NCBI GenBank assembly: GCA_050178385.1
Contig: JBFXGD010000078.1
Span: 1 to 14,930, forward strand
Reading direction: 5' to 3'
Length of the DNA stretch: 14,930 bases
From: Calditrichaceae bacterium
GTDB lineage: Bacteria > Calditrichota > Calditrichia > Calditrichales > JBFXGD01
The notes below the pieces were generated by a model. The model saw nothing but the letters and a program-made list of their open reading frames with translations, was not told the origin of the DNA and made no database searches. Every line of letters begins with the position of its first letter. The stretch's first letter is position 1. The translations under genes were made by a program, and so were the position numbers. This document shows positions 1-14,930 of this stretch, piece by piece.

Positions 1-2
1 TT

Positions 3-998
3 CTGTTTGATCCTGAATCGGCGCATACAATACTTATGCGGTTGCTGAAAATTAAATGGATATCCGGTTTGCTCGGGATGATCTATAGGTTTGAGCATTC
101 TTCATTAAAGAGGGAGCTTTTCGGATTAACTTTTAATAATCCTGTCGGCCTTGCCGCGGGATTTGATAAAAACGCGGAAGCGGTTGACACCCTCGGAAAG
201 ATAGGATTCGGATTTGTTGAAATCGGTACGGTCACCCCAAAGAGTCAGCCGGGAAATCCAAAACCGCGATTATTTCGTCTGGTTGATGATCAGGGGATCA
301 TAAATCGTATGGGATTTAACAATGACGGGGTGGAAGAAATCGCGCGCCGGCTGAAGAGAAGAAACGGGAAAGTACTGATCGGGGGAAACATCGGCAAAAA
401 CAAAACCACACCCAATGATCAGGCGTGGCGGGATTATGAAATTTGTTTCGATCAGTTGTTTGACACAGTCGATTATTTTGTTGTCAATGTCAGCTCGCCA
501 AACACACCCAATCTCAGAGCATTGCAGGAAAAAGAACCGCTTACGGATTTACTGATCCGTCTGAAGAAATTGAACAATTCGAAACCGCTGCAAAAACCGA
601 TTCTGTTGAAGATCGCTCCTGACCTGACTGACAGTCAGCTGGATGATATTATTGAGATTGTGAAATCAACCGAAATCGATGGTGTTATTGCCACCAATAC
701 AACCATAAAGAGAAACGGACTGAAAACCGGCGCGGAAAAGATAAGCAGGATTGGGGACGGCGGGTTGAGCGGAAAACCGCTTTCAAAAAGGTCAACAGAT
801 GTAATCAGGTATCTGGCGGAAAAATCAAACCACGCCTTCCCGATTATCGGTGTGGGAGGTATTCACACACCGGAAGACGCCATCGAGAAAATTAAGGCGG
901 GGGCTTCGCTTGTTCAAATTTACACCGGATTTATTTATAGCGGTCCGGCACTGATAAAAAAGATAAATAAGGCGCTTTTAAACAATGGCCAGAATTAA
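3..998 (+). CDS. pyrD: Quinone-dependent (class 2) dihydroorotate dehydrogenase, 5'-truncated by the window edge
   Basis: The frame is open from position 3 ([11 protein letters not shown]..., resembling the conserved DPE.AH N-terminal helix), so the true start lies upstream of the window. Motifs: [85 protein letters not shown]. Confidence 0.97.
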
Positions 999-1422
999 AC
1001 TGGATAAACCCGAAAAATTCATTTTTCAAACGGAAATTCCGGTCAGAATTACCGATCTGAACTATGGAAATCATCTTGCGAATGATGCTATATTGTCCAT
1101 CGTTCATGAAGCGCGGGTGCGTTTTCTTAATCATTTCAGCTACTCTGAAGACAATATCGAAGGCGCGGGGATCATCATGGGCGACGCCGCGATCATTTAT
1201 AAATCTGAAGGATTTTATGGTGATGTTCTGATCATTGATATGGCGGTAACTGATTTTAGCAGGAAGAGCTGTGATTTTTTCTATCTGGTAAAAAATAAAT
1301 CCGACGGCAGGGAAGTGGCCCTGGTAAAAACAGGGATTGTCTTCTTTGATTATCAGCTTAGAAAACCCGTCAGCATTCCTGATAAGTTTAAGTTAATCTG
1401 TCAAAACAAAAAAGGGGACTGA
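985..1422 (+). CDS. Acyl-CoA thioesterase, 4HBT/YbgC hot-dog-fold family
   Basis: 145 aa with [14 protein letters not shown]...HEARVRF motif. Overlaps the pyrD stop by 14 nt, suggesting co-transcription. Confidence 0.88.
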
Positions 1423-1440
1423 GTGATAACTCAAATCCCC
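1408..1440 (-). terminator. Probable intrinsic terminator for the minus-strand acyl-ligase fusion gene (possibly bidirectional)
   Basis: On the minus strand GGGGA-TT-TGAG-TTATCA-CTCA-G-TCCCC is followed by TTTTTTGTTTT. The + strand has AAAATTTTTT after the stem. It lies at the junction of convergent genes. Confidence 0.6.
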
Positions 1441-1468
1441 AAAATTTTTTAATATCCTCTTTTTCAGC

Positions 1469-3928
1469 CTAGCCAAGATATTTTGACATCTTCTGATAAA
1501 CAGCTTCTTTAAGAGATTCGTATGTATGATTTTCCGGATAAACCGGGCTGTGAAATTTCACAAATATCTTCTTAAAAGGTTTTGGAAAATGGCTGCCTGA
1601 CGGTAAAGCTTCAAACGCGCCTCTGATGGTGACCGGTACAACGGGAACATTCAATTCGCGGCTTAGAATGGCGAAGGTTTTCTTGAAAGAACCAATATGA
1701 CCGTCTTTTGAGCGTGTTCCTTCCGGAAAGATGATGATATTTTTACCCTTCTTTAAGGCGGCGGCCATCTTCTGCAGGGAAATTTTCAGGTCTTTATTGA
1801 TATCCATAATGATGACATTGTTCCGGTCAGCGATAAATTTGAGCCATTTTTTGCTGACGTGTTTTTCTTTCGCGTAAAAATAGGTTTTTTTCATCTGCTT
1901 GTTTTTGAGAAAAGAGACAACAAAAAGACCATCGAAAAAACTCTGGTGATTTGGCGCGAGTATAAATGGCGACTCCGGCAAATTCTCGGTGCCTTCACCT
2001 TTTAACCGGAAATATAAGTTCAGAAATACCCGTGAAGTGTTTTTGAACAGATTATGCGTGAACCAGCTTTTCGGCAGATTAATATCCAGTTTTTCCCGCA
2101 GAATATCGCCCCAGTTTACCGTTTCCACATCGATTTTAACTTTTTCGTCACGGACGACGAGCGCCAGTTTTTCTATAGTCGGGTACTGCATAAACTCTTC
2201 TTCTTTGATATCTACGCCAAAGGTAGAATTCAGGAATACCTGTAAACTTACTTTTCCAAGGGAGTCAAGACCAAGATCGATTTCTATATGATCGTCATGA
2301 TAGACTTCACGGCCTGCTTCTTCATTGAGAAATTGCTTAATGATTTTGTATTCTTCGAAATCCGGTTCTTCTCCGCGCTGTCTCTCACTGCGCGTATCTT
2401 CAGACAATGATGGAAGCATAAAACGCTTGACTTTGCCAAGCCTTGTCTTCGGAAGTTCCTCTTTTAGAATACTGAAATTGGTGATTCTTTTGTATGGTGA
2501 AACCTGGGAATTATATTTATTGATAATTTCCTGCCTGAAAATTTCTTCAATATTTAATAAACCATCCTCCTGAATCCTGGCGAAGTCGGGATAAATTGCC
2601 GCCTGAAGTGTATCACCTTTCAGGAATACGCCGATTTCGTTGATATATGCGGACATGTTTAGGATTTTGAACTCAACTTCCACCGGATTTACATTCTTGC
2701 CATTGGGGAGAATAATAATTTCTTTTTTACGACCGGTAATGACCAGATGACCGTCTTTGTCCAATCTTCCCAGATCCCCTGTGTAAAGCCATCCATCCTT
2801 TAATATTTCGTCAGTCTCCTCTTTCCGGTTATAATATCCCTGCATCACGTTTCTGCCCTTGGCGGTAATTTCGCCTTCATCGGTGATGCGGATTTCATTG
2901 GTCATCATCCGTTCGCCGGCGGATCCTATTTTCCATCTGCCGGGACGGGTAAAGGAGATCATCGGCGCGGCTTCTGTCATGCCGTAACCGGGCAGTATTT
3001 CGAAACCCAGAGTCTTGTAGTCCCTGGCGACTTCATCATCGATGGCGGCTCCACCGCATACCATAAAGTGGACATTACCGCCGAATTTTTGTTGTACGGT
3101 TTTGAACAACACCTTTGAGAATGCCCGTGAATCAATTTTTTCCGCCAGCTTGAACAGGGTTTTGGTAACCGCGCTTTTATTAATTTTGTCCATTATGCCT
3201 TTTCTTATAAGATTATAAAATCGCGGTACGCCGATGATAATGGCGATGGCATTGTTCTGCAGGGTTTCCATGATGTCTTCCGCCGCCATGGAAGGGGCGA
3301 AAGCGATCGTTGAACCCACAGAAAGCGGCGCGATCATCGAACCAATCAGCGGGAATGTGTGATGCAAAGGCAATAACACCATCACGTTTCTGTCAGATGT
3401 GTAAATATTGACATAATCAGAAACAGCTTCAACATTTGCCAGAATATTATCAAAAGAAAGCATGACGCCTTTCGGACTTCCGGTTGTTCCCGATGTATAA
3501 ATAATTAACGCTGTTTTGTCTTTATCGGGTTCGGGAAATACGGAGTTTACCGAAGGCGCGTTACGGATATCGATATCTTCAAATTTTAGAACTTTTTGGT
3601 CATACGTTACCGTTTGCAGCGCGCTCTCAACCGTTTTGTAAGTTTCATTGGAGCAGAAAATAATTTCAGGTTTACAGTCATTTAATATATACGCGACTTC
3701 ATCGGAAGTAGACATATAATCGATTGGAACGGCGATACAATCATTTTTCCAGGACGCGTAAAACGCATATACCCAGTCAAGGCTGTTTTCGGCGAAAATT
3801 GCGACCTTTTTTGTTTTGGCGGATTCAAATAATCCGGAGTAATAATCAACATTTTTTACAAGCGTTTCGTAACTGATTTTCAGGTCTTTCCAGACGAGGG
3901 CCGTTTTACCGTGATCTTTTAGAAACAA
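1469..3928 (-). CDS. Tri-domain long-chain fatty acid AMP-ligase / acyl carrier protein / PlsC-type acyltransferase (Aas-like), 819 aa
   Basis: AMP-binding motifs YTSGTTGSPKG, GYGMTE, GWLYTGDLG and GRKKEII. Phosphopantetheine site DLGLDSL (Ser codon at 2261-2263). Acyltransferase motifs NHQSFFD (HX4D) and FPEGTRS. Start revised to TTG at 3928 (AAGGAG 6 nt upstream) because the ORF-track extension to 4009 overlaps the promoter. Confidence 0.9.
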   Translation of the reverse strand: MFLKDHGKTALVWKDLKISYETLVKNVDYYSGLFESAKTKKVAIFAENSLDWVYAFYASWKNDCIAVPIDYMSTSDEVAYILNDCKPEIIFCSNETYKTVESALQTVTYDQKVLKFEDIDIRNAPSVNSVFPEPDKDKTALIIYTSGTTGSPKGVMLSFDNILANVEAVSDYVNIYTSDRNVMVLLPLHHTFPLIGSMIAPLSVGSTIAFAPSMAAEDIMETLQNNAIAIIIGVPRFYNLIRKGIMDKINKSAVTKTLFKLAEKIDSRAFSKVLFKTVQQKFGGNVHFMVCGGAAIDDEVARDYKTLGFEILPGYGMTEAAPMISFTRPGRWKIGSAGERMMTNEIRITDEGEITAKGRNVMQGYYNRKEETDEILKDGWLYTGDLGRLDKDGHLVITGRKKEIIILPNGKNVNPVEVEFKILNMSAYINEIGVFLKGDTLQAAIYPDFARIQEDGLLNIEEIFRQEIINKYNSQVSPYKRITNFSILKEELPKTRLGKVKRFMLPSLSEDTRSERQRGEEPDFEEYKIIKQFLNEEAGREVYHDDHIEIDLGLDSLGKVSLQVFLNSTFGVDIKEEEFMQYPTIEKLALVVRDEKVKIDVETVNWGDILREKLDINLPKSWFTHNLFKNTSRVFLNLYFRLKGEGTENLPESPFILAPNHQSFFDGLFVVSFLKNKQMKKTYFYAKEKHVSKKWLKFIADRNNVIIMDINKDLKISLQKMAAALKKGKNIIIFPEGTRSKDGHIGSFKKTFAILSRELNVPVVPVTIRGAFEALPSGSHFPKPFKKIFVKFHSPVYPENHTYESLKEAVYQKMSKYLG

Positions 3929-3959
3929 GCTGTTCTCCTTATCTATATGCTTAGCTGTA

Positions 3960-3988
3960 ATTATAATGATAATATTGCATTTTGTAAA
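3960..3988 (-). promoter_or_regulatory. sigma70-type promoter of the acyl-ligase fusion gene
   Basis: Minus strand reads TTTACA (3988-3983), 17 bp, TATAAT (3965-3960), about 30 nt upstream of the TTG start. Confidence 0.75.
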
Positions 3989-4137
3989 GGCTAAAGTGCC
4001 TGAAAACAAAGTATAAAATCAAAAATTGCCGTATGAAAGATGGTTTAAATCAATTAGTAATACTGTAGGTTATGACGCAGAAACCAGAACCTGAAAAACA
4101 TATTTTTTATCTCATACCTTCATAAAAAATTATTTTA

Positions 4138-4166
4138 TTGACAATGATAAAGGTATGTTTTATACT
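4138..4166 (+). promoter_or_regulatory. Near-consensus sigma70 promoter of the operon
   Basis: TTGACA (4138-4143), 17 bp, TATACT (4161-4166), with an AT-rich UP-element-like tract upstream. Confidence 0.85.
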
Positions 4167-4174
4167 TGATTTAA

Positions 4175-4188
4175 GTTGTACGGACAAC
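4175..4188. promoter_or_regulatory. Putative GntR/HutC-family operator
   Basis: Palindrome GTTGT-ACGG-ACAAC just downstream of the predicted +1. It resembles HutC-subfamily sites (TTGTA-NN-ACAA type), and a GntR-UTRA gene lies in the operon. Confidence 0.75.
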
Positions 4189-4205
4189 CGCACAACCGCA
4201 CAACC
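4184..4205 (+). repeat. 8-bp tandem repeat ACAACCGC x2.75
   Basis: acaaccgc acaaccgc acaacc, overlapping the right arm of the operator palindrome. Confidence 0.85.
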
Positions 4206-4226
4206 AGAATTTATCTGGAGAATGGT

Positions 4227-5621
4227 ATGAAATTTAATCGACTTGGCAGTGTAGTTACGGCCATTCTGATTATACCCGCCGTCTTGCTCTGCTCACAAAA
4301 CTCACTTATCCCCGCGGATACCCTGACCATCGGATTGATAGGCGATCAGACCGGATCATATGACCTGTCGGCGACCTATCAAATCATGGAAAAGGCGGTT
4401 GAACAGATGGATGCTAAAAATCCCGATCTCGTACTGCATGTAGGCGATCTGGTTGAAAGCATCAGAGGCATCAACTCCTTTGAAGATTATAAATCGAATT
4501 TTGACTATGCTGTGAACATACTCAATCGTCTGAATGCGCCCTGGTATCTCACCGCGGGTGATCATGATGTGGCACCACCTGTTTATCAGGCCGGATCATG
4601 TGACAGATCAAGGGAAGAATGGTTCCAGAAACTGTGTTCAGCCGCCGGTTTGCCCATGGAAAAGCAACTATATTACAGTTTCGACTTTAATAATTATCAT
4701 TTTATTTCCCTTTACTCCCTTGAAAATTTACATACCGATCCCAGATGGGGTCCCATTTTTTTGAATCAGTTGTCTGATGAACAAATCGCCTGGTTAAAGA
4801 ACGATCTGGAAGCTCACAAAAACGCGCCGGGGATCATAGTCCTTGTACATCAGCCTCACTGGTATGTGTGGTCAAACTGGTCGGAAATTCACCAAATACT
4901 CAGACAATATCCGGTTGCGGCGGTCATTGCAGGACATTTTCATTATGATCAGGATGACGGTATGATCGATCAGATAAGATACCTGGTGATGGGCGCCACG
5001 GGAGGCGTCGTTAAAAATATGGATCCCAATTCAGGCGGATCATCTCAATTCGCTACTCTTAAGCTGTATAAGAACAAGGTTACCCATATCAATCTTTTTG
5101 ATCTTTCATCGGGTGAATCTCTTGAACTGACGCCCCGCAGGACCATGGACCGGCTTCAGGCGCTCTCCTGTATGCTTGATAATTTGTTTATGGATGAAAA
5201 TATAGGCCGTAAGAACGGACAGCTTTTTACCATCACAGGCGAAGGCCAGTACAGCTCATTGAAACAAATCGGCCTGGAATCACTGGCGAATCCGATCGAT
5301 TTGCCGATTCGAATTAAGATAAGCACGGACCGGGATATACTTCAAAATCCGCGCTGGATCCGTTCAGGGAAGTCAATCCCGGATTCTTCTTTTATCGAAT
5401 TGGAACCCGGTGAGAGAACTGGCTGGGCAAATTATACCAGTGTGGGGCAATGGGCTAAACCGGATCCTTTATGGGTGTGTGATCTTACCGGTAATCCGGA
5501 GAGATTAAAGGATCTTACCGGTATTGCCATAACGATAAAGATTTCATTCACTGATCAGGGTGAACGCTGGGTTGAATCAACTGCCCGTTTTCCCGTAAAA
5601 AAAATTGAAGACAATTTATAG
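4227..5621 (+). CDS. Secreted/periplasmic calcineurin-like metallophosphoesterase with a C-terminal domain of unknown function, 464 aa
   Basis: ATG at 4227 follows GGAG. Signal-peptide-like N-terminus MKFNRLGSVVTAILIIPAVLLCSQ. Motifs GDQTG, HVGDLVE, AGDHD, VHQPH and AGHFH. The ORF-track TTG at 4176 lies within the operator. Confidence 0.85.
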   Translation: MKFNRLGSVVTAILIIPAVLLCSQNSLIPADTLTIGLIGDQTGSYDLSATYQIMEKAVEQMDAKNPDLVLHVGDLVESIRGINSFEDYKSNFDYAVNILNRLNAPWYLTAGDHDVAPPVYQAGSCDRSREEWFQKLCSAAGLPMEKQLYYSFDFNNYHFISLYSLENLHTDPRWGPIFLNQLSDEQIAWLKNDLEAHKNAPGIIVLVHQPHWYVWSNWSEIHQILRQYPVAAVIAGHFHYDQDDGMIDQIRYLVMGATGGVVKNMDPNSGGSSQFATLKLYKNKVTHINLFDLSSGESLELTPRRTMDRLQALSCMLDNLFMDENIGRKNGQLFTITGEGQYSSLKQIGLESLANPIDLPIRIKISTDRDILQNPRWIRSGKSIPDSSFIELEPGERTGWANYTSVGQWAKPDPLWVCDLTGNPERLKDLTGIAITIKISFTDQGERWVESTARFPVKKIEDNL

Positions 5622-5651
5622 TCAGATGTTAATTTATTCAGGATATGTCCA

Positions 5652-6428
5652 ATGGCAGTAAACGTTACAGAAATTGAAAAATCAAGTGTAATACCAATTT
5701 ATCACCAGTTGTACTCCATTCTGCTCGATTTAATACACAGCGAAGTTTATAAGCCTTATGACCGGCTTCCTTCGGAAAATGAACTCACCGCGCAATATAA
5801 AATCAGCCGTCAAACGGCTCAAAAAGCTTTAAATGTCCTTGTTGAACAGGGAATTGCTCACCGGATGCAGGGGAAGGGTACTTTTGTGAGCGATAAGACG
5901 ATCACTTACAGCATCACTGCCTCTTTGAGTTATTCCACGGAAATAATCGGATTAAATAAAGTTCCCCGAAGCGAGTTAATTCATGCAAAGGAAATTGAAA
6001 CATCAGGTCTTATCTCAAGGAATCTCTCGCTGGACGAAGGATCTCCCGTTTACAGCATTCAAAGGGTTCGTTATGTGGATGATATTCCAATGGCTTTGCA
6101 GACTTCCTATATACCGAAATATCTCGTACCCGGACTGATCGATAAAAAATTTGAAGAAGGCTCATTGTTTAAAACGATACGCAAAGAATACCAGCTGGAA
6201 ATCGGTCACGCCACTGAATATTTGAAAGCGGTAAAATGCGATCAATATGAATCCAAAAGGCTCTGCATTATGGAAGGAGACGCTATTCTGCTCCTTGAAA
6301 GAATCACCCGCTTAAAGGACGGTAGAATTCTTGAATTTGTAAGGTCCGTCCTGAGGGGCGACAAAAGCAAGATATCAATCGATCTGTCAACCTATACTAA
6401 CGGGGAGAGGAAAACTGTTGGAAGATAA
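5652..6428 (+). CDS. GntR-family transcriptional regulator, HutC subfamily (wHTH + UTRA)
   Basis: PIYHQL...RLPSENELTAQYKISRQTAQKALNVLVEQG...QGKGTFV, followed by a UTRA-like domain (RVRYVDDIPM...SLFKTI...LLLERIT...EFVRSVLRGD). Confidence 0.93.
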   Translation: MAVNVTEIEKSSVIPIYHQLYSILLDLIHSEVYKPYDRLPSENELTAQYKISRQTAQKALNVLVEQGIAHRMQGKGTFVSDKTITYSITASLSYSTEIIGLNKVPRSELIHAKEIETSGLISRNLSLDEGSPVYSIQRVRYVDDIPMALQTSYIPKYLVPGLIDKKFEEGSLFKTIRKEYQLEIGHATEYLKAVKCDQYESKRLCIMEGDAILLLERITRLKDGRILEFVRSVLRGDKSKISIDLSTYTNGERKTVGR

Positions 6429-6939
6429 ACGCGGACATTTCAACACCGGAACGGGCAAAAAAGAATATTTTACCCCGAAAAGAATCGCGCGCATTTCCAT
6501 CCTGATTGCCATTAGCGCGGTGGGTTCATTAATAAAGATTCCAAGCCCCACAGGAACAGTCTCTCTTGACGCGTGTACCGGGTATTTCTCGGCAGTGACA
6601 TTCGGCTGGATTGAAGGATCGCTTGTGGGTGGCCTCGGGCATATGCTGTCGGCTTTTACAACCGGTTTTCCACTCGGCCTTCCGGTACATCTCTATATCG
6701 CGTTTCAGATGGCTATCTGGGTTTCGGTATTCTCAATCATCGCCCGTAAAATTAATCTGATCCTTGCTGTCATTGCGGCCATCTTCTTAAATGGAGTGGT
6801 TTCATCCTATTTAATAATTCCGTTTGGCGGTATGGGTATGGCGACCGCCCTTTTAATTCCGCTGATTGTGGGCTCGGCGGTTAATATCATTATTGCCGCT
6901 CTGGCTTATAGAATTGTTCAAAAGAGTAATTTTGTATGA
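6418..6939 (+). CDS. cblT: ECF transporter S component, CblT-like (alpha-ribazole transporter family)
   Basis: 173 aa hydrophobic protein. IKIPSPTGTVSLD...GHMLSAFTTGFPLGLPVHL matches the CblT signature as I recall it (GH.LSA...GFPL.LP.HL). It sits directly upstream of a cblS-like gene. TTG start follows GGAGAGG. Confidence 0.8.
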   Translation: MEDKRGHFNTGTGKKEYFTPKRIARISILIAISAVGSLIKIPSPTGTVSLDACTGYFSAVTFGWIEGSLVGGLGHMLSAFTTGFPLGLPVHLYIAFQMAIWVSVFSIIARKINLILAVIAAIFLNGVVSSYLIIPFGGMGMATALLIPLIVGSAVNIIIAALAYRIVQKSNFV

Positions 6940-7763
6940 AAACAGAACTATTACCTGAACTGGATATGCTTTATTCTCATCTTAAAAAGGGTGAAAATAA
7001 CTTTAAGCATAGCCAGGTAAGAGATCTCACCAAAATTGGTCTGGGGAACGGCTATTCTCTTATAGTGGCGGTAGATTCGGACGGCGGGATCGGCTCGCGT
7101 CCGGGAGATTTTGTCAAAACGGATGATTATCTGGTTGGCAGATTTGCCATGCGTGTGCCTTTGTTGGAGATTCTGGCTTCCGGCGCGCTCCCGCTGGCCG
7201 CGTTTGATACATTGACTTTGCCCATGGATGATCACGGACTGAAAATTATCAAAGGCATAAAAGATGAATTAATGGAAGCGGGACTCGGAAAGGATTTTCC
7301 GCTGTCCGGGAGCACGGAAGACAATGTACCGACAAAGGAAACCGGTATCGGCACCATGGTGATTGGTATCGTTCATGACAGAGATTTTCGTCCGGGAACC
7401 GGCGTCGCGGGTGACGTGGTTGTTTGTCTCGGAATACCGAAATCTGCTCCCGGGGACAAAGTTACTATTGATGATGCTCAGATTGTGAAATTGAAAGAAA
7501 TAAGGCAAATATCGGAAAAATCTGATATTCATGACATTCTTCCGGTGGGATCTCATGGGGTTTTATATGAAGCTATGAAAATGGCGGACTCTGCCGGATT
7601 AAACTTTAGGGTGCTGGAAAATTCAGGAATTGATCTTAAAAAATCCGGAGGCCCGGGTACCTGTATCATTCTATCCTGTAAAGTAATGATGGGAAAAGCA
7701 CTCCGGAAGTTAACAGGCGCTCCTGTGACAAAAATCGGACAGCTGGAAAAAAGAAGTATCTGA
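6936..7763 (+). CDS. cblS: CblS-like alpha-ribazole kinase (PurM/AIR-synthase-related fold)
   Basis: QVRDLT, DSDGGIG, RVPLLEILASGA, GIKDEL, GSTEDN, PVGSHG.LYEA and KSGGPGTC follow, in order, the motifs I recall from Listeria CblS (QVRDLS, RVALLEMLASGA, GLKDEL, GSTEEN, PVGSKGMAYEA, KTAGPAS). ATGA overlap with cblT. Confidence 0.8.
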   Translation: MKTELLPELDMLYSHLKKGENNFKHSQVRDLTKIGLGNGYSLIVAVDSDGGIGSRPGDFVKTDDYLVGRFAMRVPLLEILASGALPLAAFDTLTLPMDDHGLKIIKGIKDELMEAGLGKDFPLSGSTEDNVPTKETGIGTMVIGIVHDRDFRPGTGVAGDVVVCLGIPKSAPGDKVTIDDAQIVKLKEIRQISEKSDIHDILPVGSHGVLYEAMKMADSAGLNFRVLENSGIDLKKSGGPGTCIILSCKVMMGKALRKLTGAPVTKIGQLEKRSI

Positions 7764-7805
7764 AGATCATTTAATCACGTCGAAAATCGACGACAGGGAA
7801 ATCCA

Positions 7806-9536
7806 TTGAATTTAATCTTTGAAAATGTCAATTACCAGTACCCAAAAGGTAAGACGCTTGCGCTCAAAGATATCAATTTAGCCACAGGCGGAGATCGTGT
7901 AATTGCGTTGATGGGACGGACCGGATCGGGCAAGACAACGTTGTTAAGCGCAATGAACGGGATTATACCTCAGTTTCATGACGGTAATTTTGACGGAAAA
8001 GTTCTGCTGAATGAGGACTCTACATCCGATCTGCCTATTCAGCAGCTTGTCCGCAAGGTGGGTCTTGTTCTACAGGACCCGGAGACACAGATTTTTGGAT
8101 TAACTGTTGAAAAAGACATCGCCTTCGGCCCAAGTAATTTGAATTTTCCAAAAGAAAAAATAAATGAAATTGTAAAAATGTCCGCTAGAGCCGTTAATCT
8201 GGAATCATTTATGGAAAGGTCTCCCGATCAGCTCTCCGGGGGCGAAAAACAACGGCTCGCCATTGCCGGCATACTTGCTCTTGAGTCACCGGTGCTGGTT
8301 CTGGATGAACCAACTTCTGAACTGGATCCGGAAGGCGCGGAAACAGTCAATCAGGCATTACAAAATTTGAAGAACGGGGGACACCGGCTGATCATTTTCA
8401 GCACCCATAATCCCGATAATGTAATCGGTTCAGCGGATGAAATATGGGTCATGGAAAGCGGTGAAATTAAATATATAGGCGATCCCGGAAATTTTTTCAG
8501 TCATATGGATTTACCGGGAATTTACGGATTGCAAATTCCGGAGGTAACCGATCTTTTTAGAAAAATGCATTACCTCAATTGGTACAAAAAAGATGAACTG
8601 CCTGTGACTCTGGAATCGGCCGTTTCGGATTTTGAAAAAATTCTGAAAAAAGTAAAAAATATTAATGTGCCGCGTGCCAAATATCTTATGACGCGGTCTG
8701 CCGGATCGCAGAACAGAATTATTGAGATAGACAGATTAAGTCACCATTACACCAGCGGACAGCTTGCGGTGGACAATGTGTCGCTTACGATTAATTCGCA
8801 GCAGATTGTCGCAATCCTTGGTAAAAACGGCGCGGGCAAAACCACGCTGGTCAAACATCTGATCGGGTTGCTAAGACCCACTCAGGGAAGGGTGTTGATC
8901 AAAGGCCGGGACATCGCGGATCTCAGAATCGAGGAGATAAGCCGTGATGTGGGTTTTGTGTTTCAGAACCCGGATCATCAGATATTTTCACCGTCAATCT
9001 ATGAAGAAATTGAATATGGTCTGCTTAATCATGGATTTGATAAAGTGTCAGCAAAAGAAAAAATTCAGAATGCTCTGGAACTGACAGGACTTACCGGTAA
9101 GGAGCATTTACACCCGTTCAGCCTGAGTAAAGGAGAGAGACAAAAAATTGCCATGGCATCCGTCCTGGCGGTGGAGCCTGAAATAATTGTAATCGATGAG
9201 CCCACTACCGGTCTTGACTGGAGAGATTCCATAGCTCTCATGGAAGAAATACGCAAACTAAAGGAAAAAGGCCATACGATCATTATGATTACACACAACC
9301 TGCGTCTGGCGGCTGATTATGCGGATAAAGTGATTCTATTGCAGAATGGTAAACTGATTTGTGAAGGAGAAACCCACTCCATATTGAATGATATGGAGTT
9401 GCTGAAGAAAACCTCATTGAGGCCTTTGCAGATCTCGCTGTTGGTTCACAGGATGAAAAAATACGGAATACCACAGGATATCATCACGATAAGCGAATTA
9501 ATTGATTATATGAAATTTGTAATACAGGAAAACTAG
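7806..9536 (+). CDS. ECF transporter fused double ATPase (EcfA-EcfA')
   Basis: Two ABC cassettes: GRTGSGKT / LQDPETQ / LSGGEKQR / LDEPT and GKNGAGKT / FQNPDHQ / LSKGERQK / IDEPT. The Q-helix PxxQ is typical of ECF ATPases. Confidence 0.92.
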   Translation: MNLIFENVNYQYPKGKTLALKDINLATGGDRVIALMGRTGSGKTTLLSAMNGIIPQFHDGNFDGKVLLNEDSTSDLPIQQLVRKVGLVLQDPETQIFGLTVEKDIAFGPSNLNFPKEKINEIVKMSARAVNLESFMERSPDQLSGGEKQRLAIAGILALESPVLVLDEPTSELDPEGAETVNQALQNLKNGGHRLIIFSTHNPDNVIGSADEIWVMESGEIKYIGDPGNFFSHMDLPGIYGLQIPEVTDLFRKMHYLNWYKKDELPVTLESAVSDFEKILKKVKNINVPRAKYLMTRSAGSQNRIIEIDRLSHHYTSGQLAVDNVSLTINSQQIVAILGKNGAGKTTLVKHLIGLLRPTQGRVLIKGRDIADLRIEEISRDVGFVFQNPDHQIFSPSIYEEIEYGLLNHGFDKVSAKEKIQNALELTGLTGKEHLHPFSLSKGERQKIAMASVLAVEPEIIVIDEPTTGLDWRDSIALMEEIRKLKEKGHTIIMITHNLRLAADYADKVILLQNGKLICEGETHSILNDMELLKKTSLRPLQISLLVHRMKKYGIPQDIITISELIDYMKFVIQEN

Positions 9537-10337
9537 ATGTTTTTAGAATACCAAAAGGGGAATTCGATTCTGCATAGACTCGATATCAGGACAAAGGGAC
9601 TGGGGTTTATCGTTGTCGTCATTGCTGCTTTTTTGTTTACAGCACCCGAGTATAATTTAATCATATTAATTCTGTGCCTGGCATTAATGAGACACATCCG
9701 GATGCCGGCGAGCAGGCTGGAGATGATGCTTAAGCCCCTGATCCCTATCCTGATTTTAATAATACTTTTCTCAGCGGTTTCTTACAGTCCTGAATATTTT
9801 CAGAAACCTATGTCTCAAAAAGTCTTGTTCTCAGCAGGATTTATGACATGCACGGTTGGCGGCATTCTGCTGGGTATTTCTCTAAGCATCAGAATACTGA
9901 CCATGGTAATCGCCTCGACGCTACTGACTTATTCAACACCGATTGATGACTTTATACACATACTCAGGCTTATGCGAGTTTCGCATAAAATTGCCTTTGT
10001 TCTCACAACAGGAATGAGATTTATACCAACCATGGACAAAAAATCACGACAAATTATAGAGGCGCAAAGAACCAGAGGCGCTAATTTCCATGAGGGCGGC
10101 CTGGTCCGTAAAATCAAAGCTTATATTCCGGTAATGGTCCCGATGATCGTCGAATCGCTCCGCATGTCGGAAAACCTGGCTATGGCGATGCTGAACCGCG
10201 GGTTCGGCGCGTCAAAAAACTGGACGGTTATGGACGAGCTGAATCCGGGTATAAAAGATGCCGTTATTACGATTTCTTTACTGTTTATTATCACTCTGTT
10301 GATTTATTTAAAAATTTTAGGATACGGAAAAATCTGA
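9537..10337 (+). CDS. ecfT: ECF transporter transmembrane T component
   Basis: Y..GNSILHRLDIRTK N-terminus, RFIPT motif, and two coupling Arg motifs (EAQRTRG, AMLNRGF). Starts immediately after the ATPase stop (TAGATG). Confidence 0.92.
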   Translation: MFLEYQKGNSILHRLDIRTKGLGFIVVVIAAFLFTAPEYNLIILILCLALMRHIRMPASRLEMMLKPLIPILILIILFSAVSYSPEYFQKPMSQKVLFSAGFMTCTVGGILLGISLSIRILTMVIASTLLTYSTPIDDFIHILRLMRVSHKIAFVLTTGMRFIPTMDKKSRQIIEAQRTRGANFHEGGLVRKIKAYIPVMVPMIVESLRMSENLAMAMLNRGFGASKNWTVMDELNPGIKDAVITISLLFIITLLIYLKILGYGKI

Positions 10338-10350
10338 AAAGGAAAATGTT

Positions 10351-11352
10351 ATGTCTGAACTGGAAGAAAGAATTTATGGTGCGTTAATTGGGGTTGCGGC
10401 GGGTGATGCCATGGGTATGCCCTCGTCAATGATGAGTCCGGAAATCATTCGCTCTACTTTCAAGACATACATCACCGATTTCCTGCCGGCTCCGAAAGGA
10501 CATGTCATACATGATAAGATGGCAGCAGGGCAAATAACCGATGATACACAGCAAACCCTGTCACTGGCGGATTCAATCATTGAGAAGGGGTTTGTGGATC
10601 CGCATGATGTGGCAAAAAAACTTATCGAATGGGCGGAATCGGTTGATGCCTTCGATTCAATGATTCTTGGGCCGAGTACGCTTCGAAGCCTTTACGCAAT
10701 CAAGGCAGGCAAGTCAATTGAGGAATCCGGGACAGCGGGGGATACAAACGGCGCGGCAATGAAAATAAGCCCGGCAGGAATTTTTGGAATGGGCAATCGT
10801 GAAAAAACGGTCGATGCGGTCGCGAAAGTTTGCATGGCTACTCACAACACCAATATTGCGATTGCGGGGGCATCTGCTGTCGCGATGGCTGTGGGCAAAG
10901 GTATCACCGGTGAACAGGACATGAATACAATCATCGCGCACGCGTTTCAGGCGGTGGAGCTCGGGATGGGAAAGGGAAGGATATGGTACGGGGCATCGAT
11001 CATTGACCGCACAAGATTGGCGCTTGAAATTGTCTCCGGAAATTCCGAGAAATCCGAAAAACTGGAAACGCTTTACAAAGTCATTGGCGCGGGTGTTGCT
11101 ATGACGGAAACGGTTCCCGTTTGTCTGGCCATCGCCAAACTGGCTGAAGGCAATCCGGTGGAGGCGATTCAGATGGCGACGAACCTCGGCGGAGACTGTG
11201 ATACAATCGCTTCTATTACAGGCGGAATTTGCGGGGCCATCTCCGGGTCCAGGGCATTCCCCAATAAATGGATTGAAATAATTGAAAGAGTTAATCATTT
11301 AAATCTGGAGGGGTACGCGCGCAAATTATATCAGGTCGTCAATAAAAATTAG
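10351..11352 (+). CDS. ADP-ribosylglycohydrolase (DraG/ARH family), YegU-like subgroup
   Basis: GALIGVAAGDAMGMP, QITDDT, LGPST, TNGAAMKISP, TH, LYKVIGAG...ETVP and NLGGDCDTIA. The metal-binding TDD and DxDT motifs are intact. No signal peptide, so cytoplasmic. Confidence 0.92.
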   Translation: MSELEERIYGALIGVAAGDAMGMPSSMMSPEIIRSTFKTYITDFLPAPKGHVIHDKMAAGQITDDTQQTLSLADSIIEKGFVDPHDVAKKLIEWAESVDAFDSMILGPSTLRSLYAIKAGKSIEESGTAGDTNGAAMKISPAGIFGMGNREKTVDAVAKVCMATHNTNIAIAGASAVAMAVGKGITGEQDMNTIIAHAFQAVELGMGKGRIWYGASIIDRTRLALEIVSGNSEKSEKLETLYKVIGAGVAMTETVPVCLAIAKLAEGNPVEAIQMATNLGGDCDTIASITGGICGAISGSRAFPNKWIEIIERVNHLNLEGYARKLYQVVNKN

Positions 11353-11371
11353 TCATCATGGAGAGAATATT

Positions 11372-13261
11372 ATGTCCATTTTTAATCATCTTCGAATTTA
11401 TGCAATTGTTTTATTTTTAATCGTACTTGTATCGCATACATTGGGTAGTGATGACTCGACGAAAGTAAAACAGGATAGGATGGCGGAACGGGTGATTCTT
11501 ACCGCCGAGGATTTTAAGAAATTAAATTGTGAAAATGTCGGTGACGCTTTGAGTAATCTTTCGGGTGTCACGGTGAGTTCATTAGGGGAGGTCTCTCTAA
11601 GAGATGTAAGTTCATCAAAAGTGGTCATCATATTTGACGGACAAAAATTAAATACAGCCGGCGGAACCGGAGTCAGGGTCAATTCTATTTCGATTGAAAA
11701 TATTGAAAAGGTAGAGCTTCTGAGGGGCGGCCGGTCAGCTCAGTACGGCGCCGATGCTGTCGGAGGTGTTATACGTATTACTTCAAAAACACAGAAATCT
11801 CAGGAAGCTCTCTGGAACGTTGGCGCGAGGGCCAGTTACGGTTCATACAACAATCAGATATACGGTTTAAATCACTCTCTTTCTTCGGGTTCATTTGATT
11901 ATTTTGCTTCCTATAAACGGGAAACATGGGATGGTGACTTTGAATACACTGACAATTTCGGAGAACGGGTCAATCTTGAAAATAACGAGCAGGATTCTTA
12001 TTTTCTGTTTCTTAAATCCGGTTACAGGCTGGATGACATCCAGAACATCAACGCCTCATTCAGTTATTACAAAGCGGACAATGGTACACCTGGTATGATT
12101 GACAACCAGACTCCGAACGCGCGTATCCGTTTTGATAACAAATCCTACAATCTCAACTATGACAATAAAGCTCTATTTAAAGATTTCTCAATGAAAATGC
12201 AGGGATATTTTCTGGACAATGAGACAAAATTTGATGACCCGGACGGTTTGGTACCCGTTCACAGTGATCATGACAATTATGCGCTGGGAATTGATCTGCA
12301 GCAGGCGGGAAACCTTTCGGAACTGCTGAGTGTTTCCTATGGTTATTCCTATCGAAACGACCGTATTGAAAGCACGGATATCGAGAATAAAAACCGGGAT
12401 ACACAGAGCGGTTTCTCAACGCTCACCATTGCTAAGGATGTGAATAAATTGATCTCGCGCTGGGATGTTGCCCTTGCCCTGAGATATGATGCTCCTTCAG
12501 ATTTTGACCCCGAATTCAGTCCGCGCCTAAGCATCGGTGTTTCAAGCAATAATGACCTGGTAAACACTTCATTGCAGACTCATATAACCCGTTCATACCG
12601 CGCGCCCACGTTTAATGATCTGTATTGGCCCCGTGATGCTTTCGCGGTCGGAAATCCTGATCTTAAGCCCGAAGTAGGATTTAATTATGATATCGGAATT
12701 AATCTGTCAAAAACGATTGAATCGGCAAATTTGTCCGGATCAGTAAACTACTTCGTCAATGAGGTAACGGATTTAATCCTGTGGGCTCAGGACCCGGCTT
12801 TGAACAATTTATGGACCCCAAAAAACATATCGGAAACATCGACTAAGGGAATTGAATTTTCAAGTACGATTGATCTGTTTAAAGGCAAAGTCGTTTTGAA
12901 TTCGGAATACACCTATATGAAAGCCCTGGATAAGGGTCCTGATCCGAACAGGAATAACAAGTATATCATTTACAAACCCAAAAATAAATTAGATTTTACC
13001 GGGACATTCAGACTGTACGATTTTGAATGGAATATCATGTATCATTATTACGGATTGCGGTACACTAACCCCGCGAATACGTTGTGGCTCGATGCGGTGA
13101 GCCTGATTGATACAAATGTAACTTATAAATTCGACTTTAATCGTTATAAAGCAAATATCACCTTTGAGGTAAGTAATCTCACCGATGAAGACTATCAGCG
13201 TGTGCGGAATACCGCTGAACCCGGAAGAATGTTTAAGATGTCATTTGGAATAGATATTTAG
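11372..13261 (+). CDS. TonB-dependent outer-membrane receptor, BtuB-like (copy 1; no N-terminal extension, no evident TonB box)
   Basis: Signal peptide. Plug motifs VVIIFDGQKLN and IEKVELLRGGRSAQYGADAVGGVIRI. Barrel motif YRAPTFNDLYW...GNPDLKPE. C-terminal NLTDEDY...PGRMFKMSFGIDI. Confidence 0.88.
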   Translation: MSIFNHLRIYAIVLFLIVLVSHTLGSDDSTKVKQDRMAERVILTAEDFKKLNCENVGDALSNLSGVTVSSLGEVSLRDVSSSKVVIIFDGQKLNTAGGTGVRVNSISIENIEKVELLRGGRSAQYGADAVGGVIRITSKTQKSQEALWNVGARASYGSYNNQIYGLNHSLSSGSFDYFASYKRETWDGDFEYTDNFGERVNLENNEQDSYFLFLKSGYRLDDIQNINASFSYYKADNGTPGMIDNQTPNARIRFDNKSYNLNYDNKALFKDFSMKMQGYFLDNETKFDDPDGLVPVHSDHDNYALGIDLQQAGNLSELLSVSYGYSYRNDRIESTDIENKNRDTQSGFSTLTIAKDVNKLISRWDVALALRYDAPSDFDPEFSPRLSIGVSSNNDLVNTSLQTHITRSYRAPTFNDLYWPRDAFAVGNPDLKPEVGFNYDIGINLSKTIESANLSGSVNYFVNEVTDLILWAQDPALNNLWTPKNISETSTKGIEFSSTIDLFKGKVVLNSEYTYMKALDKGPDPNRNNKYIIYKPKNKLDFTGTFRLYDFEWNIMYHYYGLRYTNPANTLWLDAVSLIDTNVTYKFDFNRYKANITFEVSNLTDEDYQRVRNTAEPGRMFKMSFGIDI

Positions 13262-13268
13262 GAAAAAC

Positions 13269-14930
13269 ATGTATTCAAAAATGATCAAATACTGTTTTAC
13301 AGTTTGCGCCTTTCTTCTTATGGGAAATGAGGATCTGAACGCGCAGGACAGCGGGAAAATCTATGGGTATATACTGGACAGAAATACGGGAAAACCTATA
13401 GAACAGGCCTGTGTCGTGCTTGATCCGGATTCAATCGGCGCAGAAACTAATTTCGACGGCATTTATTTTATTCCGAAGATACCCTCGGGCAGGTATCAGC
13501 TGCGAGTTGAGATGATCGGTTACGAAACCATTTCAGAGCATTCCGTTACAATTCAGCCGAATGAATCCAGGGAAATGAATTTCTTTCTAAAGCCGATTAT
13601 CTTAACCGGCTCTGATGAGATTGTTGTCACCGCGACCCGTGGAAAATCAATGACGAATGAAGTTCCGGCATCGGTGGATGTCATAAGTATGGAAAAGATA
13701 CAGCTTCTTGCGCCGCAGAATATGGCGGAAGTGCTTGAAAATGTACAGGGTGTATTTATTAAGGATTACGGAGGCATCGGTGGGAATAAGACCATCTCAC
13801 TAAGAGGCTCCAGTTCGGAACAGGTGCTTGTTCTCCTGGACGGTCAGAGATTAAATGACGCGCAGAGCGGACAGGTTGATTTCAGCGCAATCTCTTTGGA
13901 AGGAGTTGAGAAAATTGAGGTGGTAAGGGGAGGTAATTCAGCACTTTACGGGGCTGACGCGGTGGGCGGCGTCATAAATATCATTACGAGTAAAAAACAC
14001 GACAGGGAAGGCATATCAGGTTCGTTAAAAATGATGAACGGTTCTTTTCAATCTTTATCCGTAGAACCCGCGCTTAAAGTCAGATATGATAATTTCGGCG
14101 GATCACTTAGCTTTAAATATCTCAGCAGCGAAGGAGACTTTTCTTATAAAAATCTTGAAGGCCGGGATGAAAAGCTCGACAATAATGACATTACCGCACA
14201 GGATCTGTTCGCGCGTTTTTACTATCTGTTTGACGACTCCCTTTTTCAAAGAACGCTGAATTTTTCATACAAATATTATGACTCCGAGAGAGGCAGCCCC
14301 GGGAATATTGAACTTCCGTATCGTTCTGCCCGTCTCTGGAACACAAGCCAGCAATTTAATACGACATTTTCCGGAAAAGTTTTTAATCTGATGAACGATC
14401 TTCAGGTTCAGGCCTACGCGCATACAGGTAATTCAAGATATAAAAATGACGAAGGCCTTGTTCTGATAGACAGCCGTTACGAAAACGGCACCTACGGTCT
14501 GGAAACACAGATGCAATCCATATTTACCGGCGGACAAATGCTCACATACGGCGCGGGTTACCGAAACGATTGGATGAACAGCGAAGAGTTTGCCGAAGAC
14601 CATACAAGGGATTCCTATTATATTTTTCTGCAAAATGAGACCGAAATTAAGATGAAAAACCATTATCCGCTGAAATCATTGACATTTGTGCCTGCCGTGC
14701 GGCTGGATGGATTTTCTGATTTCGGGTCACACGTATCTCCGAAAATCGGCGGAGTGATAAACTTTGGACACTCCTGGCAAACAGCTCTCAAATGGAACGC
14801 CGGTCTCAGTTACCGGGCGCCTAATTTTAACGAATTGTACTGGCCGGAAGACGCGTGGACAAAAGGAAATTCTGATCTGGAAGCGGAACACGGCTATGAC
14901 TGGGATGCGGGGATACGGCTTCGCTACCCG
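13269..14930 (+). CDS. TonB-dependent receptor, BtuB-like, with carboxypeptidase-regulatory-like N-terminal domain (copy 2; 3'-truncated by the window edge, not in ORF track)
   Basis: Manual translation is open from ATG 13269 to the end: MYSKMIKYCFTVCAFLLMGNEDLNAQDSGKIYGYILDRNTGKPIEQA...IGYET..., TonB box DEIVVTA (13614-13634), plug IKDYGGIGGNKTISLRGSSSEQVLVLLDG, IEVVRGGNSALYGADAVGGVINIIT, ...SYRAPNFNELYWPEDAWTKGNSDLEAE. Confidence 0.9.
   Translation, partial: MYSKMIKYCFTVCAFLLMGNEDLNAQDSGKIYGYILDRNTGKPIEQACVVLDPDSIGAETNFDGIYFIPKIPSGRYQLRVEMIGYETISEHSVTIQPNESREMNFFLKPIILTGSDEIVVTATRGKSMTNEVPASVDVISMEKIQLLAPQNMAEVLENVQGVFIKDYGGIGGNKTISLRGSSSEQVLVLLDGQRLNDAQSGQVDFSAISLEGVEKIEVVRGGNSALYGADAVGGVINIITSKKHDREGISGSLKMMNGSFQSLSVEPALKVRYDNFGGSLSFKYLSSEGDFSYKNLEGRDEKLDNNDITAQDLFARFYYLFDDSLFQRTLNFSYKYYDSERGSPGNIELPYRSARLWNTSQQFNTTFSGKVFNLMNDLQVQAYAHTGNSRYKNDEGLVLIDSRYENGTYGLETQMQSIFTGGQMLTYGAGYRNDWMNSEEFAEDHTRDSYYIFLQNETEIKMKNHYPLKSLTFVPAVRLDGFSDFGSHVSPKIGGVINFGHSWQTALKWNAGLSYRAPNFNELYWPEDAWTKGNSDLEAEHGYDWDAGIRLRYP

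Follow-up and report, generated by a model that had tools for sequence, protein, structure and literature searches.

What would a bacterium do with a locus in which relatives of the alpha-ribazole proteins CblT and CblS lie beside an ADP-ribosylglycohydrolase (ARH)-fold hydrolase and two BtuB-like receptors? The window considered here, the whole 14,930-nt stretch analysed from a Calditrichaceae bacterium, had been read in an earlier note as an operon for harvesting and breaking down cobamide lower ligands. With little more than even confidence, we favour the substrate-induced capture, import and dismantling of an exogenous riboside, likeliest an alpha-ribazole-like one, as the role of the locus. 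No operon of this kind was found described in print.

Layout and control of the operon

ORF and family searches of the window recovered nine ORFs, all on the + strand, with neighbours overlapping by up to 11 nt or lying up to 42 nt apart, in gene families that agree with those named earlier. Ahead of them lies a promoter-like site, TTGACA-17 nt-TATACT (4138..4166, + strand), which agrees with 11 of 12 consensus positions and is kept in a twin locus (L011) where the DNA further upstream is unrelated. Since consensus promoter matches are no commoner across the region than in shuffles (23 found against 23.4 expected, no excess), the promoter call rests on this conservation. Next comes a candidate GntR operator read from the sequence, the palindrome GTTGTACGGACAAC and then three CACAACC repeats (4172..4205, + strand); in this segment the window and L011 are almost identical, and we infer that it acts as the operator. 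The ORFs and the conserved promoter site together confirm the arrangement of one promoter and nine co-oriented genes with gaps of at most 42 nt. Contrary to the range given earlier, position 14930 is not the end of the operon, which runs on past the contig end onto contig C141.

The first gene (4227..5621, + strand) encodes a 464-aa lipoprotein metallophosphoesterase (Pfam Metallophos, E 1e-14), homologues of which head 18 related loci. The ORF caller placed its start at TTG 4176; an in-frame ATG at 4227 is preceded by GGAGAA, and from it the protein begins MKFNRLGSVVTAILIIPAVLLC followed by SQ, a lipoprotein signal with the lipobox VLLC. The earlier description as a secreted phosphoesterase was right about the enzyme and too simple about its location, as the lipobox makes the protein a lipoprotein. 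The motifs GDQTG, GDLVE, GDHD and GHFH are present, matches to purple acid phosphatases are weak, and the C-terminal ~200 aa matched no family. The second gene (5652..6428, + strand) encodes a GntR/HutC-type regulator with a UTRA effector domain (Pfam GntR 2.7e-17, UTRA 5.5e-37), which is 26% identical to E. coli YegW over 145 residues and has a homologue in 46 of 61 ARH-linked loci.

The importer, the kinase and cobamide assembly

The CblT-like ECF S component (6418..6939, + strand; Pfam ECF_trnsprt 3.7e-15) matched no NCBIfam model. In two loci (L086 and L087) a pair of S component and kinase sits directly behind a cobalamin riboswitch (RF00174); the S components there share 46% and 49% identity with that of the window, which makes it a homologue of riboswitch-controlled, cblS-paired CblT. 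Two further relatives, P0312 (61% identical) and P0395 (46%), bear the source name alpha-ribazole transporter. Such identity seems high for S components of differing substrates. Further downstream, a fused EcfA-EcfA' ATPase (7806..9536, + strand; NCBIfam ECF_ATPase_2 469 bits and ECF_ATPase_1 444 bits, both above cut-offs) and an EcfT transmembrane component (9537..10337, + strand; Pfam CbiQ 2.4e-31) are encoded.

Between the S-component gene and these lies the gene for a small CblS-like kinase of the PurM superfamily (6936..7763, + strand; Pfam AIRS 24.9 bits), modelled with a pLDDT of 95.5 in the ThiL/SelD/HypE fold. This kinase is a homologue, at ~250 aa, of kinases in B12 contexts: it is 39-42% identical to those encoded behind cobalamin riboswitches or in a cobUSC operon, the L085 homologue lies within a PBP-CobU-CobS-CobC-CobA operon, and a 31%-identical relative bears the source name alpha-ribazole kinase. 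Both kinase clades have 18 invariant residues in common. In a quick tree, from which the rows L077 and L083 were dropped for in-frame stops, a branch with 98% SH-aLRT support nevertheless sets six rows, B12-linked or named, apart from 76 others, among which are all 62 ARH-linked kinases, and the window kinase falls outside the B12-linked CblS clade. The CblT/CblS identity proposed earlier therefore stands at family level, through homology to the riboswitch-linked pairs, but does not extend to the clade of the kinase. Because the two clades are separate, alpha-ribazole as substrate is something that we infer, and the kinase may act on a substrate other than that of B12-linked CblS. We know of no activity for any member of the ARH-linked kinase clade or for any YegU-type ARH.

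Alpha-ribazole salvage by CblT and CblS was reportedly described in Listeria innocua and Geobacillus kaustophilus by Gray and Escalante-Semerena in 2010 and by Mattes and Escalante-Semerena. The Listeria CblT carries alpha-ribazole, not alpha-ribazole phosphate. This salvage is among the subjects treated in PMC6461909 and PMC6167548. The window has the same S-component and PurM-fold kinase families, adjacent and in the same order, with conserved kinase motifs. It differs in the clade of its kinase, in its own ECF energising module, in its control by a GntR regulator instead of a cobalamin riboswitch, in the ARH hydrolase joined to loci of its type (61 of 80), and in a host that, without CobS and CobU, cannot attach a lower ligand.

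No cobalamin riboswitch (RF00174) was found in the window or in the host, nor in any of seven ARH-linked Gram-positive-type loci and five further stretches. The host genome, 94% complete, yielded none of CobS, CobU, CobT and CbiZ, and CobS is present in three of ten other carrier genomes and absent in seven. Neither riboswitch nor cob genes nor a CobS in the genome, then, link the window kinase to cobamide assembly, and the locus is separate from B12-assembly genes. The check for cob genes in the host, proposed beforehand, thus fits a role other than B12 assembly because these four genes are missing. That the locus salvages alpha-ribazole in the canonical way, for attachment to cobinamide, is accordingly very improbable: family-level homology and the source names of the relatives would agree with it, but the missing genes, the lack of CobS in most other carriers, the absence of riboswitches from the stretches scanned and the separate kinase clade all speak against it, and the linked ARH would destroy the product.

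The hydrolase and its linkage to the kinase

The ARH gene (10351..11352, + strand) encodes a clear member of its fold (Pfam ADP_ribosyl_GH 8.5e-61, 206.6 bits against a cut-off of 26.2). The motifs GDA, TDDT and GGDxDT are invariant in 10 of 10 aligned sequences, with D19, T63-D64-D65-T66 and G280-G281-D282-x-D284-T285 as the residues concerned, which we take to be di-metal ligands after the ARH3 and DraG structures. The match and the intact motifs bear out the earlier call of an ARH hydrolase. ARH-family enzymes act on alpha-configured ribosyl bonds. The equivalog scores of DraG, ARH1, ARH3 and Tri1 were not reached (DraG 85 bits against 337, Tri1 73 against 490), and the best solved match, MJ1187, covers the N-terminal half only. 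The protein is 36% identical to E. coli YegU over its full length (329 residues, E 2e-65), compared with 30% (E 9e-27) for the host's own ARH paralogue; this likeness, together with the importer, kinase and GntR neighbourhood, makes it YegU-type. The relationship to YegU was absent from the earlier note.

In E. coli, yegTUV is accompanied by the GntR repressor YegW/GgaR, for which ADP-glucose is proposed as effector (PMC10819704). The window shares the four-part plan of importer, riboside or sugar kinase, YegU-type ARH and GntR repressor, whereas the yegTUV kinase is of the PfkB type and its importer an MFS nucleoside carrier, both non-homologous replacements, and outer-membrane parts are lacking there. 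The Salmonella cluster stm4065-4068 follows the same plan, and its PfkB kinase STM4066, encoded beside the ARH gene, phosphorylates aminoimidazole riboside.

Related loci number 80 and span at least eight phyla (Calditrichota, Fidelibacterota/Marinimicrobia, Acidobacteriota, Ignavibacteriota, Bacillota, Actinomycetota, Spirochaetota and others). Recurrence of the gene combination in other genomes had been set as a check beforehand, and an ARH gene does follow the kinase gene in 61 of the 80: directly adjacent in 32 (gaps 3-536 nt), after the ECF genes in 27 and elsewhere nearby in two. Pairing and order are conserved across phyla. Against our preferred explanation counts the kinase without ARH in 12 loci with full flanks. 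Gram-positive loci comprise only the GntR regulator, S component, kinase, ECF genes and ARH, and Gram-negative loci consistently carry BtuB-, BtuG- and BtuF-like genes. Where the ECF genes are missing, nucleoside importers are found instead, namely NupC (seven loci), PnrA-type ABC transporters or a ureide-permease-like carrier; some loci also encode nucleoside hydrolases and adenosine deaminase.

It is probable that these genes form a module that imports, phosphorylates and deglycosylates a riboside. 'Phosphorylate, then deglycosylate' is the logic of the pseudouridine kinase and glycosidase YeiC-YeiN and of the queuosine-5'-phosphate glycosidase Qng1, in which a kinase yields the 5'-phosphate and a glycosidase ribose-5-phosphate and the base; the protein families of the window are unrelated to these, and we know of no ARH-fold enzyme in such a role.

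The same module may instead serve a riboside that has nothing to do with cobamides, for example a pyridine or imidazole-type riboside or a nucleoside that is modified or damaged, the likeness to BtuB, BtuG and BtuF being mere family resemblance. This is possible, though we hold it unlikely. It would suit the YegU-type hydrolase, whose E. coli namesake is paired with a PfkB kinase and an MFS nucleoside carrier and has no link to B12, as well as the Salmonella precedent, the separate kinase clade, the GntR regulator in place of a riboswitch, and the nucleoside hydrolases, PnrA and NupC transporters and adenosine deaminase of other loci. It is at odds with the identity of the S component to riboswitch-controlled CblT and with the BtuB-, BtuG- and BtuF-like genes so consistently found in Gram-negative loci.

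Outer-membrane parts and the proposed route

The first TonB-dependent receptor (11372..13261, + strand; Pfam Plug plus barrel) has 8bmx_C, BtuB1 of Bacteroides thetaiotaomicron and E. coli BtuB as its nearest solved chains (E 1e-23 to 5e-18), and the top 8 of its 12 solved matches are BtuB proteins or the 8bmx_C receptor. The second (13269..14930, + strand, cut by the contig end) has an N-terminal CarboxypepD_reg domain (Pfam); its full-length twin in L011 matches BtuB1 at 1e-34 and E. coli BtuB at 7.5e-34, with BtuB proteins or the 8bmx_C receptor again as the top 8, here of 45 solved matches. The nearest characterised relatives of both are thus B12 receptors. Nevertheless, the BtuB equivalog cut-offs are not reached, either on TIGR01779 (TonB-B12; 147 and 172 bits against 599.7) or on PRK10641 (125 and 144 bits against 836), so that 'BtuB-like' holds for the family and the nearest structures and falls far short of the curated models.

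On contig C141 the operon gains genes for a BtuG-like propeller lipoprotein and a BtuF-like binding protein. It also gains those for AhcY, a NupC-type nucleoside transporter and adenosine deaminase, which had been missed in the earlier note. The propeller protein, which lies outside the window, has a lipobox followed by an acidic stretch; it matches BtuG1 (8blw_B, 4.7e-9) and the BtuG-family chains 8ptd/8ptf (1.5e-9), BtuG3 only at 0.004-0.017, and its best solved match, ahead of BtuG1, is an archaeal S-layer YVTN protein (2.9e-14). The binding protein is nearest to BtuF.

Capture of B12 by BtuB-BtuG (and BtuF) in B. thetaiotaomicron is among the matters covered by PMC10404256. Like that system, the operon brings together a TonB receptor, a surface lipoprotein of beta-propeller type and a binding protein of class III, with BtuB1 and BtuF-type proteins among the nearest solved relatives and BtuG1 as one of the propeller's matches. 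Unlike it, the locus has neither riboswitch nor BtuCD genes, its two tandem receptors score below the curated BtuB cut-offs, and a phosphoesterase and a riboside module accompany the set.

The host needs intact B12, because ORFs of MetH and mutase size are present, so the BtuB-, BtuG- and BtuF-like genes might be no more than its means of importing B12. The operon would then be a mosaic, merely co-transcribed, of this import set, methyl-cycle and adenosine genes and an independent riboside module. We consider this improbable, even though the host uses B12 without assembly genes, the genome showed no AhcY gene besides the one on C141, Gram-positive loci manage with the riboside module, and a second trio of receptor, propeller and binding protein is present on C235. 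Gene order and tight spacing persist between phyla; adenosine deaminase, NupC and the binding protein occupy differing positions within the cluster in L052, L070 and L071, which argues for functional linkage and not inherited synteny; and the riboswitch usual for B12 import genes was not found.

We therefore return to capture and dismantling of an exogenous riboside. BtuB-like receptors, the BtuG-like lipoprotein and the BtuF-like protein, working in the periplasm or on the cell surface, would take up a cobamide-type molecule or fragment; the phosphoesterase would strip a phosphate or, less likely, cut the nucleotide-loop diester, leaving the free riboside, a phosphatase role before uptake being at least as likely as cleavage of the loop. 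The CblT-like ECF transporter would move the riboside into the cytoplasm, the CblS-like kinase would convert it into the riboside 5'-phosphate, the YegU-type ARH would hydrolyse the glycosidic bond to ribose-5-phosphate and free base, and the GntR/UTRA repressor would be released by the riboside or its phosphate. An alpha-riboside of the alpha-ribazole kind (a cobamide lower-ligand nucleoside) is the likeliest substrate, and the purpose is probably dismantling or salvage of parts, not B12 assembly. That the riboside derives from cobamides is conceivable, at somewhat less than even chances. An alpha-ribazole substrate does not account for AhcY, NupC and adenosine deaminase, which suggest adenosine, and together with the YegU relationship the downstream genes point to nucleoside handling in general. 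In addition, induction through GntR fits a nutrient better than a trace metabolite, and alpha-ribazole is scarce in the environment.

CbiZ and CbiR, which remodel cobamides, would share their target with the window system, namely the nucleotide loop and lower ligand of the cofactor. The window proteins are homologous to neither, CbiZ was not found in the host, and such remodelling needs CobS and CobU, both absent there.

Of the route first proposed, the gene families, their recurrence and the BtuB-like receptors have held and a role outside assembly fits, but the kinase does not group with B12-linked CblS. A pathway dedicated to dismantling cobamides, from BtuB/G/F capture through the phosphoesterase, CblT-like import and the CblS-like kinase to alpha-N-glycosidic cleavage by the ARH, is put forward only tentatively. 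If true, the lower ligand of B12 would gain its first catabolic route and the ARH fold its first role as a small-molecule alpha-nucleotide glycosidase, and the orphan YegU/STM4067 family would have a function.

Operon layout and envelope components

The window is the entire contig C78 of the host assembly (3.89 Mb, 320 contigs, 94.2% complete). From 4138 to the contig end, one promoter-like site is followed by nine plus-strand genes that overlap or lie no more than 42 nt apart, and ORF calls, Pfam and NCBIfam upheld both this arrangement and the protein families claimed in the earlier note. In order, the genes encode a calcineurin-type metallophosphoesterase, a GntR/UTRA regulator, an ECF S component, a small kinase-like protein (with a borderline match to AIRS, the PurM N-terminal domain), a fused EcfA-A' ATPase, EcfT, an ADP-ribosylglycohydrolase-fold hydrolase (ARH), and two TonB-dependent receptors (genes 8-9). 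The phosphoesterase has a lipoprotein-type signal with a VLLC-SQ cleavage site, and its most likely start is the ATG at 4227. The stretch from the promoter-like site to the start codon contains a palindrome, GTTGTACGGACAAC, and three tandem CACAACC(G) copies (4178-4205). These elements, a candidate operator, are kept in a twin locus, L011, which is 83-95% identical to the window protein by protein. The nearest of the 80 related loci compared comes from a Calditrichaceae MAG.

Upstream, the window holds PyrD (36-998), a 4HBT thioesterase (985-1422) and, divergent from the operon (1469-4009, minus strand), an 846-aa Aas-like fusion of AMP-binding enzyme, phosphopantetheine carrier and acyltransferase. 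These are unrelated to the genes at the same place in L011 (427-4620), where ORFs of 995, 295 and 113 aa are putatively Cas9, Cas1 and Cas2, according to their size and N-terminal sequence.

The operon extends past the window, as the second receptor is interrupted at 14930. In L011 the receptors are followed by a beta-propeller lipoprotein and then a Peripla_BP_2 lipoprotein, and a tblastn search of the host genome located both genes, at 93-95% identity to L011, on host contig C141. There the continuation (3373-9183, minus strand) proceeds on the same strand and with tight spacing to AhcY (adenosylhomocysteinase), a NupC-type nucleoside transporter and adenosine deaminase, these three family names being taken from homologues. 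This AhcY is the sole copy found in the host genome. The operon genes are followed by an 838-aa protein that has a weak Por secretion tail.

The nearest solved relatives of both receptors are Bacteroides thetaiotaomicron BtuB1, the 8bmx_C receptor and Escherichia coli BtuB, followed by the Colicin I receptor. For the Peripla_BP_2 lipoprotein the nearest match is an 'iron-binding protein' (4m7o), and B12-binding and BtuF proteins come next. E-values near 1e-9 link the propeller to BtuG1 and BtuG-family entries (PDB codes identified from PMC10404256), and an archaeal S-layer propeller matches it more strongly. A corrinoid-like cargo for these envelope parts thus has family-level support from sequence. 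Host contig C235 (397-4433) carries paralogues of TonB receptor, propeller and Peripla_BP_2 protein, about 25% identical and lacking a cobalamin riboswitch; this second set could be what the host mainly uses to import B12.

Relationship to CblT, CblS and B12 assembly

The earlier note had identified the S component and the kinase as CblT and CblS, the alpha-ribazole transporter component and kinase. Membership of these families is borne out by the fold, the names of relatives and the identity to pairs found in B12 contexts. The kinase model (pLDDT 95.5) adopts a PurM-superfamily fold, with ThiL, SelD, HypE and PurM as best structural matches; by sequence, no solved structure matched at E <= 1 (phmmer), and no NCBIfam model corresponds to CblS. 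The kinase family comprises 485 representatives at 50% clustering, one of which, 31% identical, carries the source name alpha-ribazole kinase, while S-component relatives are named alpha-ribazole transporter. In two loci (L086, L087) S component and kinase lie immediately behind a cobalamin riboswitch, and in a third (L085) the kinase is upstream of a binding protein, CobU, CobS, a CobC-type phosphatase and CobA; to the proteins of this set the window's kinase is 39-42% and its S component 46-49% identical.

Another family member is fused to precorrin-2 dehydrogenase: in Alicyclobacillus (P0164, P0283-P0284), 475 aa combine a precorrin-2 dehydrogenase-type N-terminus with a CblS-like kinase domain. 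This fusion groups on the tree with a Sulfoacidibacillus kinase (L090) that adjoins a cytosine/purine permease.

What did not stand is a straightforward equation with canonical CblS. In a maximum likelihood kinase tree, obtained by a quick search after dropping L077 and L083 (in-frame stops), a branch with 98% SH-aLRT support separates six B12-linked or named rows from 76 others, which take in all 62 ARH-linked kinases. Canonical CblS is under-sampled on this tree, because only the nearest 80 of 220 relatives were included, and the Listeria and Geobacillus enzymes are absent from the loci kept.

The genomic setting is likewise separate from B12 assembly. No cobalamin riboswitch (RF00174) was found in the window or the entire host genome, C141 and C235 included, nor in L011, L014, L022 or any of the seven ARH-linked Gram-positive-type loci scanned; at E <= 1 the Rfam scan of the window returned only Cripavirus IRES and STnc150, both at chance level. 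As to the cob/cbi genes whose status in the host the earlier note had left to be checked, searches of this 94% complete genome recovered no CobS, CobU, CobT or CbiZ. Among ten other carrier genomes, CobS was found in three. The host has one FecCD permease and seven ORFs with B12-binding domains, some MetH- or mutase-sized; since these are present and assembly genes were not found, it is a B12 user that has to import the finished cofactor. Canonical B12 salvage was rejected as the operon's role, given the missing CobS/CobU/CobT/CbiZ, the lack of a riboswitch, the separate kinase clade and the attached ARH, which would destroy the product. In PMC13389410, alpha-ribazole comes up solely with reference to CobC.

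Recurrence of the kinase-ARH pair

The co-occurrence predicted in the earlier note was recovered by gene-neighbourhood analysis. An ARH homologue lies downstream of the kinase on the same strand in 61 of the 80 loci (directly adjacent in 32, after ECF genes in 27, slightly further off in two); seven loci end too soon downstream for a decision, and in 12 it is genuinely absent. The 61 also include a GntR gene (46 loci), ECF genes (27-28) and a receptor pair (25-26). Members of the phosphoesterase family were recovered from 18 loci by clustering; a tblastn search requiring at least 40% coverage gave 10.

Two layouts, merged in the window, can be distinguished. The Gram-positive type (Bacillus litorisediminis, Brevibacillus fluminis, Actinopolymorpha alba) runs GntR, S component, kinase, EcfAA', EcfT, ARH. 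The FCB-group type runs phosphoesterase, GntR, kinase, ARH, receptor, receptor, propeller, often without ECF genes and optionally continued by a binding protein, AhcY, NupC and adenosine deaminase. In Acidobacteriota the neighbours of the pair are nucleoside hydrolases and a carrier resembling ureide permeases; in Rubrobacter they are a nucleoside hydrolase and a nucleoside ABC transporter of the PnrA type. Within the host's phylum the kinase was detected in only 5 of 86 genomes, so it is a patchy accessory trait across many phyla. We found no account of a CblS/CblT-ARH cluster in the literature outside subscription journals.

Several variants were also observed. CblS-like kinases adjoin PnrA/Bmp-type nucleoside ABC transporters in L083 (5331-10756), which has no ARH nearby, and in L065 (13561-18504). 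In Ignavibacteriota (L041, 14431-16260; L071, 5985-7877) a Metallophos/CBM9-like fusion phosphoesterase after the ARH replaces the head-of-operon lipoprotein. Bacillus litorisediminis (L049, 16817-18928, minus strand) encodes a second ARH-domain protein of 703 aa next to a LacI-type regulator; it lies downstream of the cluster, at a distance of a few kb.

The window's ARH retains as invariant the motifs that we take to be the di-metal ligands of the fold. It is 36% identical to E. coli YegU over its full length (E 2e-65) and 30% identical to the host's own second ARH, so YegU is the nearer. That second enzyme (C37, 987-2430) directly follows a Nudix hydrolase, with SucB before and a Gfo/Idh/MocA oxidoreductase after; the pair looks ADP-ribose-related and distinct from the window's ARH. 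Protein de-ADP-ribosylation of the DraG or Tri1 kind was rejected for the latter, as it scores far below both NCBIfam cut-offs and its metabolic neighbourhood does not fit.

The E. coli yegTUV operon encodes an MFS nucleoside-type carrier, an ARH (YegU) and a PfkB kinase, under the GntR repressor YegW/GgaR, and a 2024 paper presents each of yegT, yegU and yegV as having no known function (PMC10819704). For stm4066, no functional account was found in literature outside subscription journals. E. coli and the window share the same four-part plan, whereas their kinases and importers are unrelated, which argues that the plan itself (import, phosphorylation, ARH) is the functional unit.

A putative route for riboside catabolism

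The most economical route suggested by these genes is import, phosphorylation and ARH cleavage. A phosphorylated or larger precursor would be captured and dephosphorylated at the envelope by the phosphoesterase, whose motifs weakly resemble purple acid phosphatases. The riboside would enter by the CblT-like ECF transporter, or by NupC or other nucleoside carriers in relatives lacking ECF genes; the CblS-like kinase would make its 5'-phosphate, which the ARH would split into ribose-5-phosphate and base, and the GntR/UTRA protein would sense the riboside or its phosphate.

The best candidate substrate is alpha-ribazole or a related alpha-riboside, on the grounds of the homology of S component and kinase to CblT/CblS, the likeness of the envelope parts to BtuB/G/F and the preference of the ARH family for alpha-ribosyl bonds. 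A riboside unrelated to cobamides stays a serious rival to this reading, because the kinase clade is separate from B12-linked CblS, the operon contains adenosine genes and its regulation is inducible.

If the alpha-riboside route is correct, CblT/CblS relatives cannot always be read as markers of lower-ligand salvage for B12, and comparative-genomic cobamide predictions counting 'CblS' (PMC6461909 is an example) would miscount this clade. YegU-type ARH enzymes, orphans in E. coli and Salmonella, would gain a testable substrate class. The route would also add a way for environmental bacteria to use up fragments of a keystone vitamin instead of rebuilding it, which would bear on alpha-ribazole cross-feeding in the sea (PMC9296465).

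What the first reader, a model, noticed from the sequence alone, without database searches (positions are those of the whole stretch)
4138..4226. B12-type transport genes controlled by a repressor operator rather than a cobalamin riboswitch
Seen: the leader from the predicted +1 (about 4173) to the ATG at 4227 is only about 55 nt, and no downstream gap exceeds 42 nt, so there is no room for a cobalamin riboswitch. A HutC-type palindrome GTTGTACGGACAAC sits at +1 instead. Established: btuB and cob salvage genes are usually switched off by B12 riboswitches, whereas HutC/UTRA repressors are usually released by a pathway intermediate. Inference: the operon is substrate-induced, which fits catabolism better than vitamin scavenging. 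The effector may be alpha-ribazole-5'-P, which would be a novel ligand for a UTRA sensor.
Basis: partly seen in the sequence, partly recalled or inferred. Interest (0 to 1): 0.7.

Follow-up and report, generated by a model that had tools for sequence, protein, structure and literature searches.

The report
Repressor-controlled B12-fragment breakdown operon
A set of vitamin-B12-type uptake genes in sediment bacteria sits behind a conserved repressor site instead of the usual B12 riboswitch, together with enzymes that look built to break down the nucleoside parts of B12-like molecules rather than to assemble the vitamin.

Summary
The 14-bp palindrome (4175-4188) covers the predicted start of a 54-nt leader, and Rfam finds no cobalamin riboswitch here or serving the operon in 16 further operon loci. 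The site is a real conserved operator: present in 46 of 46 related loci whose operon start is assembled, with an extra half-site 8 bp downstream, and its -4/+4 base changes with residue 53 of the operon's own GntR/UTRA protein. The regulator keeps NagR's phosphate-binding residues. The operon (secreted phosphoesterase, GntR, CblT-like ECF, CblS-like kinase, YegU-type hydrolase, two BtuB-like receptors, BtuG/BtuF-like proteins, a second inosine-type SAH hydrolase, nucleoside transporter, deaminase) occurs in 27 genomes with no CobS found, so alpha-ribazole phosphate cannot be built into B12 there. Best reading: an inducible import-phosphorylate-hydrolyse pathway, like E. coli yegTUVW, for cobamide-derived alpha-nucleosides (about 0.5). 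The effector is unproven; the purine-handling genes make an adenine-type alpha-nucleotide as likely as alpha-ribazole-5'-P. Most hosts need B12 and many show no second BtuB, so induced vitamin uptake remains a live rival.

The parts
4138..4143 (+). -35 hexamer TTGACA
   Evidence: a TTGAC/TTGCC/TGGAC element lies 30-37 nt before the operator in 42 of 46 loci
4161..4166 (+). -10 hexamer TATACT
   Evidence: identical in the same-genus genome G001
4175..4188 (.). GntR/HutC-type operator, 14-bp imperfect palindrome GTTGTACGGACAAC over the predicted start site
4192..4204 (+). two further ACAAC half-sites at 8-bp period; the first is conserved across loci
4227..5621 (+). calcineurin-like metallophosphoesterase with a hydrophobic N-terminus (probably exported)
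   Evidence: PF00149; in 26 of 28 long GntR loci; export signal read from the sequence
5652..6428 (+). GntR/UTRA (HutC subfamily) regulator, inferred cognate repressor
6418..6939 (+). ECF S component, CblT-like
   Evidence: PF12822; 29% to the S component of a cblT-cblS-cobS-cobC operon
6936..7763 (+). PurM/AIRS-fold kinase, CblS (alpha-ribazole kinase)-like
   Evidence: 35%, E 6e-45 to the CblS homologue of that operon; Atlas neighbours auto-named alpha-ribazole kinase
7806..9536 (+). fused ECF ATPase pair
   Evidence: TIGR04520/04521 above cut-off
9537..10337 (+). ECF T component
   Evidence: PF02361
10351..11352 (+). ADP-ribosylglycohydrolase-fold protein of the YegU subfamily; proposed alpha-nucleotide hydrolase
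   Evidence: 36% to E. coli YegU; model pLDDT 96.5, ARH fold; residues
11372..13261 (+). TonB-dependent receptor 1, BtuB-like
   Evidence: best PDB hits are BtuB proteins; TIGR01779 147 bits, cut-off 600
13269..14930 (+). TonB-dependent receptor 2, cut by the contig end; operon continues on contig C141 (beta-propeller lipoprotein, BtuF-like protein, SAH/SIH hydrolase, CNT transporter, deaminase)

Best explanation
The palindrome is the operator of the operon's own GntR/UTRA repressor (inferred, about 0.9). A dimer sits on 4175-4188, a further DNA-binding domain on the half-site 8 bp downstream, and together they block the sigma-70-type promoter; binding of a phosphorylated pathway intermediate releases it (inferred from NagR, about 0.75). 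The operon is a catabolic 'import, phosphorylate, hydrolyse' module for cobamide-derived nucleosides (about 0.5): two BtuB-like receptors with BtuG/BtuF-like helpers bring the substrate into the periplasm; the exported phosphoesterase frees the alpha-nucleoside; the CblT-like ECF or the CNT transporter imports it; the CblS-like kinase makes the alpha-nucleoside 5'-phosphate, which is the likely inducer; the YegU-type hydrolase splits it into base and ribose-5-phosphate; the deaminase and a dedicated inosine-type SAH hydrolase process an adenine/adenosyl part (purine lower ligand of pseudo-B12 or the adenosyl upper ligand). Shown: sequence anatomy, conservation, covariation, gene linkage, absence of assembly genes in the assemblies searched. 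Inferred: every activity, the substrate and the effector.
For: Operator in 46 of 46 loci with an assembled operon start; also at the start of the rearranged locus L100; no site scoring above 8 in 13 loci that have the kinase-hydrolase pair without GntR. In NagR, Arg48 reads G-4 and Arg38 reads G-5 (PMC4333415, passages): here Arg53 goes with G-4/C+4 in 29 of 29 distinct sites, the Arg38 position is Asn/His/Trp and -5 is T in 29 of 29, and the nine loci with Lys53 carry A-4/T+4. NagR phosphate ligands T90/R133/R135/S165 map to S95 (S/T 68 of 68), R138 (62 of 68), R140 and S171 (68 of 68); sugar contacts differ (E145 to Q150, Y228 to L234). CobS 0, CobT 0 above cut-off, CbiZ 0 of 27 operon genomes. 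Hydrolase follows the kinase in 83 of 86 scorable loci; the three exceptions are Firmicutes whose genomes have CobS. YegU-type hydrolases sit beside a PfkB kinase or a PTS importer in 6 of 6 records examined. The ARH fold is alpha-selective and ARH3 cleaves the alpha-N-glycosidic bond of alpha-NAD+ (PMC7050489, PMC8319183, passages); the window's enzyme keeps the metal ligands in 67 of 67 homologues. The SAH hydrolase is a second paralogue with the inosine-preferring HxExK motif in 27 of 27 copies. A separate riboswitch-btuB-propeller-BtuF locus exists in the same genus, with its btuB orthologue in this genome.
Against: No binding, expression or enzyme data. Receptors and binding protein fall far below curated BtuB/BtuF cut-offs, and their tree does not place them with riboswitch-led receptors. 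22 of 26 operon genomes need B12, 17 of 26 show no cobalamin riboswitch (50 candidates scored per genome, incomplete MAGs), and for most the operon's receptors were the best hits to a riboswitch-led receptor. The CblT-like ECF is in only 7 of 28 long loci. The Arg/Lys covariation is one clade, so one event, and both site sets were collected by patterns that fix part of the motif. The hydrolase lacks the Glu41 equivalent that ARH3 needs (Ser in 66 of 67). No known reaction links an SAH hydrolase to cobamides. Cobamides are trace compounds, a poor carbon source (own knowledge).
Confidence: 0.5

Rival explanations
1. Same repressor and same catabolic logic, but the substrate is another alpha-riboside, not B12-derived (for example a ribosyl-adenosine or phosphoribosyl fragment from ADP-ribosylated material or from archaeal cofactors). 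The B12-like families are repurposed paralogues.
For: All B12 similarities are 22-35% identity and below curated cut-offs; receptors 1 and 2 form their own sister clades (support 0.96); deaminase, SAH hydrolase and CNT are in 21, 24 and 19 of 28 long loci while CblT is in 7; the YegU module recurs with unrelated kinases and importers.
Against: Five unrelated families (CblT, CblS, BtuB, propeller, BtuF) all have B12-pathway proteins as their nearest characterised relatives, and the riboswitch-led receptor of the same genus scores no higher on TIGR01779 (152 bits) than these two (147 and 172).
Confidence: 0.27
2. Induced vitamin scavenging: the operon imports intact cobamide for the cell's own enzymes; free alpha-ribazole is a cue that B12 is near, the kinase makes the inducer and the hydrolase resets it.
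For: Methylmalonyl-CoA mutase in 22 of 26 operon genomes, mutase and MetH in this genome; no riboswitch found in 17 of 26; few orthologues of a second receptor (4 of 26).
Against: The operon has no BtuCD-type permease in the window or on C141; this genus has a separate riboswitch-led btuB locus; in L013 a riboswitch-led receptor and the operon diverge from one intergenic region; phosphoesterase, deaminase and extra SAH hydrolase are left unexplained.
Confidence: 0.17
3. The site is bound by another factor, or the GntR activates, or B12 lowers expression.
For: No experiment; GntR is only the nearest candidate.
Against: Site overlaps the -10/+1 region in every locus, covaries with the GntR recognition helix, and is missing where GntR is missing.
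Confidence: 0.06

Closest known systems
E. coli yegTUV / GgaR (YegW)
   Same: GntR/UTRA repressor with a single local target; transporter + kinase + ARH-fold protein; hydrolase 36% identical and shares the GP[ST] and TNG motifs.
   Different: Kinase is CblS-like, not PfkB; importers are BtuB/ECF/CNT-type; regulator only 26% over 145 residues; GgaR's reported effector is ADP-glucose (PMC10819704, passages); functions of yegTUV are themselves unknown.
CblT-CblS alpha-ribazole salvage of Firmicutes
   Same: Adjacent S component and PurM-fold kinase, 29% and 35% identical.
   Different: There they sit with cobS and cobC to build B12; here no CobS/CobT was found and a hydrolase follows the kinase.
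NagR (YvoA) and DasR with dre sites
   Same: Closest solved regulators (E 4.5e-33); 14-bp operator with G-7 and G-4 read by wing and Arg; phosphate pocket kept.
   Different: No Arg38 contact (T at -5), an extra half-site at 8 bp, changed sugar contacts, one target rather than a regulon.
Riboswitch-controlled btuB-btuG-btuF uptake loci
   Same: Receptor, surface beta-propeller and BtuF-like protein in the same order.
   Different: No riboswitch, two receptors, no BtuCD permease, linked hydrolases.
Cobamide remodelling (CbiR, CbiZ)
   Same: CbiR frees alpha-ribazole from AdoCbl (PMC7733943, passages), the step proposed for the phosphoesterase.
   Different: CbiR is an AP-endonuclease-2 family enzyme beside cobS/cobT/cobU; here the enzyme is calcineurin-like, CbiZ is absent and nothing to rebuild the loop was found.
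DadD/SIH-hydrolase route (Methanocaldococcus, Thermotoga)
   Same: Deaminase plus HxExK hydrolase.
   Different: Deaminase is of the adenosine/adenine deaminase family; hydrolase is an accessory second copy with an invariant Lys83 where housekeeping copies have Gln.

Membership tests
GntR/HutC (UTRA) repressor-operator system | GntR winged helix plus UTRA domain | tested here: met
   PF00392 and PF07702
GntR/HutC (UTRA) repressor-operator system | palindromic operator with G at -4 read by the recognition-helix Arg, overlapping the promoter | tested here: met
   (sequence-level only)
GntR/HutC (UTRA) repressor-operator system | binding to the site and release by a ligand | not testable with these tools
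   needs gel shift or reporter
Cobalamin riboswitch regulon | RF00174-clan aptamer in the leader | tested here: not met
   none in the window or serving the operon in 16 further loci
CblT-CblS salvage for B12 assembly | CblT and CblS homologues | tested here: met
CblT-CblS salvage for B12 assembly | CobS/CobU/CobC to use alpha-ribazole phosphate | tested here: not met
   CobS 0 of 27; strong CobU hits only outside the 27, weak partial hits in 7 of them; MAGs incomplete
BtuB / BtuF equivalogs | curated HMM cut-off | tested here: not met
   TIGR01779 147 and 172 vs 600; BtuF 72 vs 234
BtuB / BtuF equivalogs | clade with riboswitch-led receptors | tested here: inconclusive
   deep nodes unresolved
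ADP-ribosylhydrolases (DraG/ARH1/ARH3) | ARH fold and binuclear metal ligands | tested here: met
   TM 0.76-0.83; D19, T63, D64, D65, D282, D284, T285 in 67 of 67
ADP-ribosylhydrolases (DraG/ARH1/ARH3) | Glu-flap glutamate and adenine pocket (ARH3 Glu41, Tyr149-Gly150) | tested here: not met
   Ser26, Asp131, Thr132 by alignment; no superposition was possible
YegU subfamily | GP[ST] and TNG motifs, kinase or PTS next door | tested here: met
SIH-preferring hydrolases | HxExK motif | tested here: met
   27 of 27 operon copies vs HxTxE in 14 of 14 housekeeping copies

The most novel reading that the evidence does not exclude
A dedicated, inducible pathway that dismantles coenzyme B12 and pseudo-B12 for their nucleoside parts: the first ARH-fold enzyme acting as an alpha-nucleotide N-glycosidase, an SAH-hydrolase paralogue acting on the adenosyl ligand, and a UTRA repressor that senses an alpha-nucleotide. 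It would name a biological sink for cobamides in anoxic sediments and digesters and suggest what E. coli YegU and its many relatives do.
Probability: 0.3. Interest if true: 0.88.

Novelty: new variant of a known kind. Interest (0 to 1): 0.62.

Why it matters
How cobamides are destroyed in nature is, to my knowledge, largely open, and the widespread YegU-type hydrolases have no known substrate. This operon gives a cheap, direct test of both: a kinase whose nearest characterised relative makes alpha-ribazole-5'-phosphate sits next to an alpha-selective hydrolase fold in genomes where no cobamide synthase was found. The operator is defined to the base, so the effector can be screened in vitro. 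Six paper searches returned no description of this operon, of CblS with an ADP-ribosylglycohydrolase, or of GntR control of CblT/CblS; the library lacks most subscription journals, and regulon databases were not searchable.

Tried and rejected
Kinase-hydrolase fusion: L042 has one 597-aa frame with both Pfam domains, but the kinase's conserved C-terminal motif is replaced by out-of-frame-looking sequence and a search for longer forms found none; not used as evidence. 'No cobalamin riboswitch in this genome' is an assembly break: contig C235 ends about 65 nt before its btuB, short of where G001 has the riboswitch. 'The operon's AhcY is the only one' was dropped: G001 and most operon genomes have a second, housekeeping copy. 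A riboswitch before cblT in Halanaerobiaceae L045 was suspected but not found; the one in L050 lies downstream of cobS-cobC-cblT-cblS. A wider regulon: no second convincing site in this genome; in five others, hits with one mismatch were at control level. Single-protein locus search found nothing; an alignment was needed. Receptor tree unresolved. No RNA holder listed. No earlier scan findings. Gray and Escalante-Semerena 2010 was not held; CblS/CblT functions are taken from passages of PMC6722938 and PMC6167548. No complex or second structure prediction was run.

Full report
Observation. The window is a whole contig (C78) of a 3.9-Mb genome, 94% complete. Its closest related locus (83% identity in the kinase) is titled Calditrichaceae. 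The promoter-like pair TTGACA-17-TATACT lies at 4138-4166, the palindrome GTTGTACGGACAAC at 4175-4188 and the ATG at 4227. Rfam gave no cobalamin hit in the window. The largest gap between genes in the window is 42 nt. The short motif by itself is common, so I tested it by conservation.

The operon. Nine co-directional genes follow: metallophosphoesterase, GntR/UTRA regulator, ECF S component, AIRS-fold protein, ECF ATPases, ECF T, ADP-ribosylglycohydrolase-fold protein and two TonB-dependent receptors. In the same-genus genome G001 and on this genome's contig C141 it goes on with a beta-propeller lipoprotein, a BtuF-like binding protein, an SAH hydrolase, a CNT nucleoside transporter and a deaminase. 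An alignment of kinase homologues fetched 44 genome loci and 60 metagenome loci, partly duplicates, titled Calditrichota, Neomarinimicrobiota/Fidelibacterota, Ignavibacteria, Bacteroidota, Acidobacteria and a few Firmicutes. Among 28 GntR-bearing loci with at least 9.5 kb downstream, the hydrolase is in 28, phosphoesterase and both receptors in 26, propeller 25, SAH hydrolase 24, deaminase 21, CNT 19, binding protein 16 and the S component 7; distal genes are undercounted because flanks end at 10 kb. Only 5 of 86 genomes of the phylum have a close hydrolase orthologue, so the operon is patchy.

The operator is real. G001 keeps promoter and palindrome although a CRISPR array ends about 45 nt upstream of the -35. 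Of 56 loci that start with the phosphoesterase, 46 have the site and the other 10 are cut inside that gene; these are 28 distinct 24-mers. A -35-like element lies 30-33 nt before the site in 37 loci, 36-37 nt in 5, and was not found in 4. The next in-frame ATG is 32-52 nt from the site start in 35 of 46; in the other 11 my script found a later ATG or none. The 22 seed sites were chosen by a TTGT-N4-ACAA pattern, so I rebuilt the matrix without the window's clade: it ranks 4175 first in the genome, 34.6 against 21.4. Thirteen loci with the kinase-hydrolase pair but no GntR have no site (best scores below 8). All 29 distinct sites carry CA at +12/+13, a third half-site 8 bp after the right one. 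Rfam found no riboswitch serving the operon in 16 further loci; the only hit, in L013, is on the other strand and leads a divergent receptor gene.

The cognate regulator. NagR is the closest solved relative. In NagR, Arg48 reads G-4, Arg38 reads G-5 and the wing contacts G-7 (PMC4333415, passages). Here the Arg48 position is Arg53 in 59 of 68 proteins and their sites have G-4 and C+4; the Arg38 position is Asn, His or Trp and -5 is always T. Nine proteins of one Ignavibacteria-type clade have Lys53, and each of their promoters carries a site with A-4 and T+4 and the same 8-bp repeat. This is one evolutionary event, and T+4 was fixed by my pattern, but A-4 was not. NagR's phosphate ligands are kept (S95, R138, R140, S171) and its sugar contacts are changed (Q150 in 68 of 68, Leu/Val/Met at 234). 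I infer a repressor that senses a phosphorylated ligand other than an amino sugar.

What the pathway is. The kinase and S component match the cblS and cblT homologues of a Lactiplantibacillus cblT-cblS-cobS-cobC operon (35% and 29%). CobS was found in 6 of 39 genomes, none of them among the 27 with this operon layout (for two of the 27 the fetched piece starts at the S component). CobT and CbiZ were not found there either; CobU gave only weak partial hits. These are incomplete MAGs, but the blank is uniform. The hydrolase follows the kinase in 83 of 86 scorable loci (18 more were too short, one had no kinase match); the three exceptions are Firmicutes with CobS. It is a YegU-subfamily protein (36%), and such proteins sat beside a PfkB kinase or a PTS importer in all six records I opened, which suggests they act on a phosphorylated glycoside. 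The model has the ARH fold and all metal ligands; by alignment the ARH3 Glu41, Tyr149 and Gly150 positions are Ser26, Asp131 and Thr132, with invariant His51 and His54. ARH1 and ARH3 are alpha-selective, ARH3 cleaves alpha-NAD+, and the nicotinamide displaces Glu41 (PMC7050489, PMC8319183, passages). An alpha-nucleotide hydrolase is therefore plausible but inferred; loss of the glutamate could also mean another chemistry. The SAH hydrolase is a second copy beside a housekeeping one in most operon genomes and has the inosine-preferring HxExK motif (PMC10978960, passages) in 27 of 27 copies. The deaminase's best PDB hit is 3OU8, labelled adenosine deaminase and recalled by me as an adenine deaminase. 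Receptor, propeller and binding protein hit BtuB, a chain of the BtuB1 complex 8BLW (the name BtuG is recalled) and BtuF in the PDB, below curated cut-offs. Adenosylcobamides are the one class I know that joins an alpha-riboside, a phosphodiester, a 5'-linked adenosine and a need for such receptors; that argument is mine, not a result.

Against. This genome has methylmalonyl-CoA mutase and MetH and 22 of 26 other operon genomes have the mutase. A riboswitch-led btuB locus exists in G001 and its receptor orthologue here, but only 9 of 26 operon genomes showed a cobalamin riboswitch and 4 of 26 an orthologue of one riboswitch-led receptor. The receptor tree is unresolved. An apparent kinase-hydrolase fusion looks like a frameshift. 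No expression data were listed.

Comparison and verdict. The system works like E. coli yegTUV/GgaR (PMC10819704, part 3 of 7 and passages) built from CblT/CblS and btu-type parts; it is not a member of the riboswitch regulon or of CblTS salvage for B12 assembly. Six searches found no description of it (listings and abstract starts only, apart from the nine papers read in passages; no supplements were opened, and supplementary regulon tables could bear on the novelty claim). Operator and cognate repressor about 0.9; cobamide-derived substrate with catabolic role about 0.5; alpha-ribazole-5'-P as the effector about 0.3. Novelty: new variant of a known kind, interest 0.62, with a 0.3 chance of a new cobamide-dismantling pathway.

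Noticed in passing
L005 427-6410 (G001): A Cas9-Cas1-Cas2 locus with a CRISPR array ends about 45 nt before the operon's -35; in the window the same position holds a divergent acyl-CoA synthetase/acyltransferase gene.
   Followed up: no
window 1469-4009 (-): 846-aa fusion of AMP-binding, phosphopantetheine-attachment and acyltransferase domains (Aas-like), with its own strong promoter-like site at 3988-3960.
   Followed up: no
L013 5300-7860: A cobalamin-riboswitch-led TonB receptor and the GntR operon diverge from one intergenic region: both control modes side by side.
   Followed up: partly
L008, L011, L015, L016, L025, L028, L060: Acidobacteria keep only the kinase-hydrolase pair, without GntR or operator, often among TPR and FG-GAP/ASPIC genes; two of these genomes have CobS elsewhere.
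   Followed up: partly
Atlas neighbours of window 6936-7760: Bathyarchaeota clusters carry a CblS-like domain fused to a ribbon-helix-helix domain, a possible kinase-regulator fusion.
   Followed up: no
L188, L191: YegU-type hydrolases directly behind beta-glucoside-type PTS importers and PRD antiterminators in Listeria and Enterococcus, suggesting a phospho-glycoside hydrolase role for the subfamily.
   Followed up: partly
L006 2594-3622 and homologues: The operon deaminase has a conserved WxWKN and FFSPWDF signature unlike the solved adenosine/adenine deaminases.
   Followed up: partly
L039 14431-16260, L075 10753-12597: In Ignavibacteria the phosphoesterase is longer, carries a CBM9-like domain and lies after the hydrolase; GntR is the first gene.
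   Followed up: partly
G041:C49 8851-8870: A second exact match to the operator pattern in this genome, with a one-mismatch match 120 nt away.
   Followed up: no
L042 9986-11779: Kinase and hydrolase in one frame, probably through a frameshift in the kinase's last third.
   Followed up: yes

Follow-up and report, generated by a model that had tools for sequence, protein, structure and literature searches.

The first gene of an operon in the window, the 14,930-nt stretch of DNA analysed here (contig JBFXGD010000078.1 of a Calditrichaceae bacterium), encodes a metallophosphoesterase (MPE) that is predicted to be exported and is apparently active, judged by its residues. Evidence from a sister clade supports a tie of the MPE family to genes for corrinoid uptake and salvage. 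In the reading that we prefer, to which we give an even chance, MPE is a periplasmic phosphoesterase of the corrinoid nucleotide loop, and its alpha-riboside product would be imported, phosphorylated, and cleaved by an ADP-ribosylglycohydrolase-family enzyme (ARH). The analysis shows the domains, the conserved catalytic residues, the export signal, synteny, the linkage of the sister clade to riboswitches and cobS, and the lack of the known genes for nucleotide-loop assembly in the window's clade. What we infer is the substrate and the bond that is cleaved, which metals are bound, in which order the cytoplasmic steps take place, and the effector of the regulator. No paper linking the MPE family or ARH to cobamides was found in the literature.

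The MPE open reading frame extends from the ATG at 4227 to the TAA at 5619-5621 on the + strand (464 aa), with a GGAG at 4217-4220, 6 nt ahead of the start codon. A longer frame from the TTG at 4176 was rejected because it would run through the conserved promoter/operator region. A 217-nt gap separates MPE from a divergent gene, in agreement with the earlier proposal that MPE heads its operon. A sigma-70-like promoter was predicted from the sequence at 4138..4166 (+ strand; TTGACA at 4138-4143, a 17-nt spacer, and TATACT at 4161-4166), and in related loci a TTGACA...TATAxT arrangement likewise lies upstream of a conserved motif. An operator-like element is located at 4176..4205 (+ strand); it consists of TTGTACGGACAA, which holds the inverted repeat TTGT-N4-ACAA, and, after this, a pair of repeats of the ACAACCGC type. 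TTGT-N4-ACAA was present 25-162 nt 5' of the MPE start in 16 of the 28 upstream regions from the window's clade, and whole loci contained only 25 occurrences in 399,571 nt. The element is probably the binding site of the GntR/UTRA regulator encoded next to MPE. Rfam gave no match in the window at the gathering score, and at E<=10 the 3900-4400 region gave only chance snoRNA and sRNA matches; therefore, the conserved leader is not a known riboswitch.

Hydropathy and the AlphaFold model predict a signal sequence at residues 1-22 (4227..4292, + strand), which ends at Cys22. The N-terminus carries K2 and R5, then 16 uncharged hydrophobic residues (6-21), with a highest 12-residue Kyte-Doolittle mean of 2.92. 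In the model, a helix at residues 5-22 is followed by a low-confidence linker (23-28), and the catalytic core starts at residue 32. A lipobox-like xxx[GAS]C was found by regular expression in 46 of the 111 homologues with an intact N-terminus; the window's MPE has only the non-canonical VLLC22 in its place. Cleavage may be by signal peptidase I or II, and in our best explanation the protein is periplasmic, either secreted or lipid-anchored.

The metallophosphoesterase catalytic domain comprises residues about 31-295 (4317..5111, + strand), with the motifs GDQTG (residues 39-43), GDLVE, GDHD (residues 111-114), H208, and GHFH. PF00149 (Metallophos) matched residues 37-240 with an E value of 9.6e-15 and 55.9 bits against a cut-off of 21.5, so that the metallophosphoesterase read from the bare sequence was borne out. 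The canonical motif set of metallophosphoesterases is D-x-H / GD-x-x-D / GNH[DE] / H / GHxH. All five motif blocks of the PF00149 superfamily are present in MPE, substitutions included, and the family core pattern is GDQ / GDxxE / GDHD / H / GHxH, with a motif I of GDQ[TF] that is devoid of His. In an alignment of 36 homologues (39-88% identity), G39 D40 Q41, G73 D74 E77, G111 D112 H113, H208, and G236 H237 H239 were invariant in all 36, which covers the seven metal-ligand positions and H113. Because of this invariance, the unusual motifs, GDQTG and GDHD as first noticed, are a conserved trait of the family and not decay.

The AlphaFold model of MPE (pLDDT 90.6) contains the beta-sandwich catalytic fold. 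Foldseek retrieved 276 PDB chains at E<=0.001, and the matches listed were nearly all phosphoesterases of the MPE fold, including purple acid phosphatases, Rv0805, acid sphingomyelinase, GpdQ, PhoD, and Mre11. The best were purple acid phosphatases (E about 1e-10), followed by Rv0805, acid sphingomyelinase/SMPDL3A, and GpdQ. The phmmer alignment with rat purple acid phosphatase pairs GDQTG with GDWGG, Glu77 with the Tyr of GDNFY, and Asp112 with the Asn of GNHD. The description of the metal ligands as atypical thus needs division: the His-less motif I is the purple-acid-phosphatase pattern, and the departures that stand are the replacement of Tyr by Glu and that of Asn by Asp. The best explanation is that MPE represents an uncharacterised family akin to purple acid phosphatases, with a putative binuclear metal site.

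Residues 296-464 and the stop codon (5112..5621, + strand) form a family-specific C-terminal domain, composed of a helix (304-322) and an Ig-like beta sandwich. Pfam gave no match in about residues 296-464, even at E 0.1, in keeping with the earlier remark that this part belongs to no recognised family. Folded by itself, it gave a single long helix and a beta sandwich with a pLDDT of 91. The fold search that had been proposed for this domain was run: Foldseek found no PDB match at E<=0.001, and the best VIA-align Z was 6.9, to generic PapD/MSP/Ig-like sandwiches. Since the fold matches are only to generic sandwiches, we assign the domain neither a function nor a new fold. A 41-sequence profile of the domain retrieved 83 representatives among 1.84 billion proteins, and it occupied the C-terminal end in the retrieved proteins of 415-525 aa. 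R304, D308, R309, Q311, A312, N355, P356, D358, and N402 were invariant in the 41 sequences.

The genes downstream of MPE, all on the + strand, encode a regulator, a transporter with two enzymes, and two receptors. A GntR/UTRA (HutC-type) transcription regulator (5652..6428; Pfam UTRA 5.5e-37, GntR 2.7e-17) is followed by a CblT-like ECF transporter S component (6418..6939; Pfam ECF_trnsprt 3.7e-15) and an AIR-synthase-related (AIRS-like) protein of the PurM/ThiL superfamily, a CblS-like putative alpha-riboside kinase (6936..7763; Pfam AIRS 2.9e-5). The fused ECF ATPase (A-A') lies at 7806..9536 (NCBIfam ECF_ATPase_2, 469 bits; cut-off 330), and the ECF T component at 9537..10337 (Pfam CbiQ 2.4e-31). 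ARH, a cytoplasmic enzyme by prediction, is encoded at 10351..11352 (Pfam PF03747, 8.5e-61); its best PDB match is MJ1187 (6.6e-30), then DraG and ARH3. TonB-dependent receptor 1 (11372..13261) is BtuB-like by its best PDB matches, which are the Bacteroides receptor chain 8bmx_C (1.2e-23), BtuB1 8blw_A (6.1e-23), and E. coli BtuB (2e-20), compared with 1e-14 for CirA. TonB-dependent receptor 2 (13269..14930), also BtuB-like and with an N-terminal CarboxypepD_reg domain, is cut by the contig end. Its full-length orthologue in locus L003 best matched B. thetaiotaomicron BtuB1 (9e-35) and E. coli BtuB (8e-34), compared with 2e-31 for CirA, so that the margin of BtuB over CirA is small. The two receptors scored 147 (receptor 1) and 172 bits against the NCBIfam TonB-B12 cut-off of 599.7; despite these sub-threshold scores, BtuB chains were the best PDB matches for both.

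The link with corrinoids is supported by the sister clade, in which the positions of riboswitches, MPE, and CobS were compared in 29 genomes. A cobalamin riboswitch lay on the same contig within 10 kb of MPE in 10 of them (G028, G029, G031, G033, G034, G036, G037, G038, G039, and G053), and it was the only one found genome-wide in G029, G037, G038, G039, and G053 (3.7-8.8 Mb). In G031, the riboswitch is separated from tandem MPE genes by no more than about 190 nt. The gene order in L037 is riboswitch, CN_hydrolase, and MPE; in L032 and L040 it is riboswitch, two TonB-dependent receptors, BtuR or radical SAM, CN_hydrolase, MPE, and CobN, with a further receptor in L032. CobS was encoded within 10 kb of MPE in 5/29 genomes, at 0.9-2.4 kb in G039, G040, and G053. 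Other neighbours of MPE in this clade were CbiB, CbiK, Peripla_BP_2 (BtuF-like), FecCD, and a BluB-like nitroreductase. L041 contains a genuine CobS-His_Phos_1 fusion. Wiring of the sister type (btuB, riboswitches, and cobS) was seen in Acidobacteriota and Desulfobulbia.

The conserved locus that MPE heads in the window's clade also encodes GntR, the CblS-like kinase, and ARH, together with a pair of BtuB-like receptors and a nucleoside transporter of the ECF or CNT type. Among 66 related loci, GntR was found in 26 (adjoining MPE), ARH in 25, and the AIRS-like protein in 24; receptor 1 was found at a minimum of 45% identity in 24. The MPE-adjacent receptor of a Hyphomonadaceae genome also matches BtuB best. 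In Marinimicrobia loci, a DUF5074/YncE-type propeller follows. It weakly matches (2e-5 to 1.6e-3) the YncE-family/surface-layer chains 8blw_B, 8bmx_D, and 8p97_B, whose PDB entries also contain a BtuB chain, and it matches other YncE-family entries at 8.4e-6. A Peripla_BP_2 protein is encoded downstream in L009, L019, and L023. Within L009, a riboswitch-led receptor is divergent from MPE at a distance of 300 nt; this genome, G011, is the exception among 27 of the window's clade, since no cobalamin riboswitch adjoins MPE in the other 26.

The sequence-only reading had MPE generate the substrate of CblT/CblS for the assembly of B12, and this purpose is not upheld. CobS was detected in 0/27 genomes of the window's MPE clade, and the window's own genome (94% complete) has no CobS, CobU, CobT, CbiB, or CobA, nor any cobalamin riboswitch detectable by Rfam; hence, alpha-ribazole phosphate has no known use there. 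The cobamide tie itself is supported at the level of the family, through the sister clade's riboswitches and btuB-like, cobS, cbiB, btuR, and cbiK genes. The window's genome nevertheless encodes seven proteins with a B12-binding domain. Cleavage of a cobamide there would cost the cell a cofactor that it needs and has no known means of restoring, which leaves the physiological gain unexplained. A stem of 0.79 changes per site separates the window's clade from the riboswitch-linked clade in a quick tree, and the function of MPE may have shifted between the two.

The CblT/CblS-like character of the neighbours is supported, as both proteins are homologous to pairs led by a cobalamin riboswitch, to which databases give the names CblT/CblS. 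Relative to the S and AIRS-like proteins of such pairs (L095-L098, each led by RF00174), the S component is 36-43% and the AIRS-like protein 40-42% identical. The nearest ESM Atlas clusters of the AIRS-like protein are named 'alpha-ribazole kinase' (score 0.97), a name carried by none of its homologues among the 120 matches listed of 264; NCBIfam gave only a weak SelD match. AIRS-like homologues occur in 74/301 Bacillota genomes. Among 30 Bacillota genomes examined, 18 have a riboswitch within 10 kb upstream of the kinase homologue, and all 12 tested genomes with riboswitch-led pairs encode CobS.

The pair of the window falls into a subfamily of its own, with identities of 56-58% (S component) and 43-50% (AIRS-like); the 56-58% is the identity to S components of a GntR-ECF-AIRS-ARH module in Bacillota. 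No riboswitch was nearby in the eight closest Bacillota homologues of the window's kinase, CobS was absent from all six Bacillota genomes carrying the same module, and no CobS was found in 33/34 genomes examined with the GntR-regulated ARH-type module. This GntR-regulated subfamily of the S/kinase pair is always accompanied by ARH, and it looks catabolic. The AIRS-like/ARH pair occurs with an ECF importer in the window, L002, L003, and six Bacillota loci; with a CNT importer inside the locus in L011, L015, and L025; and with a PnrA-type ABC system and two IU-nucleoside hydrolases in L093. Because the pair accompanies three kinds of nucleoside-type importer, the imported product is probably a nucleoside.

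The preferred reading orders these parts as follows. The adjacent BtuB-like TonB receptors would carry a corrinoid, on which MPE would act, most likely by hydrolysing a phosphoester in the nucleotide loop of the cobamide. We favour a phosphodiester cleavage like that of the unrelated cytoplasmic CbiR; MPE might instead dephosphorylate an alpha-ribotide or a corrinoid phosphate, and either reaction would release an alpha-riboside. The CblT-like ECF transporter would import this nucleoside, which the CblS-like kinase would phosphorylate and ARH would then split into the base and ribose 5-phosphate. The GntR/UTRA regulator would control the locus from TTGT-N4-ACAA over the transcription start. 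B12 is a trace compound, which makes a catabolic gain from its nucleoside hard to credit.

In another reading, MPE would be an unspecialised periplasmic nucleotidase or phosphodiesterase that makes nucleosides from ordinary extracellular nucleotides, cyclic nucleotides, or short oligonucleotides for the ECF or CNT transporter, and the locus would serve nucleoside scavenging and not be specially tied to corrinoids. We regard this as unlikely, yet as the strongest competitor. The CNT transporters inside three loci, the PnrA-type importer and the two nucleoside hydrolases of L093, the HutC-type GntR regulator (HutC-type regulators are typical of catabolic operons), the lack of CobS and riboswitches in the window's clade, and the weak likeness of MPE to NCBIfam cyclic-nucleotide phosphodiesterases (1.5e-6, far under the cut-off) all speak for it. 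However, it does not account for the riboswitch/btuB/cobS loci of the sister clade or for the homology of the kinase and S component to riboswitch-led cblT/cblS-type pairs. It also leaves ARH unexplained, as ordinary nucleoside hydrolases or phosphorylases would suffice, and gives no role to TonB receptors for solutes that permeate porins.

The presence of ARH would also fit a substrate of the ADP-ribose type, namely NAD, alpha-NAD, ADP-ribose, or fragments of poly(ADP-ribose). What defines the ARH family is that its members hydrolyse alpha-linked ADP-ribosyl bonds, and the best PDB relatives of ARH are MJ1187, DraG, and ARH3; some metallophosphoesterases are ADP-ribose/CDP-alcohol pyrophosphatases, and the fold matches of MPE include 2nxf, a dimetal phosphatase from zebrafish. 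MPE would then be a periplasmic pyrophosphatase or phosphodiesterase that yields an alpha-linked ribosyl nucleoside, to be imported, phosphorylated, and cleaved by ARH. We judge this decidedly improbable, because no NAD-salvage gene was seen in any locus scanned, the receptors match BtuB best, the kinase/S pair is akin to cblS/cblT-type pairs, and the sister clade is linked to riboswitches and cobS. Least credible is that MPE scavenges phosphate, as an acid or alkaline phosphatase of the purple-acid-phosphatase type, or that it is a non-catalytic, ligand-binding lipoprotein that only helps the receptors capture their cargo. In favour, no solved structures are closer to MPE in sequence and fold than those of purple acid phosphatases, many of the homologues are lipoprotein-like, and B12-capturing surface lipoproteins exist in Bacteroides. 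However, the invariance of every catalytic residue across 39-88% identity argues against a purely binding role, no Pho-type neighbours were seen in the loci scanned, and phosphate scavenging would not lead one to expect the conserved linkage to a nucleoside importer, a kinase, and a glycohydrolase.

Corrinoid loop cleavage by MPE, if correct, would matter beyond this locus. Cobamides are scarce, shared cofactors; most microbes rely on other producers, and which of them can grow depends on their handling of the many B12 analogues. To our knowledge, CbiZ and CbiR are the only known loop-cleaving enzymes, and neither has been described as exported. The exported MPE family, with its wiring in Acidobacteriota and Desulfobulbia, would then add a new step to corrinoid salvage, and in the abundant marine Marinimicrobia and in Calditrichota the wiring of this family is to a kinase/glycohydrolase module of the alpha-riboside type. 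The role of ARH would be the first suggested cellular role of a bacterial ADP-ribosylglycohydrolase beyond ADP-ribosylation. The near confinement of the ARH module to CobS-less genomes is a concrete, testable lead. A broader proposal, which we offer tentatively and consider rather doubtful, is that the MPE family forms the third, and first periplasmic, class of cobamide loop-cleaving enzymes after CbiZ and CbiR. Remodelling would then begin outside the cytoplasm in CobS-positive bacteria, and CobS-negative B12 users (Calditrichota and Marinimicrobia) would dispose of the alpha-riboside by a pathway not described before, via the CblT-like importer, the CblS-like kinase, and ARH as an alpha-ribotide N-glycosidase. 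In its boldest form, lower ligands would be exchanged in the periplasm by transesterification, pulled by destruction of the alpha-riboside in the cytoplasm.

Among known systems, the closest solved relatives of MPE are the purple acid phosphatases (mammalian ACP5/TRAP; 1qhw, 1ute, and 1war), whether judged by sequence (E 2e-4) or by fold (TM 0.6 by target, at a Foldseek E of about 1e-10). They share with MPE the His-less motif I (GDxxG), the motif-IV His of VxxH, GHxH, and a secreted location. However, their Tyr ligand (GDxxY), which gives the purple colour, is Glu77 in MPE, and their Asn ligand (GNH[DE]) is Asp112. Moreover, identity is only 16-19%, and MPE has an extra 169-residue C-terminal domain and another genomic setting. 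Purple acid phosphatases are mainly monoesterases, which speaks against the preferred reading. GpdQ (2dxl) and Rv0805 (2hy1 and 3ib7) have the catalytic fold of MPE (TM by target 0.64-0.75, at Foldseek E values of 1e-9 to 4e-9) and are evidence that a fold of this type readily cleaves diesters. They retain the canonical DxH and GNHD motifs, and they have neither the C-terminal sandwich domain nor a tie to TonB receptors. The CobC-type alpha-ribazole phosphate phosphatase has the His_Phos_1 fold, for which MPE gave no Pfam match.

The receptors of the locus match the BtuB chains of the Bacteroides BtuB-BtuG systems (8blw, 8bmx, and 8p97) best. The likeness is low, with the receptors under the NCBIfam cut-off and the propeller at 2e-5 to 1.6e-3 against the partner chains, and no phosphoesterase of these systems was found in the literature searched. 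CblT/CblS is the alpha-ribazole salvage system of Listeria (mentioned in ISME J 2018, PMC6461909). The S component and AIRS-like protein of the window are homologous to the riboswitch-led pairs of CobS-positive Bacillota; unlike these, the window's module includes a GntR regulator, ARH, and A-A' and T components of its own, and it has no riboswitch and no CobS. CbiR of Akkermansia muciniphila is a metal-dependent enzyme that opens the nucleotide loop by hydrolysis of its phosphoribosyl bond, yielding cobinamide phosphate and alpha-ribazole, and its gene adjoins cobamide genes (mBio 2020, PMC7733943). It belongs to the AP endonuclease 2 superfamily, with homologues among cobamide biosynthesis genes, and the word 'periplasm' is absent from the main text of that paper (PMC7733943). 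MPE matches Metallophos only, so the two are not homologous; unlike CbiR, MPE is predicted to be exported, and in the window's clade it occurs in genomes unable to rebuild the loop. What the two may have in common, by analogy, is the chemistry proposed here for MPE.

The exported metallophosphoesterase (MPE) gene is a frame of 464 codons, open throughout (window 4227-5621, + strand), with GGAG placed 6 nt 5' of the ATG and a promoter-like site, TTGACA-17 nt-TATACT, ahead of it at 4138-4166. Because the upstream gene (1469-4009) lies on the other strand, the MPE opens a long series of genes on one strand. According to Pfam and NCBIfam profile matches, the series continues with a GntR/UTRA regulator (5652-6428), an ECF S component (6418-6939), an AIR-synthase-related (AIRS-like) protein (6936-7763), a fused ECF ATPase (7806-9536), an ECF T component (9537-10337), an ADP-ribosylglycohydrolase (ARH; 10351-11352), TonB-dependent receptor 1 (11372-13261), and TonB-dependent receptor 2 (13269-14930), whose gene is cut by the contig end. 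The divergent 1469-4009 gene (- strand) encodes an 846-aa protein in which an AMP-binding enzyme, a carrier domain, and an acyltransferase are fused, with a weak match to acyl-[ACP]-phospholipid O-acyltransferase models; it looks ordinary and unrelated to the MPE locus. The window is a complete contig of a 3.9-Mb genome (94% complete); the closest relative is a Calditrichaceae genome, whose MPE protein is 88% identical.

A conserved leader, TTGT-N4-ACAA then ACAACC repeats, lies 3' of the -10 box (4176-4205). TTGT-N4-ACAA was present in 16/28 upstream regions, compared with 25 matches in 400 kb of whole loci. Besides the window, the leader precedes the MPE in loci L002, L003, L004, L009, L014, L016, L017, L019, L020, L022, L023, L024, L026, L044, and L053. 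The element probably serves as the GntR operator. It is translated in false N-terminal extensions of database proteins P0022, P0024-26, P0033-34, P0079-80, and others.

The MPE starts with two basic residues followed by 16 hydrophobic ones; residues 5-22 form a helix in the AlphaFold model, followed by a low-confidence linker. The Pfam Metallophos domain spans residues 37-240. G39, D40, Q41, G73, D74, E77, G111, D112, H113, H208, G236, H237, and H239 were invariant in an alignment of 36 MPE homologues (39-88% identity). No Pfam match was obtained past about residue 295. The sequence-only reading was confirmed in its observations. Mammalian purple acid phosphatases are the closest solved sequences, and they were also the best fold matches of the full model (pLDDT 90.6; E about 1e-10), followed by Rv0805, acid sphingomyelinase/SMPDL3A, and GpdQ. 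GDQTG aligned onto GDWGG of the mammalian purple acid phosphatase; therefore, motif I, which had been called atypical, is the purple-acid-phosphatase pattern. The claim of atypical metal ligands holds for two extra carboxylates, Glu77, aligned onto the Fe-binding Tyr of GDNFY, and Asp112, aligned onto the Asn of GNHD. The motif-I pattern is common to both proteins, whereas the Tyr and Asn ligands of purple acid phosphatases are Glu77 and Asp112 in the MPE. The extra carboxylates would point to harder metals (Fe3+, Mn2+, Ca2+ or Mg2+) and to an enzyme without the purple chromophore.

Residues 296-464, folded alone from 41 sequences, gave a long helix and a beta sandwich (pLDDT 91). Foldseek returned no match at E<=0.001, and an all-against-representatives search returned only generic PapD/MSP/Ig-like sandwiches (Z<=6.9). 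The domain profile matched 83 representatives among 1.84 billion proteins. In matched proteins of 415-525 aa the domain is the C-terminal end; shorter ones resemble fragments, and nine long proteins (734-3685 aa) were matched solely via short repeated stretches. R304, D308, R309, Q311, A312, N355, P356, D358, and N402 were invariant.

A pattern scan with one genome per species yielded 66 MPE loci. A quick maximum-likelihood tree was built from 48 of them, 18/66 being dropped for coverage under 380 residues or stops. All 27 window-type sequences formed one group in this tree (SH-aLRT 100, stem 0.79), and 19 sequences from Acidobacteriota, Thermodesulfobacteriota, and others lay apart from it. 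The cobalamin riboswitch (RF00174), MPE, and CobS were searched in 50 genomes; 14 loci were left out, and five of their genomes were covered by a separate earlier search. In the sister clade, 10/29 genomes had a riboswitch on the MPE contig, no more than 10 kb from the gene. It was upstream on the same strand in genomes G028, G031, G033, G036, and G039, divergent at 130-220 nt in G029 and G038, and just downstream in G034, G037, and G053. In G029, G037, G038, G039, and G053, the MPE-linked riboswitch was the sole one found. Since the genomes are related, the number of independent events behind these cases is below ten; at least two phyla and a variety of gene orders are represented. CobS was present in 27/29 sister-clade genomes (not found in two Hyphomonadaceae) and within 10 kb of the MPE in five. 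BtuR, CobN, CbiK, CbiB, Peripla_BP_2, FecCD, a CobS-His_Phos_1 fusion, a BluB-like nitroreductase, and a recurrent 500-650-aa CN_hydrolase protein were further MPE neighbours. The proposed cobamide link of the MPE is therefore supported at the family level by riboswitch, CobS, and B12 genes of the sister clade.

Several arrangements in this clade were observed in addition. In G031 (7.8 Mb), two tandem MPE paralogues (L035, C219:3662-6657) lie directly 3' of a cobalamin riboswitch (within about 190 nt), and all three riboswitches of the genome are on that contig. The CN_hydrolase protein has an N-terminal nitrilase/amidase domain and a C-terminal half without assigned domain. It lies directly 5' of the MPE in four Desulfobulbus loci, three shown riboswitch-led, and also in the riboswitch-rich neighbourhood of L035 (L032:8031-9983, L040:8469-9986, L037:990-2525, L038:1108-2649, and L035:12477-14333); it may be a corrinoid amidase. 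A 1270-1290-aa CobN/Mg-chelatase-family protein lies 3' of the Desulfobulbus MPE, between TonB receptors (L032:11427-15287, L036:9090-12965, and L040:11454-15278), an arrangement that recalls hmu-type loci with CobN-like proteins.

The window's genome gave no match to RF00174, CobS, CobU, CobT (DBI_PRT), CbiB, or CobA, each of which was positive in 5-9 of 14 control genomes. It encodes seven B12-binding-domain proteins, including a 1241-codon frame. CobS was found in 0/27 genomes of the window's MPE clade, all MAGs, in which single absences are weak and consistency across genomes counts. These absences contradict, for this clade, the reading in which the MPE, by generating the CblT substrate, feeds B12 assembly; judged by gene content, alpha-ribazole phosphate cannot be used there by the known route. 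The sequence-only interpretation is supported in part: its cobamide link holds for the family, its feeding role does not hold here. A riboswitch adjoins the MPE in one genome of the clade only (G011, locus L009). In this Marinimicrobia locus (L009:161-9696, - strand), it leads a 710-aa TonB receptor, divergent and 300 nt from the MPE. The same unit holds a protein that begins with DUF5074 and ends in a type IX secretion tail, which links DUF5074-type proteins to B12 uptake in Marinimicrobia.

In tblastn searches of the 66 loci with the window's proteins, GntR was found near the MPE in 26, AIRS-like in 24, ARH in 25, receptor 1 at >=45% identity in 24, and ECF S in three (L002, L003, and L060). 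Loci with window-type neighbours come from Calditrichota, Marinimicrobia/Fidelibacterota, and a small number of MAGs with other labels. In Marinimicrobia loci the ECF system is missing; the alternatives there are a DUF5074/YncE-type beta-propeller, an S-adenosylhomocysteine (AdoHcy, SAH)-hydrolase-like protein, a CNT nucleoside transporter (L011, L015, and L025), an EamA-like membrane protein, and a Peripla_BP_2 protein (L009, L019, and L023). The SAH-hydrolase-like protein, a divergent NAD protein of about 400-460 aa, is a regular member (L014:19115-20332, L013:6345-7586, L011:6436-7659, L017:10545-11750, L006:11178-12467, L008:9869-11137, L007:14720-15967, and L026:18892-20280). Its Pfam match (E about 1e-45) is far weaker than would be expected for a true SAH hydrolase, and its gene is often followed by the CNT transporter and the EamA-like protein. 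BtuB was the best match of both receptors among solved chains, and both were far under NCBI's BtuB cut-off. Receptor 1 matched Bacteroides receptor chain 8bmx_C (1.2e-23), BtuB1 8blw_A (6.1e-23), and E. coli BtuB (2e-20) versus CirA (1e-14); a receptor 2 orthologue matched BtuB1 (9e-35), E. coli BtuB (8e-34), and CirA (2e-31). The Marinimicrobia propeller matched the chains that accompany BtuB in the Bacteroides entries only weakly (2e-5 to 1.6e-3; 8.4e-6 for other YncE-family entries); its best match was an archaeal surface-layer propeller.

The AIRS-like protein lies next to ESM Atlas clusters auto-named alpha-ribazole kinase (0.97), which serves as a lead only. Homologues at E<=1e-5 were found in 74/301 sampled Bacillota genomes, of which 30 were examined (the top 19, plus 11 chosen by hand from lower ranks). 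A cobalamin riboswitch lay within 10 kb upstream on the same strand in 18/30, namely in none of the eight closest homologues (43-50% identity) versus 18/22 others (31-41%). All four riboswitch-linked loci inspected had the two-gene unit riboswitch-S component-AIRS-like, and CobS was present in 12/12 tested genomes of this type. Around six of the eight closest homologues, the module GntR-ECF S-AIRS-like-ECF AA-ECF T-ARH was found (L087-L092 in G108, G328, G259, G290, G190, and G343; five complete, one cut by a contig end), with the S component 56-58% and the ARH 43-44% identical to those of the window. It has no riboswitch nearby, CobS was found in 0/6 of these genomes, and it is separate from the riboswitch-led cblT-cblS-type pairs that CobS-positive genomes carry. 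In L087 and L091, its neighbour is an ABC1-type atypical kinase. In the seventh close homologue (L093, G179:C1:3075000-3092000), the AIRS-like/ARH pair belongs to an operon for a PnrA-type nucleoside ABC importer that also encodes two IU-nucleoside hydrolases, in a CobS-containing genome; the same-strand series also holds an MFS transporter. Homology, module recurrence, and the CobS pattern argue that the genes for transport and cytoplasmic steps in the window's operon form a portable, putatively GntR-regulated module, sister to cblT-cblS. In 33/34 cases, this half of the operon occurred in a CobS-free genome.

We propose that a diderm-only outer layer, the BtuB-like receptors and the exported MPE, would harvest something from a large TonB-imported molecule, and that an inner layer would take up the product as a nucleoside, phosphorylate it, and cleave it. 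To our knowledge, among well-known natural molecules only a cobamide links corrin-type TonB cargo through a phosphodiester to an alpha-nucleoside. ARH-family enzymes act specifically on alpha-ribosyl bonds, and the AIRS-like kinase is a relative of alpha-ribazole-type kinases. On these grounds, hydrolysis of a nucleotide-loop phosphoester is favoured as the MPE reaction, and the diester is preferred as the target since TonB cargo is implied rather than a porin-sized ribotide. In CobS-positive relatives, such cleavage would start remodelling in the periplasm. For the window's organism, a corrin product without known fate is the main unexplained point of loop cleavage. That the MPE is a corrinoid-loop phosphoesterase is, in our judgement, about evenly balanced.

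We rate the MPE as belonging to a known superfamily, with changed ligands, a domain peculiar to its family, and a genomic role that is new and coherent. No literature linking a metallophosphoesterase or ARH with cobamides was found in a search of mostly non-subscription journals. Among known enzymes, CbiZ is amide-cutting and CobC is a histidine phosphatase. CbiR has the same chemistry as that proposed for the MPE, with no relation between the proteins, and the main text of the CbiR paper makes no mention of a periplasm (PMC7733943).

Follow-up and report, generated by a model that had tools for sequence, protein, structure and literature searches.

The window, by which we mean the whole 14,930-nt stretch analyzed, carried an ADP-ribosylglycohydrolase (ARH)-family gene within a run of codirectional genes. 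All genes from position 4227 to position 14930 pointed in the same direction and either overlapped or were separated by gaps of at most 43 nt. The following features were identified.

4138..4188, + strand: promoter-like site TTGACA-17-TATACT (4138-4166) followed by the palindrome GTTGTACGGACAAC (4175-4188), a candidate HutC-type operator with a putative function
4227..5621, + strand: metallophosphoesterase, probably an extracytoplasmic lipoprotein (Pfam Metallophos, E 1e-14)
5652..6428, + strand: GntR-family regulator with a UTRA effector domain, HutC subfamily (Pfam UTRA, E 5.5e-37; GntR, E 2.7e-17)
6418..6939, + strand: ECF S component (substrate capture), CblT-like (Pfam ECF_trnsprt, E 3.7e-15)
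6936..7763, + strand: CblS-family (alpha-ribazole kinase-like) protein of the PurM/AIRS superfamily, 275 aa, proposed riboside 5'-kinase (Pfam AIRS N-domain, E 2.9e-5)
7806..9536, + strand: fused ECF A-A' ATPase with two ABC domains (TIGR04521, 469 bits; TIGR04520, 444 bits; both above the cut-off)
9537..10337, + strand: ECF T component (transmembrane scaffold; Pfam CbiQ, E 2.4e-31)
10351..11352, + strand: YegU-type ARH-family hydrolase, proposed alpha-ribotide glycohydrolase (uninterrupted ORF, 333 aa)
11372..13261, + strand: TonB-dependent receptor 1, small, BtuB-like (Pfam Plug and beta-barrel; best NCBIfam match TonB-B12, 147 bits)
13269..14930, + strand: TonB-dependent receptor 2 with an N-terminal CarboxypepD_reg domain, open at the contig end (Pfam/NCBIfam)

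The promoter-like site was the best such match in the region (11/12), and the palindrome behind it had a single exact occurrence in the window. When only perfect arms were counted, 14 of the 27 regions examined carried a GTTGT-N4-ACAAC palindrome upstream of that gene for the phosphoesterase. A wider regulon based on this motif was set aside; the genome had a single further exact copy, on contig C248, and it lay inside an ORF. The phosphoesterase ORF had been listed from a TTG at 4176, and the ATG at 4227 is the likely real start. Read by eye rather than by a predictor, the N-terminus from this ATG, MKFNRLGSVVTAILIIPAVLLC, probably comprises a signal peptide and a lipobox Cys. The only PDB relatives of the protein were purple acid phosphatases, and this match was weak (E 2.5e-4). 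The regulator shared 26% identity with E. coli YegW/GgaR over 145 residues (E 2e-20).

The S-component gene shared 11 nt with the regulator gene and 4 nt with the kinase gene. The ARH gene started 14 nt after the ECF T gene and ended 20 nt before the first receptor gene, and its position between ECF and BtuB-like genes was as the sequence-only reading had described. The likeness of the receptors to BtuB, however, was of the best-hit kind, with scores of 147 and 172 bits against a BtuB cut-off of 599.7 (TIGR01779); the cut-off of NF007926 was not reached either. The locus continued on contig C141 of the same genome with a BtuG-like propeller, a Peripla_BP_2 protein, AhcY, a CNT nucleoside transporter, and adenosine deaminase. 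The propeller matched the BtuG structures 8ptf and 8ptd (E 1.5e-9), but the generic YVTN propeller 1l0q scored better; for the Peripla_BP_2 binding protein, BtuF was the best or near-best match, with a score far below the BtuF cut-off. The receptors, propeller, and binding protein therefore resemble the BtuB-BtuG-BtuF corrinoid uptake system of Bacteroides, but all of their scores fell below the family cut-offs and no riboswitch was found here.

The ARH ORF matched PF03747 (ADP_ribosyl_GH) with E 8.5e-61 over model positions 1-286 of 287, and of 7725 candidates from a homology search, 1447 were homologues at E<=1e-3, the nearest of them with 95% identity. The AlphaFold2 model had a mean pLDDT of 96.1 and a pTM of 0.95, and Foldseek placed it nearest to MJ1187 (1t5j; TM 0.83, probability 1.00), followed by ARH3 and DraG. 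MJ1187, DraG, ARH3, and Tri1 shared the fold (TM 0.72-0.83) and both Asp-rich motifs with the window ARH at 18-26% identity; MJ1187 is uncharacterized, and the other three are protein or poly(ADP-ribose) hydrolases. The best PDB sequence relative was found at E 6.6e-30. The profile match and the predicted structure together confirmed that the ORF encodes a genuine ARH superfamily member with the all-helical ARH fold. Among named proteins, E. coli YegU was the closest (36% identity across 329 aligned residues, E 2e-65), and the similarity to YegU exceeded that to the characterized ARHs, which bears out the designation YegU-like. The first metal motif comprised T63-D64-D65 in 'QITDDTQQT' and the second D282-C283-D284-T285 in 'GGDCDTIAS'; both were invariant across 28 relatives except for C283. 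Many further residues of the pocket type (H51, H54, D131, and E253) were also invariant in the relatives aligned.

We further analyzed the product of 6936..7763. In the Atlas, neighbors of this ORF were named 'Alpha-ribazole kinase' (score 0.97), and a kinase profile search gathered 575 representatives, including P0297 (E 5.3e-55), which carries the UniRef name alpha-ribazole kinase and was 38% identical to the window protein in a pairwise comparison (E 2e-47). Sequence comparison thus identified the product as a CblS-family homologue, the compared members being automatically named and uncharacterized. A search for solved structures gave no PDB sequence match for the kinase at E<=1. For the S component, the nearest named Atlas cluster, second-nearest overall, was 'putative Alpha-ribazole transporter' (score 0.95), which serves as a lead only. 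The sequence-only reading of the window had not mentioned the CblS-family neighbor.

Geobacillus kaustophilus CblS reportedly accepts alpha-ribosides and does not accept beta-ribosides. ARH1, ARH3, and DraG act on alpha-linked ribosyl bonds, and PDB titles list ARH3 complexes with alpha-NAD+ and with alpha-1''-O-methyl-ADP-ribose. Because the kinase would yield an alpha-ribotide and the ARH family cleaves alpha-ribosyl bonds, an alpha-ribotide would be the most economical substrate for the ARH. Two reports describe CblS as the alpha-ribazole kinase and CblT as the transporter (PMC6461909; PMC6167548).

The ARH and the kinase occurred together in all 11 genome loci found with the ARH and in all 43 metagenome loci that the kinase profile recovered and that could be assessed. 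Among the latter, the two genes were directly adjacent in 37, split by ECF A/T genes only in five, and in reversed order in one, a locus of the actinobacterial type. The kinase-profile scan of metagenomes recovered the same clade only (at least 41% identity) and no distant Bacillota CblS loci. Four metagenome loci (L029, L032, L041, and L042) carried the pair without any other cassette gene, three of which (L029, L032, and L041) were checked by Pfam. Elsewhere, the conserved cassette comprised the lipoprotein metallophosphoesterase, the HutC-type GntR regulator, in some cases the ECF genes, the kinase, the ARH, two BtuB-like TonB receptors, the BtuG-like propeller, in some cases the BtuF-like binding protein, AhcY, and the CNT transporter. 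The phosphoesterase headed the cassette in 9 of the 11 genome loci and bore a CBM9-like domain in some loci, and the regulator was present in 10 of the 11. The CNT transporter, adenosine deaminase, and AhcY adjoined the cassette in both phyla, Calditrichota and Marinimicrobia, and were kept in L044 and L064, which have no TonB receptors. This synteny of the ARH with a CblS-type kinase suggests that the substrate is a small phosphorylated riboside rather than a modified protein.

All 12 carrier genomes encoded B12-binding enzymes, and none encoded CobS or CobT; CobU and CbiB were not found in the genome of the window, which is 94% complete. These absences ruled out a biosynthetic role for the module, and with CobS missing from all 12 carriers, the kinase could not be placed upstream of CobS. 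The suggestion in the sequence-only reading that the ARH functionally reverses CobT was consequently not borne out: in genomes that lack CobT and CobS, the ARH cannot reverse CobT, and its product is unlinked to cobamide assembly. Nothing in the analysis supported alpha-DMB adenine dinucleotide, which had also been named as a substrate. Scanning the window against Rfam at E<=1 returned two chance-level matches only and no cobalamin riboswitch, and the whole genome gave no match to RF00174; riboswitch control was thereby ruled out.

The reading that we tentatively favor, while granting it somewhat less than an even chance, is that the ARH performs the glycosidase step of a two-enzyme cytoplasmic module acting on an imported riboside and is not a protein de-ADP-ribosylase. 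Imported alpha-ribosides would be phosphorylated, and the resulting alpha-ribotide would be cleaved to a base and ribose-5-phosphate. The surface or periplasmic lipoprotein phosphoesterase would begin the route by stripping phosphate from an extracellular ribotide or nucleotide-loop fragment. The nucleoside would then enter through the TonB receptors in the outer membrane and through the ECF-CblT-like transporter, the CNT transporter, or both in the inner membrane. The CblS-family kinase would phosphorylate its 5'-OH, and the YegU-type ARH would hydrolyze the alpha-glycosidic C1' bond, releasing the free base and ribose-5-phosphate. The HutC-type repressor might sit on the GTTGTAYGGACAAC operator until released by a pathway intermediate. 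The most likely substrates would be nucleosides of cobamide lower ligands, for example alpha-ribazole or ribosides of the alpha-adenosine type. Since CobS, CobT, CobU, and CbiB are absent, such a route would serve degradation or base and ribose salvage rather than cobamide assembly.

The proposed order of reactions resembles pseudouridine catabolism, in which phosphorylation comes first and the nucleotide is then cleaved to base and ribose-5-phosphate. By this analogy, kinase followed by glycosidase may deliver ribose-5-phosphate at no extra ATP cost. PsuK and PsuG differ from the window enzymes in that their folds are unrelated and a C-glycoside is cleaved. The window locus also resembles the CblT/CblS salvage pathway of Bacillota, with homologues or look-alikes of both the kinase and the S component encoded by overlapping genes, as in the cblTS pair. 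The Bacillota product, however, feeds CobS, which, like CobT, is found in none of the 12 carriers, and the window locus adds an ARH and GntR regulation and has no riboswitch. The E. coli yegTUV-yegW(ggaR) unit likewise combines a nucleoside-type importer, a kinase, an ARH, and a HutC-type GntR regulator, but its kinase is not homologous: the unit has a PfkB-type kinase and an MFS importer, whereas the window locus has a CblS-type kinase and an ECF transporter. In addition, the E. coli unit contains neither TonB receptors nor a phosphoesterase, both of which are present here, and YegU lacks the counterparts of H51, H54, and D131. YegU is described as uncharacterized (PMC10819704), and in the literature that we found it appeared only as such.

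Several observations count against the favored reading. Genomes without CobS and CobT have no obvious use for alpha-ribazole phosphate, and the supply of alpha-ribosides in the environment seems too small to warrant a pair of TonB receptors. AhcY, the CNT transporter, and adenosine deaminase point toward an ordinary metabolism of (beta) adenosine; the receptor and binding-protein scores lie far below the BtuB and BtuF cut-offs; and the cobalamin riboswitch is missing from the window and the whole genome. In addition, the E. coli regulator GgaR/YegW is reported to respond to ADP-glucose (PMC10819704). The notion of a small-molecule alpha-ribotide hydrolase, advanced in the sequence-only reading, therefore stands in part. 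It gained a CblS-family neighbor, a CblT-like S component, and a pair that was inseparable in all assessable loci, but the absence of CobS, CobT, and a riboswitch weakens it, and AhcY, CNT, and adenosine deaminase are equally compatible with a broader nucleoside theme.

A possible, albeit rather unlikely, alternative keeps the same import-kinase-ARH layout and replaces the cobamide nucleoside with another riboside. This could be an O- or N-ribosyl compound, such as ribosyl-adenosine, that remains once extracellular phosphodiesterases have digested material of the NAD, ADP-ribose, or poly(ADP-ribose) type, or a modified nucleoside released when RNA is turned over. Cleavage would give ribose-5-phosphate together with adenosine or a base, and adenosine would pass to the adjacent deaminase. 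The adjoining CNT, adenosine deaminase, and AhcY genes, present in both phyla even where TonB receptors are missing, are consistent with this alternative, as are the extracytoplasmic phosphoesterase with its occasional CBM9-like domain, the lack of a riboswitch and of cobamide assembly genes, and the HutC-type regulator, a type typical of catabolic operons. However, alpha-ribazole kinase is the only named activity of the kinase family, and the S component, receptors, propeller, and binding protein lean toward corrinoid-type relatives. Peripla_BP_2 proteins, moreover, are to our knowledge not associated with nucleosides.

It is improbable that the ARH acts directly on an ADP-sugar or ADP-ribose-type nucleotide, with the kinase acting on the released sugar or in an unrelated step. 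Such an activity gave the ARH family its name, and a 'GDTNGAAM' loop of the GNGAAM type, which binds phosphate in ARH3, was conserved in the clade. The response of GgaR/YegW to ADP-glucose points the same way, and the authors of that work speculated that yegTUV acts on ADP-glucose (PMC10819704). The neighboring kinase, however, belongs to a riboside-kinase rather than a sugar-kinase family, the importers are of nucleoside or vitamin types, and YegU itself is uncharacterized.

The N-terminal GDAxGxxxE motif raised the question of whether the clade has lost or altered its activity. The glutamate of this motif has a role in catalysis. In the window ARH its position is occupied by Ser26, which was at least 90% conserved in the clade, whereas Glu was found in all four distinct solved relatives aligned (MJ1187, DraG, T. 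thermophilus ARH, and Tri1), in YegU, in the second ARH of the same genome, and in one actinobacterial relative. PDB titles describe ARH3 E41A as a substrate-trapping variant, and we infer from the motif rather than from an alignment that E41 is equivalent to the Ser26 position. The description of an intact ARH with TDD and DCDT ligands thus holds for the two metal motifs but not for the consensus Glu. This replacement may mean that the chemistry is different or the activity lost, which also weighs against the favored reading. That the clade is catalytically altered or inactive, serving as a binding or regulatory subunit or in a nonhydrolytic reaction, nevertheless appears doubtful. The six Asp/Thr ligand positions and many pocket-type residues (H51, H54, D131, and E253) were invariant, which resembles remodeling rather than decay, and the Glu-type actinobacterial ARH has the same partners.

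A classical de-ADP-ribosylase for proteins or nucleic acids, comparable to DraG, Tri1, or ARH1 and placed in the operon by chance, would explain the ARH fold, the metal motifs, and the weak matches to DraG and Tri1 models, but is highly improbable given scores far under the equivalog cut-offs (DraG, TIGR02662, 85 versus 337; Tri1, NF041672, 73 versus 490), the strict synteny with a small-molecule kinase and transporters, the separate ARH paralogue beside a NUDIX gene elsewhere in the genome, and the lack of a transferase, nitrogenase, or toxin nearby, Pfam and NCBIfam scans having found no ADP-ribosyltransferase or toxin domain in any of the 12 ORFs scanned, as the sequence-only reading had stated.

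We found no literature joining ARH or glycohydrolase with ribazole beyond two irrelevant co-mentions, and the cobamide literature among the matches listed did not mention ARH. A broader proposal, which we consider rather unlikely, is that YegU-type ARHs, the orphan E. coli YegU among them, act as alpha-ribotide glycohydrolases in partnership with a riboside kinase, which would be of the CblS type here and of the PfkB type in enterobacteria. They would form an undescribed route by which B12 users unable to assemble B12 import and dismantle cobamide lower-ligand alpha-nucleosides. It is far less probable that the pair targets an intact cobamide, with the kinase and ARH acting at its free 5'-OH and its alpha-glycosidic bond, so that the lower base would be removed or exchanged without CobS or CobT. 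B12 lower ligands are exchanged between microbes, and the broader proposal, if true, would add a catabolic or salvage branch to this ecology. It would also widen ARH chemistry from macromolecular ADP-ribosylation to small-molecule alpha-ribotides and assign roles to a conserved operon of Calditrichota and Marinimicrobia, which have received little study. Orphan YegU-like ARHs are widespread: in addition to the 1447 relatives of the window ARH, the actinobacterial ARH had 2896 relatives at E<=1e-3. The strict genomic link between the ARH described here and a kinase family for which phosphorylation of alpha-ribosides is the sole known activity points to a concrete and testable substrate class.

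The ADP-ribosylglycohydrolase-family (ARH) gene occupies 10351-11352 of the forward strand of contig C78, which at 14,930 nt is the entire window and belongs to a 3.9-Mb metagenome-assembled genome (94% complete) whose nearest named relative is a Calditrichaceae metagenome-assembled genome with 95% protein identity. Its 333-aa product matched PF03747 from end to end (E 8.5e-61) and had 1447 database relatives at E<=1e-3. The predicted structure (mean pLDDT 96.1) displayed the ARH fold, and its best structural matches were MJ1187 (1t5j; TM 0.83), followed by ARH3 and DraG. Full-length alignment with E. coli YegU (36% identity, E 2e-65) was far stronger than the best match to a solved ARH (E 6.6e-30). 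T63-D64-D65 and D282-C-D284-T285 were both present and conserved; these results confirm the sequence-only reading of a genuine, YegU-like ARH with TDD and DCDT motifs. Its description of the enzyme as intact holds for both Asp-rich motifs but requires correction in the N-terminal GDAxGxxxE motif, in which Ser26 replaces Glu and is at least 90% conserved across the clade. The Glu is kept in the aligned MJ1187, DraG, T. thermophilus ARH, and Tri1, and also in YegU, the second ARH of the same genome, and an actinobacterial relative. H51, H54, D131, and W212 are invariant in the clade and absent from YegU. Ser26 and the invariant His51, His54, and Asp131 suggest an active site that was remodelled rather than decayed.

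All genes between ATG 4227 and the contig end point the same way and either overlap or lie at most 43 nt apart:
4138-4188: near-consensus promoter-like site TTGACA-17-TATACT and palindrome GTTGTACGGACAAC, upstream of the first gene
From ATG 4227, forward: metallophosphoesterase, first gene, with an apparent lipoprotein signal at its N-terminus
Second gene, forward: GntR/UTRA (HutC-type) regulator
Third gene, forward: ECF S component
Fourth gene, forward, 6936-7763: AIRS-like protein, 275 aa
Fifth gene, forward: fused ECF A-A' ATPase
Sixth gene, forward: ECF T component
10351-11352, forward: ARH
After the ARH, to the contig end, forward: two TonB-dependent receptors

The locus continues on contig C141 with a YncE/DUF5074 beta-propeller, a Peripla_BP_2 binding protein, an adenosylhomocysteinase (the sole copy in the genome, above the equivalog cut-off), a CNT nucleoside transporter, and an adenosine deaminase, also above its cut-off. 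The promoter-like site was the best such match of the region, and the palindrome comes after it. Of the 27 regions examined, from two phyla, 14 carry a GTTGT-N4-ACAAC palindrome ahead of the phosphoesterase orthologue; the palindrome is a candidate operator for the HutC-type regulator. Divergently placed at 1469-4009 (reverse strand) is an 846-aa fusion of an AMP-binding ligase, a phosphopantetheine carrier, and an acyltransferase, which resembles acyl-ACP-phospholipid O-acyltransferase (Aas) with a score under the cut-off and seems unrelated to the cassette.

The AIRS-like gene, which the sequence-only reading had not mentioned, accompanies the ARH consistently. In all 11 loci found through the ARH in reference genomes of Calditrichota and Marinimicrobia/Fidelibacterota, it lies beside the ARH or is separated from it by ECF genes only. 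Among 61 metagenome loci found with the kinase profile, the ARH was present in all 43 that were assessable: right next to the kinase gene in 37, past the ECF A/T genes in 5, and with the order inverted in one, L079. Of the remaining 18, one lacked a kinase match by tblastn and the others were truncated too early to be judged. The L079 ARH, which keeps the Glu and shares 90% identity with a Propionicimonas protein, is of an actinobacterial type; the pairing therefore reaches across distant phyla and includes both forms of the active site. The other cassette genes vary. ECF genes are limited to Caldithrix-like loci (3/11 genome loci), and a CNT transporter is the sole inner-membrane candidate in Marinimicrobia loci. 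The pair stands alone in L029, L032, L041, and L042 (Pfam scans covered the flanks of L029, L032, and L041). L044 and L064 lack TonB receptors; besides the kinase and ARH they have the regulator, ECF genes, and the CNT transporter or adenosine deaminase. Their phosphoesterase gene (L044:10753-12597, L064:4689-6590) comes after the ARH gene and encodes a fused C-terminal CBM9-like domain.

The Atlas clusters nearest to the AIRS-like protein were named 'Alpha-ribazole kinase' (Bacillota, score 0.97), and the second-nearest cluster of the ECF S component was named 'putative Alpha-ribazole transporter' (score 0.95); these names, like those of the matched proteins, are automatic annotations. An exhaustive search with a profile of 27 AIRS-like relatives retrieved 575 representative proteins, among them a Halanaerobium protein with the UniRef name alpha-ribazole kinase (E 5.3e-55; 38% pairwise identity, E 2e-47). 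Another of the retrieved proteins, from Alicyclobacillus (475 aa), joins a CblS-family domain to one of the precorrin-2 dehydrogenase/sirohydrochlorin ferrochelatase type, a fusion linking the family to corrinoid metabolism. Judged by its automatically named relatives, the AIRS-like protein is a CblS-family kinase homologue. Two papers identify CblS as the alpha-ribazole kinase and CblT as the transporter in a salvage route used by Firmicutes without CobT (PMC6461909; PMC6167548).

CobS, CobT, CbiB, and CobU were not found in the 94% complete host genome, which contains seven matches to B12-binding domains (some in frames the size of MetH or of a mutase), a PduO-type adenosyltransferase, and only one FecCD permease (contig C35). 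Among the 11 other carrier genomes, whose completeness is unstated, CobS and CobT were each found in 0/11 and B12-binding domains in 11/11. By gene content, the carriers are predicted cobamide users unable to attach the lower ligand. The earlier proposal that the enzyme functionally reverses CobT thus fails, which leaves degradation or salvage as the role of the route. The TonB receptors are BtuB-like, the binding protein is BtuF-like, and the propeller has solved BtuG proteins among its matches (E 1.5e-9), so named with every B12-type assignment under its family cut-off and a generic YVTN propeller outscoring BtuG. A paralogous trio on contig C235 (BtuB-like TonB receptor, YVTN beta-propeller, and BtuF-like binding protein) is a second uptake set of corrinoid or haem type.

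E. coli yegT-yegU-yegV with yegW follows the same logic (importer, kinase, ARH, and HutC-type repressor), whereas its kinase has a fold unrelated to the CblS family, which points to conservation of a pathway that would import a riboside, phosphorylate it with the kinase, and then cleave it with the ARH. ARHs act on alpha-ribosyl bonds, and PDB titles of the structural matches include ARH3 with alpha-NAD+ and alpha-methyl-ADP-ribose. To our knowledge, the sole described activity of the CblS kinase family is on alpha-ribosides. An alpha-ribotide, such as alpha-ribazole-5'-phosphate, is therefore the most economical substrate, a proposal that we hold tentatively, at somewhat less than even confidence. 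The core of the earlier claim of a small-molecule alpha-ribotide hydrolase is supported by the kinase partner and the uptake genes, which lean toward a corrinoid connection, although its chemistry is predicted.

Several points weigh against an alpha-ribotide: alpha-ribosides are scarce as nutrients, ordinary adenosine handling would suit the conserved neighbours (AhcY, CNT, and adenosine deaminase), and no cobalamin riboswitch (RF00174) was detected in the whole host genome despite its B12-dependent enzymes and B12-type uptake genes, whose sub-threshold assignments count the same way. Another riboside as the substrate is the next most probable reading. The E. coli regulator reportedly responds to ADP-glucose; an ADP-sugar or ADP-ribose would be an improbable substrate. 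The Ser26 substitution may alter the chemistry of the ARH; an altered or inactive enzyme is unlikely. Protein de-ADP-ribosylation is very improbable, the 12 window ORFs scanned containing no transferase or toxin domain. The ARH lies between the ECF T gene and the two TonB-dependent receptors, and both observations agree with the first reading.

In the literature covered, YegU figures solely as a putative enzyme with no assigned function (PMC10819704). In one literature collection, searches linking ADP-ribosylglycohydrolase or glycohydrolase to ribazole yielded only irrelevant co-mentions, and the top 15 of 382 matches on BtuB, corrinoids, and cobamides did not mention an ARH. The cassette appears undescribed in the literature covered; what would be new is that an ARH-family enzyme has been recruited, together with a CblS-family kinase, to process small-molecule ribosides.

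The second ARH paralogue of the host genome (C37:4454-5413; 30% identical) directly follows a NUDIX hydrolase gene. Genes for a GFO/IDH/MocA oxidoreductase and a ROK kinase come after it, and this paralogue is possibly the ADP-ribose-related ARH of the genome.
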